NCBI GenBank assembly: GCA_963824755.1
Contig: CAWGQT010000022.1
Location: 22,930 to 86,929 of the forward strand
From: an uncultured Solirubrobacterales bacterium
GTDB lineage: Bacteria > Actinomycetota > Thermoleophilia > Solirubrobacterales > Solirubrobacteraceae
DNA: 64,000 nucleotides
Direction of reading: 5' to 3'
Below the pieces are notes generated by a model. That model made no database searches, was not told where the DNA came from, and worked only from the letters and a program-made list of their open reading frames with translations. Positions 1-64,000 of this stretch are shown one piece after another. Positions within the stretch are counted from its first letter, which is position 1. Every line of letters starts with the position of its first letter. A program made the translations under genes and the position numbers.

Positions 1-58
1 TAAATCCTACCAGGACGGTAGGTTTAAGCTCCGCAGTGCGGAAGTGTAGGGTCCACGC

Positions 59-1258
59 ATGGAAGCCAGGGGCTTGGCTACCCCAGACGAGATCGCGGCC
101 GTTGCAGCGCTCGCGCGGGCGCGCGGCCGGCTCGGGATCGACACCGAGTTCATGTCCGAGGGGCGCTACCGGGCGCTGCTGTGCCTGGTCCAGGTCGCCG
201 TGGACGATCCATCGGCCGAGGAAGGGATCCGCATCACGCTGATAGATGCGCTGGCGAATCCGCAGGTCGGACCGCTGGCCGAGCTACTCGGGGATCCGTC
301 GATCGAGGTAGTGCTGCACGCGGGGCGCCAGGACGTGGCGATTCTCAGACGCGTGTGGGCGACCGAGCTCAACAACATCTTTGACACCCAGATCGCCGCG
401 GGTTTCGCGGGCGCGAGCGCCCAGGCGGGATACGGCAATCTGCTCGGCGCGATCCTCGGCAGGCGGGTCGGAAAAACCGCGAGCTACACGCGCTGGGACG
501 CGCGCCCGCTCACGACGGAGCAGCTCAAATATGCGGCCGAGGACGTCGCCCACCTCATGGAGCTCGCCGATGAGCTGCAGAAGCGCCTGGAGGGGAGCGG
601 CCGGCTGCAGTGGGCGCAGGAGGAATGCCGGCGCTTGGAGGGCGCCACCGACGAGCGCGACCCCGAGGCCGTCTGGGAGCGGCTCCCGCGTATCGGCCAG
701 CTCGATCCGCAGGCGCGCGCGGTCGCGCAGAAGCTCGCCGCCTGGCGCGAGCGCACCGCCTCCGCGGAGGACCGTCCGGTGGGCTCGGTGCTGGCAGATC
801 CGACGCTGGTCGAGCTCGCCAAACGCCAGCCGTCGAACCTCCGCGGTCTCGAGCACATTCGCGGCTTGCATCCGTCGACGATCAAGCGCCGCGGCGAGCC
901 GATCCTGGTCGCGATCGAGGCGGGTCGCGAGGCTCCCCCAATCCCTCGCGAAGAGGCGCGAGGGCGCTCGGAACCCGGCGACGCGCCCCTGATCGTGCTC
1001 GCCGAGGCACTGCTGCGCGCCCGCGCACTCGAGGCCGGGCTGGCCTACGAGCTGATCTCCTCCCGCAGCGAACTCGACATGATCATTGCCGCCGCCCGCC
1101 GCCGGGACCCTGAACCAGACGTGCGGACACTCGCCGGCTGGCGTCGAGAGTTGGTCGGCGCCGATCTGCGAGACCTCCTGGCGGGCCGCAGCGCGGTGGC
1201 GGTCGGACCCGGCCGGCGCCTCGTCCTCCGGAACGTCAACGGTGAATCACCCCACTGA
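59..1258 (+). CDS. rnd: Ribonuclease D (DEDDy 3'-5' exonuclease with HRDC domain)
   Basis: IDTEF ExoI motif, CLVQVA, VLHAGRQD, FDTQIAA, W..RPLT..QL.YAAEDV; C-terminal HRDC-like region (LAAWRERTA..EDRPVGSVL.D..LVELA). Confidence 0.9.
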   Translation: MEARGLATPDEIAAVAALARARGRLGIDTEFMSEGRYRALLCLVQVAVDDPSAEEGIRITLIDALANPQVGPLAELLGDPSIEVVLHAGRQDVAILRRVWATELNNIFDTQIAAGFAGASAQAGYGNLLGAILGRRVGKTASYTRWDARPLTTEQLKYAAEDVAHLMELADELQKRLEGSGRLQWAQEECRRLEGATDERDPEAVWERLPRIGQLDPQARAVAQKLAAWRERTASAEDRPVGSVLADPTLVELAKRQPSNLRGLEHIRGLHPSTIKRRGEPILVAIEAGREAPPIPREEARGRSEPGDAPLIVLAEALLRARALEAGLAYELISSRSELDMIIAAARRRDPEPDVRTLAGWRRELVGADLRDLLAGRSAVAVGPGRRLVLRNVNGESPH

Positions 1259-1275
1259 GGTGGCTGCCGCCTCGC

Positions 1276-1761
1276 TCAGGACGCGCCGAGCTCGAGCAAC
1301 ATCGACATTGCCGAAGTACCGGTGAACAAGGTGTGCGAAAGCGCCAGCTGGACGCTTTCGGGGCGTTTGATCCAGCCGAGCGTGACTCCCTTCAGGTCGC
1401 CGTACGCGCTGGCATAGGTCACCCGCACCCTGTTTCCGGGCGAGTCCGCCGAGTGTTGCTCGCCGGTGTCGCCGTTTCCCAGCGTCCAGCCGTCGTGGCT
1501 GAGCAGGTCGCGTTCCTGGTGCAGCAGCGCCGTCGAGCTCGGGGCGCGCCGGTCCACGACGACCAGGTCCCAGGCGCAGAACGCATTGGCGCCGTGGTCG
1601 CATTGCTTGACGCGGAGCGTGACCCTCGCCCCAGGTACGATCGGCAGCGAGGAGAGCATCGGCGTCTTGCTGGCACTGCTCTGCCCGCAACCGGCGAGGC
1701 AAGCGATGAGGCCTGCGGCGAGCGCCACGAACGCCGTGATCCTTACTCTTCGGGCGGTCAT
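1276..1761 (-). CDS. Putative lipoprotein of unknown function
   Basis: From ATG at 1761: basic N-terminus, hydrophobic stretch and lipobox LAGC; the longer track ORF runs through the divergent gene. Confidence 0.55.
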   Translation of the reverse strand: MTARRVRITAFVALAAGLIACLAGCGQSSASKTPMLSSLPIVPGARVTLRVKQCDHGANAFCAWDLVVVDRRAPSSTALLHQERDLLSHDGWTLGNGDTGEQHSADSPGNRVRVTYASAYGDLKGVTLGWIKRPESVQLALSHTLFTGTSAMSMLLELGAS

Positions 1762-2200
1762 GGGAAGCAGTGCAAGCGTAGCCGAGCTCCCGGCCTGGGC
1801 CCGTGCGCTGCTCCTGAAGGAGCCGATCGCGCGGCTGGGGTTGATCGACGACGACGGAGCGCCGCGCGTGCTGCCGGTCACGTTCGCACTCGCCGGCGGT
1901 GCGCTCGTCAGCGCAATCGACCACAAGCACAAAGTGGTCGCGGGGGAGCGGCTCGCGCGCGTGCGATGGCTGCGAGCGCGGCCGCAGGCCGCGCTCACCA
2001 TTGACCACTACGACGCCGACTGGTCACGACTCGCCTGGGTGCAGGCTCTTGGCGAGGTGACCGTTTCCGACGCGCACAGCGTCCCGGAGTCGATCGCCGC
2101 GCTGCGGACCCGCTACCAGCAGTACGAGCAACTCCCCCCCGCTGGCCCCGTGCTCGTCCTCACGCCCCGCCGCCTGCTGTGGTGGCGCGCGAGCGAATGA
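1760..2200 (+). CDS. PPOX-class F420-dependent oxidoreductase (Rv0121-like)
   Basis: ARLG...G.PRVLPVTFA, SAIDHK.K, RL..LRARPQAAL.IDHYD.DWSRL.WVQ.G, PP.GPVL. Confidence 0.75.
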   Translation: MGSSASVAELPAWARALLLKEPIARLGLIDDDGAPRVLPVTFALAGGALVSAIDHKHKVVAGERLARVRWLRARPQAALTIDHYDADWSRLAWVQALGEVTVSDAHSVPESIAALRTRYQQYEQLPPAGPVLVLTPRRLLWWRASE

Positions 2201-4308
2201 CGAACACGAGCATCAGCCGCTACCTGCTGGGGATCTTGGCCCTCTTGATCATCATCGGCGGCCCGACGATCGCCGCGATCGCACTAAGACGGCGCTTCCT
2301 CCCAACATTCACCGGAGCGCTGGGCACGCTCGCCACAGCCATCGCCTCCTTGGCCTTCCTCCTCTGGATGTCAGAGGTGTTGGGCACCCTCGGCCTGTTC
2401 AAAATCGCGCCACTGACGATTGTCGCAGCCGCGATCGGACTAGCAGGAATCCGCGTCGGTGGAGGGGCGCGCGGCGATCATGCTCGCGCAGCACGCATGA
2501 GCGCCGCGCGCCCTTCCAGCGGCCCGGCAACGACGGCAATAGCGATCGCCGCCACAGCGGCGGTAACCGCCGAGTGGGCGATCCCGACAATCGAGTCCTA
2601 CACCACAGGCATCCGCACCTTCGACTCGCTGTGGTACCACCTGCCCTGGGCGGCCTCGTTCGCCCAGACCGGCCACATCACCCCGCTGCGGTTCACCGAT
2701 ATCGAGTACCTGACCGCGTTCTATCCGGCCAACGCGGAGCTGCTGCACGGTCTCGGCATCGTGGCCCTCGCCCGCGACACCGTCTCGCCGGGCCTGAACG
2801 TTCTCTGGCTCGGGCTGGTGCTGCTGGCGGCGTACTGCATCGGTCGGGCCCGCGGCGTCGGCTGGGTGACGCTGCTCGGCGCGGCGCTGGCGATGGCGAC
2901 CCCGATGATGATGTTCTCGCAGGCCGGCAGCGCCGCGAACGACGTCGTCGGGGTCTTCTTCCTGCTCGCCGCGGTGGCCCTGCTGATCGCCGCCGACGGG
3001 AACCGTGCGGCGTTCGTGCTCGCCGCGGTCGCCGCGGGACTCGCGGCCGGGACCAAGCTGAGCCTGCTCGCGCCGGTGCTCGCGCTCACGATCGGGGCGA
3101 TCTGGGTGAGCCCCGCAACGGGCAGGCGCGCGGGCGCCGGACTGTGGATCGGCGGCGCGCTGCTCGCGGGAGGCTTCTGGTACCTGCGCAACTTGATCGC
3201 CGTCGGCAGCCCAGCGCCGTGGGTCAACGTTCCGCTGCTGACCCGGCCCGCACCGCCGCTCCAGCAGCACACCGCCTTCTCGGTCGCGCACTACCTGACC
3301 AGCTCACACATCGTCAGCACGACGTTCGTGCACGGAGTCGCCGACGGACTCGGGTCTTGGTGGCCGGCGATCTTGGCCGCGGCGGTGCTCGGCCCGCTCC
3401 TGTGCCTCGACCGACGCGCCTCGCGCACGATCAGGATGCTGGGGCTGGTGGCGCTGGCGTCGCTGATCGCATACCTGGTGACGCCGGAGTCGGCAGCCGG
3501 ACCCGCCGGCGATCCGCTCGGATTCGCGTTCAATCTTCGCTACAGCGCCCCGGCGCTCACGCTGTCGCTGGCACTGCTGCCGGTGGCGCCGTTGCTGGCC
3601 GGTCCGCGCCGCTCGCTGCTGACCGCAGGCGCGCTGGCGATTCTGCTCGTGGCGACGCTCGCTCAGGCGCGCCTGTGGCCGTCGCATCACCTCGACGGAG
3701 CGCTCCTCATCGGCGTGCTGGCGGGCGCGACCGTGCTTGTGGCGGCGGTCAGGCGCGGCTGGATCACCGGCGCCACGAGCCAGCGCGCGTTCGCCCGACC
3801 CCTCCGCGTCGCGCTGATCGCCGCTGTCCTGGCACTCGTAATCGTGGTTCCCGCCGGCTACGCGCTGCAGCGCAGCTACCTGCGCGGACGCTACGTCTAC
3901 CACCCCGGAATCTCGCACCTCGCCCCGGTCTGGGCGCTGTTCCGCACGGTGCACAACGCGCGGGTCGGGATCGTCGGGACGTTCGGCGGCTTCTTCTCCT
4001 ACCCGCTGTACGGCGTGGACGACTCCAATCGCGTCCAGTACATCGGTCAGCGCGGCCCGCACGGATCGTTCACCGCGATCACCAGCTGCGTGGCATGGCG
4101 GACGGCAATCAACGCCGGGCACTTCGATTACGTCGTCACCACCCCGTCACGCGATCCGTGGCATCCGTCGGCACTCGGACCCTCGCCCGAGGGACGGTGG
4201 ACCAGCTCCGATCCCGCCGCCACAACGGTGTATCGAGCGATCGCGCTGGGCCAGCCGATCGCCGTCTATCGGCTGCACGGACGACTGGATCCCACGGCGT
4301 GCCGGTAA
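2197..4308 (+). CDS. Polytopic membrane protein, GT-C (ArnT/PMT-like) glycosyltransferase-like
   Basis: Many TM segments; DSLWYHLP, YPANAELL, SAANDV, GTK, WYLRN motifs typical of actinobacterial GT-C-like proteins; ATGA overlap with upstream gene. Confidence 0.6.
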   Translation: MTNTSISRYLLGILALLIIIGGPTIAAIALRRRFLPTFTGALGTLATAIASLAFLLWMSEVLGTLGLFKIAPLTIVAAAIGLAGIRVGGGARGDHARAARMSAARPSSGPATTAIAIAATAAVTAEWAIPTIESYTTGIRTFDSLWYHLPWAASFAQTGHITPLRFTDIEYLTAFYPANAELLHGLGIVALARDTVSPGLNVLWLGLVLLAAYCIGRARGVGWVTLLGAALAMATPMMMFSQAGSAANDVVGVFFLLAAVALLIAADGNRAAFVLAAVAAGLAAGTKLSLLAPVLALTIGAIWVSPATGRRAGAGLWIGGALLAGGFWYLRNLIAVGSPAPWVNVPLLTRPAPPLQQHTAFSVAHYLTSSHIVSTTFVHGVADGLGSWWPAILAAAVLGPLLCLDRRASRTIRMLGLVALASLIAYLVTPESAAGPAGDPLGFAFNLRYSAPALTLSLALLPVAPLLAGPRRSLLTAGALAILLVATLAQARLWPSHHLDGALLIGVLAGATVLVAAVRRGWITGATSQRAFARPLRVALIAAVLALVIVVPAGYALQRSYLRGRYVYHPGISHLAPVWALFRTVHNARVGIVGTFGGFFSYPLYGVDDSNRVQYIGQRGPHGSFTAITSCVAWRTAINAGHFDYVVTTPSRDPWHPSALGPSPEGRWTSSDPAATTVYRAIALGQPIAVYRLHGRLDPTACR

Positions 4309-4350
4309 ACGCTTTGACGTACGGGCCTCCGGTGTGAGACAAATCCCCCG

Positions 4351-6177
4351 TTGATGAAACTCTGGGGGCAATGCCATGACGGCACGTCATTTCGTCGCGT
4401 TTGCGGTCGTGCGGGACTGACCTGCGCGGTCGCGGCCGCCTCGTTGACGCTGACGGCGCCGGTCCAAGCCGCCAGGCCTGCGGCAAGCGTGTTTCCGATA
4501 CCCGGCAGCAGGCTGGCCACTCCAGTCACGCAGATTGCATTCCGGGGTCTGCCGACAAGCCAATTCGGCCCGATCATCGTCACCGGCTCGCGCAGCGGCA
4601 TCCACATCGGCCGCGTGCTGGCGGACTCCGATGGCGAGGGCGGCAGCTTCATCTCGAGCAAGCCGTTCACGCCCGGCGAGGTCGTGACGGTGAGGACCGA
4701 CATGAACGTGCTCGGCGCCTCCGGCGGGACCTTTCAGTTCACGATCGCGACCCCGTACGGTCCGATCCCGGCCGCGACGATCGAGGCCGCGCCCCGGGTC
4801 CGCGGCGACGTGCAGCGGTTCCGCTCGCGCCCGGACCTGACGCCTGCCGCGCTGAAGGTGACGCTGACCTCTTCGCGCGTGGCGGACGGCGACATCTTCC
4901 TCGCCCCGCAGCGCGGACCACTGCAATGGGGTCCGATGATCGTCGATCCGAGTGGCAAGCTCGTCTGGTTCGACCCGCTTGCACCCAACCAATCGGCCAC
5001 CAACCTGCAGGTCCAGAGCTACCGCGGCAAGCCCGTCCTCACCTGGTGGCAAGGTCGGATCGGCGACGGCCTCGGCTCGGGCGTCGACGTGATCGATGAC
5101 ACCTCCTACCGTAGGGTGGCCGTGGTGCGCGCGGCCAATGGGCTGAACGCCGACCTGCACGAGTTCCAGATCACCCCGCGCGACACCGCGCTGATCACGA
5201 CCTGGGACTCGGTCCACTGGGACGCGTCCGCGGCAGGTGGAGCCAAGGATCAGGAGGTGATCGACGGGGTCGTGCAGGAGATCGACATCCCGACCGGCCT
5301 CGTGCTTTTCGAGTGGCACAGCCTCGATCACATTCCGGTGACCGAAAGCTATGACCGGCCGCCGTGGCTTGGCACCCTGCCTTGGGACTACGTCCATATC
5401 AACTCGATCCAGCAGGATGACGACGGCAACCTGATCGTCTCCGTCCGCCACACCTCGGCTGCGTACAAGATCGACCACCGGACAGGAACCATCATCTGGG
5501 CCCTGGGAGGCAAGCATTCGAGTTTCAAGATGGGTCCCGGGGCGAGCTTCGCGTTCCAGCACGACGTCCGGACGCGGGCGCAGGACGACCGCTATGTCAC
5601 CGTGTTCGACGACGGTGACGGTCCATACCAGGTCCACAAGCAGTCGCGCGGCCTGAAGCTGAAGCTCGACTTCACGCATATGACAGCCACGCGCGTCACC
5701 GCGTATGAACACAATCGCCCGCTGCTGGCCGACTTCGAGGGCAACGATCAGCAGCTGCCGAACCTCGATGACTTCATCGGGTGGGGTCAACAGCCGTACT
5801 TCTCCGAGTTCACCGACGATGGTCGGATGATCTTCGACGGCCACTTCCTCGACGAGAACGCGGTCTACCGCGCATACCGCTTTCCGTGGAGCGCCCAGCC
5901 GCTGACGCGACCCGCCGCGGTGGCGCGCAGAGCCGCCCACGGCAGCACGCTGGTGTACGCAAGCTGGAACGGCGCGACCGACGTTGTCTTGTGGCGAGTG
6001 CTGGCCGGCGACTCGACCGGCAAGCTGAAGCCGGTCGCGACCGGACTCCGGAACGGGTTTGAGACGACGATCCGGATCCACGGCAGGCAGCGATTTTTCG
6101 TCGCGCAGGCGCTTGGATCATCGGGCCGAGTGCTGTCGAGCTCCAGGCTCGTGCGGGTCGGCGCCCGGCACGGTTAA
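4351..6177 (+). CDS. Secreted arylsulfotransferase (ASST) family protein
   Basis: Signal peptide, N-terminal Ig-like region, DLHEF, DYVHINSI, SVRHT and FAFQHD motifs carrying the ASST His/Asn/Arg residues. Confidence 0.8.
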   Translation: MMKLWGQCHDGTSFRRVCGRAGLTCAVAAASLTLTAPVQAARPAASVFPIPGSRLATPVTQIAFRGLPTSQFGPIIVTGSRSGIHIGRVLADSDGEGGSFISSKPFTPGEVVTVRTDMNVLGASGGTFQFTIATPYGPIPAATIEAAPRVRGDVQRFRSRPDLTPAALKVTLTSSRVADGDIFLAPQRGPLQWGPMIVDPSGKLVWFDPLAPNQSATNLQVQSYRGKPVLTWWQGRIGDGLGSGVDVIDDTSYRRVAVVRAANGLNADLHEFQITPRDTALITTWDSVHWDASAAGGAKDQEVIDGVVQEIDIPTGLVLFEWHSLDHIPVTESYDRPPWLGTLPWDYVHINSIQQDDDGNLIVSVRHTSAAYKIDHRTGTIIWALGGKHSSFKMGPGASFAFQHDVRTRAQDDRYVTVFDDGDGPYQVHKQSRGLKLKLDFTHMTATRVTAYEHNRPLLADFEGNDQQLPNLDDFIGWGQQPYFSEFTDDGRMIFDGHFLDENAVYRAYRFPWSAQPLTRPAAVARRAAHGSTLVYASWNGATDVVLWRVLAGDSTGKLKPVATGLRNGFETTIRIHGRQRFFVAQALGSSGRVLSSSRLVRVGARHG

Positions 6178-6286
6178 CAGTCGGCAAAGCCGACCCAGAA
6201 CCGGCGCTCCGCCGCCGAAAACCTCCTAGACTGACCGCGCCATTCCGGGAAGCCCGATCGTTGGGGGCCGTTTCGAGGCGAGTCCG

Positions 6287-7942
6287 GTGAGGCCCTCAAA
6301 TCCCGAAATGCTGCGCGCGCTGATCACATATCGACGCCGTTGGCCACTGCTCGTGCTGGTCGGGTTCGCCTCCCTCGGACTGGCCCTGGCGATCCATATG
6401 CAAGCCGCGCAAGCGGGCCGCCCCAGCCATCCGCCTCCCAGGATCGCGCAGTCAACCGCTCCCAACATCGTCTTCATCCTCACCGACGACCTGTCGATCA
6501 ACCTGCTGCCGTTCATGCCTCACCTCCAGGAGGTCGAGCAGCAGGGGATGACGTTCAACGACTACTTCGTCTCGGACTCGCTCTGCTGTCCCTCCCGATC
6601 GTCGATCTTCACGGGAGACTTCCCGCACGACACCGGGGTGTGGGCGAACGCCGGGCCCGAGGGCGGTTTCAGTCAGTTCTACAAGCGAGGTGACGAGCAG
6701 CACACGTTCTCGCTCGCGCTCCAGCAGATGGGCTACCGCACGGCATTGATGGGCAAATACCTGAACCGCTACATGCAGAGCCAGCCCGCGGGTCTGTCGG
6801 ACACATATATCCCGCCCGGCTGGAGCGAATGGGATGCCGTCGGCTGGGGCTACAACGAGTTCAACTACTGGATGAATGAGAACGGCGCGCTGCACTACTA
6901 CGGCGCCAGCCCGTCGGATTACCTGACCGACGTGCTCAGCCGCAAGGGCACGCAGTTCATCGACGACTCCGTCCGCGCCGGCGAGCCTTTCTTCCTCGAG
7001 CTCTCGACGTTCTCCCCGCACTCACCGTTCGTTCCGGCACCACAGGATGCGAACTCGTTCCCGGGACTGACGGCGCCGGAACCACCCAACTTCGACGTCC
7101 TGCCGACCAACGCACCGAGGTGGCTCGCCGTCCACCCGCCGCTCGACTCCAGGCAGGTCGACAAGATCAACTCGACGTTTCGCCGGCGCGTGCAGGACGT
7201 GCAATCGCTCGACCGCCTGATCTGGCAGATCCAGCAGACGGTCGCGCTCGACGGTGTGGCCGACAACACCTACCTCGTGTTCAGCTCTGACAACGGTTTG
7301 CACACGGGCGAGTACCGGCTGATGCCGGGCAAGCTGACCGCCTTTGACACCGACATCAAGGTCCCGCTGATCGTCGACGGTCCCGGCGTCTCGCCAGGTT
7401 CGACCACCGACGCAATGGCCGAGAACATCGACCTGGCCCCGACGTTCGCCGCGATCGGCGGCGCGCAGTTCTCAGGCGATGGCACCAGCCTGCTGCCGGT
7501 CCTGGAGGGTCAGACGCCCTCCGATTGGCGCAATGCGGCGCTGATCGAGCACCACGGACCAGACCTCTTCACGGGTGACCCCGACTTCCAGCAGCCAGCC
7601 AGCGGCAACCCGAGCACGTACGAGGCGATGCGCACGCACGACTTCCTGTACGTCGAATACGCCGACGGCGAGCACGAGTTCTACGACCTCGCGACCGACC
7701 CGTTCGAGCTGCAGAACCTCGCGCCGAAGCTATCGCTCACCGAGCTGGAGACGTTGCACACCGAGCTGCTGGCGCTCGAGAACTGCCACGATGAGCCCAC
7801 CTGCTGGGCGGCCATGCACGTCGGAGCGCAGAGCGAGATGATGCACCGCCTGGCGCGCTTTCACCCGCGCTACCGTCGAGTCCGGATTCGCCTTATCGCC
7901 CGGCGATCCGGTTCACGGCGTCACGCTGCGCATCGTTCGTAA
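6287..7942 (+). CDS. Secreted sulfatase (N-acetylglucosamine-6-sulfatase-like)
   Basis: PNIVFILTDD, CCPSRSSIFTG (CxPxR formylglycine motif), GKYLN, SPHSP, SSDNG, EFYDL..DPFEL.NL. Confidence 0.9.
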   Translation: MRPSNPEMLRALITYRRRWPLLVLVGFASLGLALAIHMQAAQAGRPSHPPPRIAQSTAPNIVFILTDDLSINLLPFMPHLQEVEQQGMTFNDYFVSDSLCCPSRSSIFTGDFPHDTGVWANAGPEGGFSQFYKRGDEQHTFSLALQQMGYRTALMGKYLNRYMQSQPAGLSDTYIPPGWSEWDAVGWGYNEFNYWMNENGALHYYGASPSDYLTDVLSRKGTQFIDDSVRAGEPFFLELSTFSPHSPFVPAPQDANSFPGLTAPEPPNFDVLPTNAPRWLAVHPPLDSRQVDKINSTFRRRVQDVQSLDRLIWQIQQTVALDGVADNTYLVFSSDNGLHTGEYRLMPGKLTAFDTDIKVPLIVDGPGVSPGSTTDAMAENIDLAPTFAAIGGAQFSGDGTSLLPVLEGQTPSDWRNAALIEHHGPDLFTGDPDFQQPASGNPSTYEAMRTHDFLYVEYADGEHEFYDLATDPFELQNLAPKLSLTELETLHTELLALENCHDEPTCWAAMHVGAQSEMMHRLARFHPRYRRVRIRLIARRSGSRRHAAHRS

Positions 7943-8001
7943 GGCATATCGGCTCGGCGAGCCCTTCCATCGCGATCGCCTGCAGCGGCTAACCTCCAGC
8001 A

Positions 8002-9804
8002 ATGGCCACGACAGGGGAGCACCTCGCAGATCCCGAGCTGCTCTCGACCGAATGGGACCTGAGCCCGTTGGTCGAAGGGGACGCCCGTGAAGGCGTGCAG
8101 CGCCAGCTTGACGAGGCAACGGAGCGCGCGCAGGCATTCGCCTCGCGCTACGCGGGCAAGGTGAGCACACTCGATGCCGCAGGGCTCGAGGCGGCAATGC
8201 ACGAGCTCGCCGAGATCGACGAGCTCGTGGGACGTGCCGGCTCCTACGCCTCACTGCGCTTCGCGACCGACACCGCCGACCCGCCGCGTGGCGCGCTGCT
8301 GCAGCTCGTCCAGGAGCGGGGCACCGCGATCGAGACGCAGCTGCTGTTCTTCGAGCTCGAGTGGGCGGCACTCGACGACGAGCAGGCGGAAGCGTTGCTC
8401 GCGGACGAGCGGCTGGCGTTCTGCCGCCATCACCTGCGCAGCGCACGTCGCTACCGGCCGCACCTGCTGACCGAGCCCGAGGAGAAGATCCTTGCCGAGA
8501 AGTCGATCTCGAGCCATGCAGCCTGGAGCCGGCTGTTCGGGGAGCTCGTCGCGGCGCTGCGAGTCGATCTCGATGGTGACGAGCTGACCCTCGACGTCGC
8601 GCTGAGCCGCCTCCAGGTGCCAGATCGCGATGTGAGGCGCGCGGCGGCCGAGGCGGTTTCCGCGACTCTCTCGCCGGGGCTGCGAACGCGCGCATTCATC
8701 TACAACACGCTCGCGCACGACAAGGCCGTGGAGGACCGGCTTCGCTCCTACCCCCACTGGCTCGCGTCCCGCAACCTCGCAAACGAGGCCTCCGACGAGT
8801 CGGTGATGGCACTGATCGAGGCGGTCCGGGGCCGCTTCGACATGCCGCAGCGGTGGTACGCGCTGAAGGCGAGGCTGCTCGGCGTCGACCGCCTGGCGGA
8901 TTACGACCGTGCCGCGCCCGTCCTCCCAGAGGACGTCTCCTACTCGTTTGCGGAGGCTCGCGACCTCGTCCTCGACACCTACGACTCGTTCTCGACGCAG
9001 GCGGGCCACGTGACCCGGCGATTCTTCGACGAGCGCTGGATCGACGCCCCGGTGCGCCCGCACAAGCGCGGTGGCGCGTTCTGCGCGTACACCGTCCCGA
9101 GCGTGCACCCCTACGTGCTGCTGAACTTCACCGCGCGCCGGCGTGACGTACTGACGATGGCCCACGAGCTCGGACACGGGCTACACGCCGCGCTCGCCCA
9201 GCCCCAGGGTGTCTTTCACCAATCCACGCCACTGACGCTCGCGGAGACGGCGTCGGTGTTCGGCGAGGCGCTGGTGTTCGGGCGCCTGCTGGACGCCGCG
9301 ACGAGCGACGATGATCGCCTCAGCCTGCTCGCCGAGCGGATCGACGGCGCGATCGCGACGGTCTTTCGCCAGATGGCGATGAACCGCTTCGAGCATCTCG
9401 TGCACACCTCTCGCCGGTCCGAGGGAGAGCTCTCAGCGGATCGCATCAACGAGCTTTGGGTCCAGACCCAGGAGGAGCTGTTCGGCGACTCGGTGCAGAT
9501 CACCGACGGCTACGCGATGTGGTGGTCCTACGTTCCGCACTTCATCAACACCCCCGGCTACGTGTACGCATACGCGTACGGGCAGCTGCTGGCGCTGTCC
9601 GCCTACAGCCGCTACCTGCAGGAGGGCGACCCGTTCGTGCCGCGCTACCTCGAGCTGCTGTCGGCGGGCGGCTCGCTCAGCCCCGAGGAGCTCGGCGAGA
9701 TCATCGGGATCGACCTCGCCGACCCAGGGTTCTGGGACGCCGGCCTGGGGCTCGTTGAGCAGCAGTTGCGTGAAGCCGAGGAGCTAGTGGCGACACGAGG
9801 GTAG
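8002..9804 (+). CDS. pepF: M3 family oligoendopeptidase F
   Basis: WDLSPL N-terminus, KRGGAFC, TMAHELGHGLH (HExxH), LAETASVFGE, HFINTPGYVYAYAYG. Confidence 0.88.
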   Translation: MATTGEHLADPELLSTEWDLSPLVEGDAREGVQRQLDEATERAQAFASRYAGKVSTLDAAGLEAAMHELAEIDELVGRAGSYASLRFATDTADPPRGALLQLVQERGTAIETQLLFFELEWAALDDEQAEALLADERLAFCRHHLRSARRYRPHLLTEPEEKILAEKSISSHAAWSRLFGELVAALRVDLDGDELTLDVALSRLQVPDRDVRRAAAEAVSATLSPGLRTRAFIYNTLAHDKAVEDRLRSYPHWLASRNLANEASDESVMALIEAVRGRFDMPQRWYALKARLLGVDRLADYDRAAPVLPEDVSYSFAEARDLVLDTYDSFSTQAGHVTRRFFDERWIDAPVRPHKRGGAFCAYTVPSVHPYVLLNFTARRRDVLTMAHELGHGLHAALAQPQGVFHQSTPLTLAETASVFGEALVFGRLLDAATSDDDRLSLLAERIDGAIATVFRQMAMNRFEHLVHTSRRSEGELSADRINELWVQTQEELFGDSVQITDGYAMWWSYVPHFINTPGYVYAYAYGQLLALSAYSRYLQEGDPFVPRYLELLSAGGSLSPEELGEIIGIDLADPGFWDAGLGLVEQQLREAEELVATRG

Positions 9805-9876
9805 GGTGGGGCCGCCTACGGCGGCATCCATGGGGCCACGAGGCCCCGTCCGGACCATCTGGTATTCCGGGCGGGC

Positions 9877-9935
9877 GGGGGCGGTGGTGGTCGCTAGTGC
9901 TTCGCGGGGGCGGTGGTGGTCCGCTAGTGCTTCGC
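9877..9935 (+). repeat. Tandem 29/30-bp duplication covering the stop codon of the adjacent minus-strand gene
   Basis: gggggcggtggtggt(c)cgctagtgcttcgc at 9877-9905 and 9906-9935. Confidence 0.9.
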
Positions 9936-10298
9936 CTTTCGCGTGCGCGAGCGCTCCTCCTGGCGCTCGACCACGTTGACGATCAGCTTCATCACCTGCT
10001 CGATCCCGGTGGCCTTGACGTCGCCATGCGCGAACGCCGCGCGCCAGTCGCTCACTTGGCCCTTGGTGGCGAGCTCGTTGAACTGGGCCCTGCCGATCGA
10101 TAGCTGGACCTTCGCGTCGCTGGGGAGGTCCTTTGAGACCTTCGGTCCGGGCAGCTCCACCCGATAGATCTGGACGTCTCCGCGGCCGCGCAACTCGAGC
10201 CCGGCGACCAGCTTGAGCGGCTGCAGCGCGGGCACCTCGTCGAGGAACCGGTTGACGGCCGTCTCGATCAGGGACTTGGTGTCGGATGGCGAAGCCAG
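9924..10298 (-). CDS. Conserved hypothetical protein, possibly SCP2-like fold; start uncertain
   Basis: GC3-rich coding style from LASPSDTKSLIETAV to the TAG stop; no clear ATG, so the track extension upstream is doubtful. Confidence 0.55.
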   Translation of the reverse strand: MASPSDTKSLIETAVNRFLDEVPALQPLKLVAGLELRGRGDVQIYRVELPGPKVSKDLPSDAKVQLSIGRAQFNELATKGQVSDWRAAFAHGDVKATGIEQVMKLIVNVVERQEERSRTRKAKH

Positions 10299-10376
10299 GC
10301 CAATCAGTCTATGGGCTCCGTTGACACGCGCGTTGCGTAGCGGGACGATAAAACCAGGCGACTGGAAGGAGAGGGC

Positions 10377-10601
10377 ATGAGCCGCATGATGGCTGACTGC
10401 CGCCGCTGGCCCAGCGAGACGAACTGCTCGCTGGTCCTCATCGGTGAGGAGGACGAGGTCGTGAGCGCTGCGGCCGAGCACGCGGCCGCGGTCCACGGAC
10501 ACGAGGACACTCCGGAGATGCGCGAGCAACTGCGCAGCTTCCTGGAGCCGGCCTCGGAGTACCAGGCCGGGCCGCGTGAGCAGGAGCCGATGCCGAGTTG
10601 A
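10377..10601 (+). CDS. DUF1059-like small protein
   Basis: DCR..PSE.NCSL...GEEDEV..AAAEHA..VHGH pattern; RBS gagggc. Confidence 0.7.
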   Translation: MSRMMADCRRWPSETNCSLVLIGEEDEVVSAAAEHAAAVHGHEDTPEMREQLRSFLEPASEYQAGPREQEPMPS

Positions 10602-10635
10602 TGGGTGGGGCGCTCCTGCGGGCGCCCCTTCCCAT
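10601..10635. terminator. Bidirectional hairpin between convergent genes
   Basis: atggg..ggggcgc-loop-gcgcccc..cccat inverted repeat. Confidence 0.55.
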
Positions 10636-10636
10636 T

Positions 10637-11836
10637 TCAGATCTTGTGGCGCTCGAGCAGCTTGCGCCCGATCACCATGCGCTGGATCTCCGAGGTGCCC
10701 TCGCCGATCAGCAGCAGTGGCGCGTCACGGTACAGCCGCTCGATCTCGTACTCCTTGGAGTAGCCGTAGCCGCCGTGGATGCGGAACGACTCCTCGACGC
10801 AGAAGCGGCCGGCCTCCGAGGCGAACAGCTTCGCCATCCCCGCCTCGAGGTCGCTTCGCTCGCCGGCATCCTTGAGCTCGGCTGCTCTGCGCGTGAGCAG
10901 GCGCGCCGCGTCGACCTGGGTGGCCATGTCGGCGAGCTTGAACTGGATCGCCTGGTGCTGGGCGATCGCCCTGCCGAACGTCTTGCGCTCCTGTGAGTAG
11001 CGGAGCGCGAGCTCCAGGGCTCGCTGGGCGATCCCGACGCCGCGGGCCGCGACGTTCACGCGCCCAACCTCGAGCGCGTCCATCATCTGCGGGAAGCCCT
11101 TGTTCAGACCCGACTCCTCGCCGCCGAGGATGTTCTCCGCCGGGCACCTGTAGCCGTCGAACACGAGCTCGGTCGACTCGACGCCCTTGTATCCCATCTT
11201 CTTGATCTTGGGCGGGACGTTGAAGCCGGCGTAGGGCCCCGTGTTCTCGCTGGCGCCCGGCTCCTTCTCGGCGATGAAGCAGGTCAGCCCGCGATGCTTG
11301 GGCTCGGCGCTCGGATCGGTGCGCACGAGCACGAACACGAGTCCGGACAGCAGGCCGTTGGTGACCCACATCTTCGTGCCGTTGATCTCATAGGTGTCAT
11401 CGTCAATCTTCTTCGCGGCCGTCTTGATCGCGGCGACATCGGAACCGAGCTCGGGTTCGCTCAGCGAGAACGCGGCGCGGATCTCGCCGGTCGCCATCCT
11501 CGGCAGATACTTCTGCTTCTGCTCCTCGGTTCCGAACTTGATCAGGAGGTAGGAGCCGATGAAGTGCGTGTTGACGATCCCGGAGATGCTGATCCACCCC
11601 CGGCTGAGCTCCTCGACGATCATCGCGTAGGTCGACAGATCGAGTCCCATCCCCCCGTACTCCTCGGGGATCGTGACGCCGAACAGGCCGAGCTCCTTCA
11701 TCTGCTCGACGATCGGCTCGGGAAAGCTGTCCTCGTGGTCGTAGTGCTCGGCGTTGGGGATGATCTGCTCGTCGGCAAACTGCCGGACCATCTCGCAGAT
11801 CGCTTTTTGCTCGTCGGTGATGGTTGCGATAGCCAT
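10637..11836 (-). CDS. Acyl-CoA dehydrogenase
   Basis: IPEEYGG.G, FSLSEPELGSD, NGTKMWVTNG, KKMGYKG, IHGGYGYSKEY.IERLYRDA, IGEGTSEIQR. Confidence 0.95.
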   Translation of the reverse strand: MAIATITDEQKAICEMVRQFADEQIIPNAEHYDHEDSFPEPIVEQMKELGLFGVTIPEEYGGMGLDLSTYAMIVEELSRGWISISGIVNTHFIGSYLLIKFGTEEQKQKYLPRMATGEIRAAFSLSEPELGSDVAAIKTAAKKIDDDTYEINGTKMWVTNGLLSGLVFVLVRTDPSAEPKHRGLTCFIAEKEPGASENTGPYAGFNVPPKIKKMGYKGVESTELVFDGYRCPAENILGGEESGLNKGFPQMMDALEVGRVNVAARGVGIAQRALELALRYSQERKTFGRAIAQHQAIQFKLADMATQVDAARLLTRRAAELKDAGERSDLEAGMAKLFASEAGRFCVEESFRIHGGYGYSKEYEIERLYRDAPLLLIGEGTSEIQRMVIGRKLLERHKI

Positions 11837-12046
11837 GGTGATTCGAGGATACGTAAAAACGTGTGCGTTGCGCGGGCGTGGCTCTCGGCTGGCGCCTCGC
11901 TTCCGGCCTGCAGCCGGAGCGCGGTGCGGCGGTCTGCCCCGTATGTGGGCGTGGTCGTTCTAGGGCCGCGATCGACGCGGAACCGCCCCCTCGCCAGCCA
12001 AATCCGAGGCCGCGCGGCAGCCCAGCCGCGGGCGGAGCGCCAAAGC

Positions 12047-12916
12047 TCAGCCCCGCGTCTGCGCGGGCGACGCGTTCTGCGCCTCGGAGCGCACCCCATG
12101 GCTCCAGGGCGACGCCGGACGCTCAGCCAACTCCCCATCGAGCTCCAGATCCACCCGCTCGTTGAAGAAGCAGAGGAGCCCGGCGATCCGCGACACCTCC
12201 GGGAACGGATCTGCGTAGTACCAGATGAGGTCCTTGCCGTCCTCGACGCCCTCGACCGAGTAATAGGCGGCCGTGCCCTTGTACGGACAGCGGGTCACCG
12301 TGTCCGACTCGAGCAGCGAGGCCGAGACATCCTCGCGCGGCAGATACCAGCGCGGCGGGAGGTTGGACTCGAACAGCGCGAGCGCGCGCGAGGACGAAGC
12401 CAGCTCCACCCCGTCGAGCGACACCCTCACTTGCCGGTCGCTCGTCAAGACGTCGACCCGGTGATACGGATCGCGTGGGTGGACGAACACCTCCTCGTCC
12501 TCCTCGAACCAGTGATCCATCCGGTTCCAGTAGAACGCGATCAGGCCCTTCAACTGCGGCGGCGCGTCTGCGATCGGCTCGGGGTAGTACCAGGCGCCGG
12601 CATCGACGACCGACTCGCCGGCGCGGATCGTGTAGTAGGAGGCCTCGCCCTTCTTCGGGCAGCGCGTGTGGCGGTCGGAGGGCTCGAGCCGCTCCGAGCG
12701 TACGTCCTCGGGCGGGAAGTAGTAGATCGGCTGATGGCCAGACTCGTGGAGCAGAAAGGCGTGGCGGCTGTCGGCGACCGTCTCGCCGCCGACCACTGCC
12801 CGGATCCGTTTCGGCGTCGGCTCCAGATAGAGCGCCCGCCCTGGTGCCGGAGGTTCGAAGTTGAAGGCGCCGGCCGGTTCGCGACCGAACGGTCCGCTTC
12901 CCGTCATCAGACCCAT
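12047..12916 (-). CDS. Tandem DUF427 domain protein
   Basis: Two repeats of ..YY.P..DV....L..S...T.CP.KG.A.YY; HPRDPYHRVD linker. Confidence 0.85.
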   Translation of the reverse strand: MGLMTGSGPFGREPAGAFNFEPPAPGRALYLEPTPKRIRAVVGGETVADSRHAFLLHESGHQPIYYFPPEDVRSERLEPSDRHTRCPKKGEASYYTIRAGESVVDAGAWYYPEPIADAPPQLKGLIAFYWNRMDHWFEEDEEVFVHPRDPYHRVDVLTSDRQVRVSLDGVELASSSRALALFESNLPPRWYLPREDVSASLLESDTVTRCPYKGTAAYYSVEGVEDGKDLIWYYADPFPEVSRIAGLLCFFNERVDLELDGELAERPASPWSHGVRSEAQNASPAQTRG

Positions 12917-12992
12917 TAGGACTTCAGCCTACCAAGGGGCTTTCGCCGGCCTTCAGGCATCCAGACCGTCGAGGCTGCAACCATGCACGCCC

Positions 12993-14447
12993 TTGAACTT
13001 CGCTCGCGACGTAGTTGATGGCGCACCCGGCGATCGCATCGCGCTGATCGAGCTGGCCCGCGACGGCCGCCGGCGCGAGTGGAGCTTCGCCGAGGTGAGC
13101 GAGATGAGCGCCCGGCTCGCCGGCACACTCACGCGCCACCACGTGGACCGCGGCGACATCGTGATGACGCTGATCGGCAACCGGCCGGAGTGGGTGCTGA
13201 CGATGGTGGCGTGCTTCCGGATCGGCGCCGTCGTCCTGCCGTGCAACGAGCAGCTGCGCGCCAAGGACCTCCGGCACCGGATCGAGGCCGCGAACCCGAA
13301 GCTGATCGTCGCCGACGAGCGCAACACGGCCGAGCTCGCCGGCGCGAAAGGTGACTCGAGGGTGATCACGATCCCGGACGAGTCGCTGTTCGAAGCCGAC
13401 CCGGTGCCGCCGACGGACCTGCACCCACGCGATCCTTGCCTGATCGTCTTCACCAGCGGCACGACCGGCGAGGCGAAGGGCGTCGTCCACGGGCAGCGGT
13501 ACCTCCCGGGTCAGCGACTCCAGTCGCAACATTGGCTCGACGCGCAGGAGGGCGAGCTCGTGTGGTGCACCGCGGCTAGTGGCTGGTCGAAGTCCGCCCG
13601 CAACTCGTTCATCGCGCCCTGGCTGGGCGGCGCCACCGCGCTGCTTCACGACGCCCGCTTCGACCCCGTCGAGCGGCTCGAGATCCTGGCTCGCGAGAAG
13701 GTCAACGTGCTGTGCATGGCGCCCACCGAGTACCGCGTGATCGCCAAGCGGACGACGATCGCGCCGCTGCCGCACCTGCGTGGCCTGGTCGCGGCCGGCG
13801 AGGCGCTCAATCCCGAGGTGATCAAGGCCTTCAAGGAGGTGCTCGGCGTCGAGATTCGCGACGGCTACGGCCAGACCGAGACCGGCCAGCTGACCGCCAA
13901 CCCACCCGACCAACCCGTCAGGCCCGGATCCATGGGCCTCCCGCTACCGGGCGTCGACCTCCAGATCGAGGACGGCGAGCTGGTCCTCGAGAACCCGCAC
14001 ACCGATCCCACGTTCTTCGTCTCCTACCTCGACGGCACCCCGGCGCCCGAGACCGCCAGGTGGCGTACCGGCGACCGGGTGCAGCAGGACGAGCACGGCT
14101 ACCTGTACTTCGAGGGCCGCACCGACGACGTGATCATCTCCGCCGGCTACCGGATCGGCCCGTTCGAGGTCGAGTCGGCACTCGTCTCGCACGTGGCGGT
14201 CGCCGAGGCGGCGGTCGTCGCCGCCCCCGACGACGAGCGGGGAAGTGTCGTCCGCGCGGTCGTCGTGCTGCGCGACGGCTTCGAGCCGAGCGAGGCGCTC
14301 GCCGGCGAGCTACAGGAACACGTCAGGGAGCAGACTGCGCCTTACAAGTACCCGCGGATCGTCGACTTCGCGCAGGAGCTCCCGAAGACGGCGAGCGGCA
14401 AGGTCCGCCGCGCCGCGCTGCGGGCGGCTGGTAGTCCAACTCAGTAG
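12993..14447 (+). CDS. AMP-dependent acyl-CoA synthetase (start probably TTG 12993)
   Basis: FTSGTTGEAKG, DGYGQTE, WRTGD, GRTDDVI, YKYPR, LPKTASGKV. Confidence 0.9.
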   Translation: MNFARDVVDGAPGDRIALIELARDGRRREWSFAEVSEMSARLAGTLTRHHVDRGDIVMTLIGNRPEWVLTMVACFRIGAVVLPCNEQLRAKDLRHRIEAANPKLIVADERNTAELAGAKGDSRVITIPDESLFEADPVPPTDLHPRDPCLIVFTSGTTGEAKGVVHGQRYLPGQRLQSQHWLDAQEGELVWCTAASGWSKSARNSFIAPWLGGATALLHDARFDPVERLEILAREKVNVLCMAPTEYRVIAKRTTIAPLPHLRGLVAAGEALNPEVIKAFKEVLGVEIRDGYGQTETGQLTANPPDQPVRPGSMGLPLPGVDLQIEDGELVLENPHTDPTFFVSYLDGTPAPETARWRTGDRVQQDEHGYLYFEGRTDDVIISAGYRIGPFEVESALVSHVAVAEAAVVAAPDDERGSVVRAVVVLRDGFEPSEALAGELQEHVREQTAPYKYPRIVDFAQELPKTASGKVRRAALRAAGSPTQ

Positions 14448-14941
14448 GAGTAACCGCCGCCCGCGCCCGCGGCAGAAGAAGACGACGACGACGATGTCGC
14501 AGCCGACGACGAGGCCGGCCCGACCGCCAGCGTGCCCACCATCCCCAGGTGGCGGTGACCGTCGATCGGGCAGTACATCGTGTAGGTCCCGGCCTTGCTC
14601 ACGTCGACCTTCAGCGTCGCCGATCCGCCCGGCGGGATCGGGGCGGTCCGCACGACGCCGGACGGGGTCTGCACGGCGAGCGCGTGCGTCACCTTGCCGG
14701 CGTTCTTGACACTGATCGTGATCGTGCCGGTGTTCGCCACCGACGCGTTCGATGGCGTGATCTTGAACTCGGTCTCGCTCAGCGAAAGGTGGCCGCCGCC
14801 TGCGGACACCGAGGAGGCGGAGCCCGCAGGCGTGGACGCGGCGGCCTTGGATGCGCTCGTTGTAGTGGAGCTGCTCGCCGAGCCGCATCCCGCGAGCAGT
14901 GCCGCGGCAGCGACTGTCACGAGTAGGGTCATGCGGCTCAT
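14441..14941 (-). CDS. Cupredoxin (type-1 copper) lipoprotein
   Basis: Lipobox LAGC, Ser/Thr linker, HAL and YCPIDGHRHLGM giving an H..C..H..M ligand set. Confidence 0.8.
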   Translation of the reverse strand: MSRMTLLVTVAAAALLAGCGSASSSTTTSASKAAASTPAGSASSVSAGGGHLSLSETEFKITPSNASVANTGTITISVKNAGKVTHALAVQTPSGVVRTAPIPPGGSATLKVDVSKAGTYTMYCPIDGHRHLGMVGTLAVGPASSSAATSSSSSSSAAGAGGGYSY

Positions 14942-15029
14942 CTGCGACCTCCGGGAGCTCATCGTCGATGACATAGACGCCGGCAATGACCCCGTCCTTC
15001 CCGTCCGCCCCTCGGTAGGCTGAGGAACC

Positions 15030-15776
15030 GTGACCAGGACCCGCCCTGTGATCGGGATCACGACCGGCCTCACGCGCGCCCAGTGGGGACCATGGGATCG
15101 GCTCGCGGCCCTGCTGCCGTACGAGTACATCACCGCGATCCAGCGCGCCGGCGCGATGGCGCTGATGATCGCGCCGGATCCCGCGCTCGAGTCAGACCCC
15201 GACGAGATCCTCGACACGATCGAGGGGCTGATCCTGTCGGGCGGCTCGGACATCGACCCCGCGAGCTACGGCGAGAACCCGCACCCGGAGACGATCGGCA
15301 CCGTGATCGAGCGCGACCGCACCGAGCTCGCCCTATCGCGTCGCGCGATCGAGCGCGACATCCCCGTCCTCGGCATCTGCCGAGGGATGCAGCTGATCAA
15401 CGTCGCGCGCGGCGGGACGCTCAAGCAGCACCTGCCCGACGAGGTCGGCCACGAGGATCACCGGCCGTATCCGGGAAGCTTCGAGAACTCAGATCACGCA
15501 GTGCATCTGAAGGCCGGCTCGCTGGCCGCGGTCGCCGCCGGCGAGACGCTCCACAACACCAAATCGCACCACCACCAGGGCGTTGAGAAGATCGGCGAGG
15601 GCCTGGTGGTCTCGGGCTATTCGGCGCTAGACGATCTGCCCGAGGCGCTCGAGGCGCCCGACTGCCGCTTCGTCCTCGGCGTGCAGTGGCATCCCGAGGC
15701 CGACGAGCGCAGCCGCGTGATCGACGCGCTCGTCCAGCAGGCGCGCGACTACCGCAGCAACCGCGGCGCCGCGTAG
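15030..15776 (+). CDS. Gamma-glutamyl-gamma-aminobutyrate hydrolase family (peptidase C26, PuuD-like)
   Basis: GLILSGGSDIDP..YG, LGICRGMQ, SHHHQG, GVQWHPE. Confidence 0.9.
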   Translation: MTRTRPVIGITTGLTRAQWGPWDRLAALLPYEYITAIQRAGAMALMIAPDPALESDPDEILDTIEGLILSGGSDIDPASYGENPHPETIGTVIERDRTELALSRRAIERDIPVLGICRGMQLINVARGGTLKQHLPDEVGHEDHRPYPGSFENSDHAVHLKAGSLAAVAAGETLHNTKSHHHQGVEKIGEGLVVSGYSALDDLPEALEAPDCRFVLGVQWHPEADERSRVIDALVQQARDYRSNRGAA

Positions 15777-16987
15777 CCGGCTGCCCGCACCGCGTCGGTC
15801 ACCTGTTGCGCGTGAGTCGGGCCGCGCGTCTCGAGCACGAGCTGCACCGCGGTCTCGCGGATGTGCAGATCGAACCCCTCGCGGACGTGCTCGACATCGA
15901 CCACATTCCCGCGGAGCTCACCGACCAGCGTCAGCAGCCGCGCCAGCGAGCCGGGCGTGTCGGGTAGGGCAGCGAGCAGCACCAGCCGGCGGCCGGCCTG
16001 GCTCTCGTGCCGCCGTGCCACCTCGGCGAGCAGCCCAGCGCCGACGTTGCCGCCCGACAGCACCACGACCGTCGGGCCATCGCCGGCCAGATGCAACTGA
16101 TCCCCGAGCAGCGCCGCGAGCCCGACGGCTCCTGCCCCCTCCACGACCAGCTTCGCCCGCTCGAGCAACAGCACCATCGCCTCGGCCACCTCGTCCTCCT
16201 CGACGACCACGATCCGGTCGACCCAGCGCGCGATCAGCGCCAGCGTCAGCGCGCCGGGGCGCTTGATCGCGATCCCGTCCGCGATCGTCAGGGCGGAGGA
16301 CACGGGGAGCGGCTCGCCCGCCTGGAGCGATGCCGGAAACGGAGCGCAGCCGGCGACCTGGACGCCGATCACCTCGACCGACGGCAACAGCGACTTGATC
16401 GCGATCGCCACACCGCTGACGAGGCCGCCACCACCGACCGGCACGACCACCCTGCGCATGTCCGGCACCTGCTCGACCAGCTCGAGCCCGAGCCCGCCCT
16501 GCCCGGCGACCACGTCGGGGTCATCAAACGGATGCACGAACGCCAGCCCGTCGCGCTCCGCCCGCTCGCGCGCCGTGGCCAGGGATTCGTCGACCGAGCT
16601 ACCGCCGAGATGGACATTCGCGCCGAGCGCGGTGGCGGCGTCGATCTTCGAGATCGACGCGTCCTGGGGCATGTACACGTCGCAGCGGAAGCCTCTTGCC
16701 CGGGCCGCGTAGGCGACGGCCTGCGCGTGGTTTCCGGCGCTCCCGGTGACGACGCCGTCGCGGCATCGCTCCCCGAGCGCCGAGATCTTGGCGAGCGCGC
16801 CGCGGAGCTTGAACGAACCCGTCCGCTGCAGGTTCTCGGCTTTCAGCACGACCGTCGTGCCGGCGCGCTGGCTCAGCGTCTGAGAGCTGAGCACCGGCGT
16901 CTCGCGCACGAGACCGGCGCCTGCGCCGGCGGCGCGGCGGATGTCCTCGACCGTGACGGACTCACGCAGGGAGCGCGACGATGGCAT
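15749..16987 (-). CDS. ilvA: Threonine ammonia-lyase with C-terminal ACT domain
   Basis: KAENLQRTGSFKLRGA (PLP Lys), SAGNHAQ, HPFDD, VPVGGGGL, LSGGN, ACT tail. Confidence 0.9.
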   Translation of the reverse strand: MPSSRSLRESVTVEDIRRAAGAGAGLVRETPVLSSQTLSQRAGTTVVLKAENLQRTGSFKLRGALAKISALGERCRDGVVTGSAGNHAQAVAYAARARGFRCDVYMPQDASISKIDAATALGANVHLGGSSVDESLATARERAERDGLAFVHPFDDPDVVAGQGGLGLELVEQVPDMRRVVVPVGGGGLVSGVAIAIKSLLPSVEVIGVQVAGCAPFPASLQAGEPLPVSSALTIADGIAIKRPGALTLALIARWVDRIVVVEEDEVAEAMVLLLERAKLVVEGAGAVGLAALLGDQLHLAGDGPTVVVLSGGNVGAGLLAEVARRHESQAGRRLVLLAALPDTPGSLARLLTLVGELRGNVVDVEHVREGFDLHIRETAVQLVLETRGPTHAQQVTDAVRAAGYAAPRLLR

Positions 16988-17354
16988 CGATCTCCACCTG
17001 GGCGCCGCGCGGCAGAGCGCCCACCGCGATCGCCACGCGAGCCGGCGGATCGGACTCGAAGAACGACTCGTACACCTCGTTGATCGAGACGAAACTGGAC
17101 ATGTCGGTCAGGTACACGGTTATGCGGACCGCGTCACCCAGCGTCGCACCGGCGGCATCGCACACCGCCGCCAGGTTCTCTAGACAGCGCCCCGCCTGTT
17201 CGGCGGGACCTCCATCGACGAGCTGCCCGGTCTTCGGGTCGAGCGGGATCTGGCCCGAGCAGAACAGCAGGTCGCCGGCGCGCATGGCGTGTACGTAAGG
17301 ACCGACGGCCTCGGGCGCGCCGGGGGCGTTGATCGGCTGGCGATGAGTCGACAA
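16962..17354 (-). CDS. ridA: RidA/YjgF family enamine deaminase
   Basis: [42 protein letters not shown]; adjacent to ilvA. Confidence 0.88.
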
Positions 17355-17412
17355 GCAACCTCCTCTCCTATCGCGATGCCTGAAGCGTATTGGTGCGGGT
17401 AGGCTGAGGCTC

Positions 17413-19323
17413 GTGCCGAACCGCCTCGCGCGCGAGAGCTCGCCTTATCTGCTGCAGCACAAGGACAATCCGGTCGACTGGTATGCGTGGGGTGAGGAGG
17501 CGCTCGAGCGGGCGCGCAGCGAGGATCGTCCGCTGCTGGTGTCCGTCGGCTACTCGGCCTGTCATTGGTGCCATGTGATGGAGCGCGAGTCGTTCGAGAA
17601 CGCCGACACCGCCGCGCTCATGAACGAGCGGTTCGTCTGTGTGAAGGTCGACCGCGAGGAGCGGCCGGACATCGACGCGATCTGCATGGATGCATGTCAG
17701 GCCATGACCGGGCATGGCGGCTGGCCGCTCAACACGTTCTTGACGCCCGAAGGCATCCCGTTCTACGCCGGGACCTACTTCCCGCCGCAGCCGCGTCAGG
17801 GCCTCCCGAGCTGGCAGATGGTGCTGCTCGCGATCGCGGACGCGTGGGACAAGCGCCGCGAGGAGATCCGCACGCAAGGTGATCAGATCGTTCGCGCGCT
17901 GTCCGCGACGGCCCGGATCGAGCCCTCGCACGAGCCGATCCGCGACGACCTCCTGCGAGATGCGGTCGAGGGCCTGCGACATGGCTACGACCGGGTCAAC
18001 GGCGGCTTCGGCGGTGCGCCCAAATTCCCGCCGGCGTCGACGATCGAGGTGCTGCTCGCGCGCGGAGAAACCGAGATGGCGCTCGGCACGCTGCGTGGAA
18101 TGGCGCGCGGCGGCATCTACGACCAGGTCGGCGGCGGCTTCGCGCGCTACTCGGTAGATGCGACGTGGACTGTGCCGCACTTCGAGAAGATGCTCTATGA
18201 CAACGCCCTCTTGGCGCAGGCCTACCTGCACGGCTGGCAGGTCTCCGGTGAGGAGCGCTTGCGTCGCGTGTGCTGCGAGACGCTCGACTGGGTCCTGCGC
18301 GAGATGCAAGCGCCGGAGGGCGCCTTCTACTCGGCGCTGGATGCCGACTCAGAAGGCGTGGAGGGGAAGTTCTACGTATGGACACGCGAGGAGCTGGAGG
18401 CCCTGAGTGCCGACGATGCTTTCGAGCTCGGGCCCTTCGAGCACGGCCAGTACGTGCTGCGAGCGCGCGAACCAGAGCCGCCAGAGCTGCCCGAGATCCG
18501 CGCGAGACTGCTCGAGGCGCGATCGCACCGCGTGCGCCCCGGACTCGACGACAAGCGCCTCACCGGTTGGAACGCGCTGATGATCTCGGCGCTGGCCGAG
18601 GCGGGCGCCGTGCTCGATCGCGGCGACTACGTGGACGCCGCGGTGGCATGCGGGTCATTCCTCCTCGAGCAGCGCCGCGACGAGCAGGGCCGGCTGTTGC
18701 GCACCGAGAAGATCCCCGCGTTCCTCGATGACCACGCCTACCTGCTCGAGGCGCTGCTCACGCTTTATGAGACGACGTTCGACCCGCGCTGGTATCGCGA
18801 GGCGGTCGCGATCGCGGACATGATCGACGCCCGCTTCGAGGACGGCGAACGCGGCGGTTTCTTCACCACCGCCGACGACCACGAGCAACTCGCGGCTCGG
18901 CGCAAGGATCTCGAGGACTCACCGATCCCCTCGGGCAACTCGGCCGCCGCGTTCGGGCTGCTGCGCCTGGCGCTGCTCTCTGGCGAGGGCAAATACGAGC
19001 GCCACGCGCTCGGTGTCCTGCGGCTGATGTTCCCGCTCGCGGTCCGCCACCCCTCGGCGTTCGGCCACCTGCTCCGGGCGACGGACTTCTATCTGGCGCC
19101 GGTACGCGAGGTAGCGATCGTCGGACCGTCGCCCGAGGCGCTGCTGGCGATCGTGCGTGGCCAATACCGCCCGCACCTCGTGCTGGCCGGCGGCGAGGAG
19201 GATGGTGTGCCGCTGCTCAAGGATCGCAGTCCCGTCGACGGCCACGCCACGGCCTACGTCTGCGAGCACTTCGTGTGCAAGGCGCCGGTCACGACACCCG
19301 AGGAGCTCGCGGCGGCGCTCTAA
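17413..19323 (+). CDS. Thioredoxin-domain protein YyaL/SSP411 family
   Basis: [57 protein letters not shown]. Confidence 0.92.
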
Positions 19324-19372
19324 GCCCGGCGATACAAAGCGCCACTTGCATTCGGCCCTGCAAGTAGAGCCC

Positions 19373-20710
19373 CTACAAAACAGGCAGGTAGCGCTCGAGC
19401 TCCCAGGGGGTCACCTGGACGCGGTAGTCCTCCCACTCCTGGCGCTTGATCTCGATGTAGCGGTTGAACATGTGCTCGCCGAGCGTGCGCAGCACGAGCT
19501 CCGACTCGGCGGTCAGCTCGATCGCCTCGCCGAGCGTCTCGGGCAACTGCTCGATCCCGAGCCGCCGGCGCTCGTCGGGCGAGAGGTGGTAGAGGTTCTT
19601 CTCCATCGGCTCGGGCAGCTCGTAGCCGTGCTCGATTCCCTCGAGGCCTGCCTGCAGCAGGACCGCGAAGGTCAGGTACGGGTTGCAGGCCGGGTCCGGG
19701 CAGCGGAGTTCCATCCGGGTCGCCTTTTCCTTGCCCGGGTGGTACAGCGGCACGCGCACCAGTGCCGAGCGGTTGCGCCGCGACCACGCCAGGTATACCG
19801 GCGCCTCGTAGCCGGGGACCAGGCGCTTGTAGGAGTTGACCCACTGGGCGAAGATCGAGCAGATCTCGCGTGCGTGACGTAGCTGGCCGGCGATAAAGGC
19901 CTTGCCAACGTCGGAGAGAAAGTACGGGTCATCGGCGTTGTAGAACGCATTGCCATCCCCGCGGAACAGCGACTGGTGGGTGTGCATGCCCGAGCCGTTC
20001 TTGCCGAACAGCGGCTTCGGCATGAAGGTCGCATGCAGGCCGTACTTCATCGCGTATTCCTTGACCGTGATCCGGTAGGTCATGCAGTCGTCGGCCATCT
20101 TCAGCGCATCCGCGTAGCGCATGTCGATCTCGTGCTGGCTCGGCCCGACCTCGTGGTGGGTGTACTCGGTGTGGATCCCGAGCTGCTCGAGGGCCAGGAC
20201 CGTTTCTCTTCTGAGGTCCGATCCCGCGTCGAGCGTGGTCAGGTCGAAGTAGCCGCCCTCGTCGAGCACCTCCGTCGACTTCGAGTCGCGGAAGTAGAAG
20301 TACTCGAGCTCCGGGCCGACGTAGAAGTGGTCGAAGCCCATCTGGTTTGCGCGCTCCAGAGCCCTTCTGAGGACATGGCGTGGGTCGCCTTCGTACGGCG
20401 TGCGCTCGGGCGTCTGGATGTCGCAAAACATCCGCGCCGTGCCGTTCTCGGCGGGGCGCCAGGGCAGGATCGAGAACGTCGCGGCGTCCGGCATCGCGAT
20501 CATGTCCGATTCCTCGATCGGGTTGAAGCCGGTGATCGACGAGCCGTCGAATCCCATCCCGCCCTCAAAGGCGTCGGGCAGCTCGGTGGCGTTGATCGAG
20601 AACGACTTCAGCTGCCCGAGGATGTCGGTGAACCAGAGGCGGATGAATCGGATGTCGCGTTCCTGGACGAGCGAGATGACGCTGTCGGGAGTGAGGGGTT
20701 GGTCGGCCAT
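19373..20710 (-). CDS. glnA: Glutamine synthetase, type I (GSI-alpha/GlnA2-like)
   Basis: FDGSSI.GF..IEESDM, HHEVGPSQHEI, FMPKP..G.NGSGMHTH, NSYKRLVPGYEAP, RMELRCPDP.CNPY. Confidence 0.93.
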   Translation of the reverse strand: MADQPLTPDSVISLVQERDIRFIRLWFTDILGQLKSFSINATELPDAFEGGMGFDGSSITGFNPIEESDMIAMPDAATFSILPWRPAENGTARMFCDIQTPERTPYEGDPRHVLRRALERANQMGFDHFYVGPELEYFYFRDSKSTEVLDEGGYFDLTTLDAGSDLRRETVLALEQLGIHTEYTHHEVGPSQHEIDMRYADALKMADDCMTYRITVKEYAMKYGLHATFMPKPLFGKNGSGMHTHQSLFRGDGNAFYNADDPYFLSDVGKAFIAGQLRHAREICSIFAQWVNSYKRLVPGYEAPVYLAWSRRNRSALVRVPLYHPGKEKATRMELRCPDPACNPYLTFAVLLQAGLEGIEHGYELPEPMEKNLYHLSPDERRRLGIEQLPETLGEAIELTAESELVLRTLGEHMFNRYIEIKRQEWEDYRVQVTPWELERYLPVL

Positions 20711-20765
20711 TGCGGGAGCGCAGCGTACCTTGTCCTAGCGTTATCGAGTCCGTACTCTCGGTCGG

Positions 20766-21377
20766 GTGCTTCGAGCTCTCGGATTCGTGCCGGCGCTTCT
20801 GGCTCTTGTCGCCTGGGGCTCGTCGATGGCTTTCGCGACGGCTCCCCACCCATGCGGGCCGTCTGACGCCCACACGCTGGCCGTAAACCACCTGGCTCGG
20901 GTGTACGTCGTGCGCGACGCGGTCTACGGCTGCAGCCGCACGCACACGACCCGCCTTGGCGGGGGTGCCCACGGCTTCCGCGAACACGTCGGCCCCGTCG
21001 CGCTGTCCGGGACGACCGCCGCCTACGGGTTGACCCGGTCAGGGGTCGACACGATCAGTGCCGTCGTGATCGTGCGAGGGCTGCGCGACGGCAAGCAGCT
21101 GCGCGAGCTTGCTGCCACCACGCAGCCACTCGGCGCCGAGTTCGTTCAGGCCGTCAGGTCGATCGTCGTACGGACCGATTGCGCGGTCGCGTGGGTGGGC
21201 TCGGGCAGCTCGATCATCATGCAGGGCCGCCGCGACCTCGAGGTCATCCGGGCTGATTCCCGCGGCGAGGCGCGGATCGACTCGGGTAGCGCGATCGTTC
21301 CAGATTCGCTGATGCTGCGCGGCACGACCCTGACCTGGGTCCACGGAACCGAGACCCGCTCGGCGACGCTGCATTAG
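20766..21377 (+). CDS. Secreted hypothetical protein
   Basis: N-terminal signal peptide, beta-rich body, fills the gap between flanking genes. Confidence 0.55.
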   Translation: MLRALGFVPALLALVAWGSSMAFATAPHPCGPSDAHTLAVNHLARVYVVRDAVYGCSRTHTTRLGGGAHGFREHVGPVALSGTTAAYGLTRSGVDTISAVVIVRGLRDGKQLRELAATTQPLGAEFVQAVRSIVVRTDCAVAWVGSGSSIIMQGRRDLEVIRADSRGEARIDSGSAIVPDSLMLRGTTLTWVHGTETRSATLH

Positions 21378-21808
21378 AGGGCGGCGCGGGCCTCCCTCAG
21401 ACGCTGCGCCAGCGGCTTGTCTGCGCCCGGGTTATATGCCGGGCCCGTTCCGTCGACGACCAGATCGTGGAGCATCGCGAGTCCCTGCGCGTACAGCAGG
21501 CGGTCGCCTCGCAGCAGCTCGACGAGCTCTTCCAAATCAGGTGCGTTGGCCCTGACGGCACGGCTCGCCGGCCTCACGTGGATCCGATCAGCCGCTTCGC
21601 TGGCGCTGACCAGAAGCCGCTGAAGCCCGTATGCGATCTCGGCGCGCATTGGCCGCGCCGTGAGCTGAGCGGCTCTCGCGGCGAGGCGTGGCGAGGTGGC
21701 CGGGTCCACTCCTTCGATCAGCTCACGATCGAGTTTCGTAGCGCGCACCCGGACCGCCAGTCGCGAACCGCGACTCGGTCTCAGGACGTGTTCCGCATGG
21801 ATAAGCAT
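21374..21808 (-). CDS. Conserved hypothetical protein
   Basis: RBS ggaggtg before GTG/ATG 21811/21808; promoter-like TTGAAA-N17-TAGGTT upstream. Confidence 0.55.
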   Translation of the reverse strand: MLIHAEHVLRPSRGSRLAVRVRATKLDRELIEGVDPATSPRLAARAAQLTARPMRAEIAYGLQRLLVSASEAADRIHVRPASRAVRANAPDLEELVELLRGDRLLYAQGLAMLHDLVVDGTGPAYNPGADKPLAQRLREARAAL

Positions 21809-21834
21809 CACGACACCTCCGTAACCTTTTTGCT

Positions 21835-21871
21835 GGTTACGTAACCTACTAAATTCCTTTGAAGGTTTCAA
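21835..21871 (-). promoter_or_regulatory. Sigma70-type promoter with overlapping palindrome GGTTACGTAACC
   Basis: Minus-strand TTGAAA (21866-21871)-N17-TAGGTT (21843-21848); perfect 12-bp palindrome at 21835-21846 in an AT-rich patch. Confidence 0.45.
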
Positions 21872-21935
21872 GCGAAATTCAGGCATGTGTAGCCGACCGG
21901 CCGGGGGCCGGCAAACGCCCTGCTTGAAGGAGGTT

Positions 21936-22307
21936 TCAGACCGGCGTCGTGACTCGGCCGCCGAGCCAGCGCTTGGCCCAGCGCTGCAGCTCGGAAAGCG
22001 CGGGTTCGAGCTCCCGCCCCATCTGGGAGAGCTCGTACTCGACCCGCAGCGGCGGGCCGGGCATCACGTTGCGCACGACGATCCCGCGGGCCTCCAGCTC
22101 CTTCATCCGCTCGGACAGGAGCCTGTCGGAGAGTTCTGGGACCGCCTGCGCGATCTCGGAGAAGCGGAGCGGACCGTCCATCAGCACGCGGAGGATCGCG
22201 CCCGTCCAGCGACGGCCGACGAGCTCAACCGCCTCGTGGTACAGGGGACAACAGCCGATGCCCCGTGAGGTGCGGCCCGCGTGGTCCGGATGCTCGCGCG
22301 CGCACAT
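21936..22307 (-). CDS. HxlR-family winged-helix transcriptional regulator
   Basis: CCP...AVELVGRRWTGAIL..L..GPLRFSE, LSERMKELE..GIV.R, RVEYELS.MG. Confidence 0.9.
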   Translation of the reverse strand: MCAREHPDHAGRTSRGIGCCPLYHEAVELVGRRWTGAILRVLMDGPLRFSEIAQAVPELSDRLLSERMKELEARGIVVRNVMPGPPLRVEYELSQMGRELEPALSELQRWAKRWLGGRVTTPV

Positions 22308-22317
22308 TGGCTGAAGA

Positions 22318-22869
22318 TCACGCGGCTTGCAGCCCGCGCGACTCCTCGCTGGATCCATCGACAGGTATCTCGCCCGCCACATTGATCATTGCGGTGAAGC
22401 CCTCGAGCGAAACCGCTGCGATCGCCTCGAGGATCTGCTCGTCGTCCCAGCCCGCCTCGCGCGCCTCCTCGTGGAGGTGCATGGGGGCACGACCGCGCGA
22501 CTCGAGCAGAGCCTGCAGGTACCGGAGCAGAGCTGCCTCGCTGGGGTCCTTGGAGGAGAACTGACGGGCGGCGGCCACCTCGTCGAGCGCGAGGCCTGCA
22601 TTGCGCGCGGCACGAGAATGCATCGCGATCCCGGACTCTGAGTTGTAGTACTCGGCGACGGCGAGAGCGATCCGCTCGAGCGTCGCCAGCGTCAGCTTGC
22701 CATGACGCAGCTCCGAGCGGAACCGCGCGTACGCGCGCAGCGCCGCCGGCGAGCCGGCAAGCACGCCGAGGAAGTTCGGCAGCTGACCGCCTGAAGCAAG
22801 AGCCCCGCGCAGCACCGGGACCGAGCCGTCCGGCGCAGTGAGATCGTCATGGATCTGGAATCTACTCAT
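22318..22869 (-). CDS. Carboxymuconolactone decarboxylase/AhpD-like protein
   Basis: MSRFQIHD..TAP, LPNFLGVLAGSPAAL..Y, ERIALAVA; directly upstream of the HxlR regulator. Confidence 0.75.
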   Translation of the reverse strand: MSRFQIHDDLTAPDGSVPVLRGALASGGQLPNFLGVLAGSPAALRAYARFRSELRHGKLTLATLERIALAVAEYYNSESGIAMHSRAARNAGLALDEVAAARQFSSKDPSEAALLRYLQALLESRGRAPMHLHEEAREAGWDDEQILEAIAAVSLEGFTAMINVAGEIPVDGSSEESRGLQAA

Positions 22870-22997
22870 GGAAGTTTTCATTGCGGTTACCCAGGGGTTC
22901 AAGAAGGGCAAGCGCCCATTTCGGGAAACGCTTGCCCCTTTACTTTTGAGACCTGCTTACGGTTGATAAGTCTAATTCGGTTGTGCCTTCAGCACAA

Positions 22998-23213
22998 GGG
23001 CGGGAGCGATCGTCGGATCCGGGCCGCGGCCGGCCTGAGGCGGTGTCCGATCTCACTCGGCGCAAGTTCACTTCCCCTTATACGGAATCGCCTAAACGGC
23101 GGATCAGCGCGCCCTCGGAGGAGCGTAAGCGGGCGTTGTTCGGGCGCGGTTATTGCGCGGCATTTCCGCTCCCAGGGCTGGTCGAGAAAGCGACGATCGC
23201 GGTTTTCTCGCCC
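22998..23213. ncRNA. Candidate structured ncRNA (6S-like rod)
   Basis: Nested long-range inverted repeats in an intergenic gap: gcgatcgtcg 23006-23015 with cgacgatcgc 23191-23200, gcgcaa/ttgcgc, cgcgccc/gggcgcg, and a less-paired central region. Confidence 0.35.
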
Positions 23214-23228
23214 CGCCTCGTTCTGGCA

Positions 23229-23283
23229 GCGCCGGCTAGTGCAGGAGGACCGCTGCGCCGGCTAGTGCAGGAGGACCGCTGCG
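23229..23283 (+). repeat. Perfect 26-bp tandem duplication covering a stop codon
   Basis: gcgccggctagtgcaggaggaccgct at 23229-23254 and 23255-23280. Confidence 0.95.
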
Positions 23284-23786
23284 TGGGCGCTCGTCGCCGC
23301 GACGAGCACGAGGATCACGCCGAGCAGCACGGCCCACATCGCGACCCGATCGGGCTGGAAACCAGGGCGCTCATGGCGCGGGACGTCAGGGCGACGCCGC
23401 GAGGTCGCGCCGTAGCGATCGTCGACCTGCCCGCGGATCGTGACGGTCCGCCGAACGGGTGGCTGGTCGTGCTCGGGCGCGACGGGGCGCATGGCGGCGC
23501 GGTCCCGCGTGCGCGGGACGCGGGCCGGGCCGGGGCGGGGCTCGGTGCGCGGGACGCCTACGGGCCGCGGCACTGTGGAGGCTCGTCGGGCGGTCGTGCT
23601 GCGCTCGCCGAAAGCGACTGCGCTGCGGACGCGAACAGCCGGGCGGGGATCATCGCCCCGTGGCTCCTCCTGCCGGGGGGCCAGCTCCTCGCGTGGACGA
23701 GGGATGTGGTCGTGCGCAACCCGCTCGGCCCATTCCGCCAGAAACTCTGGCTCGTTGGGGAGTACTGAAACGCCTGTTCGCGGCAT
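23262..23786 (-). CDS. Pro/Arg-rich hypothetical protein with C-terminal TM helix, downstream of c-di-AMP riboswitch
   Basis: RBS gaggac..ATG 23786; low-complexity body; C-terminal DRVAMWAVLLGVILVLVAATSAHA helix. Confidence 0.65.
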   Translation of the reverse strand: MPRTGVSVLPNEPEFLAEWAERVAHDHIPRPREELAPRQEEPRGDDPRPAVRVRSAVAFGERSTTARRASTVPRPVGVPRTEPRPGPARVPRTRDRAAMRPVAPEHDQPPVRRTVTIRGQVDDRYGATSRRRPDVPRHERPGFQPDRVAMWAVLLGVILVLVAATSAHAAVLLH

Positions 23787-23807
23787 CTCAACCGTCCTCT
23801 TTCTCGA

Positions 23808-23945
23808 ATGCTTGCGGGGTTAGCTGACGGGCTCGCGACGAAAGAGCGGCGCTACGTGCTCGCGCACGATTAGCCCCAACAACTTGGTTCCCCCGCTTCC
23901 TTATGCCGTGGCCCGGGGGCCGGCGGAGCGGGAATTCAGCTGTAC
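23808..23945 (-). ncRNA. c-di-AMP riboswitch (ydaO/yuaA)
   Basis: Minus strand reads GCTGAATTCC...AAGGAAGCGGGGGAACCA..TTGGGGCTAATC...GTAGCG..CTCTT...GAGCCCGTCAGCTAACCCCGCAAGC, matching the ydaO conserved blocks in order. Confidence 0.88.
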
Positions 23946-24017
23946 GGAGCGGCGCATGCTAACACCGCGTCCGGATCGAAGCGCGGTCAGCTGAATGGCC
24001 CCCGGCCGGGAGGGCCG

Positions 24018-24545
24018 CTACTCCTGCCCGGCGACTCTGGCGACGAACTGGGCGACGTCTTCGGCTTGCTTGCCGGCAAGCACGTTGGCGGGCATCGTCC
24101 CGTACCCGAGACATGTCTGGTTGCTGTTGGACGGCGGGTTCTGCAGGCAGCCGTTGGCGATCGTGTTCGCGACCAGCGACGCCGGCGGCCGTAGCGTGTC
24201 CAGATCCGGCCCTACCTTGCCGACCGAGTTCGTCGCGGCCAAGGTGTGGCAGACGCCACAGTGCTGACCGAACAGGGTCCTCCCCTGCTTCTCGGCGCTG
24301 GTGAGCCTGATACCGCCCACCTGGGCATTGGCGTTCGCGTGGTTCCCGGTCAGGATCAGCGCCGGAATCGCAACGCCGAACACCACGTACACGAACACGA
24401 AAACGAACGTCAGGGTCTTGCGGCCGCCGCGCGTCTGCGTCTGAAGCGTGGCCCGAGCGCCGCCGAGCCCTCCGCGCACCCCGACAAAGAACAGCCCGAG
24501 CGCGAGGACGACCCAGAACGCGGCGAACAGGTAGACGGCGAGCAC
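24018..24545 (-). CDS. Membrane-anchored c-type cytochrome
   Basis: Two N-terminal TM helices, CGVCH heme motif, GKVGPDLD, distal GTMP Met. Confidence 0.85.
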   Translation of the reverse strand: MLAVYLFAAFWVVLALGLFFVGVRGGLGGARATLQTQTRGGRKTLTFVFVFVYVVFGVAIPALILTGNHANANAQVGGIRLTSAEKQGRTLFGQHCGVCHTLAATNSVGKVGPDLDTLRPPASLVANTIANGCLQNPPSNSNQTCLGYGTMPANVLAGKQAEDVAQFVARVAGQE

Positions 24546-24611
24546 GGGCGCGCACCTTATCGTGAAGCGCACAGGACTGCTACGTGCGTGAGGAAGACCG
24601 AGCCGCTGCTC

Positions 24612-24707
24612 GCCACGGCCTGCCTTCGCCGGCGGCTGCGCGCCACGGCCTGCCTTCGCCGGCCGGCGGCTGCGCGCTACGGCCTGCCTTCGCCGGACGG
24701 CGGCTGC
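24612..24707 (+). repeat. Three imperfect tandem 30-34 bp repeats abutting a stop codon
   Basis: gc(c/t)acggcctgccttcgccgg..cggctgc at 24612-24641, 24642-24675, 24676-24707. Confidence 0.9.
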
Positions 24708-26290
24708 TAGGACCCGCTTAGCGTCCGGAACGGGTACAGACTCGCGAAGTCCCAGAGCAGGAACCCGGCCCAGATCACGACCAGTGGCCACAGCCACCGT
24801 CTGACGCCCAGCAGCCGCGCCACGGCCAGGTACAGGGCCGGCATGACCACGACCATGTAGTAGAGGTACGTCGTGCGCGAATCGATGGCGTGGAACAGCT
24901 CGGTCGGGAGCCACGTGCCGATCACCCACGCGATCACGAGGAACGAGAGGTCGTCGCGCCTGCGGATCGCCCACCACAGGTTGACGGCGAGCGCCAGCCA
25001 GCTCGTGAACAGCAGCACGCGGCTGATCTCACCCCGGAAGAAGATGATCGTCTGCTGCGACTTGACCTTGCCGTTGACCCGGACCGTGGTCTGGACCTCG
25101 TAGTACGGGATCACCTTGCGGTTGATCCAGAAGTCAGTCGGCGCAGACGCGATGCCCCGCGGATGGCCTACGTCGCGTAGGTTCGCCGCGTAGCGGTTCA
25201 TGAACGTGAAGTGGTTGCAGGCGCGCTTCCACAGCAGCATGTAGTCGCAGATCGAGGACTGGTTGCGGTCGACCGGGTGCCCGCCGCTGTACGGAGTGAC
25301 CGCTGTGTCGAGGATCGTGAGGACCGTGAAGTAGGTGAAGCCCGCGACCAGGCACAAGGCAAGCGGTCTGGCCAGCCTGCGGACCAGCGGACGCCGGACC
25401 CAGGGCCGGCCCGGGTTCTCAACCCGCGGGCCCTGCGCGGCGCCGGCAACCTCATCCTCGGCGCCCAGGCCCCCATTCGCGGCGCCGGCAACCCCATCGC
25501 CGGCGCCGGCAACCCCATCGCCGGCGCCGGCAACCCCATCGCCGGCGCCGGCAACCCCATCCCCGGCGCCGGCAACCGTCTTGCCCACCCCCCCGCGCCG
25601 CGCCCACAGCCACGCGAGCCCCCTCATCGCCTCCAGCAGCAGCAGCACGAACAGCGTGTAGACCGCGAACTCCTTGAGGCAGCTGCCGATGCCGATCAGG
25701 ACGCCCGCGATCAGAGGATGGCGCCGTAAGTAGAACCCGGCCGCCGCCAGCATGAACGGCACGGCGTAGATATCGAGTACGGCAATCCGCGAGTGGACAA
25801 GCCACAGGTTGTCGACGCTCGCGATCGCCGTCGTGCCGAGCGCGAGCCATTGACTCCCGCCCGCGCTGCGCACCAACCAGTAGAGCAACAGCAACGCCGC
25901 GAGGCCGAAGGCGACAGGCGTGATCCGCCACGCGATCGAGTTGTCACCGAACAGCTCGATGCTCCCGGCGATCAGCATCTTGCCGAGCTGCGGGTGCTCG
26001 CCATTGGGGTCGGTCCCAGGTGGCGATGCATTCGCGTACGTGTCGCCGGCGGGCGTGGGCAGGCCGGCGATCACCCGCGCGGCCGACACGTAGTAGCGCT
26101 CGTCGAATACGTACCCCTGCGCTGGCGCGGTGTACTTCGGAATCCCGAGGTGCCAGGCGCGCGCACCGGTCCCGAACGCGCAGACGACGGCCAGCAGGAT
26201 CAGGGGCGTGCGCCGGCTCGCCAGCGCACGCGTAACCCAGCCGCGCAGCCGCCAGTAGGCGCGAAGGGGGGCTGCTGTGCGGGCGTTCAC
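24707..26290 (-). CDS. PMT/ArnT-like (GT-C) glycosyltransferase
   Basis: YVFDERYY, NGEHPQLGK, GDNSIAWR, VHSRIAVLDI, YLYYM; multiple TM segments. Confidence 0.75.
   Translation of the reverse strand: MNARTAAPLRAYWRLRGWVTRALASRRTPLILLAVVCAFGTGARAWHLGIPKYTAPAQGYVFDERYYVSAARVIAGLPTPAGDTYANASPPGTDPNGEHPQLGKMLIAGSIELFGDNSIAWRITPVAFGLAALLLLYWLVRSAGGSQWLALGTTAIASVDNLWLVHSRIAVLDIYAVPFMLAAAGFYLRRHPLIAGVLIGIGSCLKEFAVYTLFVLLLLEAMRGLAWLWARRGGVGKTVAGAGDGVAGAGDGVAGAGDGVAGAGDGVAGAANGGLGAEDEVAGAAQGPRVENPGRPWVRRPLVRRLARPLALCLVAGFTYFTVLTILDTAVTPYSGGHPVDRNQSSICDYMLLWKRACNHFTFMNRYAANLRDVGHPRGIASAPTDFWINRKVIPYYEVQTTVRVNGKVKSQQTIIFFRGEISRVLLFTSWLALAVNLWWAIRRRDDLSFLVIAWVIGTWLPTELFHAIDSRTTYLYYMVVVMPALYLAVARLLGVRRWLWPLVVIWAGFLLWDFASLYPFRTLSGS
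25439..25577 (-). repeat. In-frame 21-bp tandem repeat encoding (VAGAGDG)n
   Basis: ggcgccggcaaccccatcgcc three times perfect from 25481, a fourth with one mismatch, one partial and two degenerate units. Confidence 0.95.
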
Positions 26291-26340
26291 CGTGGCATCC
26301 GTACCAGGACGGACTACATCATGCGGTCAGCTATTCCGGA

Positions 26341-29300
26341 TCAGCGCCTCCTTCCCGCCGCGAAACTCATCACCGGAGGGGCGACTGCGCGGAAATCCTC
26401 GGGCTCGGGCTCCGACAGCGGCTGCCCCTGATCGTCCGCGCGATCCTCGTGCTGCCGCAGGGAGCCGTCTCGGACCGCCTGCTGTTCGGCGCGGCCCCGC
26501 CGCACCGCCTCGTCCAGCATCGAGAAATCCTTGACCTCGGCGAGGATCTGGTCAGGTGCCGCGATCGAGCCGACGCGGTCGACTAGCACGTTGATCACCC
26601 CGCCCGCCGATGCGAACTTCTCGAGCTTGCCTTCGATCAGCATCAGCGGTTCGGTACGCACCGTCAGGCGATTGCTCTCGTAGACCTTCGTAGGAACGAT
26701 CAGGTTGATCGTTCCAAACTCGTCCTCTAGCAGGACAAACACGATCCCATTGGCAGTGCCTGGACGCTGGCGGGCGACTACGAGTCCGCCGGTCTTGATT
26801 CGGGTGCCGTGTTCAAGCGTCTCGAGGTCGCGACTCGTCACCACGCCAGCAGGCAAACGATTCCGCAGCAGCGCGATCGGATGTGTCTGAACGGTCAACC
26901 CGGTCGTGCCGTAGTCGGCGAGCATCGACTCCCACTGCGAGAGGGAGCGCAGCTTCGGGGGCGCCGGCAGATCGAGCGGCAACGCCAGCTGCACTCCGCC
27001 TGGGACGTTTCGCCCGGGCGTCGCGACCCCAAGCTGCCAGAGCGCCAGACGCCGCGGCGAGACCGATTGCGGTTCCCCGCTTTCGGCAGAAACGAGCGAA
27101 TCGCACGCCCCCGACCACGCGAGCAACTCGAGCGAAGGGCCACCTGTCCCTCCGCGCGAAGCCAAATCGGAGAGGTTGCGAAAACGTCCTGCCTCCTCGC
27201 GCGCTCCGACCAGTGCCTTGACTTCGTGCTCCCGGACGCTGCGCACATAGCCGAGGCCGATCCTCACCCGACCATCGTTCATCTCGCATTCCGCCGCGCT
27301 CTCGTTGACGTCAGGCGGGAGGACTTCAATCCCGCGCCGCTGTGCCTCGTGCACGAGCGCATCTGGCGGATAGAAGCCCATCGGCTGCTCGTTGAGCAGT
27401 GAGCAAAGCAGCTCGGGGCAGTAGTGAACCCGTAGCCACGTCGACTGGTAGGCGAGCAGCCCGAATGCTGCCCCGTGCGCCTTGGGAAAGCCGAAGCCAG
27501 AGAACCCCTGGACCATCGCGAACACTCGCTCCGCCGTTTCATCGTCGACCTGGTGCAGGCGCCTAGCGCCGGCGACGAAGCGCTGGTGGTACGCCTGAAT
27601 CGCCGCTTCAGAACGCTTGCGGCTCATCGCCCGGCGCAACCCCTCTGCTTCGCCGACCGAGAAGCCAGCGAACGCGATCGCTACCTCGAGCACCTGGTCC
27701 TGGAAGATGATCGTCCCGAGCGTCTCGCGCAGGACCGGCTCGAGTGAGGGATGTTCGTATGGGACTTCGTAGCTCGGATCCTCGCGCAGCCACTGGCGCC
27801 GCTCTATGTACGGATTGACTGCGCCTCCCTGGATCGGCCCGGGCCGAACGATCGCGACCTGGATCGTGAGGTCCTGGAGGCTCTCGGGCCTGGTGCGCCG
27901 CAGCGACTGCATCTGTGCGCGGCTCTCGATCTGAAAGACGCCCGTCGTGTCCGCCGTCTGGATGCATTCGTAAGTCGCCGGGTCGTCGTACGGGATCCTG
28001 CTGAGGTCGATCAACTCACCGCGCGTCTTGGCGATCAGCTCGACCGTCCGCTCGACCGCCGAGAGCATCCCCAGTCCGAGCAGGTCGATCTTCAGAAAGC
28101 CGGCGTCCGAGCAGGAATCCTTGTCCCACATGACGATCTGGCGCCCCTCCATCGCTGCGGGGACGATCGGGCAGCAGTCGATCAGCGGTCGTGTCGCGAC
28201 GATCATCCCGCCTGAGTGCTGGCTCAGATGTCGCGGTAAGCCATGTGCCTCTGCGGCCAGGCGAGCGAGCCACCCCCACCTACCGTGCTTTGCCCGCGCG
28301 CCCGGACGATCCACATCCCGGTCCAGACCGTCCGCCACGCGCCGCTCCACCCCGAACGCGTTCTCGATGTCCTTGCTCACCTCTCTGGCGTCCCACCCCT
28401 CGCTGCCCCTAGCCACCCGCTCGATCTCGCCGGCTGGGAGCCCGAGCACCTTGCCAAGCTCGCGGATCGCCCCACGGGCTCTGTACGTGGGGAAGGCGGC
28501 CACCAGCGCCGAGCGATCGTGACCGTAGCGCTCGTGGACTCGCGGAATCAGCTTCTCGCGGATGTCGCGCGGGAAGTCGAGGTCGATGTCCGGCAGCGAG
28601 GTCAGCTCCTCGTTGAGGAAGCGACCGATCAGCAGCTCGTTTGCGATCGGGTCCACGTGCGAGAGCCCCGTCAGGTAGCAGACGATCGACGATACGCTCG
28701 AACCCCGGCCGCGCCCAGGCGGCAGCAGCGCGCGGGCGCTATCCGGACCTCTGACCTCGACTGCGACCTCCCGAGCGAGCTCGAGTAGGTCGTGATGGAG
28801 CAGGAAGAACCCGGGGAGGTTCAGGGTTTCGATGATTCGCAACTCCTCGTCCAGGCGTTTCCTAGCCTGTTCGCGGCCTCCCGTGTGCGAGTACCGATCC
28901 TGGAAGCGGCCATCACAAAGCTCGACCAGCTCGCGCATCGCCTCTTCATCCTCGGCGCCTGGATAGCGGTAGCCAAGGTCGCTCGAGAGGTCGAAGCGAA
29001 GGCTGTCCGCCAGCCTCGCGGTCTCTGCAACGGCCTCAGGGAACTCCGGGAAGCGTGCCGCCATCGCCTCCGGCGATGCGAGGACATGGCTGAAGTTGCC
29101 TCGGCGCTGCGGCTCGGAGGCATCGAGCGTCGTGTGCAATCGCACGGCGACGAACGCATCCTGAAGCGGTGCTCTGGCAAGCGAATGCGCGTGCACATTT
29201 CCGGTTGCAATGCACCGCACCCCTAATCGCTGCCCCAGCCCCGCGAGTCGCCGATTCCGAGCACGATCGTCGCGCAGGAATGGCCGCTGTAGCTCGATCC

Positions 29301-29760
29301 GCAGCCTGTCTGGACCGAACGCGTCTCTTAGCCGCCTCAGCGTGAATTCGTCGTGGATCCCATGGGTCGCGCAGCCGCTCAGGCAGACGAGACCCTTGGA
29401 GTTCTCGAGCACGGTCTCAAGCGGGGTCTCCGGTGCTGTTGCAGGCGCTCCCGGTCGCCCGTCGCGAGTGCGCGCGTGTGCCCGGGTCAAGATCCGGCAG
29501 AGGTTCGACCAGCCGCTCGCATCCTGAACGAGCAGCGTCATGTGTCGCCCATCGTCGAGATCGATCTCTGCGCCGTGGATCGGACGCAGCCCCAGCGCCC
29601 GCGCGGAGACTGCGAACTCCATTGACCCAGAGACAGTGTTGTGGTCGGTCAGGGCGAGGGCCTCATATCCGAGCTCGATCGCGGCCGGCACGAGCTCGTC
29701 GGGAAGCGACGCTCCGTCCAGGAAGGAGAAGGCCGAGTGGCAGTGGAGCTCAACGTACAT
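26341..29760 (-). CDS. dnaE2: Error-prone DNA polymerase III alpha subunit DnaE2
   Basis: YVELHCHSAFSFLDGAS PHP start, GRGSSVSS, PDIDLDF, LKIDLLGLGML, FPKAH, QPMGFY, RQRPGTANG OB tail; SOS box at the start. Confidence 0.95.
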   Translation of the reverse strand: MYVELHCHSAFSFLDGASLPDELVPAAIELGYEALALTDHNTVSGSMEFAVSARALGLRPIHGAEIDLDDGRHMTLLVQDASGWSNLCRILTRAHARTRDGRPGAPATAPETPLETVLENSKGLVCLSGCATHGIHDEFTLRRLRDAFGPDRLRIELQRPFLRDDRARNRRLAGLGQRLGVRCIATGNVHAHSLARAPLQDAFVAVRLHTTLDASEPQRRGNFSHVLASPEAMAARFPEFPEAVAETARLADSLRFDLSSDLGYRYPGAEDEEAMRELVELCDGRFQDRYSHTGGREQARKRLDEELRIIETLNLPGFFLLHHDLLELAREVAVEVRGPDSARALLPPGRGRGSSVSSIVCYLTGLSHVDPIANELLIGRFLNEELTSLPDIDLDFPRDIREKLIPRVHERYGHDRSALVAAFPTYRARGAIRELGKVLGLPAGEIERVARGSEGWDAREVSKDIENAFGVERRVADGLDRDVDRPGARAKHGRWGWLARLAAEAHGLPRHLSQHSGGMIVATRPLIDCCPIVPAAMEGRQIVMWDKDSCSDAGFLKIDLLGLGMLSAVERTVELIAKTRGELIDLSRIPYDDPATYECIQTADTTGVFQIESRAQMQSLRRTRPESLQDLTIQVAIVRPGPIQGGAVNPYIERRQWLREDPSYEVPYEHPSLEPVLRETLGTIIFQDQVLEVAIAFAGFSVGEAEGLRRAMSRKRSEAAIQAYHQRFVAGARRLHQVDDETAERVFAMVQGFSGFGFPKAHGAAFGLLAYQSTWLRVHYCPELLCSLLNEQPMGFYPPDALVHEAQRRGIEVLPPDVNESAAECEMNDGRVRIGLGYVRSVREHEVKALVGAREEAGRFRNLSDLASRGGTGGPSLELLAWSGACDSLVSAESGEPQSVSPRRLALWQLGVATPGRNVPGGVQLALPLDLPAPPKLRSLSQWESMLADYGTTGLTVQTHPIALLRNRLPAGVVTSRDLETLEHGTRIKTGGLVVARQRPGTANGIVFVLLEDEFGTINLIVPTKVYESNRLTVRTEPLMLIEGKLEKFASAGGVINVLVDRVGSIAAPDQILAEVKDFSMLDEAVRRGRAEQQAVRDGSLRQHEDRADDQGQPLSEPEPEDFRAVAPPVMSFAAGRRR

Positions 29761-29786
29761 AGGCGAACAGATGTTCGCCTATGTAC
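29755..29786. promoter_or_regulatory. LexA (SOS) box within a 32-bp inverted repeat overlapping the dnaE2 start
   Basis: CGAAC-agat-GTTCG at 29764-29777; arms gtacataggcgaaca / tgttcgcctatgtac are perfectly complementary. Confidence 0.85.
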
Positions 29787-29798
29787 CGGACGGAAGTC

Positions 29799-30140
29799 CT
29801 ACTCCTCGATGTCTTCCTCGTCTTCTGGCTCGTCGAGCTCTTCCTCGCCCTCTGGCTGCTCGAGGTCTTCGTCGTCCTCGATGTCTTCCTCGTCCTCGGG
29901 CTCGTATTCGTCTTCGCCGGTCAGCTGATCCTGGAGCCTGGTGACGCCATTCTGGAGCGTTCCAAGCATCCCTCGCCCCCGCCCACTGGTCGCGAGACGA
30001 GCTGCCGTCACCAGTCCGGCGCCCAAGAGAAGCGCGCGCCCCGCAGGGAGGTGGTGTCGTTTTCGCTCGCTCTCGGCTCTTGACTCCTGGAGCGCTGCCT
30101 GGACGCCGGCGAGAACTACGCGATGCAAATCGGCTGGCAT
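29799..30140 (-). CDS. Small hypothetical protein with hydrophobic segment and Asp/Glu-rich tail
   Basis: ORF with LLLGAGLVTAA segment and acidic low-complexity C-terminus. Confidence 0.6.
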   Translation of the reverse strand: MPADLHRVVLAGVQAALQESRAESERKRHHLPAGRALLLGAGLVTAARLATSGRGRGMLGTLQNGVTRLQDQLTGEDEYEPEDEEDIEDDEDLEQPEGEEELDEPEDEEDIEE

Positions 30141-30160
30141 TTGTGCCGCTCCTGCCGGCG

Positions 30161-31338
30161 CTAACCGGCGCTCGAGTGGTTGCCTCTGGATCGCGCGGAG
30201 CTGCGGCCGCGCGATCTCGCCGGCGAGCTCGCTCGCGATCCCGACGACGACCCGCCACCGGACCGCGCGGACGACGCCGCTCGCGATCCCGACGACGACC
30301 CGCGGCCCGACCGTGAAGAGGATCCGCCGCCCGACCGCGAAGAGGACCCGCCGCTGGACCGCTCGGACGCCCCTCCGCCCGACCGCGCCGATGAGCGTGA
30401 GCCTCCGCTCCTCTGAGCGCTCGCACCACGCCCGCGGCTGCTCGAGCGGCTTCCGCTGCTGCCGCCAGACGAGCTCTGCTGCCGCCGGCCGCCCGAACGC
30501 TGCGACTTCTTCGAGTCGCTATCGCCGCCGCGAGCCTCCTCGAGATCTGCATAGTCGCGCTTGCCGTCGTAGCCCGAATCGTGCTGCTCGACGACCTCCC
30601 CTTCCTCGATCACCGAGTCCGAGCTCGATCCGCGTAAGGCGCGGGGCCAGCTCGTGGAAGGTGACTACACCGGTGTGCGTGATCCCGTTGGTGACGCGCC
30701 ACTTGATCCGCTCGTTCGGGCGCTGGGTCTCGATCTCGGCCGTGAACTCCTTCGTCTTGGCCCAGATCTTGGTCGCGAACGAAACCGTGCAGTCGTCCTC
30801 TTGGGTGACGCGGGTGACGCGGTGCATGAACTCGGGCCATTGCTCGAACTGGGTCCACTGGTTGTAGACCGTCTCGATCGGCACCGCTACGTCGACGCTC
30901 TGCTGGACCGGCATCCGCCGGCCCTTCCCAACGCCGGGCATTCCGCCCTTCCCACGGCCGCCGCTGCCGCCGCCGAACGGCAATGCGCTCTTTAGGCCTT
31001 CCTTCAGGATGCCGCCGGCGCCGCCGGACTCCTCGATCTTGTCCGTCAGCTTGTCCTCGATCGTTCCACCGACAGTGCTCCCGAGCTTGGAGGTGACGCC
31101 CTCGAGCGCCTTACCTGGGGCTTTGACGCCCTCGACAACCTTTCCGTCGAGCCTGCCAACGAGCTTGCCGACGCCCTTCGCGGCCAACGGGACAAGCGCA
31201 GCGGCGCCGGCGCCGGCAGCGATCCCGCGTGCACCAGACAGCGGGCCGCCGGACTTCGATGCACCGTCAAGGCTCTTGGCGGCTTGCCCGACCGCGTGTG
31301 TAACGGCCTTGCGCCTTTGCCGGAACAGTTTTAGCCAT
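30161..31338 (-). pseudogene. SRPBCC (polyketide cyclase-like) protein, frameshifted with apparent internal deletion
   Basis: PVQQSVDVAVPIETVYNQWTQFE.WPEFMH core; RBS-ATG at 31338 is out of frame with the core; frame switch near 30615 into VIEEGEVVEQHD and a Ser/Gly/Arg tail. Confidence 0.65.
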
Positions 31339-31414
31339 GCCTCTTCCTTCCTCGTGTTAGAGGCGCCTCCGCAAATCGTGGCTACCCGCTCCATCCGGAC
31401 TCTAAGAAACGACC

Positions 31415-31466
31415 TTGACAAGTTTAATAGTGACTGCTAAGCTCCTGCGTAGTTAGTGCTCACTAA
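31415..31466 (+). promoter_or_regulatory. Sigma70-type promoter and TetR-type operator of the MFS gene
   Basis: TTGACA (31415-31420)-N17-TAAGCT (31438-31443); palindrome TTAGTG-CT-CACTAA at 31453-31466. Confidence 0.75.
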
Positions 31467-31488
31467 GAACTCTTCTCGGAGGTGCCGC

Positions 31489-32937
31489 ATGAGCCAGAGC
31501 CCCCCATCGCAGACGGATAGGTCCCGGATTTGGACGCTCGTGATCGTCTCGCTCGGCCTGTTCATGGTCGTGCTCGACAACCTGGTCGTGAACGTCGCGC
31601 TCCCGAGCATTCATCGGGACCTCGGCGCCTCGATCCAGTCGCTCGAGTGGACCGTGAACGCATACGTGCTCGCGTACGCGGTGCTGCTCTTGACCGGCGC
31701 CGCCCTCGGTGACCGGTTCGGCCGTAAGCGGATGTTCATCACGGGGGTCACGCTGTTCACCGCCTCCTCGGCGGCGGCCGCGATGGCTCCGTCGATCGGC
31801 TTCCTGATCGCGGCCCGGGCGCTGCAGGGCACCGGCGCGGCGATCGTGACACCACTGACGCTCACACTGCTCGCCGAGGCGTTTCCTCCACAGCGCCGCG
31901 GTGTCGCGCTGGGCGTCTGGTCGGGCATCAGCGGTACCGCCGTGGCGCTCGGACCGCTCGTCGGCGGTGCGGTCGTGCAGGCGGCCTCCTGGCACTGGAT
32001 CTTCTGGATCAACGTCCCGATCGGAATCGCGCTCGTCCCGATCGCCGCAGCGCGGCTGAAGGAGAGCCACGGCGCCGCTCGCTCGCTCGACCTCCCCGGA
32101 GTCGTGCTCGCCTCGAGCGGTCTGTTCGGAATCGTCTACGGGCTGGTCCGCTCGCAGTCGCTGGGCTGGACCAACTCCGAGGTGATGATCTCCCTAATCG
32201 CCGGAGCCACCCTGGTCGCCGCTTTCATCGGCTACGAGCTTCGTGCCAAGGAGCCGATGCTGCCGATGCGCTTCTTCGCGAACCGCGCGTTCGCGGTGAC
32301 CAACGTCGTGTCGCTGTCGATGTACTTCGGGATGTTCGGCTCGATCTTCTTCCTCAGCCAGCTCCTGCAGAACGTCCTGCACAACTCGCCGCTGCAGGCC
32401 GGCGTCAAGCTGCTCGTCTGGACCGGGGCGACGATGATCGTCGCGCCGCTCGCGGGGTATTTCTCGGAGCGGATCGGCAGCCGTCCGTTCATGGTGGCCG
32501 GGCTCGGGCTCCAAGCGATCGCGCTCGGCTGGCTCGCGACGCTGACCTCCGTTGATGAGACGTACTCGAGCATGATCGTCCCATTCGTGCTCGCCGGCGC
32601 GGGCATGGCGCTGGTGTTTGCGCCCTCCGCCAATGCGGTGCTGTCCTCCGTGCGCACCTCAGAGGCCGGTCAGGCGTCGGGTGCCACGAATGCGATCCGC
32701 GAGCTGGGCGGCGTGCTCGGGATCGCGGTGCTCGCCACCGTGTTCACGAGCAACGGCAGCTACGCGTCGCCGCAGGCGTACGTCGCCGGGCTCGTCCCCG
32801 CGATGTGGGTCGGAGCAGCGGTGCTGAGCGCCGGCGCACTGATCGCGCTAGCGCTGCCGTTCAGCACTCGGGTGGCAAGCCCGGAGGCCAGGTCCGAGCA
32901 GGAGCGCGGGGAGGCGGCGATCCCACTCGCCGCCTGA
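31489..32937 (+). CDS. DHA2 (EmrB/QacA) family MFS efflux transporter
   Basis: LDNLVVNVALPSI, GALGDRFGRKR motif A, ARALQG.G, WIFWINVPIG; about 14 TM segments. Confidence 0.92.
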   Translation: MSQSPPSQTDRSRIWTLVIVSLGLFMVVLDNLVVNVALPSIHRDLGASIQSLEWTVNAYVLAYAVLLLTGAALGDRFGRKRMFITGVTLFTASSAAAAMAPSIGFLIAARALQGTGAAIVTPLTLTLLAEAFPPQRRGVALGVWSGISGTAVALGPLVGGAVVQAASWHWIFWINVPIGIALVPIAAARLKESHGAARSLDLPGVVLASSGLFGIVYGLVRSQSLGWTNSEVMISLIAGATLVAAFIGYELRAKEPMLPMRFFANRAFAVTNVVSLSMYFGMFGSIFFLSQLLQNVLHNSPLQAGVKLLVWTGATMIVAPLAGYFSERIGSRPFMVAGLGLQAIALGWLATLTSVDETYSSMIVPFVLAGAGMALVFAPSANAVLSSVRTSEAGQASGATNAIRELGGVLGIAVLATVFTSNGSYASPQAYVAGLVPAMWVGAAVLSAGALIALALPFSTRVASPEARSEQERGEAAIPLAA

Positions 32938-32969
32938 GTCTGCCCTAGGATCGACCGGTAAAGAGCATC

Positions 32970-33591
32970 ATGTCCAACATCGACATCGACATCGACATCG
33001 ACATCGGCATCGGAGCAAAAGAGAGCCCGTCAACGCGTCCCGGCCTCAGAGCGCCGGGACGCGCTGATCGAGGCCGCGGTCCACGAGTTCGCGCACGGTG
33101 GGCTCCACGGCACGCCGGTCGACCGGATCGCACGGCGCGTCGGAGTCGCACAGCCATACGTGTTCAGTCTGTTCCCGAGCAAGCGCGAGCTGTTCCTCGC
33201 TGCGGTCGAGAAGGACTTCGAGGTGACCGGCGAGCTGTTCGAGCGCGTGGCCGCCGAATTCGATCCGGCAACCGCCGGGCCCGACGTCGACGTCCTACGC
33301 GCGATGGGAGATGCGTATGTCGAGTTGCTCGATGAGCACCGTGACTACCTGATGCTTCAGCATCACGCGTACGCGGCCTGCGACGATGAGGTCATCCGTG
33401 ATCGGGTCCGGGCGTGCTACGCCCGGCTCGTCGCCCGTGTCCGCGAGTTGTCGGACGCGGACTCCGAGCGGATCGACGAGTTCTTCCGCTACGGGACGTG
33501 GCTGAATGTGGCGGCGGCGATGGGAGTGGAGGACCTGTCGGCCGGGTGCGAGTGGCTGCAGGCATCCGTGCTCGCAGACAAGTCGGAGTAG
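32970..33591 (+). pseudogene. TetR/AcrR family regulator with a +1 frameshift after codon 2 (or a sequencing error)
   Basis: HTH LIEAAVHEFAHGGLHGT.V..IARRVGVAQPYVFSLFPSKRELF is one frame off ATG 32970; in-frame TAA at 32959 closes the HTH frame. Confidence 0.7.
32977..33012 (+). repeat. (ACATCG)5 microsatellite at the tetR 5' end
   Basis: Five perfect ACATCG units at 32977-33006 plus GCATCG. Confidence 0.95.
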
Positions 33592-33627
33592 GAGCCTTGA
33601 CGGGCGCAAGCCGCCGCGCCCGGCTAG

Positions 33628-34044
33628 CTAGTCCGCGACCCGCGCTTCCGGGAATCTCGGTCGGCCGTCGTCGGGGATCGGCTCCCAGGGCGCCGCGTAG
33701 GCGACGTACTGGCGCACGCCTGGAGAGATGCCGGGGTCTGCGTCGAACGCCCCGAGCCGGGCGCCGATCGTGTCCGGATCGCCCGGGACACGACTGAACA
33801 GCGCCGACCCGCACACCCCGCAGAACCATTTCTCGGCGCCCCCATCCGGCATCCACGCGCGCAGGTGCTCTTCGCCTTGCACGATCTGGAACGACCCCGG
33901 TGCTGTCCGTCCGCTCGCCGAAGCGCCCGTGCCGGTGCGGCGCTGGCACCGCGTGCAGTGGCAGTAGATGGCGGAGACGAGCGGTTCGGAGATTTCGAAG
34001 CGCACCGCGCCGCAGCCGCACCCGCCGGTCAGGGGGAGGCTCAC
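33628..34044 (-). CDS. GFA (CENP-V/glutathione-dependent formaldehyde-activating) family protein
   Basis: TGGCGCGAVRF, YCHCTRCQRRTG, WFCGVCGSAL. Confidence 0.9.
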   Translation of the reverse strand: MSLPLTGGCGCGAVRFEISEPLVSAIYCHCTRCQRRTGTGASASGRTAPGSFQIVQGEEHLRAWMPDGGAEKWFCGVCGSALFSRVPGDPDTIGARLGAFDADPGISPGVRQYVAYAAPWEPIPDDGRPRFPEARVAD

Positions 34045-34088
34045 ATCCGACCGCTCGCGCTGGGTCGCGCGCGCTCGTGACTCGGAGC

Positions 34089-35261
34089 TCATCCGGCACC
34101 GCCGACCTGCACGAGATCGCGCTCTGGCTCGATCCGCCAGCGCCGCGCGACGGTCTGCAGCCGCTCGTCCAGACTCCACCCGTCCGCGCGCTCGTCGCCG
34201 CTGTGCACCGGGCTCGCGCCCTTCAGCGCCATGCAGCCGGTGTTGTCGCCCAGCGCCCCGATCTCATCGATGTCTGACTCGGTCAGCCTGAGCTCATGCG
34301 GCAGGGCGGCGAGCTCTGTTCGCTTATCCTCGATTGGACGCGCCGACGGGCGTGCCGCCGAGGCGTCAGCGGGGTCAACCTCCTGGATCAGGGTCGGCAC
34401 CACGCACGCGACCGCGTCGTGCGCCAGATTCCACTGGCAGGCGAGCTGGAGCATCGTCAGGCCGGCGCGCTGGGCGATCGGTCGCATCGAATCGAGCCGC
34501 TCGCGGCCCGCCTCGATCCAGCCCGCAGGCCGGAAACTGCGGTGATCATACGGCAGCATCTTCTGGCCAGGCAGCACGTCGTCAAAGAAGAGTCCGCCGT
34601 AGTCCACGACTCGCGTGATCACCTTCACGTCGTTGGCCGCCGCGGCGCCCAGACACAGCTCGCCTGGCCACGGCTCGAGCGGGTTGAGGATGATCATCGC
34701 CCAGTCGATCACCGTTCCGAAGCGCTCGAGGCAATCGATGATGTCGAGCGTGAAGCCGTTGGCGGGGCCCGGCGCCACGCCGATCAGCCGCGTCAAACCG
34801 GCGTCCCGAAGTCCCACCATCTCGTTCCAGACGGTCTCGCTCGTGTACCCGATCCGGTCGGGGTTGTGAAGCAGGAGCAGATCGAAGCTGTCGAGGCCGC
34901 AGCGCTCGAGGCTTCTCTCGGTCGCCATGCGCAGGTAGTCGCCGTACCCGTCCGGCGACCGCAGTCGCGGGTCGGTGAAGCGCGGAAAGCCCTTCGGTCC
35001 GTCGCGCTGGCCCGTGTAGAAGTCGTGACCGACCGCTCCGACCACGCACATCCGGTCGCGCTGCATGCCGGCGATTGCCAGTCCGAGCATCGTGTCGGCC
35101 TCACCACTGCCGTATACGTCGGCAGTGATCACCGTCGGGATCGACTCATCGGGAGCAATCAGGCGCAGGTAGCGCTCGTCGTCGAGCGCCATGCCGAAGC
35201 GCATGAACCGCCCGCCGCTCCAGGTTCCAACGGCTGTCCGCGTGGGATCGATCGGAGGCAT
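34089..35261 (-). CDS. Aldo/keto reductase family protein
   Basis: TADVYGSG.A, ERSLERCG.D.FDLLLLHNPD, QLA.QWNL. Confidence 0.8.
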   Translation of the reverse strand: MPPIDPTRTAVGTWSGGRFMRFGMALDDERYLRLIAPDESIPTVITADVYGSGEADTMLGLAIAGMQRDRMCVVGAVGHDFYTGQRDGPKGFPRFTDPRLRSPDGYGDYLRMATERSLERCGLDSFDLLLLHNPDRIGYTSETVWNEMVGLRDAGLTRLIGVAPGPANGFTLDIIDCLERFGTVIDWAMIILNPLEPWPGELCLGAAAANDVKVITRVVDYGGLFFDDVLPGQKMLPYDHRSFRPAGWIEAGRERLDSMRPIAQRAGLTMLQLACQWNLAHDAVACVVPTLIQEVDPADASAARPSARPIEDKRTELAALPHELRLTESDIDEIGALGDNTGCMALKGASPVHSGDERADGWSLDERLQTVARRWRIEPERDLVQVGGAG

Positions 35262-35316
35262 GGGCTGAGTTTACGTGGGGCTGATTGAAGTCCGAGCGTC
35301 CGAGCGTGGCGGGCAC

Positions 35317-35559
35317 TCACCGCTGTCGCCACCACCTCCCACTCAACAGATCATGGAACACGATCTCATCGCGTCCGCAAGTCGTCACGACCTCCCAGTA
35401 ACGTCGGCGCAGCGGCCGGTCGGTCCACCAGCGGTCCTCGACCAGCCATGACTCTCGCACTGCGTCCACCTCCCGGCCCTCGACAGCTAGCGGCTGCCCG
35501 TCATTGGCGGCGCTGACCGAAACGCGGCGGGGAATCGAGAGGCGTCGCGGTCCGGCCAT
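35317..35559 (-). CDS. Small protein resembling the ImuB C-terminal (DUF6504-like) region
   Basis: RBS gaggtgg; V..VRESWLVEDRWW...RRRYWEVVT..G...VF.DL..G.W; directly downstream of imuB. Confidence 0.65.
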   Translation of the reverse strand: MAGPRRLSIPRRVSVSAANDGQPLAVEGREVDAVRESWLVEDRWWTDRPLRRRYWEVVTTCGRDEIVFHDLLSGRWWRQR

Positions 35560-35656
35560 CACTGCCACCTCGAAGAGGTCGGTGGCGGCGAACAATGGCT
35601 CCCGTGTTCGGACAGTCCGAACACATAAGCCAAAGTTCCGCGCAGAACAGCCACGC

Positions 35657-36847
35657 CTATCCCTCGAACGGCGCCAGCACGGCCCGGCGCTCGGGAAAAC
35701 GAGAGTTGGGATCGACCTCGAGGATGCGAAGAGCTGCGTCTGGCCCGGCTGCCGCCCGCGTCTGGCGGATCGCCTCTCGCAGGCGTGCGGTCCGCGCAGC
35801 CTCTGGGTCCTCGAGCAGTGCTCGCTGATCGCTCGCGGGCGGACCGAAGCGCTCGACCGAGATACGTAGCTCATCCGCCGGCGCAGGCATCAGCGCCAGG
35901 CGCGGTGCGAGCGCGAGTCTCATCCGCACGGGATCGGCGAGCGCCTCCCGGAAGACGACCTGCTCTCGCCACGTGCCTCCGTGCTCGACCAGAATCGCTG
36001 AGAGCACGACCGCGCGCAGCGTCCGGCCTCGACGCTCACGCCGAGCGAGCAGCCTGTCGATCAGAAGCCCGAGGGCACGCTCGAGCTGGATCCCCGATCC
36101 CGCCTCGGGCAGCTCGAGCGACTCGCGCAAGAACTCGGAGACAGGCCGGGGACGTAGCGCGCCATCGCCTCCGCAGGCCAGCTCATGCGCGAGCAGCCCC
36201 GCCTTCCCAAAGCGATCGGCGAGCGCTGCCGGCGGGAGCCCAGCCAACTCTCCGAGCGTCTTGACCCCGAGCCGCTCTAGCGCCTCTGGCAGGTCGGCGA
36301 GCACAGGGCGTGCCCGCAGCAGCGCAACCGGAAGCGGATCAAGATACGCGCGAGCCTGCGCTCGGGACCCGCCGACGATCACTGGCCGGCGAACGCGCGC
36401 CCTGGTCGCCGCCGCAACCGACGCGAACCTGGACGGCCCCACACCGAGGCGGGCTGGCACTTTCAGCGCTCGACGAGCGGCGCGCAAAACCCCCTCGATG
36501 CCGCCGTACAAACGCAGCAGTCCGCGCGCGTCGAAGCACACCAGCCCAGGTCGCTCGGGCTCTACCTCGGCGCCCACCGACTCGAGCCGCACTAGCAGCA
36601 TCTCCCATGCATCGGCAACGCCGGCGGGATCGGGTGGGATCAGCGCGAGTCGACGGCAGCGAGCCAGAGCCTCTCCGAGGCGCATCCCGGGATGAACGCC
36701 GAACGCTTCAGCCGCCGGCGACACCTCCCCCACCTGCTGGACGCCCCCGGGCTCGGGTGCGACTGCGACTGGCGTCTTCAGCAGCTCTCTTCGATCGCCG
36801 GCCGCGATTGATAACTCGAAGCGGGGTAGGAGAACGCAAACAATCAT
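35657..36847 (-). CDS. imuB: ImuB-like Y-family polymerase homologue
   Basis: VS.AAEAFGVHPGMRLGEALARC, E..RPGLVCFDARGL..LYGG, LERLGVKTLGELA.LP...L..RFG; lacks the catalytic acidic motif; SOS box upstream. Confidence 0.85.
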   Translation of the reverse strand: MIVCVLLPRFELSIAAGDRRELLKTPVAVAPEPGGVQQVGEVSPAAEAFGVHPGMRLGEALARCRRLALIPPDPAGVADAWEMLLVRLESVGAEVEPERPGLVCFDARGLLRLYGGIEGVLRAARRALKVPARLGVGPSRFASVAAATRARVRRPVIVGGSRAQARAYLDPLPVALLRARPVLADLPEALERLGVKTLGELAGLPPAALADRFGKAGLLAHELACGGDGALRPRPVSEFLRESLELPEAGSGIQLERALGLLIDRLLARRERRGRTLRAVVLSAILVEHGGTWREQVVFREALADPVRMRLALAPRLALMPAPADELRISVERFGPPASDQRALLEDPEAARTARLREAIRQTRAAAGPDAALRILEVDPNSRFPERRAVLAPFEG

Positions 36848-36890
36848 GCTGGACTAGGAAGGCGTCGGTGAGCCATCTGCTGGGCGTACC

Positions 36891-36904
36891 CGAACACATG
36901 TTCG
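36891..36904. promoter_or_regulatory. LexA (SOS) box upstream of imuB
   Basis: CGAAC-acat-GTTCG, 44 bp upstream of the imuB ATG. Confidence 0.85.
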
Positions 36905-36978
36905 CAAGGGCCTCGGACGGATACCGCCAACACGTACAGCACTGATCACCTCTCCGCGGTGGTACGGTCTCTGACGAG

Positions 36979-37941
36979 ATGGCGCCACCGAATCCCGCTG
37001 ACCTGACCGTCCAGACCGCGCGGACGCTGCGAGCATTCGGACGGCGAATTCCTGGGGCAGGAACGGTGCTCGCGCCGTCGTTGCACGACGCTGTCAAGGG
37101 CAAGGCGGTCCTGATTACCGGCGCCTCGTCTGGGATCGGCAAGGCCGCCGCCCTCGATATCGGCCAGGCCGGCGGTGAAGTGCTGCTCGTCGCCCGCACG
37201 CGAGAGAAGCTCGAAGAAGTCGGCCGCGAGATCGAGAACTCTGGTGGCACGGCGTTCGTGCACACCTGCAACCTGTCCGACATCGACGACATCGACCGGA
37301 TGGCGGCCGAGGTGCTCGAGCAGCACGGTCGGGTCGACATCCTCGTCAACAACGCCGGCAAATCGATCCGCCGCTCGGTCAGCCGAGCGTATGACCGCTT
37401 CCACGACTACCAGCGGACGATGGCGCTCAACTATTTCGCGCCGGTCAAGCTGATCCTCAATCTCCTGCCCGTGATGCGCGAGCAGAAATCCGGACACATC
37501 ATCAACGTCTCCACGATCGGATTGCAGACGAACACGCCGCGGTTCAGCGCGTACCTCGCGTCAAAGGCAGCGCTCGACGCGTTTTCGCGCTCGATTGCGG
37601 TCGAGATCATCAGCGACGGCGTGCACGTCACGACCGTCTACATGCCACTCGTTCGCACGCCGATGATCGCCCCGACGAAGATCTACGACCGCTTCCCGAC
37701 GCTCAGCCCCGAAGAGGCCGCGACGATGATCACCGACGCGATCCGCAAGCGGCCCAAGCGGATCGCGACGACGATGGGCAACATAGGCCAGCTCGGCTAC
37801 GCGATCGCCCCCGGCGCACAGGACCTCGTCGTCAACCGCGCTTACAAGCTGTTCCCCGAGGGCGACGGGAAGAAGAAGCCCGAAGAGCAGACGGCGGAGC
37901 AGCGGGCGTTCGTGCGCGCGACGCGCGGCGTGCACTGGTAG
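36979..37941 (+). CDS. Short-chain dehydrogenase (fatty acyl-CoA reductase-like)
   Basis: TGASSGIG, LVNNAG.SIRRS, YLASKAAL (YxxxK), VYMPLVRTPMIAPTKIY. Confidence 0.9.
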   Translation: MAPPNPADLTVQTARTLRAFGRRIPGAGTVLAPSLHDAVKGKAVLITGASSGIGKAAALDIGQAGGEVLLVARTREKLEEVGREIENSGGTAFVHTCNLSDIDDIDRMAAEVLEQHGRVDILVNNAGKSIRRSVSRAYDRFHDYQRTMALNYFAPVKLILNLLPVMREQKSGHIINVSTIGLQTNTPRFSAYLASKAALDAFSRSIAVEIISDGVHVTTVYMPLVRTPMIAPTKIYDRFPTLSPEEAATMITDAIRKRPKRIATTMGNIGQLGYAIAPGAQDLVVNRAYKLFPEGDGKKKPEEQTAEQRAFVRATRGVHW

Positions 37942-38012
37942 CGGCTCGGCGGTGGGTCGACCTTCTGGGCGCCCGGAACACCGTTTCGCAGTCACCCCGC
38001 TCCCGCTGAAGC

Positions 38013-38166
38013 GACGAGCAGGATGTCGAACGTCCATTTCGTGACAATTCGACTCCGCCGCAGGGCGACGGTCTACGAAATGGACGCTGGGACGTCCATA
38101 ACGTTCATCGTCGCCGCCGGGGTCGATCGCTTTGCTACGTAATGGACGCTGCAAGGCGCCCCACCA
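38013..38166. repeat. Intergenic mini-array: palindromic ~30-bp units separated by two 32-bp spacers
   Basis: cgtccatttcgt(38031-42)-N32-acgaaatggacg(38075-86) and cgtccataacgt(38093-104)-N32-acgtaatggacg(38137-48). Confidence 0.75.
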
Positions 38167-38316
38167 TGGGTGCGCGGGCGGACGGGTGCGCGGGTGGGCA
38201 GGACCCTTTCCCCAGCAGTGAGTGAGGCGCAAGCCCGGGCAGGACACCATCAGGGCCGCCGGACGGGACCGTCACGAGCTAAGAGCAGTGGAGAGCTCAC
38301 ACCGCGCCCACTATGC

Positions 38317-38346
38317 TTGACTGCACAACCATCTTGGGGCTACCAT
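38317..38346 (+). promoter_or_regulatory. Sigma70-type promoter of the dioxygenase gene
   Basis: TTGACT-N18-TACCAT upstream of RBS aggag and ATG 38373. Confidence 0.5.
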
Positions 38347-38372
38347 TCATGTCCCACCCCCAGGAGACGCAT

Positions 38373-39299
38373 ATGAAGCTCGAAGGCATCCACCACATCA
38401 CCGCGATCACCGCTGACGCACAGGCCAACGTCGACTTCTACGCCGACGTGCTCGGCCTCCGGCTTGCCAAGAAGTCCGTCAACCAGGACCACACGTCCGT
38501 CTATCACCTGTTCTACGCGGACGAGACCGGCGACCCGGGCTCGGACATCACGTTCTTCGAGTACCCGAACCTCCCCCGCGGTCGCGCCGGCGCCGGCATG
38601 ATCCACCGCATCGTCTGGCGCGTGGCCTCGACCGATGCGCTCGACTTCTGGCAGCAGCGGCTCACGAACGCCGGCTACAACCCCCGCCGGGCCGGCGACA
38701 CGCTCCTCTTCGAGGACCCCGAGGGCCTCGCACACGAACTGATCATCAGCAGCGAGGACCAGCCGCTCGTAGCCAACCATCCGGAGATCCCGGCGGAGCT
38801 CGCGCTGCAGGGCTTCCACGCGGCCCGCGCGTACGCGCACGATCCCGAGCACAGCAAGCCGCTCCTCACCGAGACCCTGAACTTCGAGGCAACGGGCGAC
38901 ACCACGTTCACGGCAGCCGGTGACCACCGTCGAGGCCACTACATCTACGACACGCCCCCGCAGGAGCGCGGCCTGCAGGGCGCTGGCACCGTCCACCACA
39001 TCGCGTTCGCCTCCCCCATCGACGAGCACGAAGCGTGGCGCGAGCGCGTCGCGAGCTCCGGACAGGCCCACCCCACGCCCGTGATCGACCGCCACTACTT
39101 CCGGTCGATCTACTTCCGTGAACCATCGGGCGTCCTGTTCGAGATCGCCACGATCGGGCCCGGCTTCACGGTCGACGAGCCGCTCGAGCACCTCGGCGAG
39201 AAGCTCTCGCTGACGCCGCAGTTCGAGCACCTGCGCGCACAGATCGAGCCGACGCTCACGCCGCTCCATAACCCGCGTGAGAGCTGGGCAGCTACGTAA
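38373..39299 (+). CDS. VOC-family ring-cleaving dioxygenase (MhqO-like)
   Basis: GIHHITAI, KKSVNQD...YHLFYAD, GSDITFF, GTVHHIAF, DRHYFRSIYFREP.GVLFEIAT.GPGF. Confidence 0.92.
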   Translation: MKLEGIHHITAITADAQANVDFYADVLGLRLAKKSVNQDHTSVYHLFYADETGDPGSDITFFEYPNLPRGRAGAGMIHRIVWRVASTDALDFWQQRLTNAGYNPRRAGDTLLFEDPEGLAHELIISSEDQPLVANHPEIPAELALQGFHAARAYAHDPEHSKPLLTETLNFEATGDTTFTAAGDHRRGHYIYDTPPQERGLQGAGTVHHIAFASPIDEHEAWRERVASSGQAHPTPVIDRHYFRSIYFREPSGVLFEIATIGPGFTVDEPLEHLGEKLSLTPQFEHLRAQIEPTLTPLHNPRESWAAT

Positions 39300-39341
39300 T
39301 ACGTAGGGCCGGCGATAGTATTCGCGCGGGGCAAATGTCGG

Positions 39342-40307
39342 ATGACGACAGCTGATCCATCGGACGCAGCGGCTTCAACAGCACAGGCGGGATCCTCGGC
39401 GCCGCCCGCTCCGACCGAGCGGGTGTGCCCGGACTGTGGGAGCCTCGCCGTGTCGGGCTCCGTCTGTCCCCATTGCGGCCTGAACCTCGCGAGGATCGAG
39501 CGACTGCCTACTCGCGACCAGTGGGAGCGGGCCAAGGATCTCGATGACGCGGGAGCTCGGGCGATCGCCGGCCGCCTCGGAACGCTCGAGCCCCTGACGC
39601 CCGCTCTGTTCGATGTCGCACCGGGGGAGCGCAGCCTCGACCATCCGGCGGCGGCCCACGTGTTGGAGCAAGCAACCGCGAAGGCTGTAGAGGAGAGGAT
39701 CCCGCGCGCCGAGCGACCTCCCGGGTTTGCCGTGCAGACCACGAGCGAGCTCGTCGATCCGACGTCGCTGAAGATCACCGCGAGCGTGATGCTCGGTGGC
39801 GAGCTCCGCGTGGATCAGGACTTCGCCGGCTCGCTGGAGCTCGGCAAACCGCGCGCGCGAGTCGTTCCAAGCGGCGCGCCGAGGCTGGTCAGCGATGGAA
39901 TGGAGGTCGGCTCGCTTCCCGAACCCACACCGTACGGGCCCAGCGCCCCCGTGCCGGTGGCCGGCACGGTCCGACAGTCAGCCGTCGATTCCTATCCGCC
40001 CGGCTGGTACGTCAACCCCGCCACCGGCGCGCGACAGTGGTGGGACGGCCGGCAATGGGCGGCGGTTCGTGCCTCGCAGGATGAACAACAAGCCCCGCAA
40101 GGCACCAACGGGCTGGCGATCGCATCGCTGGTGCTCGGGATCTTCGGCGGCTCGATCCTGGCGATCATCCTGGGCAGGATCGCCCAGCAGCAGTGCGATG
40201 ACACCGGTCAGCCCGGCAGGGAACTGGCGACTGCTGGCCTGGTGCTCGGGGTGATCGGGCTCTTGATAACGATCGCCGTGATCGTCATCGCGCTGTCAGC
40301 TGCCTAG
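39342..40307 (+). CDS. Membrane protein with N-terminal Zn-ribbon, DUF2510 and DUF4190-like domains
   Basis: CPDC..CPHC; PPGWY.NP...RQWWDG.QW; TNGLAIASLVLGI...G..LATAGLVLG. Confidence 0.75.
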   Translation: MTTADPSDAAASTAQAGSSAPPAPTERVCPDCGSLAVSGSVCPHCGLNLARIERLPTRDQWERAKDLDDAGARAIAGRLGTLEPLTPALFDVAPGERSLDHPAAAHVLEQATAKAVEERIPRAERPPGFAVQTTSELVDPTSLKITASVMLGGELRVDQDFAGSLELGKPRARVVPSGAPRLVSDGMEVGSLPEPTPYGPSAPVPVAGTVRQSAVDSYPPGWYVNPATGARQWWDGRQWAAVRASQDEQQAPQGTNGLAIASLVLGIFGGSILAIILGRIAQQQCDDTGQPGRELATAGLVLGVIGLLITIAVIVIALSAA

Positions 40308-40373
40308 CAGGCGCGATATCGGCCGGCCCACCCCTTGCACCCACGCTGCTCAGCAGCGCCGGATGAGCAGGCC

Positions 40374-43094
40374 CTACGCCGGCGTACCTGCGTCGCGCAG
40401 CAGCTGGCCGACGGGCACCGCCGCGAGGTGCTCTGAGGCCAGTTCGCGGCTCAGCGTGTCGAGCACCGTTTGGTCGGTGCCGGCGCGGTTCATGCTGATC
40501 TCGACGACCTCCCCGGGCCGCAGCGAGCCCAGCGAGTCCCCATGATCGTCGACGTTCACCGCTCCCGCGATCAGGCGACCGCCCGCCCGATGGGCCATGA
40601 ACCACTGACCGACGCTGGGGCCGCTCGATGCGTACAGGAAGTGGTGGCCGAACGCCGCGCCGCCCATCAGGCGCCTGAGCTGCCCGCGCGTGCCGAGCCA
40701 GCGCACAAGGCCGCCGTGGCCGAGCCGCGGCACGCACTGGTCGCCAAAGCCGTACACCGTCTGCTCGGCCGGGGACAGCGCCTGGTTGACCGTGAACGAG
40801 ACGCGGATCCCTCGCGCCGCGAACTCACTCGCGAGCGCCGGAAGCTGGTCCGCGGGCGCGTCCACGAGCACTCCGACCTCAGGCCGTGTCGTACTGACGT
40901 CGGTCACCGGCTTCATGTGGACGAAATGGGAGACGAGCGTGTAGGAGGCGCCGGCAGTCAAGAGCCAACCAGCCAGCGCCACGCCGGCCGTGGCGCCGGT
41001 GATCGCACGCGCGGTGCGCAGCCGCCAGCGCGGGACCCGGCGCGCGCGCCGCTCGTCGCTGAGGATCAGCGATGCGGTCGAGGGTCGGCGGGCGAAGCGC
41101 CCGTCCGGCTCAGGACGATGCTCCAACGCCCGCTCGAGCGCGGGACCGATGTCGGCCTCGGTGCGCGCGACCTGCGCCAGCCCGAACCGCTCGAGTGCGC
41201 GGTTGGAAGCCCGCACGTGTCCGACGCCGAAGCCGTAGGAGATCACCGGGCAGCCGCGGATGATCGCCTCGAGCACCGTCAGCCCAGCGCTCGAGTGGAT
41301 CAGCGCGTCGGCGGCGGCAAGCACGTCGCCCATCCGGTCGGTGAAGCCCATCACCCGCAGGCGCGGCTCGTCGCCGAAGCGCTTGGCGACGTTCGCGCGG
41401 AGCTTGTCGTTGCGCCCGCACAGGCACAGCACCGTCGCGCCCGGCACCTGCAGGGCTTCGCGGGTCGCGCCGGCGAGGTCGCCTACGCCCCAGCCGCCGC
41501 CGGAGACGGCGATCACGATCCCGTCGGCAGGCAGAGCCAGCGCGCGACGCGCGTCTGCGCGCGAACGCGCCGCGAGGAACGCAGGCGAGGTCGGCGGCTT
41601 GGCCCATCTGACGCTGCCGGGCCCGGCGATCTGCTCGACCTCCTCGGCCGACTCGGGGTGCGTGATGAAGTGCAGGTCGATCCCGGGATGTGCCCAGAAC
41701 CGAAGCCCGGCAAGGTCGGTGATCGACGAGTAACACGGGACGTCGAGCTTGCCCCTGCGGCGCAGCTCGCCCAGGATCGCGGTCACCCCGGGATAGGTCG
41801 AGACGATCTGGTCGGGATTGTGCGCCTTGATCAGACGCATCAATCCGCGCCGCCCGAAAGCCACGAGCAGGCGCTTGGCCAGCCACCGGGTCGGCGCGAA
41901 GTACATGAACAGCCAGTACTGGAAGTCGAACAGCCACGGCAGCCGCTGGAACATGAACGCGGAGTTCTCGCGCAGCGTTTTGGTCAGGATCGGACCCATC
42001 GCCGGCAGGCCGTTGACGATCGAGACCTGAGCGTCCGGATCCTCGTCGTGGAACTCGCGCGCGACCGCGCGCGCGGGAAGATCGTGGCCCTCGCCAATGT
42101 CGGCGGAAATGATCAGGACCTGGCGCGGGCGCGCCTCGGCGTCCGGTTCGCCGGCGGGAATCACCACGTCGGCCTCGCGCGCTGCCGCCAGCGCTTCCTG
42201 CTCGCGGCGCCACTCGACGTACTTGCGCACGCCCTCCGAGAACGGCGTCGCCGCGGTCCAGCCGAGCTCGCGCTCGGCTCGCTGCGAGCACACGACCTTG
42301 CCGCCGAAGTCACCGGGCCGCGCGGGCGTGTACACGATCTCGACGTTCCCGATCAGCTCCTGCACGCGCTCGGCGATCTGCTTGATCGTCACGTTCTCGT
42401 TCGAGGCCAGGTTGTAGACGCGGTTGGTGGCGACGTCGTCCAGACCCACCGCGACCCCATCTGCGAGGTCCTCGACGTACACGAACCGCCGCGACTGGCC
42501 GCCATCGCCCGCGAGCGTCAGCGGCTCGCCGCGCAGGGCCTTGCCCACGAACGCCGGGATCACGGCCGCCTCGCGGGCGCGCGGGCCGTACGGGATCCCG
42601 AAGCGCAGAATCGTGTAGTCGATCCCGTAGAGCTCCTGGTAGGCCTTGCAGTACAGCTCGCCGGCGAGCTTGGTGCTCGTGTAGAGGTGGCTCGGCGCCG
42701 GAAGCAGCGTCTCCTCGTCGACCGCCTCGGGCTCGCAGTCCGAGTAGACCCAGATCGTGCTCGCGTAGACGATCCGCTTGACGCCCGCGCGGCGACAGGC
42801 CTCGAGCACGGTGACGGTGCCGCGCGCGTTGACCCGCTCGGCGTCCTCGGGCGAAGCATGAACGTCGTTGACGTCGGCGACCGCGGCGAGATGGGCGACC
42901 GCGTCGCAGCTGTGGAGCGCGCGCTCGAGCGCCTCGCGGTCGGTGATCGATCCCAGCACCGTGTCGACAGATTCGTCCTCGTGCCACGGAGACGGGCGCA
43001 GGTCGTAGATGACGGGCTCGTGCCCGCGCACGCGGAGCTTGTCGACCACGTGCGAGCCGATGAACCCCGATCCGCCTGTGACTAGGACTCTCAT
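40374..43094 (-). CDS. Fusion of NAD-dependent epimerase/dehydratase, GT28/MGDG-synthase-like glycosyltransferase and degenerate polysaccharide deacetylase domain
   Basis: TGGSGFIG, YTSTK (YxxxK), RFGIPYGP, RPGDF; then ISADIGEGH, STYP, SGGGWGVG, GFTDRM, SSAGLT.LEA; then TM helix and a NodB-like domain without catalytic D/H motifs. Confidence 0.8.
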   Translation of the reverse strand: MRVLVTGGSGFIGSHVVDKLRVRGHEPVIYDLRPSPWHEDESVDTVLGSITDREALERALHSCDAVAHLAAVADVNDVHASPEDAERVNARGTVTVLEACRRAGVKRIVYASTIWVYSDCEPEAVDEETLLPAPSHLYTSTKLAGELYCKAYQELYGIDYTILRFGIPYGPRAREAAVIPAFVGKALRGEPLTLAGDGGQSRRFVYVEDLADGVAVGLDDVATNRVYNLASNENVTIKQIAERVQELIGNVEIVYTPARPGDFGGKVVCSQRAERELGWTAATPFSEGVRKYVEWRREQEALAAAREADVVIPAGEPDAEARPRQVLIISADIGEGHDLPARAVAREFHDEDPDAQVSIVNGLPAMGPILTKTLRENSAFMFQRLPWLFDFQYWLFMYFAPTRWLAKRLLVAFGRRGLMRLIKAHNPDQIVSTYPGVTAILGELRRRGKLDVPCYSSITDLAGLRFWAHPGIDLHFITHPESAEEVEQIAGPGSVRWAKPPTSPAFLAARSRADARRALALPADGIVIAVSGGGWGVGDLAGATREALQVPGATVLCLCGRNDKLRANVAKRFGDEPRLRVMGFTDRMGDVLAAADALIHSSAGLTVLEAIIRGCPVISYGFGVGHVRASNRALERFGLAQVARTEADIGPALERALEHRPEPDGRFARRPSTASLILSDERRARRVPRWRLRTARAITGATAGVALAGWLLTAGASYTLVSHFVHMKPVTDVSTTRPEVGVLVDAPADQLPALASEFAARGIRVSFTVNQALSPAEQTVYGFGDQCVPRLGHGGLVRWLGTRGQLRRLMGGAAFGHHFLYASSGPSVGQWFMAHRAGGRLIAGAVNVDDHGDSLGSLRPGEVVEISMNRAGTDQTVLDTLSRELASEHLAAVPVGQLLRDAGTPA

Positions 43095-44095
43095 CGCGGG
43101 CCTGGCCGGTAGTACAGCGGAACGCAGGAATGGTTGCGCGCGACCCAGTCGGAATTCGGCAGATCCACATCGTGGCCGAGGATCCGGTGGCACGGCTGGT
43201 CGTAGACGCGGCCGGTCGACCGCTCGAGCCAGTCGAACACGATGTACTTGTAGAGGCCGGAGGTCATGCCGTCGGGAAGCTCTAGCCGGCTCGGGTACTG
43301 AGGGTCGAGCTCGGCGCGCGCGACGTCGTTCTTCCACGCGACGATCTCGGGCAGCCGCTCGATCTGCAAGAGTCCGAGCGCCGCCGTGAACTCGTTCATG
43401 CGGAAGTTGAGGCCGTGGACGTCGTGCGAGGGCTTCCCGTAATTGCGGAAGTCACGCACGAACTCGATCAGCTGGGGATTCTTCGAGACCAGCACACCGC
43501 CCTCGCCGGTCGAGATCGTCTTGGTCGCGTACAGCGAGTAGACGCCGGCGTCGCCGTATGTGCCGGGCAACCGGCCTTTCCAGCTGGCGCCGTGCGCGTG
43601 CGCGCAGTCCTCGATCAAGAAGATCCCGTGCTCGTCACAGTAGTCGGCGATCTGCTGTGAGTCGAACGCGAGGTGTCCACCGATGTGCACCAGGATCGCG
43701 GCCTTCGGCTTGAACCTCTCCGCCTTCTGCTCAAAGTCGGCAAACGACATACACAGGTCCTCGCGGTTGCAGTCGACGAACTGCACCTGCGCGCCGGCGC
43801 GAATCGCCGCCAGCGCGGTGGCCATGAACGTGTTCGAAGGGCACAGCACGGTCTCGCCGTCGACGCCGGCGAAGTGCAGCGCCGCGAGCGCCCCGCCGGC
43901 CCAGCTCGACAGCGCGACCGCCTCGAGGCCGTTGTGCTCCTGCCACGCCTGTTCGAACCGCGCGGTGAACCCGGCTTCCGACCAGCGGTTGGAGTCGAGC
44001 ACCTCGTCGATCAACTGGTGCAGGCGAGCCCGGTCGCGCTGGTCAAAACCGATCGCGAACGACTGGAAGTCCGGAGTTGCGGAAGCTGTGGTCAT
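43091..44095 (-). CDS. DegT/DnrJ/EryC1/StrS sugar aminotransferase
   Basis: PSNTFMAT, LIEDCAHAHG, SLYATKTISTGEGG (PLP Lys), NFRMNEF.AALG; ATGA overlap with the fusion gene. Confidence 0.9.
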   Translation of the reverse strand: MTTASATPDFQSFAIGFDQRDRARLHQLIDEVLDSNRWSEAGFTARFEQAWQEHNGLEAVALSSWAGGALAALHFAGVDGETVLCPSNTFMATALAAIRAGAQVQFVDCNREDLCMSFADFEQKAERFKPKAAILVHIGGHLAFDSQQIADYCDEHGIFLIEDCAHAHGASWKGRLPGTYGDAGVYSLYATKTISTGEGGVLVSKNPQLIEFVRDFRNYGKPSHDVHGLNFRMNEFTAALGLLQIERLPEIVAWKNDVARAELDPQYPSRLELPDGMTSGLYKYIVFDWLERSTGRVYDQPCHRILGHDVDLPNSDWVARNHSCVPLYYRPGPR

Positions 44096-44211
44096 CGTCT
44101 TTTGTGTGGCCGCAGCCGAGACGCACGGTTCGCGGATGAGTGACCGGCCGACGGTCGCGAACCTTGCTGCTTGCCTTTCGTTTCTGGTCGACGTGCGCTC
44201 GGGCAAGCCTG

Positions 44212-44865
44212 TCAAACGGCTAGGACGGTATCGATTTCTTGCTCTTTAAGGTGGTTAAGGATGAGTGAGAGGGCAATGGCCGTGCGCCGGTGAGAGTTCT
44301 TCGCGCTGTAAAAATCGGCATCGTGCAGGAGGATTACGTCCCCGGGACCGAGCGCACGAGTCGCTCTCGCCGCGATCCGTTCTGGCGTTGTGAACTTGCG
44401 CCAGTCCTTACCCCAGCGCGACCAGAGTAGCGGCTTCAGCCCGACATTCCGAACCAGTGCGAGTCCGGACGCGCTGTAGATGCCGTAGGGCGGGCGGTGA
44501 TGGTCAGCGGTCGTACCGGCTGCGTCCTCGATCGCGGCGCGTCCCCGCTCCAGATCGGCGCGCAGTTCGCGCTCGCTCAACCGAACCTGCAGGCGGTGAC
44601 GGTCTCCGTGGAGCGCGACCTGGTGACCTTGCGCCACGATCTCCGCGACCAGCGAGGGGCGACGGCGGACCTGCTCGCCGATCACGAAGAACATCGCGCG
44701 CGCGCCCGCGCGAGACAGCAGCTCGAGTACGGCGGGTGTCCCCTCGGGATGGGGGCCGTCATCGAACGTCAACGCGACCCCCGCCGCATCGCCGGACAGC
44801 GTGCGCGGCAGGCGCAGCGCATCGGCGGCGCGGGGTACGACCGGCGCGAGCACGTAGTCGAGCAC
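44212..44865 (-). CDS. Polysaccharide deacetylase (NodB/CE4)
   Basis: ALTFDDGPHP, ALHGDRH, RPPYG, WSRWGKDW, ILLHD. Confidence 0.9.
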   Translation of the reverse strand: MLDYVLAPVVPRAADALRLPRTLSGDAAGVALTFDDGPHPEGTPAVLELLSRAGARAMFFVIGEQVRRRPSLVAEIVAQGHQVALHGDRHRLQVRLSERELRADLERGRAAIEDAAGTTADHHRPPYGIYSASGLALVRNVGLKPLLWSRWGKDWRKFTTPERIAARATRALGPGDVILLHDADFYSAKNSHRRTAIALSLILNHLKEQEIDTVLAV

Positions 44866-44902
44866 GCGAGCATGATCGCGGACGTGCGCTAGAAACAGTC
44901 AC

Positions 44903-45190
44903 GTGCTCAGAGCCGATGGTGACGCCGTGGTCGTTGCTGTGCGCGTCAAGCCCCGCGCCTCGCAGATGCGGATCGAAGGCGAGCGTGCCGGACGACTGCT
45001 CGTCCAGGTGACCGCCCCTCCGCTCGACGGACGCGCCAACGAGGCCGTCTGCAAGCTGCTGTCGAAGACACTCGGCGTCGCGCCCAGCCAGGTGAGCGTC
45101 GTCGCGGGTGAGCGCGCGCGCGACAAGCTGGTCCGCGTACACGGCGCGCCGCTCGCCGACGTGGCCGAGCGCCTTGGGGTCAGCTCGTGA
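44903..45190 (+). CDS. DUF167/YggU family protein
   Basis: VRVKPRA, VTAPP.DGRAN.AV..LL...LGV..S.V.VV.GE.AR.K. Confidence 0.88.
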   Translation: MLRADGDAVVVAVRVKPRASQMRIEGERAGRLLVQVTAPPLDGRANEAVCKLLSKTLGVAPSQVSVVAGERARDKLVRVHGAPLADVAERLGVSS

Positions 45191-45765
45191 GCTTCGAGCT
45201 CGACGATTGGCTGCCGGCGCCGGCGATCCGCGTGCGACACGAGCGCCGCAGCAGCGCCGCGCCCGAGCGCCTGTGGAACGCCGCGCAGAGCGTCCGCATC
45301 GGTGACACCGCGCTGCTCGGCCGGCTGATCCGCTGGCGGATTCCGGGCACCTCTGCCGACCTCGCGTTCGGAAGGTTGTTTCGCGAGCCGCCGTTCATGG
45401 TGCTCGAGGAGCGTGAGGACGCTTTGCTGTCGGGCGTCGTCGGCCGGATCTGGACGCTCAGGCGCGACTACCCGCAGCTGCACGATCCGGAGCAGTTCAG
45501 GGAATGGTCCGAGCGCGGCACCGCGAGGGTGTTGTTCGCGAACTGGACAGCGGCGGACGACACGAGCACCGCCTCGCTGCACTCCGAGGTGCGCGTCGAC
45601 GTGTTCGGGGCTCAGGGCACGCTCGGACTGGCCGCCGTGCGCCCGCTGATCAGCGGCTTTCAGAATCTCGTCGGATCGGAGGGCATCACGGCGGCGGTGC
45701 GCCTCGCCGAGGAGGAGCCGGAGCGCTCAGGCCGCCAGCGGAGCGGCAGCCGGCGCCTCGCGTGA
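45187..45765 (+). CDS. Conserved hypothetical protein (DUF2867-like)
   Basis: GTGA overlap with upstream gene; LDDWLP, G.VGRIW, SEVRV pattern. Confidence 0.6.
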   Translation: MSFELDDWLPAPAIRVRHERRSSAAPERLWNAAQSVRIGDTALLGRLIRWRIPGTSADLAFGRLFREPPFMVLEEREDALLSGVVGRIWTLRRDYPQLHDPEQFREWSERGTARVLFANWTAADDTSTASLHSEVRVDVFGAQGTLGLAAVRPLISGFQNLVGSEGITAAVRLAEEEPERSGRQRSGSRRLA

Positions 45766-47223
45766 GCGCCGCCCGACGATCGCCAGCACGACCGCCGGCA
45801 CGATCGCGGCGGCGGTCAGCACGACCGCCCACCAGAACGTGTTGCCGAACGCGTGCGAGAGCGGCTCCGCGATCCGCACCCTGACCGCCTCGGGGATCGT
45901 CTGGATTGCCCCTCCGCTGATCCCGCTCGCGAGCGGGACCGCGGCCCCGATCTGGTTCTCGAGCACGACCGCCAGCAGCGCGACGCCGATCGACCCACCG
46001 ATCCGTTGCAGCACGTTCATCGTGGTCGTCGCGCGCGGGATCGCCTGACGGGAGATCGTCGCGTAGGCGGCGGCCATCGCCGGCATCATGCTGCACCCCA
46101 GCCCGATACCGCGGATGAACAGAATCGACGACGTGGCGGCGTAGGAGGTGTGTCCGGTCAGCTGCGTGAGCATCACGGTGGCGACGGTCATCACGATCAA
46201 CCCGAACACGACGACCGGGCCGCCGCCGATGCGGTCGGTGAGACGGCCGCTGATCGGCATCACGAGCGCCGCGCCGATCCCCTGGGGCGCGAGCAGCAGT
46301 CCGGTCGCGAGCGTCGACTCGCCGCGGTCGACCTGCAGGTACAGCGGCAGGATGATCAGCGAACCGAAGAAGGCGGCCGCCATCAGCAGCACCGTGACCG
46401 CAGCGGCCGAGAAGCCCGGCGCGCGGAACAGGTTGAGGTCGAGCAGCGGCGTCACCTTCGTATGCAGCGCGTGCCAGACGAACGCCGCGACGAAACCGAG
46501 GCCGAGCGCGATCGGACCCCACGCGCCGATGTAGCTGAGCCCGCCTTGCGCGGATGTTTCCGAGAGTCCGAACACGACCAGCGCGAGGCCGGGCGACAGC
46601 ATTGCAAGGCCCATCACGTCGAGCCGCTCGCCCTTGCGCGGCGGCGAGTACGGCAGCAGCTTGTAGGCCATCACCAGGGCGACCGCACCGATCGGCACGT
46701 TGACGAAGAAGATCCAGCGCCAGCTGAGGTACTGGAGGATCACGCCGCCGAGCACCGGCCCGAGGATCGGGCCGAGCAGCATCGGTGCGCCGACCACGCT
46801 CATCACCCGGCCGATCCGTTGCGGCCCCGCCGCCTGAACCAGGATCGTCATACCGGCGGGCATGATCATTCCGCCGCCCAGACCCTGGAGCACGCGGAAG
46901 AAGATCAGCGAACCTGCGGACCACGCGAGGCCCGACAGCGCCGAGCCCGCCACGAACAGCGCCACGACCACCATCCACAGCCGCTTGGCGCCGAACCGCT
47001 CCGAGGCCCAGCCCGTCATCGGAATCACCATCGCGAGCGCAACCAGGTAACCGCTGGCTACCCACTGGATCGTGCTCAGCGAGGCGTGCAGGTCGCGGCC
47101 CAGCGTCGCGAGCGCGACATTGACGATCGTCGCGTCGAGGATCGACATGACCGCGCCGACCACGACGACGAGCGAAATCACGATGATCTCGCGATCGAGC
47201 TTCTGGGGCTCTCTTTGTGCCAT
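45727..47223 (-). CDS. DHA2 (EmrB/QacA) family MFS efflux transporter
   Basis: ILDATIVNVAL, GWASERFGAKR, RVLQGLGGG, WIFFVNVPIG, GRLTDRIG. Confidence 0.92.
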   Translation of the reverse strand: MAQREPQKLDREIIVISLVVVVGAVMSILDATIVNVALATLGRDLHASLSTIQWVASGYLVALAMVIPMTGWASERFGAKRLWMVVVALFVAGSALSGLAWSAGSLIFFRVLQGLGGGMIMPAGMTILVQAAGPQRIGRVMSVVGAPMLLGPILGPVLGGVILQYLSWRWIFFVNVPIGAVALVMAYKLLPYSPPRKGERLDVMGLAMLSPGLALVVFGLSETSAQGGLSYIGAWGPIALGLGFVAAFVWHALHTKVTPLLDLNLFRAPGFSAAAVTVLLMAAAFFGSLIILPLYLQVDRGESTLATGLLLAPQGIGAALVMPISGRLTDRIGGGPVVVFGLIVMTVATVMLTQLTGHTSYAATSSILFIRGIGLGCSMMPAMAAAYATISRQAIPRATTTMNVLQRIGGSIGVALLAVVLENQIGAAVPLASGISGGAIQTIPEAVRVRIAEPLSHAFGNTFWWAVVLTAAAIVPAVVLAIVGRRSREAPAAAPLAA

Positions 47224-47281
47224 CTCTGTACCAACTTATCGCTCGGGTCCCGGACGGCGGCTAACGTCCAGTCGAGCGCAA

Positions 47282-49399
47282 ATGGAGAGCTTCGATGCCG
47301 AGGTGGTCGTTCGCCGCACGCGGTACGCGAGCGAGGAGACGGGCTGGGCGGTGATCGATGCCGCCGACGCGGACGGCGAGCCCGTCGTGCTGGTCGGTCC
47401 GCTCGTCCACCTCGAGGAGCAGGAGCGCGCGCACATCACCGGCACGTGGGTGGACGACTCGCGCTACGGGCTGCAGGTGAAGGTCGCGCAGGCGCTGCCG
47501 CTGCCTCCGACGGACGCCGAGACGGTGGCGATCTACCTGCGGCGCGTCAAGCACATCGGGGACAAACGCGCAGCGACCCTGATCTCGCGTTACGGCGCCG
47601 GTGACGTGCTCGGGGCGATTGATCGCGATCCGGCGAGCGCGTTCGCCGCCGCAGGTCTCTCGCGCGGCCGCGCCGAAGAGGCGTCAGCGTCGTGGGAGGC
47701 GCTGCGCGTAACGCGCCAGCTCCACATGATGCTCGCGCCGCACGGTCTCGCGTATCTGGTCAAACGGATCCACACCGAGTACGGCGACGGCGCGCACCGG
47801 ATCGTTCGCGACCGACCGTACGAGCTCACCAGCGTGTTCGGCGTCGGATTTCTGATCGCTGACCGGATCGCGCGGGCAGCCGGAGCCGCGCTGGACGGAG
47901 GCGATCGGATGCGCGCGGGTGTGCTGCACGTGCTCGCCGAAGCCGAGCGTGGTGGCAGCACCTGCCTGCCGATCGATGCGCTCCTGGCCACATTCAGCGA
48001 GTTGCTCGGCGGTGCCGAGATTCCGCGAGCGTTCATCGAGGAGCTCGTCGCGGCCGGCGATGTGGTGCGCGAGGACGAATGGGTCTACCGGCGGGCGACC
48101 GCCGAGCTCGAGGCGGAGCTCGCCGAGCGGGTGGCGGTTCTGGTGCGCAGTGCGTCCGGTGGACGTTTGCGATCGCCGTCGGACGCCGGCCTCGGCGCCG
48201 AGCTGACCGACGAGCAGCGGGCCGGGGTCGTGGCGGCGTTCGAGCATCGTCTGTCGCTGATCACCGGCGGACCCGGAACCGGCAAGACAGCGTCGATCAA
48301 GACGATCGGCACGCTCGCCGCCGATCAGGGCGCGCGGGTGCTGCTCGTCGCGCCGACCGGCCGGGCTGCGGTCCGGATGACCGAAGCGAGCGGGATGATC
48401 GCGCGAACCGTGCACTCCGCACTCGGCTGGATCCCCGGCGAGGGTCCGACCCACGACGAGGAGGATCCGCTCACCTGCGATCTGCTGATCGTCGACGAGA
48501 CCTCGATGGCGAACCTCGAGCTGCTCGTCACCCTCCTGCGAGCGGTGGGTCCGACCGCCCACGTGGTGCTCGTCGGCGATGCCGATCAGCTCGCACCAGT
48601 CGGCGCCGGCAAGCCGTTTGCGGAGCTGGTCGCCTCGGGCGCGGTGCCGACGGTGCGGCTAACTCACATCTTCCGCCAGGCCGCCGGGAGCATGATCGTG
48701 CAGGGCGCCCACGCGATCCGCCGCGGCGAGACGCCGGAGTTCCGCACCACCGACGGGATGCGCCGGGACCTGTTCCTGATCGAGCGCCCCGACCCACGCG
48801 CGGCGCGCGAGGAGATCGTCTCGCTGGTGTCCTCGCGCCTGCCTGAGCACTACGAGGTCGACCCCGTGCGCGACATCCAGGTGTTCGCCCCGGTCTACCG
48901 CGGCGAGCTCGGGATCGACGCGCTGAACGCAGCGCTCCGGGACGCGCTCAATCCCGCTGGACAGCCCGTGCGGGGCGGCCGGCTGCGGGTCGGCGACAAG
49001 CTGATGATGACCGGCCGCAACCTCCACGACCTGGGGCTGATGAACGGCACGCTGCTGACGCTGCTCGACGAGGTGTCAGGTTCCGACGAGGACGATGCGG
49101 CGCTGATCCTGGCCGCCGAGGGCACGGTCTTCCGCCTGCCCCCGGAAGAGGCGGAACGCCTCCGCCTCGCGTACGCATGTTCGGTCCATCGCGGCCAGGG
49201 GATCGAGCTGCCGGTCGCGGTGATCGTGGCGCACCCGGCCGCCGGCGCCTTCTTCCTGCGTCGCGAGATGCTCTACACCGCGGTCACGCGGGCCCGGCTG
49301 GCGACGGTGATCGTGGGAACGCGGGAGGTCATTGGTCGTGCCGCCCGGACCGCGGACACGGGGCGGCGGCACAGCCGCTTGGGCGAGCGGCTGGTTTAG
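47282..49399 (+). CDS. recD2: RecD2-like SF1B DNA helicase
   Basis: N-terminal OB/HhH region (PYEL..VFGVGF..AD.IA), GGPGTGKT, APTGRAA, DETSM, VGDADQL..VGAG, LAYACSVHRGQG, LYTAVTRA. Confidence 0.9.
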   Translation: MESFDAEVVVRRTRYASEETGWAVIDAADADGEPVVLVGPLVHLEEQERAHITGTWVDDSRYGLQVKVAQALPLPPTDAETVAIYLRRVKHIGDKRAATLISRYGAGDVLGAIDRDPASAFAAAGLSRGRAEEASASWEALRVTRQLHMMLAPHGLAYLVKRIHTEYGDGAHRIVRDRPYELTSVFGVGFLIADRIARAAGAALDGGDRMRAGVLHVLAEAERGGSTCLPIDALLATFSELLGGAEIPRAFIEELVAAGDVVREDEWVYRRATAELEAELAERVAVLVRSASGGRLRSPSDAGLGAELTDEQRAGVVAAFEHRLSLITGGPGTGKTASIKTIGTLAADQGARVLLVAPTGRAAVRMTEASGMIARTVHSALGWIPGEGPTHDEEDPLTCDLLIVDETSMANLELLVTLLRAVGPTAHVVLVGDADQLAPVGAGKPFAELVASGAVPTVRLTHIFRQAAGSMIVQGAHAIRRGETPEFRTTDGMRRDLFLIERPDPRAAREEIVSLVSSRLPEHYEVDPVRDIQVFAPVYRGELGIDALNAALRDALNPAGQPVRGGRLRVGDKLMMTGRNLHDLGLMNGTLLTLLDEVSGSDEDDAALILAAEGTVFRLPPEEAERLRLAYACSVHRGQGIELPVAVIVAHPAAGAFFLRREMLYTAVTRARLATVIVGTREVIGRAARTADTGRRHSRLGERLV

Positions 49400-49570
49400 G
49401 GGCCGGCGCTTGCGCGCCGGCGTCCGTGGGGCCGCGAGGGCCCGTCCAGACCGCGCCGAACCCCTGCGCAACTCGACGACCAGTCGCTCCGGTATTCGCG
49501 ACCTTCACGATCTCCCGGTAGAGGCGCCGGTGACCCGGCGCGTTTCGCGGCGCAGTCCGGCGCGGGCTGG

Positions 49571-50575
49571 ATGATCCCGGGCGCGGTGAACTTCTCCTCG
49601 GCGCTCACTCACATCGACCGTGTGCAGCGGCGCACTCCGGCGCTCGCCGTCCCCGTCGCAGTGATCAAGAAGTTCCTCGACGACGGGGTCAACCGACTCG
49701 GCGTCCAGATCGCCTACTGGGGCTTCTTCTCCGTCTTCGCGCTGCTGCTCGTGTTCGCCTCGATCCTCGGCTTCGTGTTTCAAAGCGACCCCAGCCTCCA
49801 GCATCGGCTGGTGGACTCGACAATCGAGCGCCTGCCGGTGATCGGTCCCCAGCTCCGCGGGAGCGTCGGCTCGCTGACGGGAAGCGGGGTCGCGCTTGCG
49901 ATCGGCTTGATCGGCGCGCTGTGGACCGGCCTTGCCGTGACACTCGCGTTCGGCAACGCGCTTGACCGGATCTGGGCGGTTCCGCAGGTCAGACGTGCCG
50001 GCTTCGTCAGCTCACGGGCGCGCGGACTCCTCGTGCTGGCATCGATCGGAACCGCCAACGTCGCGGCGACCATCGGCGTCGGGCTCGCGGCGTCCGGCGG
50101 CGCAGGGGGAACGATCACGAACATTCTGAGCCTGCTCGGCTCGGCGTTCGTCGACGTCGTTCTGTTCACGGTGTCGTTTCGCCTCCTGACCAGCGCCCAG
50201 ACCACGGTGCGTGAGGTGCTTCCAGGCGCCCTGCTGGCGAGCGCCTGCTGGTTGGGGCTCCAGGTGGCTGGCGGCGTCTACGTGACCAGGGTGCTGGCGG
50301 GAAGCAGCGAAACGTACGGCGGCTTCGCGGCCGTGGTAGGCCTGCTGACGTGGCTCCTGCTGGCATCGGAGCTCGTGCTGATCGCCGCCGAGTTGAACGT
50401 CGTGCTGGCGCGCCGGCTGTGGCCGCGCTCCCTGACGGGCGAGCTGCTCGAGACCGACGAGCGCGCGCTCGGCGACGCGGCGCGTGCGGCTCAGCTGCAT
50501 CCGCGCCAGCAGATCACCGTCAGCTTCACGCCGTCAGGGGGCGAGAATGCGGGCGAGGAGCCTGGAGGGACCTGA
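49571..50575 (+). CDS. YihY/virulence factor BrkB family membrane protein
   Basis: DD..R....IAYWGFFSVF.L, GSLTGSG.AL.IG, ALDRIW, TYGGFAAVVGLL.WL. Confidence 0.88.
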   Translation: MIPGAVNFSSALTHIDRVQRRTPALAVPVAVIKKFLDDGVNRLGVQIAYWGFFSVFALLLVFASILGFVFQSDPSLQHRLVDSTIERLPVIGPQLRGSVGSLTGSGVALAIGLIGALWTGLAVTLAFGNALDRIWAVPQVRRAGFVSSRARGLLVLASIGTANVAATIGVGLAASGGAGGTITNILSLLGSAFVDVVLFTVSFRLLTSAQTTVREVLPGALLASACWLGLQVAGGVYVTRVLAGSSETYGGFAAVVGLLTWLLLASELVLIAAELNVVLARRLWPRSLTGELLETDERALGDAARAAQLHPRQQITVSFTPSGGENAGEEPGGT

Positions 50576-50611
50576 GTTCCCTTTGGACTCCGGCCGGGGC
50601 GCGAGATACTG

Positions 50612-51133
50612 GTGTGGATGGCAAAGGAGCGACCGGTCGCTCGTTCGGGCGCGTCAGCGAACGCGCCCTGGGATGTGGAGGTCACGGTGACGAGTGTGCC
50701 TCCCGTACGGCGTCGGACCGCCACGAGTTTGTTCGTCTCGCGGCCGCTTGCCGGCTTGGCATTGGTACTTGCTCTCCTCGCCGCGGTGGCCTTCGGTCTT
50801 CTCGGGCACCGTGGGGCCGCTCACCGGCTCACCGGGCCAGCCGCCGTAGCGCCCGACACGGGCGCACTGGCTGCAGTCGCAATGTCGTACGGGTACCCGT
50901 CGCGATGCCTGAACGTCACGATTTCACCCAGCGTCCCGGCCTACGCCCAGGCCGAGCTCGTTCGGAGGCCCGGCTGCCCGCCGTATCGAGGGTACGTCAA
51001 CGCGACCTTTCATCGCGTCGATGGCACCTGGCGACTGGTACTCGACGAGGGGCAGCTGTTCGTCCCGAACCGGCTCCTCCGCCGGTGCCGCGCCGCATGG
51101 CCCAGCTGCCGGCCCACCCGGGCTCGCTGGTAG
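50612..51133 (+). CDS. Membrane-anchored or secreted hypothetical protein
   Basis: Hydrophobic segment then YGYP..C...C..Y domain; start uncertain. Confidence 0.5.
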   Translation: MWMAKERPVARSGASANAPWDVEVTVTSVPPVRRRTATSLFVSRPLAGLALVLALLAAVAFGLLGHRGAAHRLTGPAAVAPDTGALAAVAMSYGYPSRCLNVTISPSVPAYAQAELVRRPGCPPYRGYVNATFHRVDGTWRLVLDEGQLFVPNRLLRRCRAAWPSCRPTRARW

Positions 51134-51181
51134 CCTGGCGCCTGCACACGGAAGTCGTAGGAGATCAAAGGGGGACGGAGC

Positions 51182-51651
51182 GTGACTAGTCTCAGGCGGT
51201 TGGTGCCGCGGTAGCGATCGCGGCTCCGCTGGTCGTGGTTGTCGCCGGCGGCTCGGCACTCGGCGCGCCAGGCAGTGTCGGCCGACCGGCACGCAACGGG
51301 CGCTGGACGGGCCGCACATCACAGGGCCTGGCAATCGCTCTGCGCGTCCGCGATCACCGCGTCGTCTCGATCAGCGGCACCGTTCACCTCACCGCGGTGG
51401 CCGGCTTCGTCGCTGGCGCTTGCGCGCAACCCCGCAAGTTCAGTGCCACGCTGAACAGCGCTGGATCGGGGCCCGGCACCAGCGACACCCACGGGTTCCG
51501 CCTGTGGGTCGTGAAAGATCCATTTGCCTGGGCCAAGGGCCGGATCACCGGCGCGCGCACGATCAGGGGCACGCTGACCTTCCAATCCGACGGTTCTCCC
51601 GATCCTTGCGAGGCTTCCGTGCACTTCACAGCCCACCCGGCTGTCAGCTGA
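51182..51651 (+). pseudogene. Secreted hypothetical protein with a probable 1-nt frameshift in the signal peptide
   Basis: RBS plus GTG 51182 gives MTSLRR then stops; adding one base near 51200 yields MTSLRRxGAAVAIAAPLVVVVAGG continuing into the 51235 ORF. Confidence 0.45.
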
Positions 51652-51702
51652 GTCAGCTGCTTGCGGGCGCGCGGCGTTAGCTGCAGGTTGATGGCGCCCG
51701 GG

Positions 51703-51729
51703 TGATCCGCTTCGCAGCCGGCCGCGTAT
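51703..51729 (+). promoter_or_regulatory. ECF-type promoter motif, copy 1
   Basis: TGATCC-gcttcgcagccggccg-CGTAT, ending 7-10 nt before the NiCoT start. Confidence 0.65.
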
Positions 51730-51738
51730 AGGCCGGTG

Positions 51739-52890
51739 ATGGAAGCTCTCTCGTTGCCGTCGTCGGGCGAGTCGCGGCTGGCGCGAATCAAGGCGTCGAT
51801 GTCGCCGCAGGAGTGGCGGCGGCTCGGCGGAATGGCCGCCGTGATCGCCGGCCTGCACATCCTGGGGTTCGGGCTCCTGATCCTGGTGGTAGCGCCGGAG
51901 CACCTCAAGCTCGGTGCGGCCGGCACGTTCGCGATTGGAACCGGAATTACGGCGTACACACTTGGTATGCGCCACGCGTTCGACGCCGACCACATCTCCG
52001 CGATCGACAACACCACGCGAAAGATGATGGGCGAGGGCAAGCGCCCTTTGAGCGTCGGCTTCTTCTTCTCGCTCGGGCACTCGACGATCGTGTTCGGCCT
52101 GACGTTCCTGCTCGCGATCGGCATCCGCGCGCTGAGCGGCCCCGTTCAGAACAGCCAGTCGACGTTGCACAAGGCGACGAACGTGATCGGGACCACCGTG
52201 TCGGGAGCGTTTCTGTACATCATCGCGATTCTCAACATCCTGATCCTGGTGAGCATCGTCCGGATCTTCTTCGGGATGCGGCGGGGGGCGTACGACGAGC
52301 ACGAGCTCGAGCAACAGCTCAACTCTCGCGGACTGATGAGCCGCTTCTTCGGCAAGCGGCTGAACGCGATCAAGGACCCGTGGCATATGTATCCCATCGG
52401 CATCCTGTTCGGCCTCGGATTCGACACCGCCACCGAGATCGGGCTGCTCGTCCTGGCCGCCGGCGCGGGCGCGGCGGGCCTGCCGTTCTACGCGATCCTC
52501 TGCCTGCCGGTCCTGTTCGCCGCCGGCATGTCATTGCTCGACACGATCGACGGGTCGTTTATGAACTTTGCGTACGGCTGGGCGTTCTCCAAGCCTGTTC
52601 GCAAGGTTTATTACAACATCACGATCACAGGGTTGTCGGTGGTAGTTGCCCTGTTTATCGGAACCTGCGAGCTGTTGGGGCTGCTGGTCCAAAAACTCGG
52701 ACTGCACGGCCCGGTCGCCGGCTGGTTCCAGCACTTCAACATCAACACCGCCGGATTCATCATCGTCGCGATGTTTGTTGGTACCTGGGCTCTCGCACTT
52801 GCGATCTGGCGCTTCGCCAAGATCGAAGAGAAATGGAGCGTCGGCATGCAGCTCGCGGCCACGCGCTCCGGCCGCAAGCAGGACACTTGA
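51739..52890 (+). CDS. HoxN/HupN/NixA (NiCoT) nickel/cobalt permease
   Basis: GMRHAFDADHISAID (HX4DH signature), FFSLGHSTIV, GLGFDTATEI, DTIDG..M..AY.WAF..P.RK.YYN.TIT. Confidence 0.95.
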   Translation: MEALSLPSSGESRLARIKASMSPQEWRRLGGMAAVIAGLHILGFGLLILVVAPEHLKLGAAGTFAIGTGITAYTLGMRHAFDADHISAIDNTTRKMMGEGKRPLSVGFFFSLGHSTIVFGLTFLLAIGIRALSGPVQNSQSTLHKATNVIGTTVSGAFLYIIAILNILILVSIVRIFFGMRRGAYDEHELEQQLNSRGLMSRFFGKRLNAIKDPWHMYPIGILFGLGFDTATEIGLLVLAAGAGAAGLPFYAILCLPVLFAAGMSLLDTIDGSFMNFAYGWAFSKPVRKVYYNITITGLSVVVALFIGTCELLGLLVQKLGLHGPVAGWFQHFNINTAGFIIVAMFVGTWALALAIWRFAKIEEKWSVGMQLAATRSGRKQDT

Positions 52891-52901
52891 GACACTTCCG
52901 T

Positions 52902-52928
52902 TGATCCAAGTCGGCGTGCAGCTCGTAT
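52902..52928 (+). promoter_or_regulatory. ECF-type promoter motif, copy 2
   Basis: TGATCC-aagtcggcgtgcagct-CGTAT upstream of tatA. Confidence 0.65.
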
Positions 52929-52965
52929 TGGTCATAACAAACCTCGAGCCTGATCGGAGTCACAC

Positions 52966-53205
52966 ATGCTTGGACTTGACAATCCAATTCACATTCTCTT
53001 CCTGCTGGTGATTCTGCTTCTGGTATTCGGCGCCAAGCGGTTGCCGGAGTTGGGACGTTCGCTCGGTTCGGGTCTGCGAGGGTTCAAGGACACGATCAAC
53101 GGCGATCCCGCCCGCCCGGAGCAGCTGACCGCAAACGCCGCGCTGGCGAGCGAGCCGACCTCCGAGTCCCGCGAGAACAGCACCACCGCGAGCCACGCCG
53201 CGTAG
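52966..53205 (+). CDS. tatA: Twin-arginine translocase subunit TatA
   Basis: TM helix, then FGAKRLPELGRSLG.GLRGFK amphipathic helix; RBS ggag. Confidence 0.93.
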   Translation: MLGLDNPIHILFLLVILLLVFGAKRLPELGRSLGSGLRGFKDTINGDPARPEQLTANAALASEPTSESRENSTTASHAA

Positions 53206-53236
53206 CTCCGGGCGTACTCACCGACCATCTGTCCCG

Positions 53237-54223
53237 ATGCGGGCTGCTGCCGTGCTCAGGCCGATCGGCCAGGCCGATCACCTGACCGTCGTCGACCACC
53301 TCGACGAGCTCCGCGCGCGGCTGATCGTCTCGCTACTCGCAGTCGCGGTCGCGTTCGGGCTGTGCTTCTGGCAGAACCACCGGCTGCTGCGTTTGATCAA
53401 CGCCCCGCTCGCGCACCAGACACAACAACAGGTGCGCGATGGGCAAGGCCCGCTGGGAGCCACTTACACTGTCAGCCGCAGCGCGAGGGACGTGGCCGTC
53501 CAGCTGCAGACGGTCGTCGGTCTGCTGGCTGCCGAGCGGGGCCAGCCGGCGGTGTCCAGGACGCTCCGTCAGGTCGACGCGAATCTTGGCCGCGACGTCG
53601 CCCGGCTCTCGGCTCCACCGCCCGGCGACCGTCCGGTGACGCTCGGGATCGGCGAACCGTTCACGACGACCGTCACCGTGTCACTGATCTTCGCGCTGAT
53701 TCTCGCGCTCCCCGTTCTGTTGCTTCAGGCTTACGCATTCTTGATGCCGGCGGCCGACCCGGCACTGCGCCGGCGGATGCGACCGGTACTGCTCGCGATC
53801 CCGATCCTGATGACCGCCGGCGTGACCTTCGGCTACTTCGTCGTCCTGCCCGCGGCTCTGCACTTCTTCCAGAACTTCAACAGCACGCAGTTCAACGTGC
53901 TCGTACAGGCGAGCCAGTACTACAAGTTCGCTGCGACCATCCTGCTCGCCATGGCCCTTCTGTTCCAGATTCCCGTCGTCATACTGGGGATCACGCGAGC
54001 GGGCTTGGTAACCCCTGCACAACTGCGCCGGAATCGGCGCTATGCGCTCGGGGCGTGCGCGTTGCTCGCCGCGGTTCTGCCTGGCGATGTGATCACGATG
54101 CTGCTCGAGATTGCGCCGCTGTACCTGCTGTTCGAAGGCAGTGTCTTGGTAGCGGCCATCGCCGCACGCCGCCGTGGATCTCGCGTCGGTGACACTTCGC
54201 CGACTTCCGTCCCGGCTGGGTGA
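53237..54223 (+). CDS. tatC: Twin-arginine translocase subunit TatC (atypical)
   Basis: HLDELRARL, EPF, P.LL.Q..AF..P, G..FGYFVVLP.AL.FF, FQIP, RRNRRYA, PGD...M. Confidence 0.92.
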   Translation: MRAAAVLRPIGQADHLTVVDHLDELRARLIVSLLAVAVAFGLCFWQNHRLLRLINAPLAHQTQQQVRDGQGPLGATYTVSRSARDVAVQLQTVVGLLAAERGQPAVSRTLRQVDANLGRDVARLSAPPPGDRPVTLGIGEPFTTTVTVSLIFALILALPVLLLQAYAFLMPAADPALRRRMRPVLLAIPILMTAGVTFGYFVVLPAALHFFQNFNSTQFNVLVQASQYYKFAATILLAMALLFQIPVVILGITRAGLVTPAQLRRNRRYALGACALLAAVLPGDVITMLLEIAPLYLLFEGSVLVAAIAARRRGSRVGDTSPTSVPAG

Positions 54224-54247
54224 TCCGTTTTCGCGCGGCATCCGTAT
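54221..54247 (+). promoter_or_regulatory. ECF-type promoter motif, copy 3
   Basis: TGATCC-gttttcgcgcggcatc-CGTAT starting at the tatC stop codon. Confidence 0.65.
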
Positions 54248-54300
54248 CGGATGTCAACAAGCCAACCACCACCCAGCTCAGGGGGTTGAAAGGAGCAGTT

Positions 54301-54630
54301 ATGACCGACGAGCGGAACAGCGGCGGCGGAGTGACGCGGCTGTCGTTCATCAAGGCGGGCGCAGGCGTAGCTGCGGGAGTCGCCGCGGCCAGCGTCCCTG
54401 CCGCAGCCGTGCTTTCCGGGGAGAAGAAGGGCGTTGTTACCTCGCCTTCGTCTTCCGCGCCGAAAGAACCGGTAATGGCGTACGTGCGCGATGCGCAGAA
54501 GGGCGAGGTGACGGTGTTGTCCGGCACCGCCGAGACGACGTATCGCGACCACGGGCTCGTCCGGCGTCTGATGGACGCCGCACCCGAGCCTTCAAGCCTG
54601 AACGGAGGAATCGATGTCATCGCACCGTGA
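54301..54630 (+). CDS. Small protein with Tat-like signal peptide (T-R-L-S-F-I-K)
   Basis: RBS gaaaggag; VTRLSFIK, then Ala-rich h-region and PAAA; overlaps the DUF4331 start by 17 bp. Confidence 0.75.
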   Translation: MTDERNSGGGVTRLSFIKAGAGVAAGVAAASVPAAAVLSGEKKGVVTSPSSSAPKEPVMAYVRDAQKGEVTVLSGTAETTYRDHGLVRRLMDAAPEPSSLNGGIDVIAP

Positions 54631-56014
54631 AGCACCGGAGATCAGCAAGGATCCGGTGGCGGACCACACGGACGTTTATGCGTTCGTCAGTCCCGACCGA
54701 CCGGACACGGTCACGCTGATCAGTAACTTCGTTCCGCTTCAGGATCCCCCTGGCGGACCGAACTTCTTCGAGTTCGGCGACGACGTCCTGTACTCGATCA
54801 ACATCGACAACGACGGCGACGGGGTCCCGGAGATCTCCTACGTCTTCAGGTTCCAGACCCTCCTGCGTGACACAGAGACGTTCCTGTACAACACGGGTCC
54901 GATCACCTCGCTCGGCAGCAAGAACTGGAACAAGCGTCAGTTCTATTCGGTCACGCGTGTAACGGGTGGCGACACGACAAAGTTCGGGAACGGCGGCCGC
55001 GGGCTGAGGGCAAAGGTGCTCGGCACCAATCTGCAGTGCCCGCCGTGCAACATTGGGCCACGCTCGACGCCGAACTACCCGGCACTCGGTGCTGCCGCCG
55101 TTCACACCCTATCGGGCGGCGTCAAGGTGTTCGCCGGTCAGCGGCTGGAGGGGTTCTACGTCGACCTCGGAGCGATCTTCGATCTCGGCGACCTGCGCCC
55201 GTTCCAGCACCTGCACCTGATCCCCAGCGCCGACGCGGTGGGGGTTGACGCGACCAAGACGCTCAATGTCCACACGATCGCGATTCAGGTACCGATCTCA
55301 GACCTGACCGCAAGCAGGTCGGTGCCAAAGAATCCGATGAGCAAGAACGCGGTGATCGGCGTGTGGTCCTCGTCCAGCCGCCGCAAGGTGCGGATGCTGA
55401 ACGGCAACGGCGTTCCGTCTGAGTCCGGGCCCTGGGTTCAGGTCTCACGACTCGGCAATCCGCTGTTCAACGAGGTGATCGTGCCGCTCGGCGACAAGGA
55501 TCGCTGGAACGCCCTGCCGCCGGCTGCTGACAAGCAGTTCGTCAAGTACGTGGAGAAGCCCGAGCTCGCCGGCCTGCTGCCGGTTCTGTACCCGGGCGTG
55601 TTCCCGAACTTGGCGAAGTTGAACAAGCCGCGCGCCGATCTGGTGGCGGTGCTGCTGACAGGCATTCCGTCCGGCATCGTTCCCGGGTTCCAGAACTACA
55701 CGGGCAAGACGCTGGCCGACCAGCTGCGGCTCAACCTCGCGATCCCGCCGACGAAGTCCAAGCCGAGCCTGTATGGCCTGCTCGGCGGCGACGCCGCCGG
55801 TTTCCCCAACGGGCGGCGGGTGTTCGACGACATCGTCAGCATCGAGCTGCGAGCGATTGCCGGCGTCACCTACGCACTGGTCGACAAGTCCTTCAAGCCC
55901 GATGGAGCGGCGTCGGAGCTGACGGAGGGACTGACACCCGGTGCGGGCCGCTACCAGAGCACGTTCCCGTATCTCGGCACGCCGAGGAGCGGGTTCGACA
56001 CGCCGTCCAGTTAG
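54614..56014 (+). CDS. DUF4331 domain protein (no signal peptide, N-terminus MSSHREAP)
   Basis: SSHREAP.I..DP.AD.TD.YAF, F.F.DDV.Y.I.IDN.GDG, FAGQR...F.VDLG.IFD, QVSRLGNPLFNEV, GFPNGRR..DD. Confidence 0.88.
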   Translation: MSSHREAPEISKDPVADHTDVYAFVSPDRPDTVTLISNFVPLQDPPGGPNFFEFGDDVLYSINIDNDGDGVPEISYVFRFQTLLRDTETFLYNTGPITSLGSKNWNKRQFYSVTRVTGGDTTKFGNGGRGLRAKVLGTNLQCPPCNIGPRSTPNYPALGAAAVHTLSGGVKVFAGQRLEGFYVDLGAIFDLGDLRPFQHLHLIPSADAVGVDATKTLNVHTIAIQVPISDLTASRSVPKNPMSKNAVIGVWSSSSRRKVRMLNGNGVPSESGPWVQVSRLGNPLFNEVIVPLGDKDRWNALPPAADKQFVKYVEKPELAGLLPVLYPGVFPNLAKLNKPRADLVAVLLTGIPSGIVPGFQNYTGKTLADQLRLNLAIPPTKSKPSLYGLLGGDAAGFPNGRRVFDDIVSIELRAIAGVTYALVDKSFKPDGAASELTEGLTPGAGRYQSTFPYLGTPRSGFDTPSS

Positions 56015-56029
56015 GTGCAGTTCCCGGGT

Positions 56030-56055
56030 GCTGGGCGCCACGGACGGCGCCCAGC
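56030..56055 (+). terminator. Strong hairpin between DUF4331 and His-rich gene (terminator, attenuator or mRNA stabiliser)
   Basis: gctgggcgcc-acggac-ggcgcccagc followed by tcttc. Confidence 0.55.
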
Positions 56056-56085
56056 TCTTCACACTCGATCCCGAAAGAGGACTTG

Positions 56086-56481
56086 ATGGGCCACCAGCAC
56101 TCCGACCACCTCCACGATCACGACCACCCGCACGCACACCCGGTCGAGAACTACTCGGCGCGAAAGCACCCGGAGTTCGTCGTGCTCGACATCGGCGAGG
56201 AGCTCGGCGCTCTGATCATCTACGCCGACCCTGAGATGCACGGCCGCGAGATCGAGATCAGCCCTGCCGGACGCGACGGTGACCGCAGCCACAAGGAGGT
56301 GCTCGAGCGAAGCGAAGGAGGCCACCCGGCGTTCACGGCGGTGTTCGACGCGCTACCTGCCGGCGCCTACACCCTATGGGTCGACGACAGACCCCGTGCC
56401 TGGAACGTGAACATCGACTGTGGCGCGATCGCCCAGCTCGACTGGAGGAGCGCACGGGCCACCTCCCCCTCCGCGGCCTGA
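56086..56481 (+). CDS. His-rich small protein, putative metal chaperone
   Basis: 8 His in the first 18 residues (MGHQHSDHLHDHDHPHAH), then VVLDIG.ELGALIIY..PE..GREIEISP and AVFDALPAG.YTLW. Confidence 0.75.
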   Translation: MGHQHSDHLHDHDHPHAHPVENYSARKHPEFVVLDIGEELGALIIYADPEMHGREIEISPAGRDGDRSHKEVLERSEGGHPAFTAVFDALPAGAYTLWVDDRPRAWNVNIDCGAIAQLDWRSARATSPSAA

Positions 56482-56525
56482 GCCGGTACGGCGCGTCGCC
56501 AGGTTCTAGCGGTCCACCACCGGCT

Positions 56526-57947
56526 TCAAAGACTCCCGACCGCGAATGTTCTCAGCGCGGCTCGCAGCTGGCTTGAGAAAGGGAGCGCCTGGTTGAATCC
56601 CGCCTCGTCACGGGTCAGGTCTTCCTTGAGCATGTGATCAATGCCGTCGAGGTGCACATAGTCGAGTTTCGCCTGCGCCTCAGTGAGACCCTGGGCGATG
56701 CGGTCTTCTTGCGCGCAGGTGAACCACATATCGGCGTTGCTGCAGGTCAAGAGCACCGGCGTCCGCGGGGCCAGCCTTGACGCGAGTTTGGCCGGATCGT
56801 AGTGGTCGATCTGCGAGAGCTCGAGCGGCGTGCCGTTGGCGTTGAAGGCATTGACCAGGGCGGCGGACACGCCCGCGGGCAGCATTCCCGTGCGGCGCAT
56901 GTACGCGACCACGCGTGCTCCGATCGGCGATCCAGCGAACAAGCTGAGAAAACGAGCAGGCACGGGCTCGAACAGGCCCACCGCATGGACCTTGGGCGCG
57001 CCGGGCAGCCCGGTCGCGAGCAGCAGCGCGTATATGCCGCCCTGGCTGTGACCGAACACGGCAAGGCGTGCACGGTTGGTCTGCCGCCGCGTGGCGAGAA
57101 AGCGCAGCGCGGCGACGGCTTCCTGCTCGTACGGCTTGATCCCGACGCGATCTGTATGCGCAGCGTATTTGCCCCAACCGGTCTGGCCGCTGCCGAGCTG
57201 GTCATAGCGCAGGCTTGCGACCCCATCGGCCGACAGCCAGTTGGCCACCGCCGCGAGCGTGTTTCGACCAAGCTGCTCGTCAGGACTTCCCGCCGGGCGC
57301 GGTCCTGTCCAGCAATCTCTCGTGCAGTTGTCGTTGCGGTCAGTCGCCCCGCCGCCGCCGAGCAGCACTGCAGCTGGAATCGATCCGGCGACCGCGATCC
57401 GCGGATGCGTGTACGTTCCGTAGATCGTCACCCCGCCGGCCTGGAACGTGACCGGCTGAGCCAGCCACCCGGGTGCAAGCCGAGGAATCATGCTCTGCGG
57501 TGACGCCGTCGCTGGGAGCGCCTGCATCGGCAGGAGGCCGGAGATCAGGCCGTCGGCGTTGACGGCCAGCGCGCCTCGGAAGCGCTGCGCGCCCCGGACC
57601 GAGATCACGAACGCGATCGACCTCGCCTGGCTGCTCGTAACCGAGACGAGGTGAACCTGCGCGACGCCGGCGAGCCCGCTATTGAGCTCGGCCACAGAAG
57701 TCCTGGCCAACAAGAGCGAGCTGACATGAGCTCGCAGTGCAGTGTCGGAGATGGGCAGATGGTTGAGCGCCTGGATCAGCCAGCGTGCCTGCGCCCCGGC
57801 CGGCGTACTGGGAAACGTTGGGCCGGCGGTCGTAGACGCCGACTGACTGCTCCCGCACCCGGCCAGAAGTGCGCTCGCCAGACCGACCGCCGCCCACCGC
57901 CGCCACGCCCACCTCCCCGCGCAAGATCCATCAACCATCTTGATCAC
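56526..57947 (-). CDS. Alpha/beta hydrolase lipoprotein
   Basis: Lipobox LAGC, DRNDN, SLRYD..G.G, GHSQG nucleophile elbow, late Asp and His (IDHMLK); start uncertain. Confidence 0.8.
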   Translation of the reverse strand: MIKMVDGSCAGRWAWRRWAAVGLASALLAGCGSSQSASTTAGPTFPSTPAGAQARWLIQALNHLPISDTALRAHVSSLLLARTSVAELNSGLAGVAQVHLVSVTSSQARSIAFVISVRGAQRFRGALAVNADGLISGLLPMQALPATASPQSMIPRLAPGWLAQPVTFQAGGVTIYGTYTHPRIAVAGSIPAAVLLGGGGATDRNDNCTRDCWTGPRPAGSPDEQLGRNTLAAVANWLSADGVASLRYDQLGSGQTGWGKYAAHTDRVGIKPYEQEAVAALRFLATRRQTNRARLAVFGHSQGGIYALLLATGLPGAPKVHAVGLFEPVPARFLSLFAGSPIGARVVAYMRRTGMLPAGVSAALVNAFNANGTPLELSQIDHYDPAKLASRLAPRTPVLLTCSNADMWFTCAQEDRIAQGLTEAQAKLDYVHLDGIDHMLKEDLTRDEAGFNQALPFSSQLRAALRTFAVGSL

Positions 57948-58049
57948 CTCGCTTCAAGCGGTCGTCGACCAAATGGCAAGCAGAAGCCCGCGTACCAGTC
58001 GTACTCTCGACTATGAGCGCTCGCGGACTCCACCACATCCGCCGTTTGT

Positions 58050-59054
58050 CGGGAAGTACTGGCGCAGCAGCCCGTTGGTGTTCTCATTGGTGCCGCGCTG
58101 CCACGGACTGTGTGGATCGCAGAAGTACACCGGCAGGCCGGTCTCGATCCGCAGCTGGGCGTGTTGGGCCATCTCGGTGCACTGGTCCCAGGTCAGCGAG
58201 CGGCGCAGCTGCTCAGGCAGCGTGACGATCGTCCTGGCGATCGCGTCGCGGACCGCCTCGGCGCCGTGCCCCGTTAGCGCGGGGCCGTCCTTTACTCGCG
58301 GCGCTTGGCCGGTCATCGGCGGGAGGTAGAGCAGCATCGTAAAGCGGGTTGAGCGCTCCACCAGCGTGCCGATCGCCGAGCTCCTCGCTCCGATGATGAG
58401 GTCGCCTTCCCAATGGCCGGGAACCGCCCTGTCCTGGGCTTCGGCGGGGCGTTGGCTGATCATCACCTCGTCGCTGACGAACCCGCGACCGCGACCGCTG
58501 GTGCGAGCTCTCGGGACCCGCAACGCCCGCCCGGTCCGCAGACAGGCCGTCAGCTCACGCCGCAACGCGCCACGCCCCTGAACGTACAGCGACTGGTAGA
58601 TCGCCTCGTGCGAGATACGCATTGACTCATCATCGGGGAACTCCAAGCGCAGGCGATTGGAAATCTGCTCAGGGCTCCACGCCCTCGCCCAGCGCCGATC
58701 CTTGCGCAGACCGTGACGCCGCCCGATCCACCTCACCCCAGGACCGTCGAGAGCCGTCCCATCGGGCCGCTTGACAGCTCCCGACAGACGGTCCTGCACA
58801 TACCGTCGCAGCCCGGCGTTCACGACCAGCTTCGCCGGCTTCGCACGCGAGCGCGCCGGTCCGCGTACCGCTGCGCCGAGCTCGCCCGATACTCAACGAC
58901 GCCGCCACACCTCACGACGTTCCGACGCAACTCACGAGAGATCGTCGACGGCGAACGCCCGAGCTGACGAGCGATCCCCCGCACCCCACACCCCCCAGCG
59001 CGCAGGATCGCGATCTCCTCCCGCTCAGCGAACGACAGATAACGCCCCGACAGA
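58050..59054 (-). mobile_element. IS30-family transposase remnant, truncated at both ends and frameshifted
   Basis: LSFAEREEIA, RSPSTISRELRRN, WSPEQIS.RL, ISHEAIY, PGHWEGDLI, LTWDQ, QRGTNENTNGLLRQYFP then breaks off; frameshift near 58847. Confidence 0.9.
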
Positions 59055-60060
59055 TTTGCGTAGTTGTCGGTTCAACGCCTCGATCGCGTTCGTCGTGTAA
59101 ATCACGCGACGGACCTCAGGCTCGAACTGAAGGAATGGTGTGACGTGCTCCCAGGCGTCCTGCCAGGCTTGAACGATCGGCGGGAACCGCTTGCCCCACT
59201 TCTCATCGAACGCCTCGAGCGCCGCCCAGGCAGCGTCCTGGTCGATCGCGGTGTAGATCGGCTTGAGGTCCTTGGCGACCTGGTCGAACTCGCGGCGCGG
59301 GACGTAGCGCAATGACCGTCGGATGAGATGCACGATGCATGTCTGCACGACGGTCTGCGGGAAGATCGCCTCGATCGCTTCGGGAAACCCGGTCAGCCCG
59401 TCGACGCAGCAGATCAGGATGTCTCTGACGCCGCGGTGTTTGAGTTCTGAGAGCACTTGCATCCAGAACTTCGCGCCCTCTGTCTCTTGGAACCACATGC
59501 CGAGCACGTCGCGCTCGCCGCTGACACGGACGCCGAGCGCGAGGTAGCACGCCTTGCGCTGCACGCTGCCGCCCTCCTTGACCTTGAGCACGAACGCGTC
59601 GAGGAACACGACCGGGTACACGTCGTCGAGCGGTCGCTGCTGCCACGCGCGGGCGTCTTCCATGACGGCGTCGGTACGCGGCTGATCAGATCCCGGCCGA
59701 CGTTGACGCCGTAGAGCTCGCGCAGGTAGCGCTCGATATCCCGCGTCGAGAGCCCACGGCTGTAGAGCGCGAGGATCTTCTCGTCGAACCCCTCAAAGCG
59801 CCGCTGACGCTTTCTGACCAGTTGCGGCTCAAAGCTGCCATCGCGATCGCGAGGCGCCTTGATCGACACCGGCCCGTGCTCGGTTATGAGCGTCTTCGGC
59901 TTGCCCTTCCCGTTGCGCGTGTTCCCCGTCCCGCCAGGCGGCTCCTGATGCGCCTCATAGCCGAGATGGTCGGTCAGCTCGACCTCCAGCGCCCGCTCGA
60001 CCAACCGCTTGGTCAACTCGCCGAACACGCCACCACGGCCGAAAATCTCCTCCTGGCCTC
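59055..60060 (-). mobile_element. IS256-family transposase remnant, truncated and frameshifted
   Basis: LTKRLVERALE.ELTDHLGY, PRDRDGSFEP, YSRGLSTRDI, VFLDA, DGLTGFPEAI, QTCIVHLIR, IYTTNAIE.LNRQLRK then breaks off; frameshift near 59676. Confidence 0.9.
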
Positions 60061-60138
60061 TGCCCGGATCCGTACTGAACCCGGAACCGCAGTACATGCG
60101 CGCCTGGTCGATACCAGGCGGTTAGGTGAGCCTCTTGC

Positions 60139-61704
60139 GTGAGACTTAGGATTGCGGCGTGCGTCCCCCGAAGGGTTGCTGAGCTGAGCACGGAGTTGGC
60201 ACGTTTCGCGCTGGCCGGAGCGTTGCTCGTGGCGGCGCTCGCGAAGCTCGCTGACCGTAGCGGCAGTCGCGAGTCGATCATCGCTTTCGGCGCCCCGGAG
60301 CCTGCGGCTGCCCCGCTCTCGTGGCTGCTGATCGGCAGCGAGCTGGCGATCGCCGCGGCTCTGTTGATAGGGCGCTGGAGCGTCGCGGGGGCCGTGGCCA
60401 CGCTGGGGCTGCTGGCTGCGTTCAGCGTTGTCGTTGCGGTGGCCCTGGCTCGTGGCAGGACGCCCGCGTGCAACTGCTTCGGGCGACTCTCGGGTGGTCT
60501 GGTCGGCTGGTCCACGGTCGCGCGGAACGCGCTCTTGGGGTCGATGGCCGGTTTCATCGCCCTGGGGGGTCGAGAGCCTGTCGTGTTCGCGGCGCTCGCG
60601 GCGGCATCGTGCGCCGCGTGGCTGGGGCTCGGCCCTCTCCGACATCGCCTGCGCAATACGCGCGCATCTGGCTTCTCGTTGACAGGGGACGGTGGCGAGC
60701 GGTGGACGGTCGATCGGCTCCTGGACGGTGACCGCTCCCTGCTGCTGGTATTCGGACAACCGGGTTGTGGCGCCTGCCATGCCCTGGTTCCAGACCTGGC
60801 TGGCTGGCAGGCCCGGCTGATGGATCGGCTGATCGTCGTGTTGGTGGTTCAGGCCTCGCGGCCCGGAGAGCTGGCTTCCGATCCACGCAACCCCGGCTAC
60901 CGGGTGCTACTAGACGCGCCGGGACAGCTCGCGGCTCGGTATGGCGTCAGGGCCACGCCGAGTGCTGTCCTAATCGACGCAGGAGGTCGGACGGCTTCGG
61001 CCGTGGCAAAGGGCGGCGGCGAGATTTCGGCACTGATCGATGTCAGGTTCGCGGCTGAGGAGACGCAGCGCATACCACGGCGCTCGCTCATAGCCCGTGC
61101 TGTGCGGAACGCGGTCGCGCTGGGAGTCTCTCCAGTCGTCCTCGCCGCTTGCGGAAGCAGCCGGTCGACGTCTTCCTCGACGCCATCAACGGCTACGACC
61201 TCGACGCGTCCCGCAGCGCTGAAGATCGGCAACACCTACATCTGTCGACAGCAATATGCGCTGTGCACAAACGCGGCGTGTGTACCGTCCGAGCACGATC
61301 CAAACATCGTGGTCTGCGATTGCGTCGTCGAGAGTGGCTACTCAGTCGGGTTCACGTCTTGTCCACAGCGGGCGCCACACGGTCGCACCCTGTACTCGAC
61401 GTTCTCGACCGAGGTGGCTGCTGCGGCCCGTGGCGCTATGACATGCCCAGCAGATGTGGCGTGGGCCAACTGCCTGGACGCGATCTGCGAACTCGACCCT
61501 AAGAACCCGGATAAGGCCCGGTGTCAATGCCCGCTCGTCAAGCAAGGGCCGTCGTTCACCTTCGGCGGCGACTGCAATACGCATACCTGCGGATCGACGG
61601 TCTGGTCGGGAGCGCACACGAACGCCGGCGGCCCGAGCATCGCGGCAGCGATGAAGCGCCTTGGCCAACCGCTGGTTTTCCCCAAGCCGTGCCCGAAGGC
61701 GTGA
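60139..61704 (+). CDS. Fusion of MauE/DoxX, thioredoxin-like (CGAC), internal RR-lipoprotein signal and Cys-rich domain
   Basis: AKL.D..G, CNCFG MauE motif; PGCGACH..P.L..W; YGV.ATPSAVLID; PRRSLI...LAAC; 14-Cys C-terminal domain. Confidence 0.75.
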   Translation: MRLRIAACVPRRVAELSTELARFALAGALLVAALAKLADRSGSRESIIAFGAPEPAAAPLSWLLIGSELAIAAALLIGRWSVAGAVATLGLLAAFSVVVAVALARGRTPACNCFGRLSGGLVGWSTVARNALLGSMAGFIALGGREPVVFAALAAASCAAWLGLGPLRHRLRNTRASGFSLTGDGGERWTVDRLLDGDRSLLLVFGQPGCGACHALVPDLAGWQARLMDRLIVVLVVQASRPGELASDPRNPGYRVLLDAPGQLAARYGVRATPSAVLIDAGGRTASAVAKGGGEISALIDVRFAAEETQRIPRRSLIARAVRNAVALGVSPVVLAACGSSRSTSSSTPSTATTSTRPAALKIGNTYICRQQYALCTNAACVPSEHDPNIVVCDCVVESGYSVGFTSCPQRAPHGRTLYSTFSTEVAAAARGAMTCPADVAWANCLDAICELDPKNPDKARCQCPLVKQGPSFTFGGDCNTHTCGSTVWSGAHTNAGGPSIAAAMKRLGQPLVFPKPCPKA

Positions 61705-61805
61705 GCCACAGCCACGAAGCTCGCTGGGCACTAGTCGCGGGCCAGCCGTAGCGGAGTCGCCGCCGCTCCGGACCGCGCGATCGCGGCCGCTGCGACCGGG
61801 AAGGG

Positions 61806-62216
61806 CTAGAACTCGTAAACGGATCCGATGAGCGGCTGCGCCGACGTCGCCCGGCGCGGCTTGCCGGTAAGGACGACCCTTCCGGGCTTCCGGCCCCGCC
61901 GTGCAGTCGCTTGTACGGTGAACGAGCGAATCTCGAATGGGAGGCTGTTTGAGGTCAGGATGTCCGGCCCGTCCTGGATCCCGAAATGCAGATGCGGACC
62001 AGTGCTATTGCCGGTGTTGCCCAGCAGGCCGACCACCTCGCCGGTCCGCAGTCGCTGCCCGACCTTGACGCGAACCGATCCAGTCTGCAGATGCACGTAG
62101 ACGGCGTACCTGCCGGGCGCGATTCTCTGCACCACGGAGTTACCCGCGTAGTCTCGTGGGTTGCGAACCGTGAGGTTCTTCTCCGTCGTCGTGAACGGCA
62201 CCTTCGCTTCGTTCTC
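61806..62216 (-). pseudogene. C-terminal fragment of an M23 metallopeptidase
   Basis: AGNSVV, YVHLQ.GSV.VK.GQR...GEVVG.LGNTGNSTGPHLHF; in-frame TAA immediately upstream and no N-terminal HxxxD region. Confidence 0.7.
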
Positions 62217-62245
62217 TTAGCTCAGAGCTGAGTGATCGCTGCGAG

Positions 62246-62578
62246 GTGCACTACGCTCCGCGGGTGACTCCCACCGCGACCCTTCTCATGTGGTTTCGCC
62301 TGCGCTCGCCGGAGCTGGCCGAGGACTTCGAGCGTCTGATGGCGGGAGACCGGGACATCGTCCGCGGGTCGCTTGACACGGTGACGGATTGGCGTCTTAC
62401 GCGACCGATGGACGTACCCGGTCAGGTGATCGATCAAGCCGACTACGTGCTGATCGCCGAGATCGTCCAAGTGCGGCGCTGGGAGCAACAGGCGAGCGAA
62501 CAGGTCCAACGCCTGGCGGACGATTTGGCGCATCTCGTCTCGAGCCGGGGGATGCTCGTCGTGCGTCCCGTCCTTTGA
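62246..62578 (+). CDS. Small dimeric alpha-beta barrel-like protein (RedY/HapK-like); start uncertain
   Basis: FRLR.PE..EDFER, DYVLIAEI pattern. Confidence 0.4.
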   Translation: MHYAPRVTPTATLLMWFRLRSPELAEDFERLMAGDRDIVRGSLDTVTDWRLTRPMDVPGQVIDQADYVLIAEIVQVRRWEQQASEQVQRLADDLAHLVSSRGMLVVRPVL

Positions 62579-62785
62579 TCCACTGTCCTAGCGGCACCGC
62601 AACGTAGGGCACTGGCCATCACATTTGGGATGCGGTCAGTCCAGGGCGGAGTCGATCGGCGGTCCGTTGTCGCCGAGGAAGGACAGCTCGCTCGAAGAGT
62701 GCTCTTGGTCACACGAAGCAAAGGATCGACCCGGCGCGGCGTCTGGCCCGGCAAAGGTCAATCACACGCGAAGGGAGTACTCCTA

Positions 62786-63469
62786 ATGGGTCGCTTCACG
62801 AGGTCGGGGTTGGTGCTGGGAGCTGCGGCGCTTCTGATTGCTGGCGGCGGTGCATATGACGCGTTCGCGTCTTCGGGCGGCGGAACCATCACGGTGTGCG
62901 TCAACCACGATGGCGGTACCTTGTACAAGGCGCGCAAGTGCGCCAACCGCGACAAGCAGCTCAGCTGGAACAAGCAGGGGTTGCCCGGCGCGACTGGGCC
63001 CCGGGGGCCAGTTGGTGCGACCGGGGCCAAGGGGCCGGTTGGCGCGACCGGGCCCCAAGGGCCAGTTGGTGCGACCGGGGCCAAGGGGCCAGTTGGCGAC
63101 ACCGGGCCGCAGGGCCCGATCGGGCCCCAAGGACTCAAGGGCGACACGGGTGACCGCGGTCCCAGCGACGCATTCACGAAACGAGGCGGCCCTCCTACGG
63201 ACCTGGCCGTGCCCGCCGGCAATTACTTCGTCATCGCCAAGGCCAGCGTCGCCAACGCGAACACGCTCACCCGATGCGATCTCACCGGCGGGACTGACGC
63301 GGACGCGACGTTCGGCAGTATCGAATCGACCGGGCACACCCAGGAAACGCTCGTGGCTACGATCGTCACGCATTTCGACGCCCCAGGGACTATCCACTGG
63401 TCCTGCAGCTCCGGTTTCAGCGCCAACCAGGCGGTCGTGAATGCTATTCAGGTGGGCGCCATCCACTGA
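62786..63469 (+). CDS. Secreted collagen-like protein
   Basis: RBS aagggag, signal peptide, ITVCV...GG.LY...C....LSWNKQG domain, 21 Gly-X-Y triplets (62978-63166), small C-terminal domain. Confidence 0.8.
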
Positions 63470-63639
63470 CTCCTGGCAGACAGACCAGCGGTCGCTGCGA
63501 GGAGGCAAACTGAGCGTGCCAGCTCCAGCTCCCATGCGTTATGTATTCGGTGGCCGAGAGTCGTTAGTCGCGTCTGAGCGAAAGCGCCAGGCTCGGGACG
63601 ACGGTCGAGGCGAGGTATATCGGCCAGATTCTCCCCCCG

Positions 63640-63826
63640 TAGCAGCGACGACATCGCCGTCGGCAGCGTCGAAAGACTGACCTCGGCTCGAGTAGCGGCC
63701 TGTCCGCACTCGGGTAGTGTGCCGGCCGGGTTCGACCGGGGAGCTCGACCGTCTGGTGAGGTTGGATCGAGCCGACGCTGCTGCCGTCGAGCGCGATCCC
63801 AATGGTCCGCGCCGCAGTTCCATGAT
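63640..63826 (-). pseudogene. Multiply frameshifted remnant of a small conserved actinobacterial protein
   Basis: MELRRGP and VEPGRHT.RVRTGRYSSRGQSFDAADGDVV in one frame, bridged by IALDGSSVGSIQPHQTVELP in another frame. Confidence 0.45.
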
Positions 63827-63877
63827 GTTCCCTTCATGCTGAGCTGGTCGCGACCGCCGGCGCGGTGGGCAACTGGG

Positions 63878-63928
63878 GGCCTGATCAGCTACCACTTCTC
63901 CGGCAAGGACGAGCTGATCGCCCAGGTC
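63878..63928 (+). pseudogene. TetR-family HTH fragment
   Basis: GLISYHFSGKDELIAQV without the preceding helices or a start codon. Confidence 0.5.
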
Positions 63929-64000
63929 TCCGGGCCGTCGCGAGAGGTCGGCGCCGTGATCGCACTCGATCGCGCGCTCGCAACGGACGTCGAGGCAACC

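Follow-up and report, generated by a model that had tools for sequence, protein, structure and literature searches.

We analysed a 64,000-nucleotide stretch of DNA from an uncultured Solirubrobacterales bacterium (the window), following up a preliminary description of two genes in it, a small gene bearing an export signal and a signal-less DUF4331 gene. The pair is real, and it had been described with correct coordinates and features (Table 1). The small gene, a 'caddie' carrier, has an AAAGGAG ribosome-binding site 5-6 nt 5' of its start, and the DUF4331 gene that follows lies in a different frame. In the DUF4331 frame a stop codon (54599-54601) is followed by just four non-start codons (ACG GAG GAA TCG) and then by the ATG, so Met-Ser-Ser-His is the sole possible start; the protein begins without a signal and its gene overlaps the small gene, both as previously described. 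This -17 overlap is identical in loci L089, L090 and L150. The DUF4331 gene's own ribosome-binding site had been placed within the overlap; it does fall within the last part of the small gene, but stops just short of the 17 nt shared by the two genes.

Table 1. Features of the carrier/DUF4331 cluster, numbered from the first nucleotide of the window.
Feature	Position	Strand	Remarks
Promoter-like box 1 (TGATCC-N16-CGTAT)	51703..51729	+	5' of the nickel permease gene
NicT/NiCoT-family nickel (cobalt) permease	51736..52890	+	Pfam NicO E = 4.6e-98; NCBIfam NicT E = 1.3e-163, above curated cut-off
Promoter-like box 2	52902..52928	+	5' of tatA
TatA-family subunit	52966..53205	+	Pfam TatA_B_E E = 2.3e-16; TIGR01411 above cut-off
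Second TatC of the genome	53237..54223	+	PF00902 E = 1.3e-51
Promoter-like box 3	54221..54247	+	54 nt before the ATG of the small gene
Small 'caddie' carrier gene	54301..54630	+	ATG 54301, TGA 54628-54630; 109 aa
GGAGGA ribosome-binding site of the DUF4331 gene	54604..54609	+	4 nt before the ATG, within the 3' end of the small gene
Signal-less DUF4331 gene	54614..56014	+	466 aa; PF14224 E = 4.1e-139
Overlap of the small and DUF4331 genes	54614..54630	+	17 nt, different frames
Ser2-Ser3-His4 codons of DUF4331	54617-54625	+	Within the DUF4331 gene
CPPC motif of DUF4331	55037-55048	+	Specific to the signal-less clade
Third module member	56086..56481	+	131 aa; N-terminal tail with 8 His in 22 residues, then beta-sandwich domain

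The split into two genes is conserved. Signal-less DUF4331 proteins make up more than 100 close homologue clusters and occur in 73 of 80 metagenome loci. Of the metagenome loci 69 are informative, their sequence extending 330 nt or more 5' of DUF4331. In 66 of them a small ORF that contains a Tat-type motif and a hydrophobic stretch lies directly 5' of the DUF4331 gene; the motif is RR in 58 of these and R-L, the form found in the window, in 5. The intergenic distance ranges from -17 to +219 nt among metagenome loci, the adjacency holds across 52-76% identity, and one module in locus L088 has the order reversed, with the small gene 3' of DUF4331. The preliminary description had raised the possibility that homologues are a single fused ORF; they are split instead, and no fused form was found among the 150 best representatives, two of which have long N-terminal extensions that are apparently wrong-frame gene calls. 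The pair has two of the marks of a caddie-type system, a cargo without any signal though its relatives are exported, and a conserved adjacency of carrier and cargo.

The DUF4331 protein matches PF14224 with 464.9 bits against a cut-off of 27, its residues 2-457 covering profile positions 1-421, so that the first position of the profile aligns to residue 2. At 50% identity the family comprises 5,600 clusters or more (5,659 at E <= 0.001). No paper in the literature searched mentions DUF4331 or PF14224, and searches of the PDB gave no match by sequence and no fold neighbour at E <= 0.001. The AF2 model has a pLDDT of 94 and a pTM of 0.93; residues 1-3 have a pLDDT below 50 and are thus predicted to be unpacked.

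Our main result concerns the amino terminus. The start (M/V)SSHREAP is retained in 119 of 120 close DUF4331 clusters, the remaining one being a partial sequence. About 1 protein in 100 would begin M-S-x-H by chance. Conservation shows that the start here is not due to chance, both in these clusters and, as regards the placing of the His, in all 122 representatives with an intact N-terminus, 89 with their own signal and 33 signal-less. The invariant His stands exactly at position 3 of the predicted mature chain in every one of the 33 signal-less and the 89 signal-bearing representatives. The signals of the latter are mostly of Sec type, with an RR motif in only 7. Position His-3 in these 89 proteins is Ala in 84, Gly in 4 and Ser in 1, position His-5 is always Ala, Val, Thr, Ser, Gly or Leu, and position His-4 is unconstrained. 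Because the composition at His-3 and His-5 obeys the -3/-1 rule, the signal-bearing relatives are predicted to be cleaved by signal peptidase I as A-x-A/SSH, and both export modes therefore yield one mature N-terminus, Ser-Ser-His.

With His as the third mature residue and a second residue other than Pro, DUF4331 has the sequence of an amino-terminal Cu(II)- and Ni(II)-binding (ATCUN) site, as the preliminary description had proposed, and the mature end common to both export modes lends this reading strong comparative support. A metal site formed by the N-terminal amine and His3 is in this sense supported, at the level of sequence comparison. Ser at position 2 of a translated chain favours removal of the initiator Met by the methionine aminopeptidase rule; acetylation of an N-terminal Ser is common in actinobacteria and would block an ATCUN site. 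In an alignment of 75 diverse DUF4331 sequences S3 and H4 are invariant, and this alignment holds no invariant Cys and no invariant His beyond H4. All of S2, S3, H4, E6, A7 and P8 are invariant or nearly so, and D20, Y22, D190, R340 and R401 are also conserved. Positions 1 and 2 of ATCUN sites are free to vary; Ser-Ser-His-Arg-Glu-Ala-Pro is kept far tighter than X-X-His needs, and its role probably goes beyond that of a floppy metal-binding tail.

The signal-less proteins differ from the rest of the family in a CPPC pair, which is present in 114 of 119 close clusters, in 44 of 66 loci and in none of 46 signal-bearing members. Such a pair would suit a protein that folds, or receives its metal, in the reducing cytoplasm. 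In the family tree, 12 of the 13 signal-less representatives group in a single clade, the branch of which has an SH-aLRT support of 100.

The carrier has a Tat-type signal. Its n-region contains T-R-L-S-F-I-K (54334-54354), followed by a Gly/Ala-rich h-region and P-A-A-A (residues 33-36); cleavage is predicted after Ala36, and a Ser/Pro linker then leads to a conserved domain of about 45 aa (PVMAYVRD..GEVTV..G..ETTYRD..L..RL..AAP). A search of the carrier against Pfam at E <= 5, MelC1 included, returned only a chance-level match to Vault_4. We found 296 homologues at E <= 0.001; R13, L14, S15, F16 and K18 are invariant in the aligned set. Most homologues have S/T-R-R-x-F-L-K, distant ones have SRRSF[MLV]K or TRRAFVK, and among PDB entries the carrier profile has weak matches to the Tat leaders of NicA2 and NapA. 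The signal, first called Tat-like, thus belongs to a true Tat signal family, of which the window has a form without the second Arg; R-L is invariant in its subclade. The pair had also been likened to a signal peptide split off as a separate carrier subunit. A separate signal-bearing partner is indeed conserved, but it is unlikely to be literally the signal peptide of DUF4331, since the carrier has its own domain and the signals of the relatives are mostly of Sec type.

Metal- and export-related genes accompany the pair. The window has 4 perfect copies of TGATCC-N16-CGTAT, where chance would give 0.53, and three of them precede nicT, tatA and the small gene; a single promoter-like box lies upstream of carrier and DUF4331. 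Elsewhere NicT, TatA(/TatC) and the beta-sandwich protein recur near the pair in varied gene orders, and TatA/TatC genes have been recruited into the cluster in several lineages. A NicT gene stands beside the pair in L004, L006, L007, L010 and L011, and of the 80 metagenome loci just 9 have NicT, as do 3 of the 23 loci that are at least 9 kb long; the nickel link of the pair is accordingly a partial one. No Hyp-type maturation genes lie within the cluster. Signal-bearing relatives mostly have a TPR protein and an ECF sigma/anti-sigma pair for neighbours; of 3 informative loci, 1 has a NicO gene.

The third protein is encoded directly 3' of the signal-less DUF4331 gene in 48 of 59 informative loci. 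It is cytoplasmic and accompanies the signal-less clade only. G37, G41, A42, E55, H69 and R75 are invariant, and His-rich stretches are found in only some homologues. Searches of Pfam and NCBIfam gave no family match for this protein, and a fold search with its AF2 model (pLDDT 84) gave only generic beta-sandwich matches at E about 0.01.

We propose, with middling confidence, that 54301-56014 encodes a two-part exported metalloprotein consisting of a Tat 'hitchhiker' carrier and a DUF4331 protein loaded in the cytoplasm. The carrier would supply an N-terminal Tat signal, the derived single-arginine TRLSFIK, and a small folded domain that binds DUF4331. Methionine aminopeptidase would expose the Ser-Ser-His of the signal-less protein in the cytoplasm, where His3, the free alpha-amine and the next two backbone amides could form an ATCUN-type square-planar Ni(II) or Cu(II) site; alternatively, other conserved residues of DUF4331 might complete an amine/His chelate. 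The metal would be inserted in the cytoplasm and would most likely be nickel, brought in by the co-regulated NicT permease, and the partly His-rich beta-sandwich protein may assist its insertion. The loaded, folded complex would then cross the membrane via Tat, hitchhiking on the signal of the carrier. The mature end common to both export modes supports export of this hitchhiker kind as well as the N-terminal site.

Metal might instead flow in the reverse direction, which we consider unlikely. The exported DUF4331 would then capture Ni(II) or Cu(II) outside the cell at its N-terminal site and hand it to NicT, in the manner of a substrate-binding protein for a secondary transporter, and the clade would depend on Tat for no other reason than that it folds, or builds its CPPC site, in the cytoplasm. 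The affinity of ATCUN sites for Ni(II) and Cu(II) is sufficient for scavenging, most family members are exported by Sec and must acquire any metal outside the cytoplasm, and NicT/NicO genes adjoin signal-less and signal-bearing members alike. Capture would, however, explain neither the loss of the signal with an identical N-terminus nor the cytoplasmic third protein of the signal-less clade, and we know of no NiCoT permease that uses a binding protein.

A second doubtful alternative gives the Ser-Ser-His terminus a catalytic or structural role in place of a metal, with an N-terminal Ser nucleophile that has its own amine as base, following Ntn-hydrolase logic, a Ser/His pair, or a free end that folds into the protein body as a plug. 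Near-invariance of six of the first residues, well past the X-X-His rule, would suit this reading, as would the conserved Asp, Tyr and Arg residues, which could belong to an enzyme active site, and the want of a further invariant His or Cys across the family. This alternative is hard to reconcile with the low predicted packing of residues 1-3, with the recurrence of metal-related neighbours (NicT, and the His-rich tails and loops of the third protein) and with the His at mature position 3 in 122 of 122 representatives, which is ATCUN geometry.

There is little to recommend the view that the two genes are independent, DUF4331 working in the cytoplasm and the small protein being separately exported or membrane-anchored. 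The complex of the two is our inference, and the signal in the window is the non-canonical single-arginine form; against independence stand their adjacency in nearly all informative loci at such divergence, kept even where the order is reversed, the export of the rest of the DUF4331 family, the recruitment of TatA/TatC into the cluster, and a mature small protein of about 70 aa with no recognisable function of its own. That an assembly or sequencing frameshift split one signal-bearing DUF4331 gene, as two ORFs overlapping in different frames might suggest, is ruled out for practical purposes by the same split, with spacers of differing length, in more than 100 independent clusters and in 66 loci, by the lack of a fused form among the representatives and by the absence of the small protein's conserved domain from signal-bearing DUF4331 proteins.

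The proposed arrangement has precedents in part. In Streptomyces, MelC1, which bears a Tat signal, carries the signal-less tyrosinase MelC2, aids copper insertion, for which it is needed, and is secreted together with it (PMC2758597). Both systems are two-gene operons in which a small upstream protein with a signal of the Tat family precedes a signal-less protein, here a putative metalloprotein. They differ in that MelC1 and our carrier have no sequence relation, DUF4331 is not a type-3 copper protein and its fold has no solved relative, the presumed site is N-terminal, and the pair here comes with a nickel permease and a third protein. Nickel supply by a NiCoT permease and His-rich accessory proteins are part of the [NiFe]-hydrogenase system. 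For its small and large subunits, PMC13323110 cites Rodrigue et al. 1999 on hitchhiker co-translocation through Tat. There, one subunit has no signal, receives its nickel in the cytoplasm and is exported folded on a partner with a Tat signal, as we suggest for DUF4331; the two systems are not homologous, our carrier is a 70-aa domain that lacks Fe-S clusters, and the cluster is without Hyp-type genes.

Two further comparisons concern the site. Serum albumin (Asp-Ala-His) and histatin-5 (Asp-Ser-His) are examples of ATCUN proteins, and DUF4331, judged by its sequence, shares with them a predicted free N-terminus, His at position 3, no Pro at 2 and a predicted site that arises only after N-terminal processing. 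It differs in that positions 1 and 2 and the next four residues are nearly invariant, and its N-terminal segment probably belongs to a structured site of greater extent. In nickel superoxide dismutase the Ni-hook needs a free N-terminal amine exposed by the SodX protease, and a NiCoT-family permease gene is often nearby. A nickel site on a processed N-terminal alpha-amine and a NiCoT link would be common to both, that of DUF4331 being predicted; the dismutase is cytoplasmic, uses His1, Cys2 and Cys6, and has no relation to DUF4331 in sequence or fold.

For a very large family, the Ser-Ser-His mature end, fixed through signal peptidase or through Met removal, provides a first lead on function that can be tested. 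The two export modes are in effect an experiment done by nature and argue that the free amino end is itself functional. An N-terminal signal peptide is incompatible with an N-terminal metal site that needs loading before export; if our proposal is true, this would be a second, unrelated case of the MelC1/MelC2 type, with a separate signal carrier as a general solution to that conflict. The high-confidence model without a PDB neighbour makes DUF4331 a worthwhile structural target.

A broader and more speculative version, which we would not expect to hold as a whole, makes DUF4331 a new-fold extracytoplasmic metalloprotein with its metal site on the processed N-terminus (alpha-amine and His3), and its actinobacterial signal-less clade one in which the signal has moved to a Tat carrier and nickel is loaded inside; in the genus of the window, a second Tat translocase, the TatC of which has lost the E103 glutamate, would accept single-arginine signals, TRLSFIK here and the R-G, R-A, R-K and R-L signals of neighbouring ferritin-like proteins in sister genomes. 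In E. coli the second arginine of the signal forms a salt bridge with E103 of TatC (PMC13323110). The equivalent in the TatC of the window is Leu177 (codon 53765-53767) in place of the canonical Glu; E15 and F94 have retained counterparts in Glu24 and Phe168, and HLDELR and AYAF are present. All 26 housekeeping-type TatCs of the order have Glu or Asp at the E103 position; the other copy in this genome, on contig C32, is among them and has Glu. Haloarchaeal TatCt is without F94 and E103 in both of its TatC halves (PMC13673990). It resembles the window's protein as a TatC paralogue that has lost the glutamate pairing with the second signal arginine; the latter differs in being a single six-helix protein that keeps the F94 and E15 equivalents and in belonging to a bacterial paralogue clade in Solirubrobacterales.

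We assume that the single-arginine signal of the window is competent for export. The local match, Arg to Leu in the signal and Glu to Leu in TatC, is real and is not consistent across genomes. Strict co-evolution of the two changes is unsupported, as three genomes with R-L carriers (those of L004, L006 and L007) have only Glu-type TatCs. In G225 a Gln-type TatC adjoins an R-R carrier, and the E103-less paralogue is also present in sister genomes without DUF4331. This paralogue gives a means of probing the strictness of the twin-arginine rule.

The carrier gene and the gene of its signal-less DUF4331 partner overlap by 17 nt, and the layout of the two ORFs is as the preliminary description gave it, with the DUF4331 protein beginning Met-Ser-Ser-His. 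Upstream of the ATG, the DUF4331 frame has room for just four codons, none of them a start codon, before it is closed by a stop at 54599, so Met-Ser-Ser-His is the sole possible start; position 1 of the Pfam DUF4331 profile corresponds to residue 2 of the protein. Its ribosome binding site (GGAGGA, 54604-54609, 4 nt before the ATG) had been placed within the overlap; it does lie inside the carrier gene, just upstream of the overlap itself. The carrier n-region reads T-R-L-S-F-I-K and is followed by a Gly/Ala-rich hydrophobic stretch and P-A-A-A, the predicted layout of a Tat signal with leucine in place of the second arginine.

Positions of the genes and motifs of the DUF4331 cluster in the window
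Feature	Position	Strand	Basis or remark
NicT nickel permease	first in cluster	+	NCBIfam NicT, E = 1e-163
TatC	53237-54223; Leu codon 53765-53767	+	Leu177 at E. coli E103 position
Carrier ORF, 109 aa	ATG 54301 to TGA 54628-54630	+	ORF reading
DUF4331 ORF, 466 aa	54614-56014	+, frame different from carrier	Pfam DUF4331, full length, E = 4e-139
C-P-P-C motif of DUF4331	55037-55048	+	motif reading
Third protein, 131 aa, 8 His within first 22 residues	56086-56481	+	
TGATCC-N16-CGTAT before nicT	51703-51729	+	exact match
TGATCC-N16-CGTAT before tatA	52902-52928	+	exact match
TGATCC-N16-CGTAT before carrier gene	54221-54247	+	exact match
TGATCC-N16-CGTAT, fourth copy, far upstream	23080-23106	-	exact match

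If the split were a frameshift artefact, a possibility raised with the original observation, homologues would be single fused ORFs. This can be discarded because the split is kept across clusters and loci, and no fused carrier-DUF4331 form was found among the 150 best DUF4331 representatives. The 120 best DUF4331 homologue clusters (74-99% identity, Solirubrobacterales metagenome bins) start with (M/V)SSHREAP in 119 cases, some after a short gene-caller extension, and the remaining one is a partial sequence. We fetched 80 metagenome loci with the DUF4331 profile, and in 73 of these a start codon directly precedes S-S-H (T-S-H in a few). A small ORF with a Tat-type motif and a hydrophobic stretch lies just upstream of DUF4331 in 66 of the 69 loci having at least 330 nt of upstream DNA, at a spacing of -17 to +219 nt. 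Loci missed by BLAST still have the upstream small ORF, with the same beta-beta-beta-alpha tail. One genome carries two complete modules in tandem (locus L088, 3582-8374), the first in the order carrier, DUF4331, third protein and the second in the order DUF4331, carrier, third protein, so that the carrier gene is there downstream of DUF4331.

The small protein had been called Tat-like, and its family does carry a genuine Tat signal, with RR in 58 of the 66 metagenome loci and RL in 5, and canonical forms such as SRRSFMK, SRRSFVK, TRRAFVK and SRRRFIR outside the window's subclade. Among 296 carrier homologues of about 110 aa, R13-L14-S15-F16-x-K18 is invariant in the aligned set. The best matches of the carrier profile in the PDB, although weak, are the Tat leaders of NicA2 and NapA. 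The mature carrier consists of a Ser/Pro-rich linker and a conserved domain of about 45 aa, and matched no Pfam family.

A full HMMER scan for DUF4331 returned 5,659 clusters at E <= 0.001. Among the 150 best representatives, 33 are signal-less and start MSSH, and 89 have an N-terminal signal peptide that runs right up to S-S-H. In the latter the third residue before the His is Ala (84), Gly (4) or Ser (1), the fifth is limited to A, V, T, S, G or L, and the fourth is unconstrained (E, R, K, D and N among others), a predicted signal peptidase I pattern A-x-A|S-S-H obeying the classical -3/-1 rule; because the -5 position is constrained, cleavage would fall before Ser-Ser-His and not before the His. 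An RR motif is present in no more than 7 of the 89, so most of them are presumably Sec substrates. Ser at P1' makes a good methionine aminopeptidase substrate. Cleavage outside the cell and Met removal inside it thus give the same predicted mature start, Ser-Ser-His.

In an alignment of 75 diverse DUF4331 members S3, H4, A7 and P8 are invariant and S2 and E6 nearly so; H4 is the sole invariant histidine, and conserved residues elsewhere are D20, Y22, D190, R340 and R401. In a tree of the sequence from the His onward, 12 of 13 signal-less members group in one clade (branch support 100). The start common to both export modes argues that a free N-terminus at a fixed distance from the His is under selection. 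An ATCUN-type site, the amino-terminal Cu(II)/Ni(II)-binding motif, takes its ligands from the alpha-amine, two backbone amides and the His3 imidazole, and a free N-terminus with fixed His spacing is what such a site would need. The segment probably does more than the minimal motif, since the whole heptapeptide is tightly conserved, and whether the DUF4331 N-terminus is a metal site seems to us evenly balanced.

The carrier and the DUF4331 protein quite probably form a carrier-cargo export unit. The hitchhiker principle of MelC1/MelC2 also applies to [NiFe]-hydrogenase subunits, and a Tat hitchhiker pair like MelC1/MelC2 appears the best-supported reading of the unit. MelC1 is a small Tat-signal helper that binds the signal-less metalloprotein MelC2, aids metal insertion and carries it out (PMC2758597). 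The DUF4331 pair differs in having a putative metal site built on a processed N-terminus. If the amine of such a site has to be free before export, the same N-terminus could not also bear a signal peptide, and shifting the signal onto a partner protein would resolve the conflict. Each of the three elements, Tat hitchhiking, caddie proteins and ATCUN sites, is already known; what is new is that they come together in an unrelated, very large family of unknown function whose fold is unsolved, along with the comparative evidence for the processed N-terminus as the conserved functional element, and the module in which a beta-sandwich protein accompanies carrier and cargo. In the literature library searched, no paper names DUF4331 or PF14224.

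AlphaFold2 modeling of DUF4331 from the 75-sequence alignment gave pLDDT 94 and pTM 0.93; residues 1-3 score under 50 in pLDDT. Foldseek of this model against the PDB gave no match at E <= 0.001 (best TM-scores about 0.1-0.16) and phmmer found nothing there, leaving DUF4331 a fold without a solved relative. Of 119 close homologues 114 have the C-P-P-C motif, as do 44 of the 66 metagenome loci where it is readable, but none of the 46 signal-bearing members having the surrounding PPxN motif; it thus appears restricted, among the sequences compared, to the signal-less (Tat carrier) clade. As circumstantial evidence, a cysteine pair gained with the switch to cytoplasmic folding would fit thiolate metal ligands or another feature that has to form in the cytoplasm; a disulfide is a further candidate role.

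The gene order in the window is NicT, TatA, TatC, carrier, DUF4331, third protein; it is TatA, carrier, DUF4331, third protein, NicT in locus L004, and carrier, DUF4331, third protein, TatA, TatC, NicT in L010 and L011. The third protein is encoded just downstream of DUF4331 in 48 of 59 informative metagenome loci, and NicT, TatA and TatC occur in 9, 8 and 3 of the 80, so the core module consists of the carrier, DUF4331 and the third protein, to which some lineages, the window's included, have added NicT and TatAC. The third protein, without a signal peptide, is modeled as a beta-sandwich (pLDDT 84; generic fold matches only) in which one His (H69) is invariant and two Glu are conserved. Only some of its homologues have His-rich tails or internal His-rich loops, and many have neither. 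In L124, L127, L160 and L162 the His-rich stretch is an internal-loop insertion, e.g. HDHDHDHGPDHDHSHE, not N-terminal; in L088 only the third protein of the second module has a His-rich tail. From NicT and the His-rich third protein we infer that the metal is nickel, with copper the alternative; that nickel is loaded in the cytoplasm is a more tentative proposal, and somewhat doubtful.

Signal-bearing DUF4331 genes (L084, L085, L170) have other neighbours: a gene for a TPR protein of about 400-460 aa comes after them, an ECF sigma factor gene flanks them together with one for an anti-sigma factor of RskA-like or ChrR-like (cupin) type, and L084 has a NicO-family gene nearby; envelope-stress-type control of the whole DUF4331 family is suggested. 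Four exact matches to TGATCC-N16-CGTAT lie in the window, where chance would give 0.53. About 1.5 kb past the cluster, at 58011-60097, are transposase genes of IS30-like and IS256/mutator-like type, of which the second seems to be split into two ORFs. Among eight same-genus genomes searched, none of those examined has the carrier and only 2 have a full-length DUF4331. The cluster may have been acquired horizontally, or the contig mis-binned.

The source genome, a bin of 6.4 Mb with 4.8% contamination (others of the genus are smaller, 3.2-4.9 Mb), has two TatC genes. The window TatC keeps the equivalents of E. coli E15 and F94. The structure of E. coli TatBC with its substrate shows a salt bridge between the second signal arginine and E103 (PMC13323110), and the window's carrier signal has Leu exactly where that arginine would pair, so that with Leu177 in TatC the two replacements look locally compensatory. 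Of the 10 TatC paralogues that share 65% identity or more with the window copy, 9 lack the Glu (L, Q, Q, Q, A, Q, Q, R, Q); at this position the order's 26 housekeeping-type TatCs all carry Glu or Asp. This clade of second TatC copies belongs to the genus and its relatives; the loci covered, besides the window, were L014-L017 and L058-L066. A general rule pairing R-L signals with Glu-less TatC was rejected: three genomes with R-L carriers have Glu-type TatCs only, one genome (G225) combines a Gln-type TatC with an R-R carrier, and sister genomes have the TatC paralogue without any DUF4331. In these sister genomes the paralogous TatA-TatC pair is embedded among Ferritin_2 genes, whose signals have R-G, R-A, R-S, R-K or R-L replacing R-R in 7 of 8 examined. 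It is possible that there is a second Tat system whose recognition of the second arginine is relaxed or altered. Haloarchaeal TatCt, which lacks both F94 and E103, has been read as binding-inactive (PMC13673990), whereas the window TatC lacks only the E103 equivalent of the two.

Follow-up and report, generated by a model that had tools for sequence, protein, structure and literature searches.

A MauE–thioredoxin protein joined to a cysteine-rich domain through an internal twin-arginine signal-like segment: a predicted enzyme-plus-client polyprotein family of actinobacteria

Results

The window is a 64,000-nucleotide stretch of DNA from an uncultured Solirubrobacterales bacterium. On its forward strand, an open reading frame (ORF) at 60139..61704 with a predicted GTG start encodes 521 amino acids plus a stop: a MauE part, a thioredoxin-like domain and a Tat-signal-like segment with a Cys-rich domain; all the parts of this ORF described below lie on the same strand. 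A first-pass annotation, made from the sequence alone, had listed a MauE/DoxX membrane domain with a CNCFG motif, a CGAC thioredoxin-like domain, an internal twin-arginine and lipobox segment, a Ser/Thr linker and a 14-Cys domain with two internal repeats and two Trp. Every one of these elements was found, in the position assigned to it. The frame is unbroken over the 521 codons, and a stop and restart near 61050, as expected of an ordinary two-gene arrangement, was seen neither here nor in about 76 homologues. A frameshift or two-gene artefact was ruled out by the continuous frame and these fused homologues.

The first 15 or so residues (MRLRIAACVPRRVAE) are without a match in the alignment of homologues, which begin at about residue 16. 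The 5' end of the ORF is adjoined by a frameshifted transposase gene of the Mutator (IS256) type, present as two overlapping ORFs on the reverse strand (59025..60097). The start codon and promoter are therefore uncertain and, as an insertion-sequence remnant adjoins the 5' end of the gene, the window copy may be unexpressed. Other copies of the upstream insertion sequence match the window at 59950-60054 only, and a remnant of an rve/HTH_38 transposase is found at 58011-58984.

Gene neighbours gave no functional clue, the four homologue loci having no neighbour in common. Lgt and two copies of TatC are encoded in the genome. One tatC, the second, is located 6 kb upstream of the ORF, but a link between the two found no support: this tatC neighbours a DUF4331 gene, is missing from the homologue loci and is cut off from the ORF by two transposase remnants and a hydrolase gene.

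The MauE domain and a fifth helix occupy 60190..60630. Residues 18-141 match the Pfam MauE model PF07291 with E=6e-23 and a score of 82 bits, far above its cut-off of 27, and DoxX gives a weak Pfam match. Helices are seen in the AF2 model at residues 11-38, 54-76, 78-104, 124-141 and 147-164, and five TM helices are predicted. The CNCFG active-site motif (residues 111-115, 60469..60483), which contains C111 and C113, lies in the loop that joins helices 3 and 4. Residue conservation was counted over 63 aligned homologues: C111, C113 and G115 are invariant, as are K36, D39, E68, R129 and N130, while at F114 conservation is 90% or more. The role of the CXC motif in MauE has been described in a preprint (bioRxiv 10.64898/2026.03.05.709764), in which quinone contacts were proposed for a TM1 Lys and a TM2 Glu; K36 (TM1) and E68 (TM2) correspond to these residues. 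According to the same preprint, two MauE proteins (H1XRV2 and B8FLW7) can stand in for DsbB in the periplasm of E. coli, TOPCONS puts the CXC of both outside, and a thioredoxin-superfamily domain is fused in 8.2% of InterPro MauE entries. The MauE part is predicted to be a quinone-linked, disulfide-generating membrane domain.

Residues 175-311 (60661..61071) form a thioredoxin-fold domain of the TlpA/ResA/DsbE type, recognised from the AF2 model with Foldseek and from sub-threshold Pfam matches; its thioredoxin-like part covers residues 175-286. The CGAC motif (C210, C213) is at exactly 60766-60777. All of C210-G-A-C213 is invariant in the 63 homologues, as is P274, and T273 is at least 90% conserved; T273-P274 is the likely cis-Pro loop. 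Pfam models of the thioredoxin clan score slightly under their cut-offs (Thioredoxin_2 25.9 against 27, AhpC-TSA 24.5 against 26) and Redoxin scores 19 against 26.6. As the scores fall only slightly short, the domain is assigned, on sequence, as a divergent member of that clan. Its AF2 model matches ResA, DsbE, Etrx and DsbF in Foldseek searches (E 6e-8 to 4e-6, TMt 0.7-0.8), and a family profile of the domain matches ResA with E=4e-10. No relationship to MauD was detected by BLASTP (E=0.56) or among NCBIfam MauD models at E<=1.

A segment resembling a twin-arginine signal runs from P313 to C338 (61075..61152) and comprises RR (R314 and R315, 61078-61083), a weakly hydrophobic h-region and a lipobox, L335-A336-A337-C338. 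The RR pair is invariant in 63/63 aligned homologues. The consensus of the segment in the homologues is P-R-[LF]-x-R-R-x-[LV]-[LI]-x-R-A, of which RR-x-[LV]-[LI]-x-R is near the Tat motif S/T-R-R-x-F-L-K. A simple Hessa-scale sum over the h-region gives +5.4 on average and +6.95 in the window protein. For TM1, 2, 3 and 5 the corresponding sums are -0.3 to +2.5, the mean for the Ala-rich, moderately hydrophobic helix 5 being +2.0. Low hydrophobicity has been reported for Tat-dependent final helices (PMC5449189). The h-region is followed by 1.9 K+R per 15 aa, and by more in the variants that have no lipobox. In the AF2 model the RR segment has a pLDDT below 50 and is not packed into the helix bundle. 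It begins at residue 313 of 521, unlike the N-terminal signal of the usual bacterial lipoprotein precursor. In sequence the segment has all the hallmarks of a Tat signal peptide, and its variation across the homologues resembles that of functional signal peptides.

Of the 63 homologues, 46 have a lipobox as their cleavage motif and most of the remaining ones a motif of AxA type, so that the earlier description of the client as a surface protein stands for the lipobox variants and fails for the family as a whole. Internal initiation, which had been put forward to account for a buried signal, is unlikely: a search of the ORF and the homologues for a conserved Met, Val or Leu start before the RR found none, and the window ORF has there only a non-conserved GTG (V288). 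Directly after the lipobox Cys comes a Ser/Thr-rich linker (residues 339-359, 61153..61215), modelled by AF2 with low confidence.

The remainder of the protein (residues 360-521, 61216..61701) is a β-rich domain with 14 Cys, all of them invariant in the 63 homologues (C369, 376, 381, 393, 395, 408, 436, 445, 450, 462, 464, 479, 484 and 518). W442 is invariant too, and W489 is at least 90% conserved. Two internal repeats, each with the spacing C-x4-C-x11-C-x-C, are found at residues 373-397 (61255..61329; YALCTNAACVPSEHDPNIVVCDCVV) and 442-467 (61462..61539; WANCLDAICELDPKNPDKARCQCPLV). The repeats (YALCTNAAC..CDC and WANCLDAIC..CQC) match each other by BLASTP with E=0.001 and 32% identity over 34 residues.

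The Cys-rich domain had no match among Pfam or NCBIfam families, and no fold or sequence relative was found in the PDB, the best Foldseek match having E 0.19 and TM values being at most 0.2. A BFVD search showed that two uncharacterised viral proteins share its fold. [quoted passage not shown] A Trp-derived cofactor had been proposed as a point to check; beyond the two conserved Trp nothing in its favour emerged, and searches of Pfam, NCBIfam and the PDB revealed no cofactor-binding family or fold. A representative search gave 287 clusters with the Cys-rich domain, which stands alone in most of them. N-terminal signals of the stand-alone relatives were classed as Sec-type (60), RR-type (22) or ambiguous (6). 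Because these relatives bear N-terminal Sec or Tat signals, the domain is predicted to be extracytoplasmic. MauE was not adjacent to stand-alone Tat-type homologues on the short contigs examined.

A search for fused and split homologues returned about 76 full-length clusters of 485-540 aa and 40-62% identity, all in a single frame, from Streptomyces, Mycobacterium and Solirubrobacteraceae, in addition to the stand-alone Cys-rich domains. R314, R315, the 14 Cys, the CXC and CxxC motifs, K36 and E68 are invariant across the 63 that were aligned. As the whole arrangement recurs in about 76 protein clusters, the four-part architecture is real and well beyond chance. Conservation at 40-62% identity across several actinobacterial lineages contradicts the suggestion of a recent fusion. 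The idea of a self-contained unit fared better: an internal twin-arginine/lipoprotein signal of convincing appearance links a MauE–thioredoxin disulfide module with an exported Cys-rich domain. From its sequence, then, the gene is taken to be a member of a conserved, rare actinobacterial "enzyme plus client" polyprotein family.

The family is patchy, occurring in two of 401 genomes of the phylum and in none of the sampled genomes of the same genus. Related arrangements were found in other proteins. In one, MauE, thioredoxin and RR signal are joined to another, different Cys-rich domain; in a second, MauE and thioredoxin are fused to PqqD (E=4.5e-13), and no helix separates the thioredoxin domain from PqqD. 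The window's own genome has a three-gene cluster encoding MauE, a Cys-rich protein with a Tat signal and a TM-anchored thioredoxin. In a deletion variant from elsewhere, MauE ends after CQCFG and overlaps a stand-alone Tat-lipoprotein gene.

Discussion

The membrane topology, a point on which the first-pass annotation did not touch, is the real puzzle of this MauE–thioredoxin–client protein. Oxidase, thioredoxin partner, export signal and client are in a single chain, so the domain order constrains the topology. One hydrophobic segment, with RR at its N-terminal end, lies between the thioredoxin and Cys-rich domains, and the thioredoxin domain should therefore be cytoplasmic. An N-in signal placed after the thioredoxin domain would imply that the MauE CXC loop also faces the cytoplasm.

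Two further features bear on this orientation. The loops on the CXC/thioredoxin side hold 11.0 K+R per protein and those on the opposite side 0.87. In the search for charge-bias controls, a homologue search yielded actinobacterial MauE only and a first tblastn search of plasmids gave no match; a second tblastn search found the canonical mau cluster of Paracoccus yeei. The canonical P. yeei MauE shows the same bias, which is therefore not specific to the fusion and may be a trait of the MauE family unconnected with topology. Secondly, PqqD/RRE domains act in the cytoplasm, and the MauE–thioredoxin–PqqD fusion would be an independent marker of a cytoplasmic thioredoxin side.

The reading favoured here, which is tentative and has a little less than an even chance of being correct, is that the protein is a Sec/Tat dual-targeted polyprotein whose cytoplasm-facing MauE–thioredoxin part oxidises its own client before Tat exports it and C338 is cut and lipidated. 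Sec/YidC would insert the five MauE helices with the short N-terminus outside, leaving the CXC loop and thioredoxin domain at the cytoplasmic face. There the thioredoxin domain would oxidise and fold the tethered Cys-rich domain (up to seven disulfides), with electrons passing from its CGAC to MauE and on to quinone. Tat would then recognise the internal RR signal and translocate the folded domain, as it does for Sec/Tat dual-targeted membrane proteins. Lipidation by Lgt and subsequent cleavage by LspA at C338 would yield a free surface lipoprotein and leave a six-helix MauE–thioredoxin protein in the membrane. In the AxA variants the client would be cleaved by signal peptidase I or would remain anchored. 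Besides the charge bias and the PqqD fusion, this reading draws support from the Tat-like character of the RR segment, from the recurrence of the design in the fusion with another Cys-rich domain, in the three-gene cluster and in the canonical mau cluster, and from the TatC and Lgt encoded in the genome.

Several observations count against particular steps. Disulfide formation toward the reducing cytoplasm would be unusual. Most stand-alone relatives of the client use Sec-type signals, so cytoplasmic folding is not required for this domain. Being weakly hydrophobic, the RR segment would also be able to pass through Sec, which counts against the Tat reading. Against a cytoplasmic thioredoxin domain stands the fact that its closest solved relatives, ResA, DsbE, DsbF and Etrx, are all extracytoplasmic, and against a cytoplasmic MauE the replacement of dsbB in the periplasm (bioRxiv 10.64898/2026.03.05.709764).

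Several of these points also favour a rival with a smaller but appreciable chance of being right, in which the protein has the canonical orientation. The N-terminus would be inside, and the CXC, thioredoxin domain, linker and Cys-rich domain would all be outside with helix 5 as the tether. The RR segment, given its positive sum, might not be stopped by Sec; too weakly hydrophobic to be held by SecYEG, it would be translocated too. MauE–thioredoxin would oxidise the tethered client extracellularly in the manner of DsbB–DsbA, and the RR and lipobox would be a relic of an ancestral client signal peptide or a hinge at the membrane surface. Complementation of dsbB by MauE, together with the periplasmic CXC predicted by TOPCONS (bioRxiv 10.64898/2026.03.05.709764), is consistent with this, as are the extracytoplasmic structural relatives of the thioredoxin domain and the prevalence of Sec substrates, necessarily oxidised outside, among the stand-alone relatives of the client. 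Left unexplained, however, are the invariant RR with its Tat-like RR-x-L-I-x-R consensus and the retention of interchangeable lipobox and AxA motifs across 40-62% identity. The positive-inside rule would be strongly broken by the K+R distribution given above, and the PqqD of the MauE–thioredoxin–PqqD fusion would be extracellular.

It is improbable that the two redox parts lie on different sides of the membrane. A four-helix MauE with its CXC outside and a non-spanning fifth helix would make a periplasmic CXC compatible with a Tat signal of N-in orientation downstream of the thioredoxin domain, and the Ala-rich helix 5 has a mean hydrophobicity of just +2.0. The thioredoxin domain, cytoplasmic and with no CXC redox partner, would be a holdase or reductase that keeps the client Cys reduced or quality-controlled before Tat, and MauE would oxidise the client after export. 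Yet AF2 gives residues 147-164 as a confident helix (pLDDT about 91-92) that runs on from the bundle, and in related MauE–thioredoxin fusions the fifth helix is plainly hydrophobic. The K/R-rich loops 1 and 3 are ill-suited to the outside, and MauE–thioredoxin fusions are usually read like VKOR–thioredoxin, with the thioredoxin beside the active-site Cys pair (bioRxiv 10.64898/2026.03.05.709764).

Slighter still is the likelihood that the window gene is an artefact or a decaying copy, that is, in reality two genes or an unexpressed pseudogene hit by the adjacent insertion sequences. The transposase remnants immediately upstream, the divergent first 15 codons, the patchy distribution of the family and the deletion variant in which MauE stops after CQCFG would fit this. 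The 521 codons are intact, however, about 76 homologues can be aligned with the protein over its whole length, and the catalytic and structural residues are all kept; such doubt touches the expression of the window copy alone, and the architecture stands. Least credible is an arrangement with the thioredoxin domain outside, the RR segment as a true sixth helix that crosses the membrane inwards and a cytoplasmic, Zn- or Fe-S-binding Cys-rich domain, which would preserve the canonical MauE orientation and give the 14 invariant Cys (C-x4-C ... C-x-C) a possible role in binding metals, but has basic residues on the N-terminal flank, the wrong side, and disagrees with the cleavable Sec, Tat or lipoprotein signals of classic type at the N-termini of the stand-alone relatives.

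The Tat pathway exports folded proteins and, in E. coli, Tat passage of disulfide-dependent proteins requires prior cytoplasmic oxidation. To our knowledge, the route by which natural Cys-rich Tat substrates such as MauA are oxidised and exported has never been settled. The internal Tat signal might even serve as a natural topology reporter for Mau-type MauE/thioredoxin modules in general, the classical MauE/MauD included, which would then face the cytoplasm and oxidise their clients before export; this extension is a possibility that we consider doubtful. Were it true, disulfide-rich clients would have a route of their own, being oxidised inside and leaving through Tat already folded and cross-linked. 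This would account for the twin-arginine leaders on MauA and on many Cys-rich partners of MauE, and for the loss of the small subunit in mauE and mauD mutants. A literature search on the topology of MauD/MauE or Tat export of MauA gave nothing beyond the preprint (bioRxiv 10.64898/2026.03.05.709764). The family may help to test how bacteria export proteins that require many disulfide bonds, and it defines a widespread secreted 14-Cys domain without a Pfam family or solved structure.

Comparison with known systems

The mau cluster, represented by that on a Paracoccus yeei plasmid (NZ_CP020445.2), likewise combines a MauE with CXC, an anchored thioredoxin-fold MauD and a disulfide-rich MauA. Its client MauA has a twin-arginine leader, and its MauE has the same K/R bias as the window family; in the MauD anchor charges are found after the helix only. 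The window family differs in joining the three parts in one polypeptide, whereby the Tat signal becomes internal, and in having a client unrelated to MauA. Neither mauB, mauG nor amicyanin was found at the four homologue loci or among the scanned window ORFs.

A polyprotein precursor of comparable layout is Bradyrhizobium FbcH (cytochrome b-c1), in which a signal peptide inside the chain follows a polytopic membrane protein and leads into an exported domain, the two being parted by processing. Unlike the window protein, it uses a Sec-type signal and a haem protein and has no Tat motif, lipobox or enzyme–client relation. The arrangement proposed here would add an internal lipoprotein signal to a short list.

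The MauE–thioredoxin fusions of the preprint (bioRxiv 10.64898/2026.03.05.709764) share the CXC-F-G between helices 3 and 4, the Lys/Glu pair and the fused thioredoxin. The enzymes described there are generalists whose CXC is periplasmic and which lack a fused client. The window family brings its own client, and the internal signal of Tat type in front of it implies that the thioredoxin domain is oriented the opposite way.

A parallel in targeting would be the Sec/Tat dual-targeted polytopic proteins, which include the actinobacterial Rieske protein QcrA, Sco3746, polyferredoxins and YkuE-type phosphoesterases (PMC3471235, PMC5449189); MauE, thioredoxin, DoxX, lipoprotein and disulfide are absent from the text of PMC5449189. 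These proteins too have Sec-type helices followed by RR and a weakly hydrophobic final helix, then basic residues and a globular extracytoplasmic C-terminal domain. The known examples carry cofactor domains (Fe-S, MoCo or metal centres), whereas the C-terminal domain of the window family is disulfide-rich and would add a non-cofactor client to the short list of such membrane proteins. The window family differs further in the whole thioredoxin domain of about 135 aa that separates the RR from the last Sec helix. Finally, in its many members with a lipobox or AxA site, the last helix may be cleaved off instead of serving as an anchor.

Results and discussion

The open reading frame at 60139-61704 (+) runs for 521 codons without interruption, as the first-pass annotation had claimed, and every element named there was found in it. 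MauE was recognised by Pfam at residues 18-141 (E=6e-23, 82 bits vs a cut-off of 27), with CNCFG at residues 111-115. The thioredoxin-like (Trx) domain was matched at residues 175-286 by several thioredoxin-clan Pfam models, slightly under their cut-offs, and its CGAC, placed at 60766-60777, corresponds to residues 210-213. The internal twin-arginine and lipobox segment reads P313-RR-SLIARAVRNAVALGVSPVV-LAAC338 (nt 61075-61152) and is followed by the expected Ser/Thr linker and 14-Cys domain (the client). The two repeats proposed within the client were also borne out, its halves being alignable (YALCTNAAC...CDC vs WANCLDAIC...CQC; BLASTP E=0.001). No Pfam or NCBIfam family matched the last 208 residues, and an NCBIfam scan of the whole protein added nothing specific.

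A check for fused versus split homologues in a collection of 5.8 billion proteins found the fused form in about 76 clusters (485-540 aa, 92-97% query coverage, 40-62% identity). No stop or restart, which would have spoken against a fusion, was present near the junction in any homologue. Streptomyces, Mycobacterium triplex, M. lentiflavum and Solirubrobacteraceae MAGs are among the named sources, and the usual annotation is 'MauE/DoxX family redox-associated membrane protein' or 'peroxiredoxin'. When 63 of these homologues are aligned, K36, D39, E68, C111, C113, G115, R129 and N130 are invariant in the MauE part, C210, C213 and P274 in the Trx part, and R314, R315, all 14 C-terminal Cys and W442 in the signal and client. 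The family is patchy: a sample of 401 genomes from across the phylum has it in 2, and neither of the two sampled from the same genus carries it. As the gene neighbours all differ among the four homologue contexts examined, the gene looks self-contained. The fusion is genuine, and it is both conserved and rare.

An AF2 model built on the 63-sequence alignment (mean pLDDT 81) has five membrane helices (residues 11-38, 54-76, 78-104, 124-141 and 147-164), a hairpin loop between helices 3 and 4 in which CXC (C111-N-C113) lies, and a thioredoxin fold at residues 175-311; that the fifth of these helices is non-spanning is a minor alternative. The pLDDT falls below 50 at residues 312-317 and 320-354, which take in nearly the whole signal-like segment and the greater part of the linker. 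From residue 360 a beta-rich domain is confidently modelled (ten-residue block means mostly 84-95, in places 59-69). Foldseek showed that the Trx part resembles ResA, DsbE, Etrx1/2, DsbF and FetE (E 6e-8 to 4e-6). The C-terminal domain, modelled alone (pLDDT 84.6, pTM 0.80), had no fold neighbour in the PDB (Foldseek; best E 0.19, TM <=0.2) and no sequence relative there. Its fold was seen in two uncharacterised viral proteins of BFVD, A0A6J5QU59 and A0A481YSG1 (Foldseek E 3e-6 and 9e-6; TM 0.5-0.6); of this pair, one is labelled as from an uncultured Caudovirales phage and the other from Marseillevirus LCMAC101. A relationship of the client to MauA was rejected, since hhalign against genuine MauA aligned the signal peptides only (1.2% probability).

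A full HMMER search of 1.84 billion representatives, with residues 314-521 as query, found the client domain in 287 clusters, most of which are stand-alone proteins 180-250 aa long. Where the start could be recognised, a Sec-type signal peptide is seen in 60, mostly in low-GC-style, Lys-rich sequences; 22 further homologues have RR followed by a hydrophobic stretch, including clear Tat leaders such as FSRRTALRAGGLGAIAAM, and some stand-alone homologues have lipoboxes. These signals place the client outside the cytoplasm, against the minor alternative of a cytoplasmic, metal-binding C-terminal domain. In one lineage, on five JGI metagenome contigs (loci L004-L007, e.g. L005 4324-5657), a deletion has left MauE ending right after CQCFG, without helices 4-5 and the Trx domain. 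A gene starting MSVLWERRTVIAHAARGAAAFGGLPLIAAAC, the counterpart of the RR segment serving as an N-terminal Tat-lipoprotein signal, overlaps MauE by 31 nt; its product is the Cys-rich domain in the form of an ordinary Tat lipoprotein. Together the results show that the gene encodes a conserved tripartite protein: MauE with all known active-site features and a TlpA-like CxxC domain, a Tat-signal-like segment with a lipobox, and a secreted 14-Cys domain of new fold.

The consensus of the internal segment, P-R-[LF]-x-R-R-x-[LV]-[LI]-x-R-A (n=63), is near the Tat motif S/T-R-R-x-F-L-K. Gly, Thr and Ser abound in its h-region, for which the simple Hessa-scale sum is +5.4 on average and +6.95 in the window protein; the sums for helices 1, 2, 3 and 5 are -0.3 to +2.5. 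At the c-region, 46 of the 63 sequences have a lipobox, and most of the rest an AxA-type site with basic residues after it. In membrane proteins dually targeted by Sec and Tat, the last helix is likewise of low hydrophobicity and followed by basic residues; the families described are Rieske, Sco3746, polyferredoxin and YkuE-type proteins (PMC5449189; PMC3471235), and the former paper makes no mention of MauE, thioredoxin, lipoprotein or disulfide. Were the internal segment vestigial, one would not expect RR to stay invariant while the type of signal-peptidase site changes; by its sequence it looks like a working Tat signal.

For a signal peptide to work, its RR must lie in the cytoplasm. With RR there and one hydrophobic segment between Trx and the extracytoplasmic client, Trx should be cytoplasmic and, as helices 4 and 5 tie it back to loop 3, so should the CXC loop. 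The distribution of charge agrees with this: loops 1 and 3, taken with the 15 residues that follow helix 5, carry 11.0 K+R per protein, and the N-terminus with loops 2 and 4 carries 0.87. PqqD-type domains bind peptides and normally work in the cytoplasm. One is fused to MauE-Trx in P0104 (L022 2017-3375; PqqD E=4.5e-13), where Trx leads to PqqD without an intervening helix; the adjacent genes are a free-standing PqqD gene and one that is weakly ScmC-like. P0104 would thus put a PqqD domain on the Trx side of the membrane, as an independent topology marker.

In the canonical orientation the weakly hydrophobic RR segment would instead be dragged through Sec, leaving all C-terminal parts outside. 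This is the main rival reading, though the less likely one. The solved relatives of the Trx domain are all extracytoplasmic, and in the sole functional study of MauE two such proteins are reported to replace DsbB in E. coli, with CXC as the active site and placed in the periplasm by TOPCONS, which counts against a cytoplasmic CXC (bioRxiv 10.64898/2026.03.05.709764).

A canonical mau cluster (mauF-B-E-D-A-amicyanin-J-G...) is present on Paracoccus yeei plasmid NZ_CP020445.2 (38194-46218). In its MauE nearly all K/R fall on the CXC side (loops 1 and 3 plus the C-terminal tail). The single helix of MauD is preceded by an N-terminus free of charges and followed by Arg residues, and the Tat leader of MauA (SRRVAGRTSRRGALGRLG) is long. 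The positive-inside rule would put this MauE and MauD on the cytoplasmic side, against the usual periplasmic picture. The bias is therefore no peculiarity of the fusion; either Mau-type proteins face the cytoplasm as a class, or MauE breaks the rule.

The enzyme-signal-client design has arisen with more than one client, as in P0113, a JGI metagenome protein (718 aa), MauE-Trx is followed by the internal RR signal SRRQLIRAAGGGVLALTLVG...ARA and a Cys-rich domain of another kind, this C-terminal region being much more Cys-rich than the client of the window fusion. In the genome from which the window comes, a separate three-gene cluster (contig C14:110253-113594, minus strand, ~57-1890) is a split version of the fusion's logic. 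It encodes a stand-alone MauE (5 helices, CGCFG), a Cys-rich protein (211 aa, many Cys, no Pfam family) with Tat leader TSRRSALAHAAVAGSAFAVAPL, and a TM-anchored thioredoxin-like protein (GCTTC) whose anchor, MMVAVVSVETVLLVILVVLVAGLLRSHAEILRRLG, is charged only after the helix. Another locus (contig C18:305928-309308) encodes a 343-aa MauE-Trx fusion without a client domain (1498-2529) and, ~0.4 kb downstream (2762-3379), a Cys-containing ORF with a Tat-like leader (RHTRRHALKTAMATGAALVVPFQRASPARA).

Directly upstream of the window gene, within 58011-60097 (-), lies a frameshifted Mutator/IS256-type transposase gene, with an rve/HTH_38 (IS30-like) transposase remnant split into two ORFs; other genome copies of the upstream insertion sequence match 59950-60054 only. 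Because of these remnants, and as the first ~15 codons are without counterpart in homologues, expression of this copy is uncertain; that it is dead, with its frame intact, is a minor possibility. Downstream are an M23 peptidase fragment (131 aa, 61806-62201, -) and a protein of 279 aa whose GxY repeats are collagen-like (62630-63469, +; PF01391, E=5e-9). The genome encodes Lgt and two tatC genes, one on contig C32 and a second paralogue 6 kb upstream of the fusion (53237-54220, +; PF00902, E=1.3e-51). The latter comes after a NicO nickel transporter gene (51736-52890, +); next downstream are a 136-aa ORF without assignment and a DUF4331 gene (54614-56014, +; E=4e-139). This paralogue may serve the DUF4331 protein as a dedicated TatC; the homologue loci examined showed no tie between it and the MauE fusion.

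Conclusions

The favoured reading, still tentative, is a Sec/Tat dual-targeted polyprotein whose cytoplasm-facing MauE-Trx part would oxidise its own tethered client at the cytoplasmic face; Tat would then export the oxidised client, with cleavage and lipidation at C338 to follow. The fusion makes an old question, how disulfide-rich Tat substrates fold, directly testable with simple reporters. It combines two known kinds of protein, MauE-Trx fusions and Sec/Tat dual-targeted proteins, its RR segment being like those of the latter in low hydrophobicity and in the basic residues after it.
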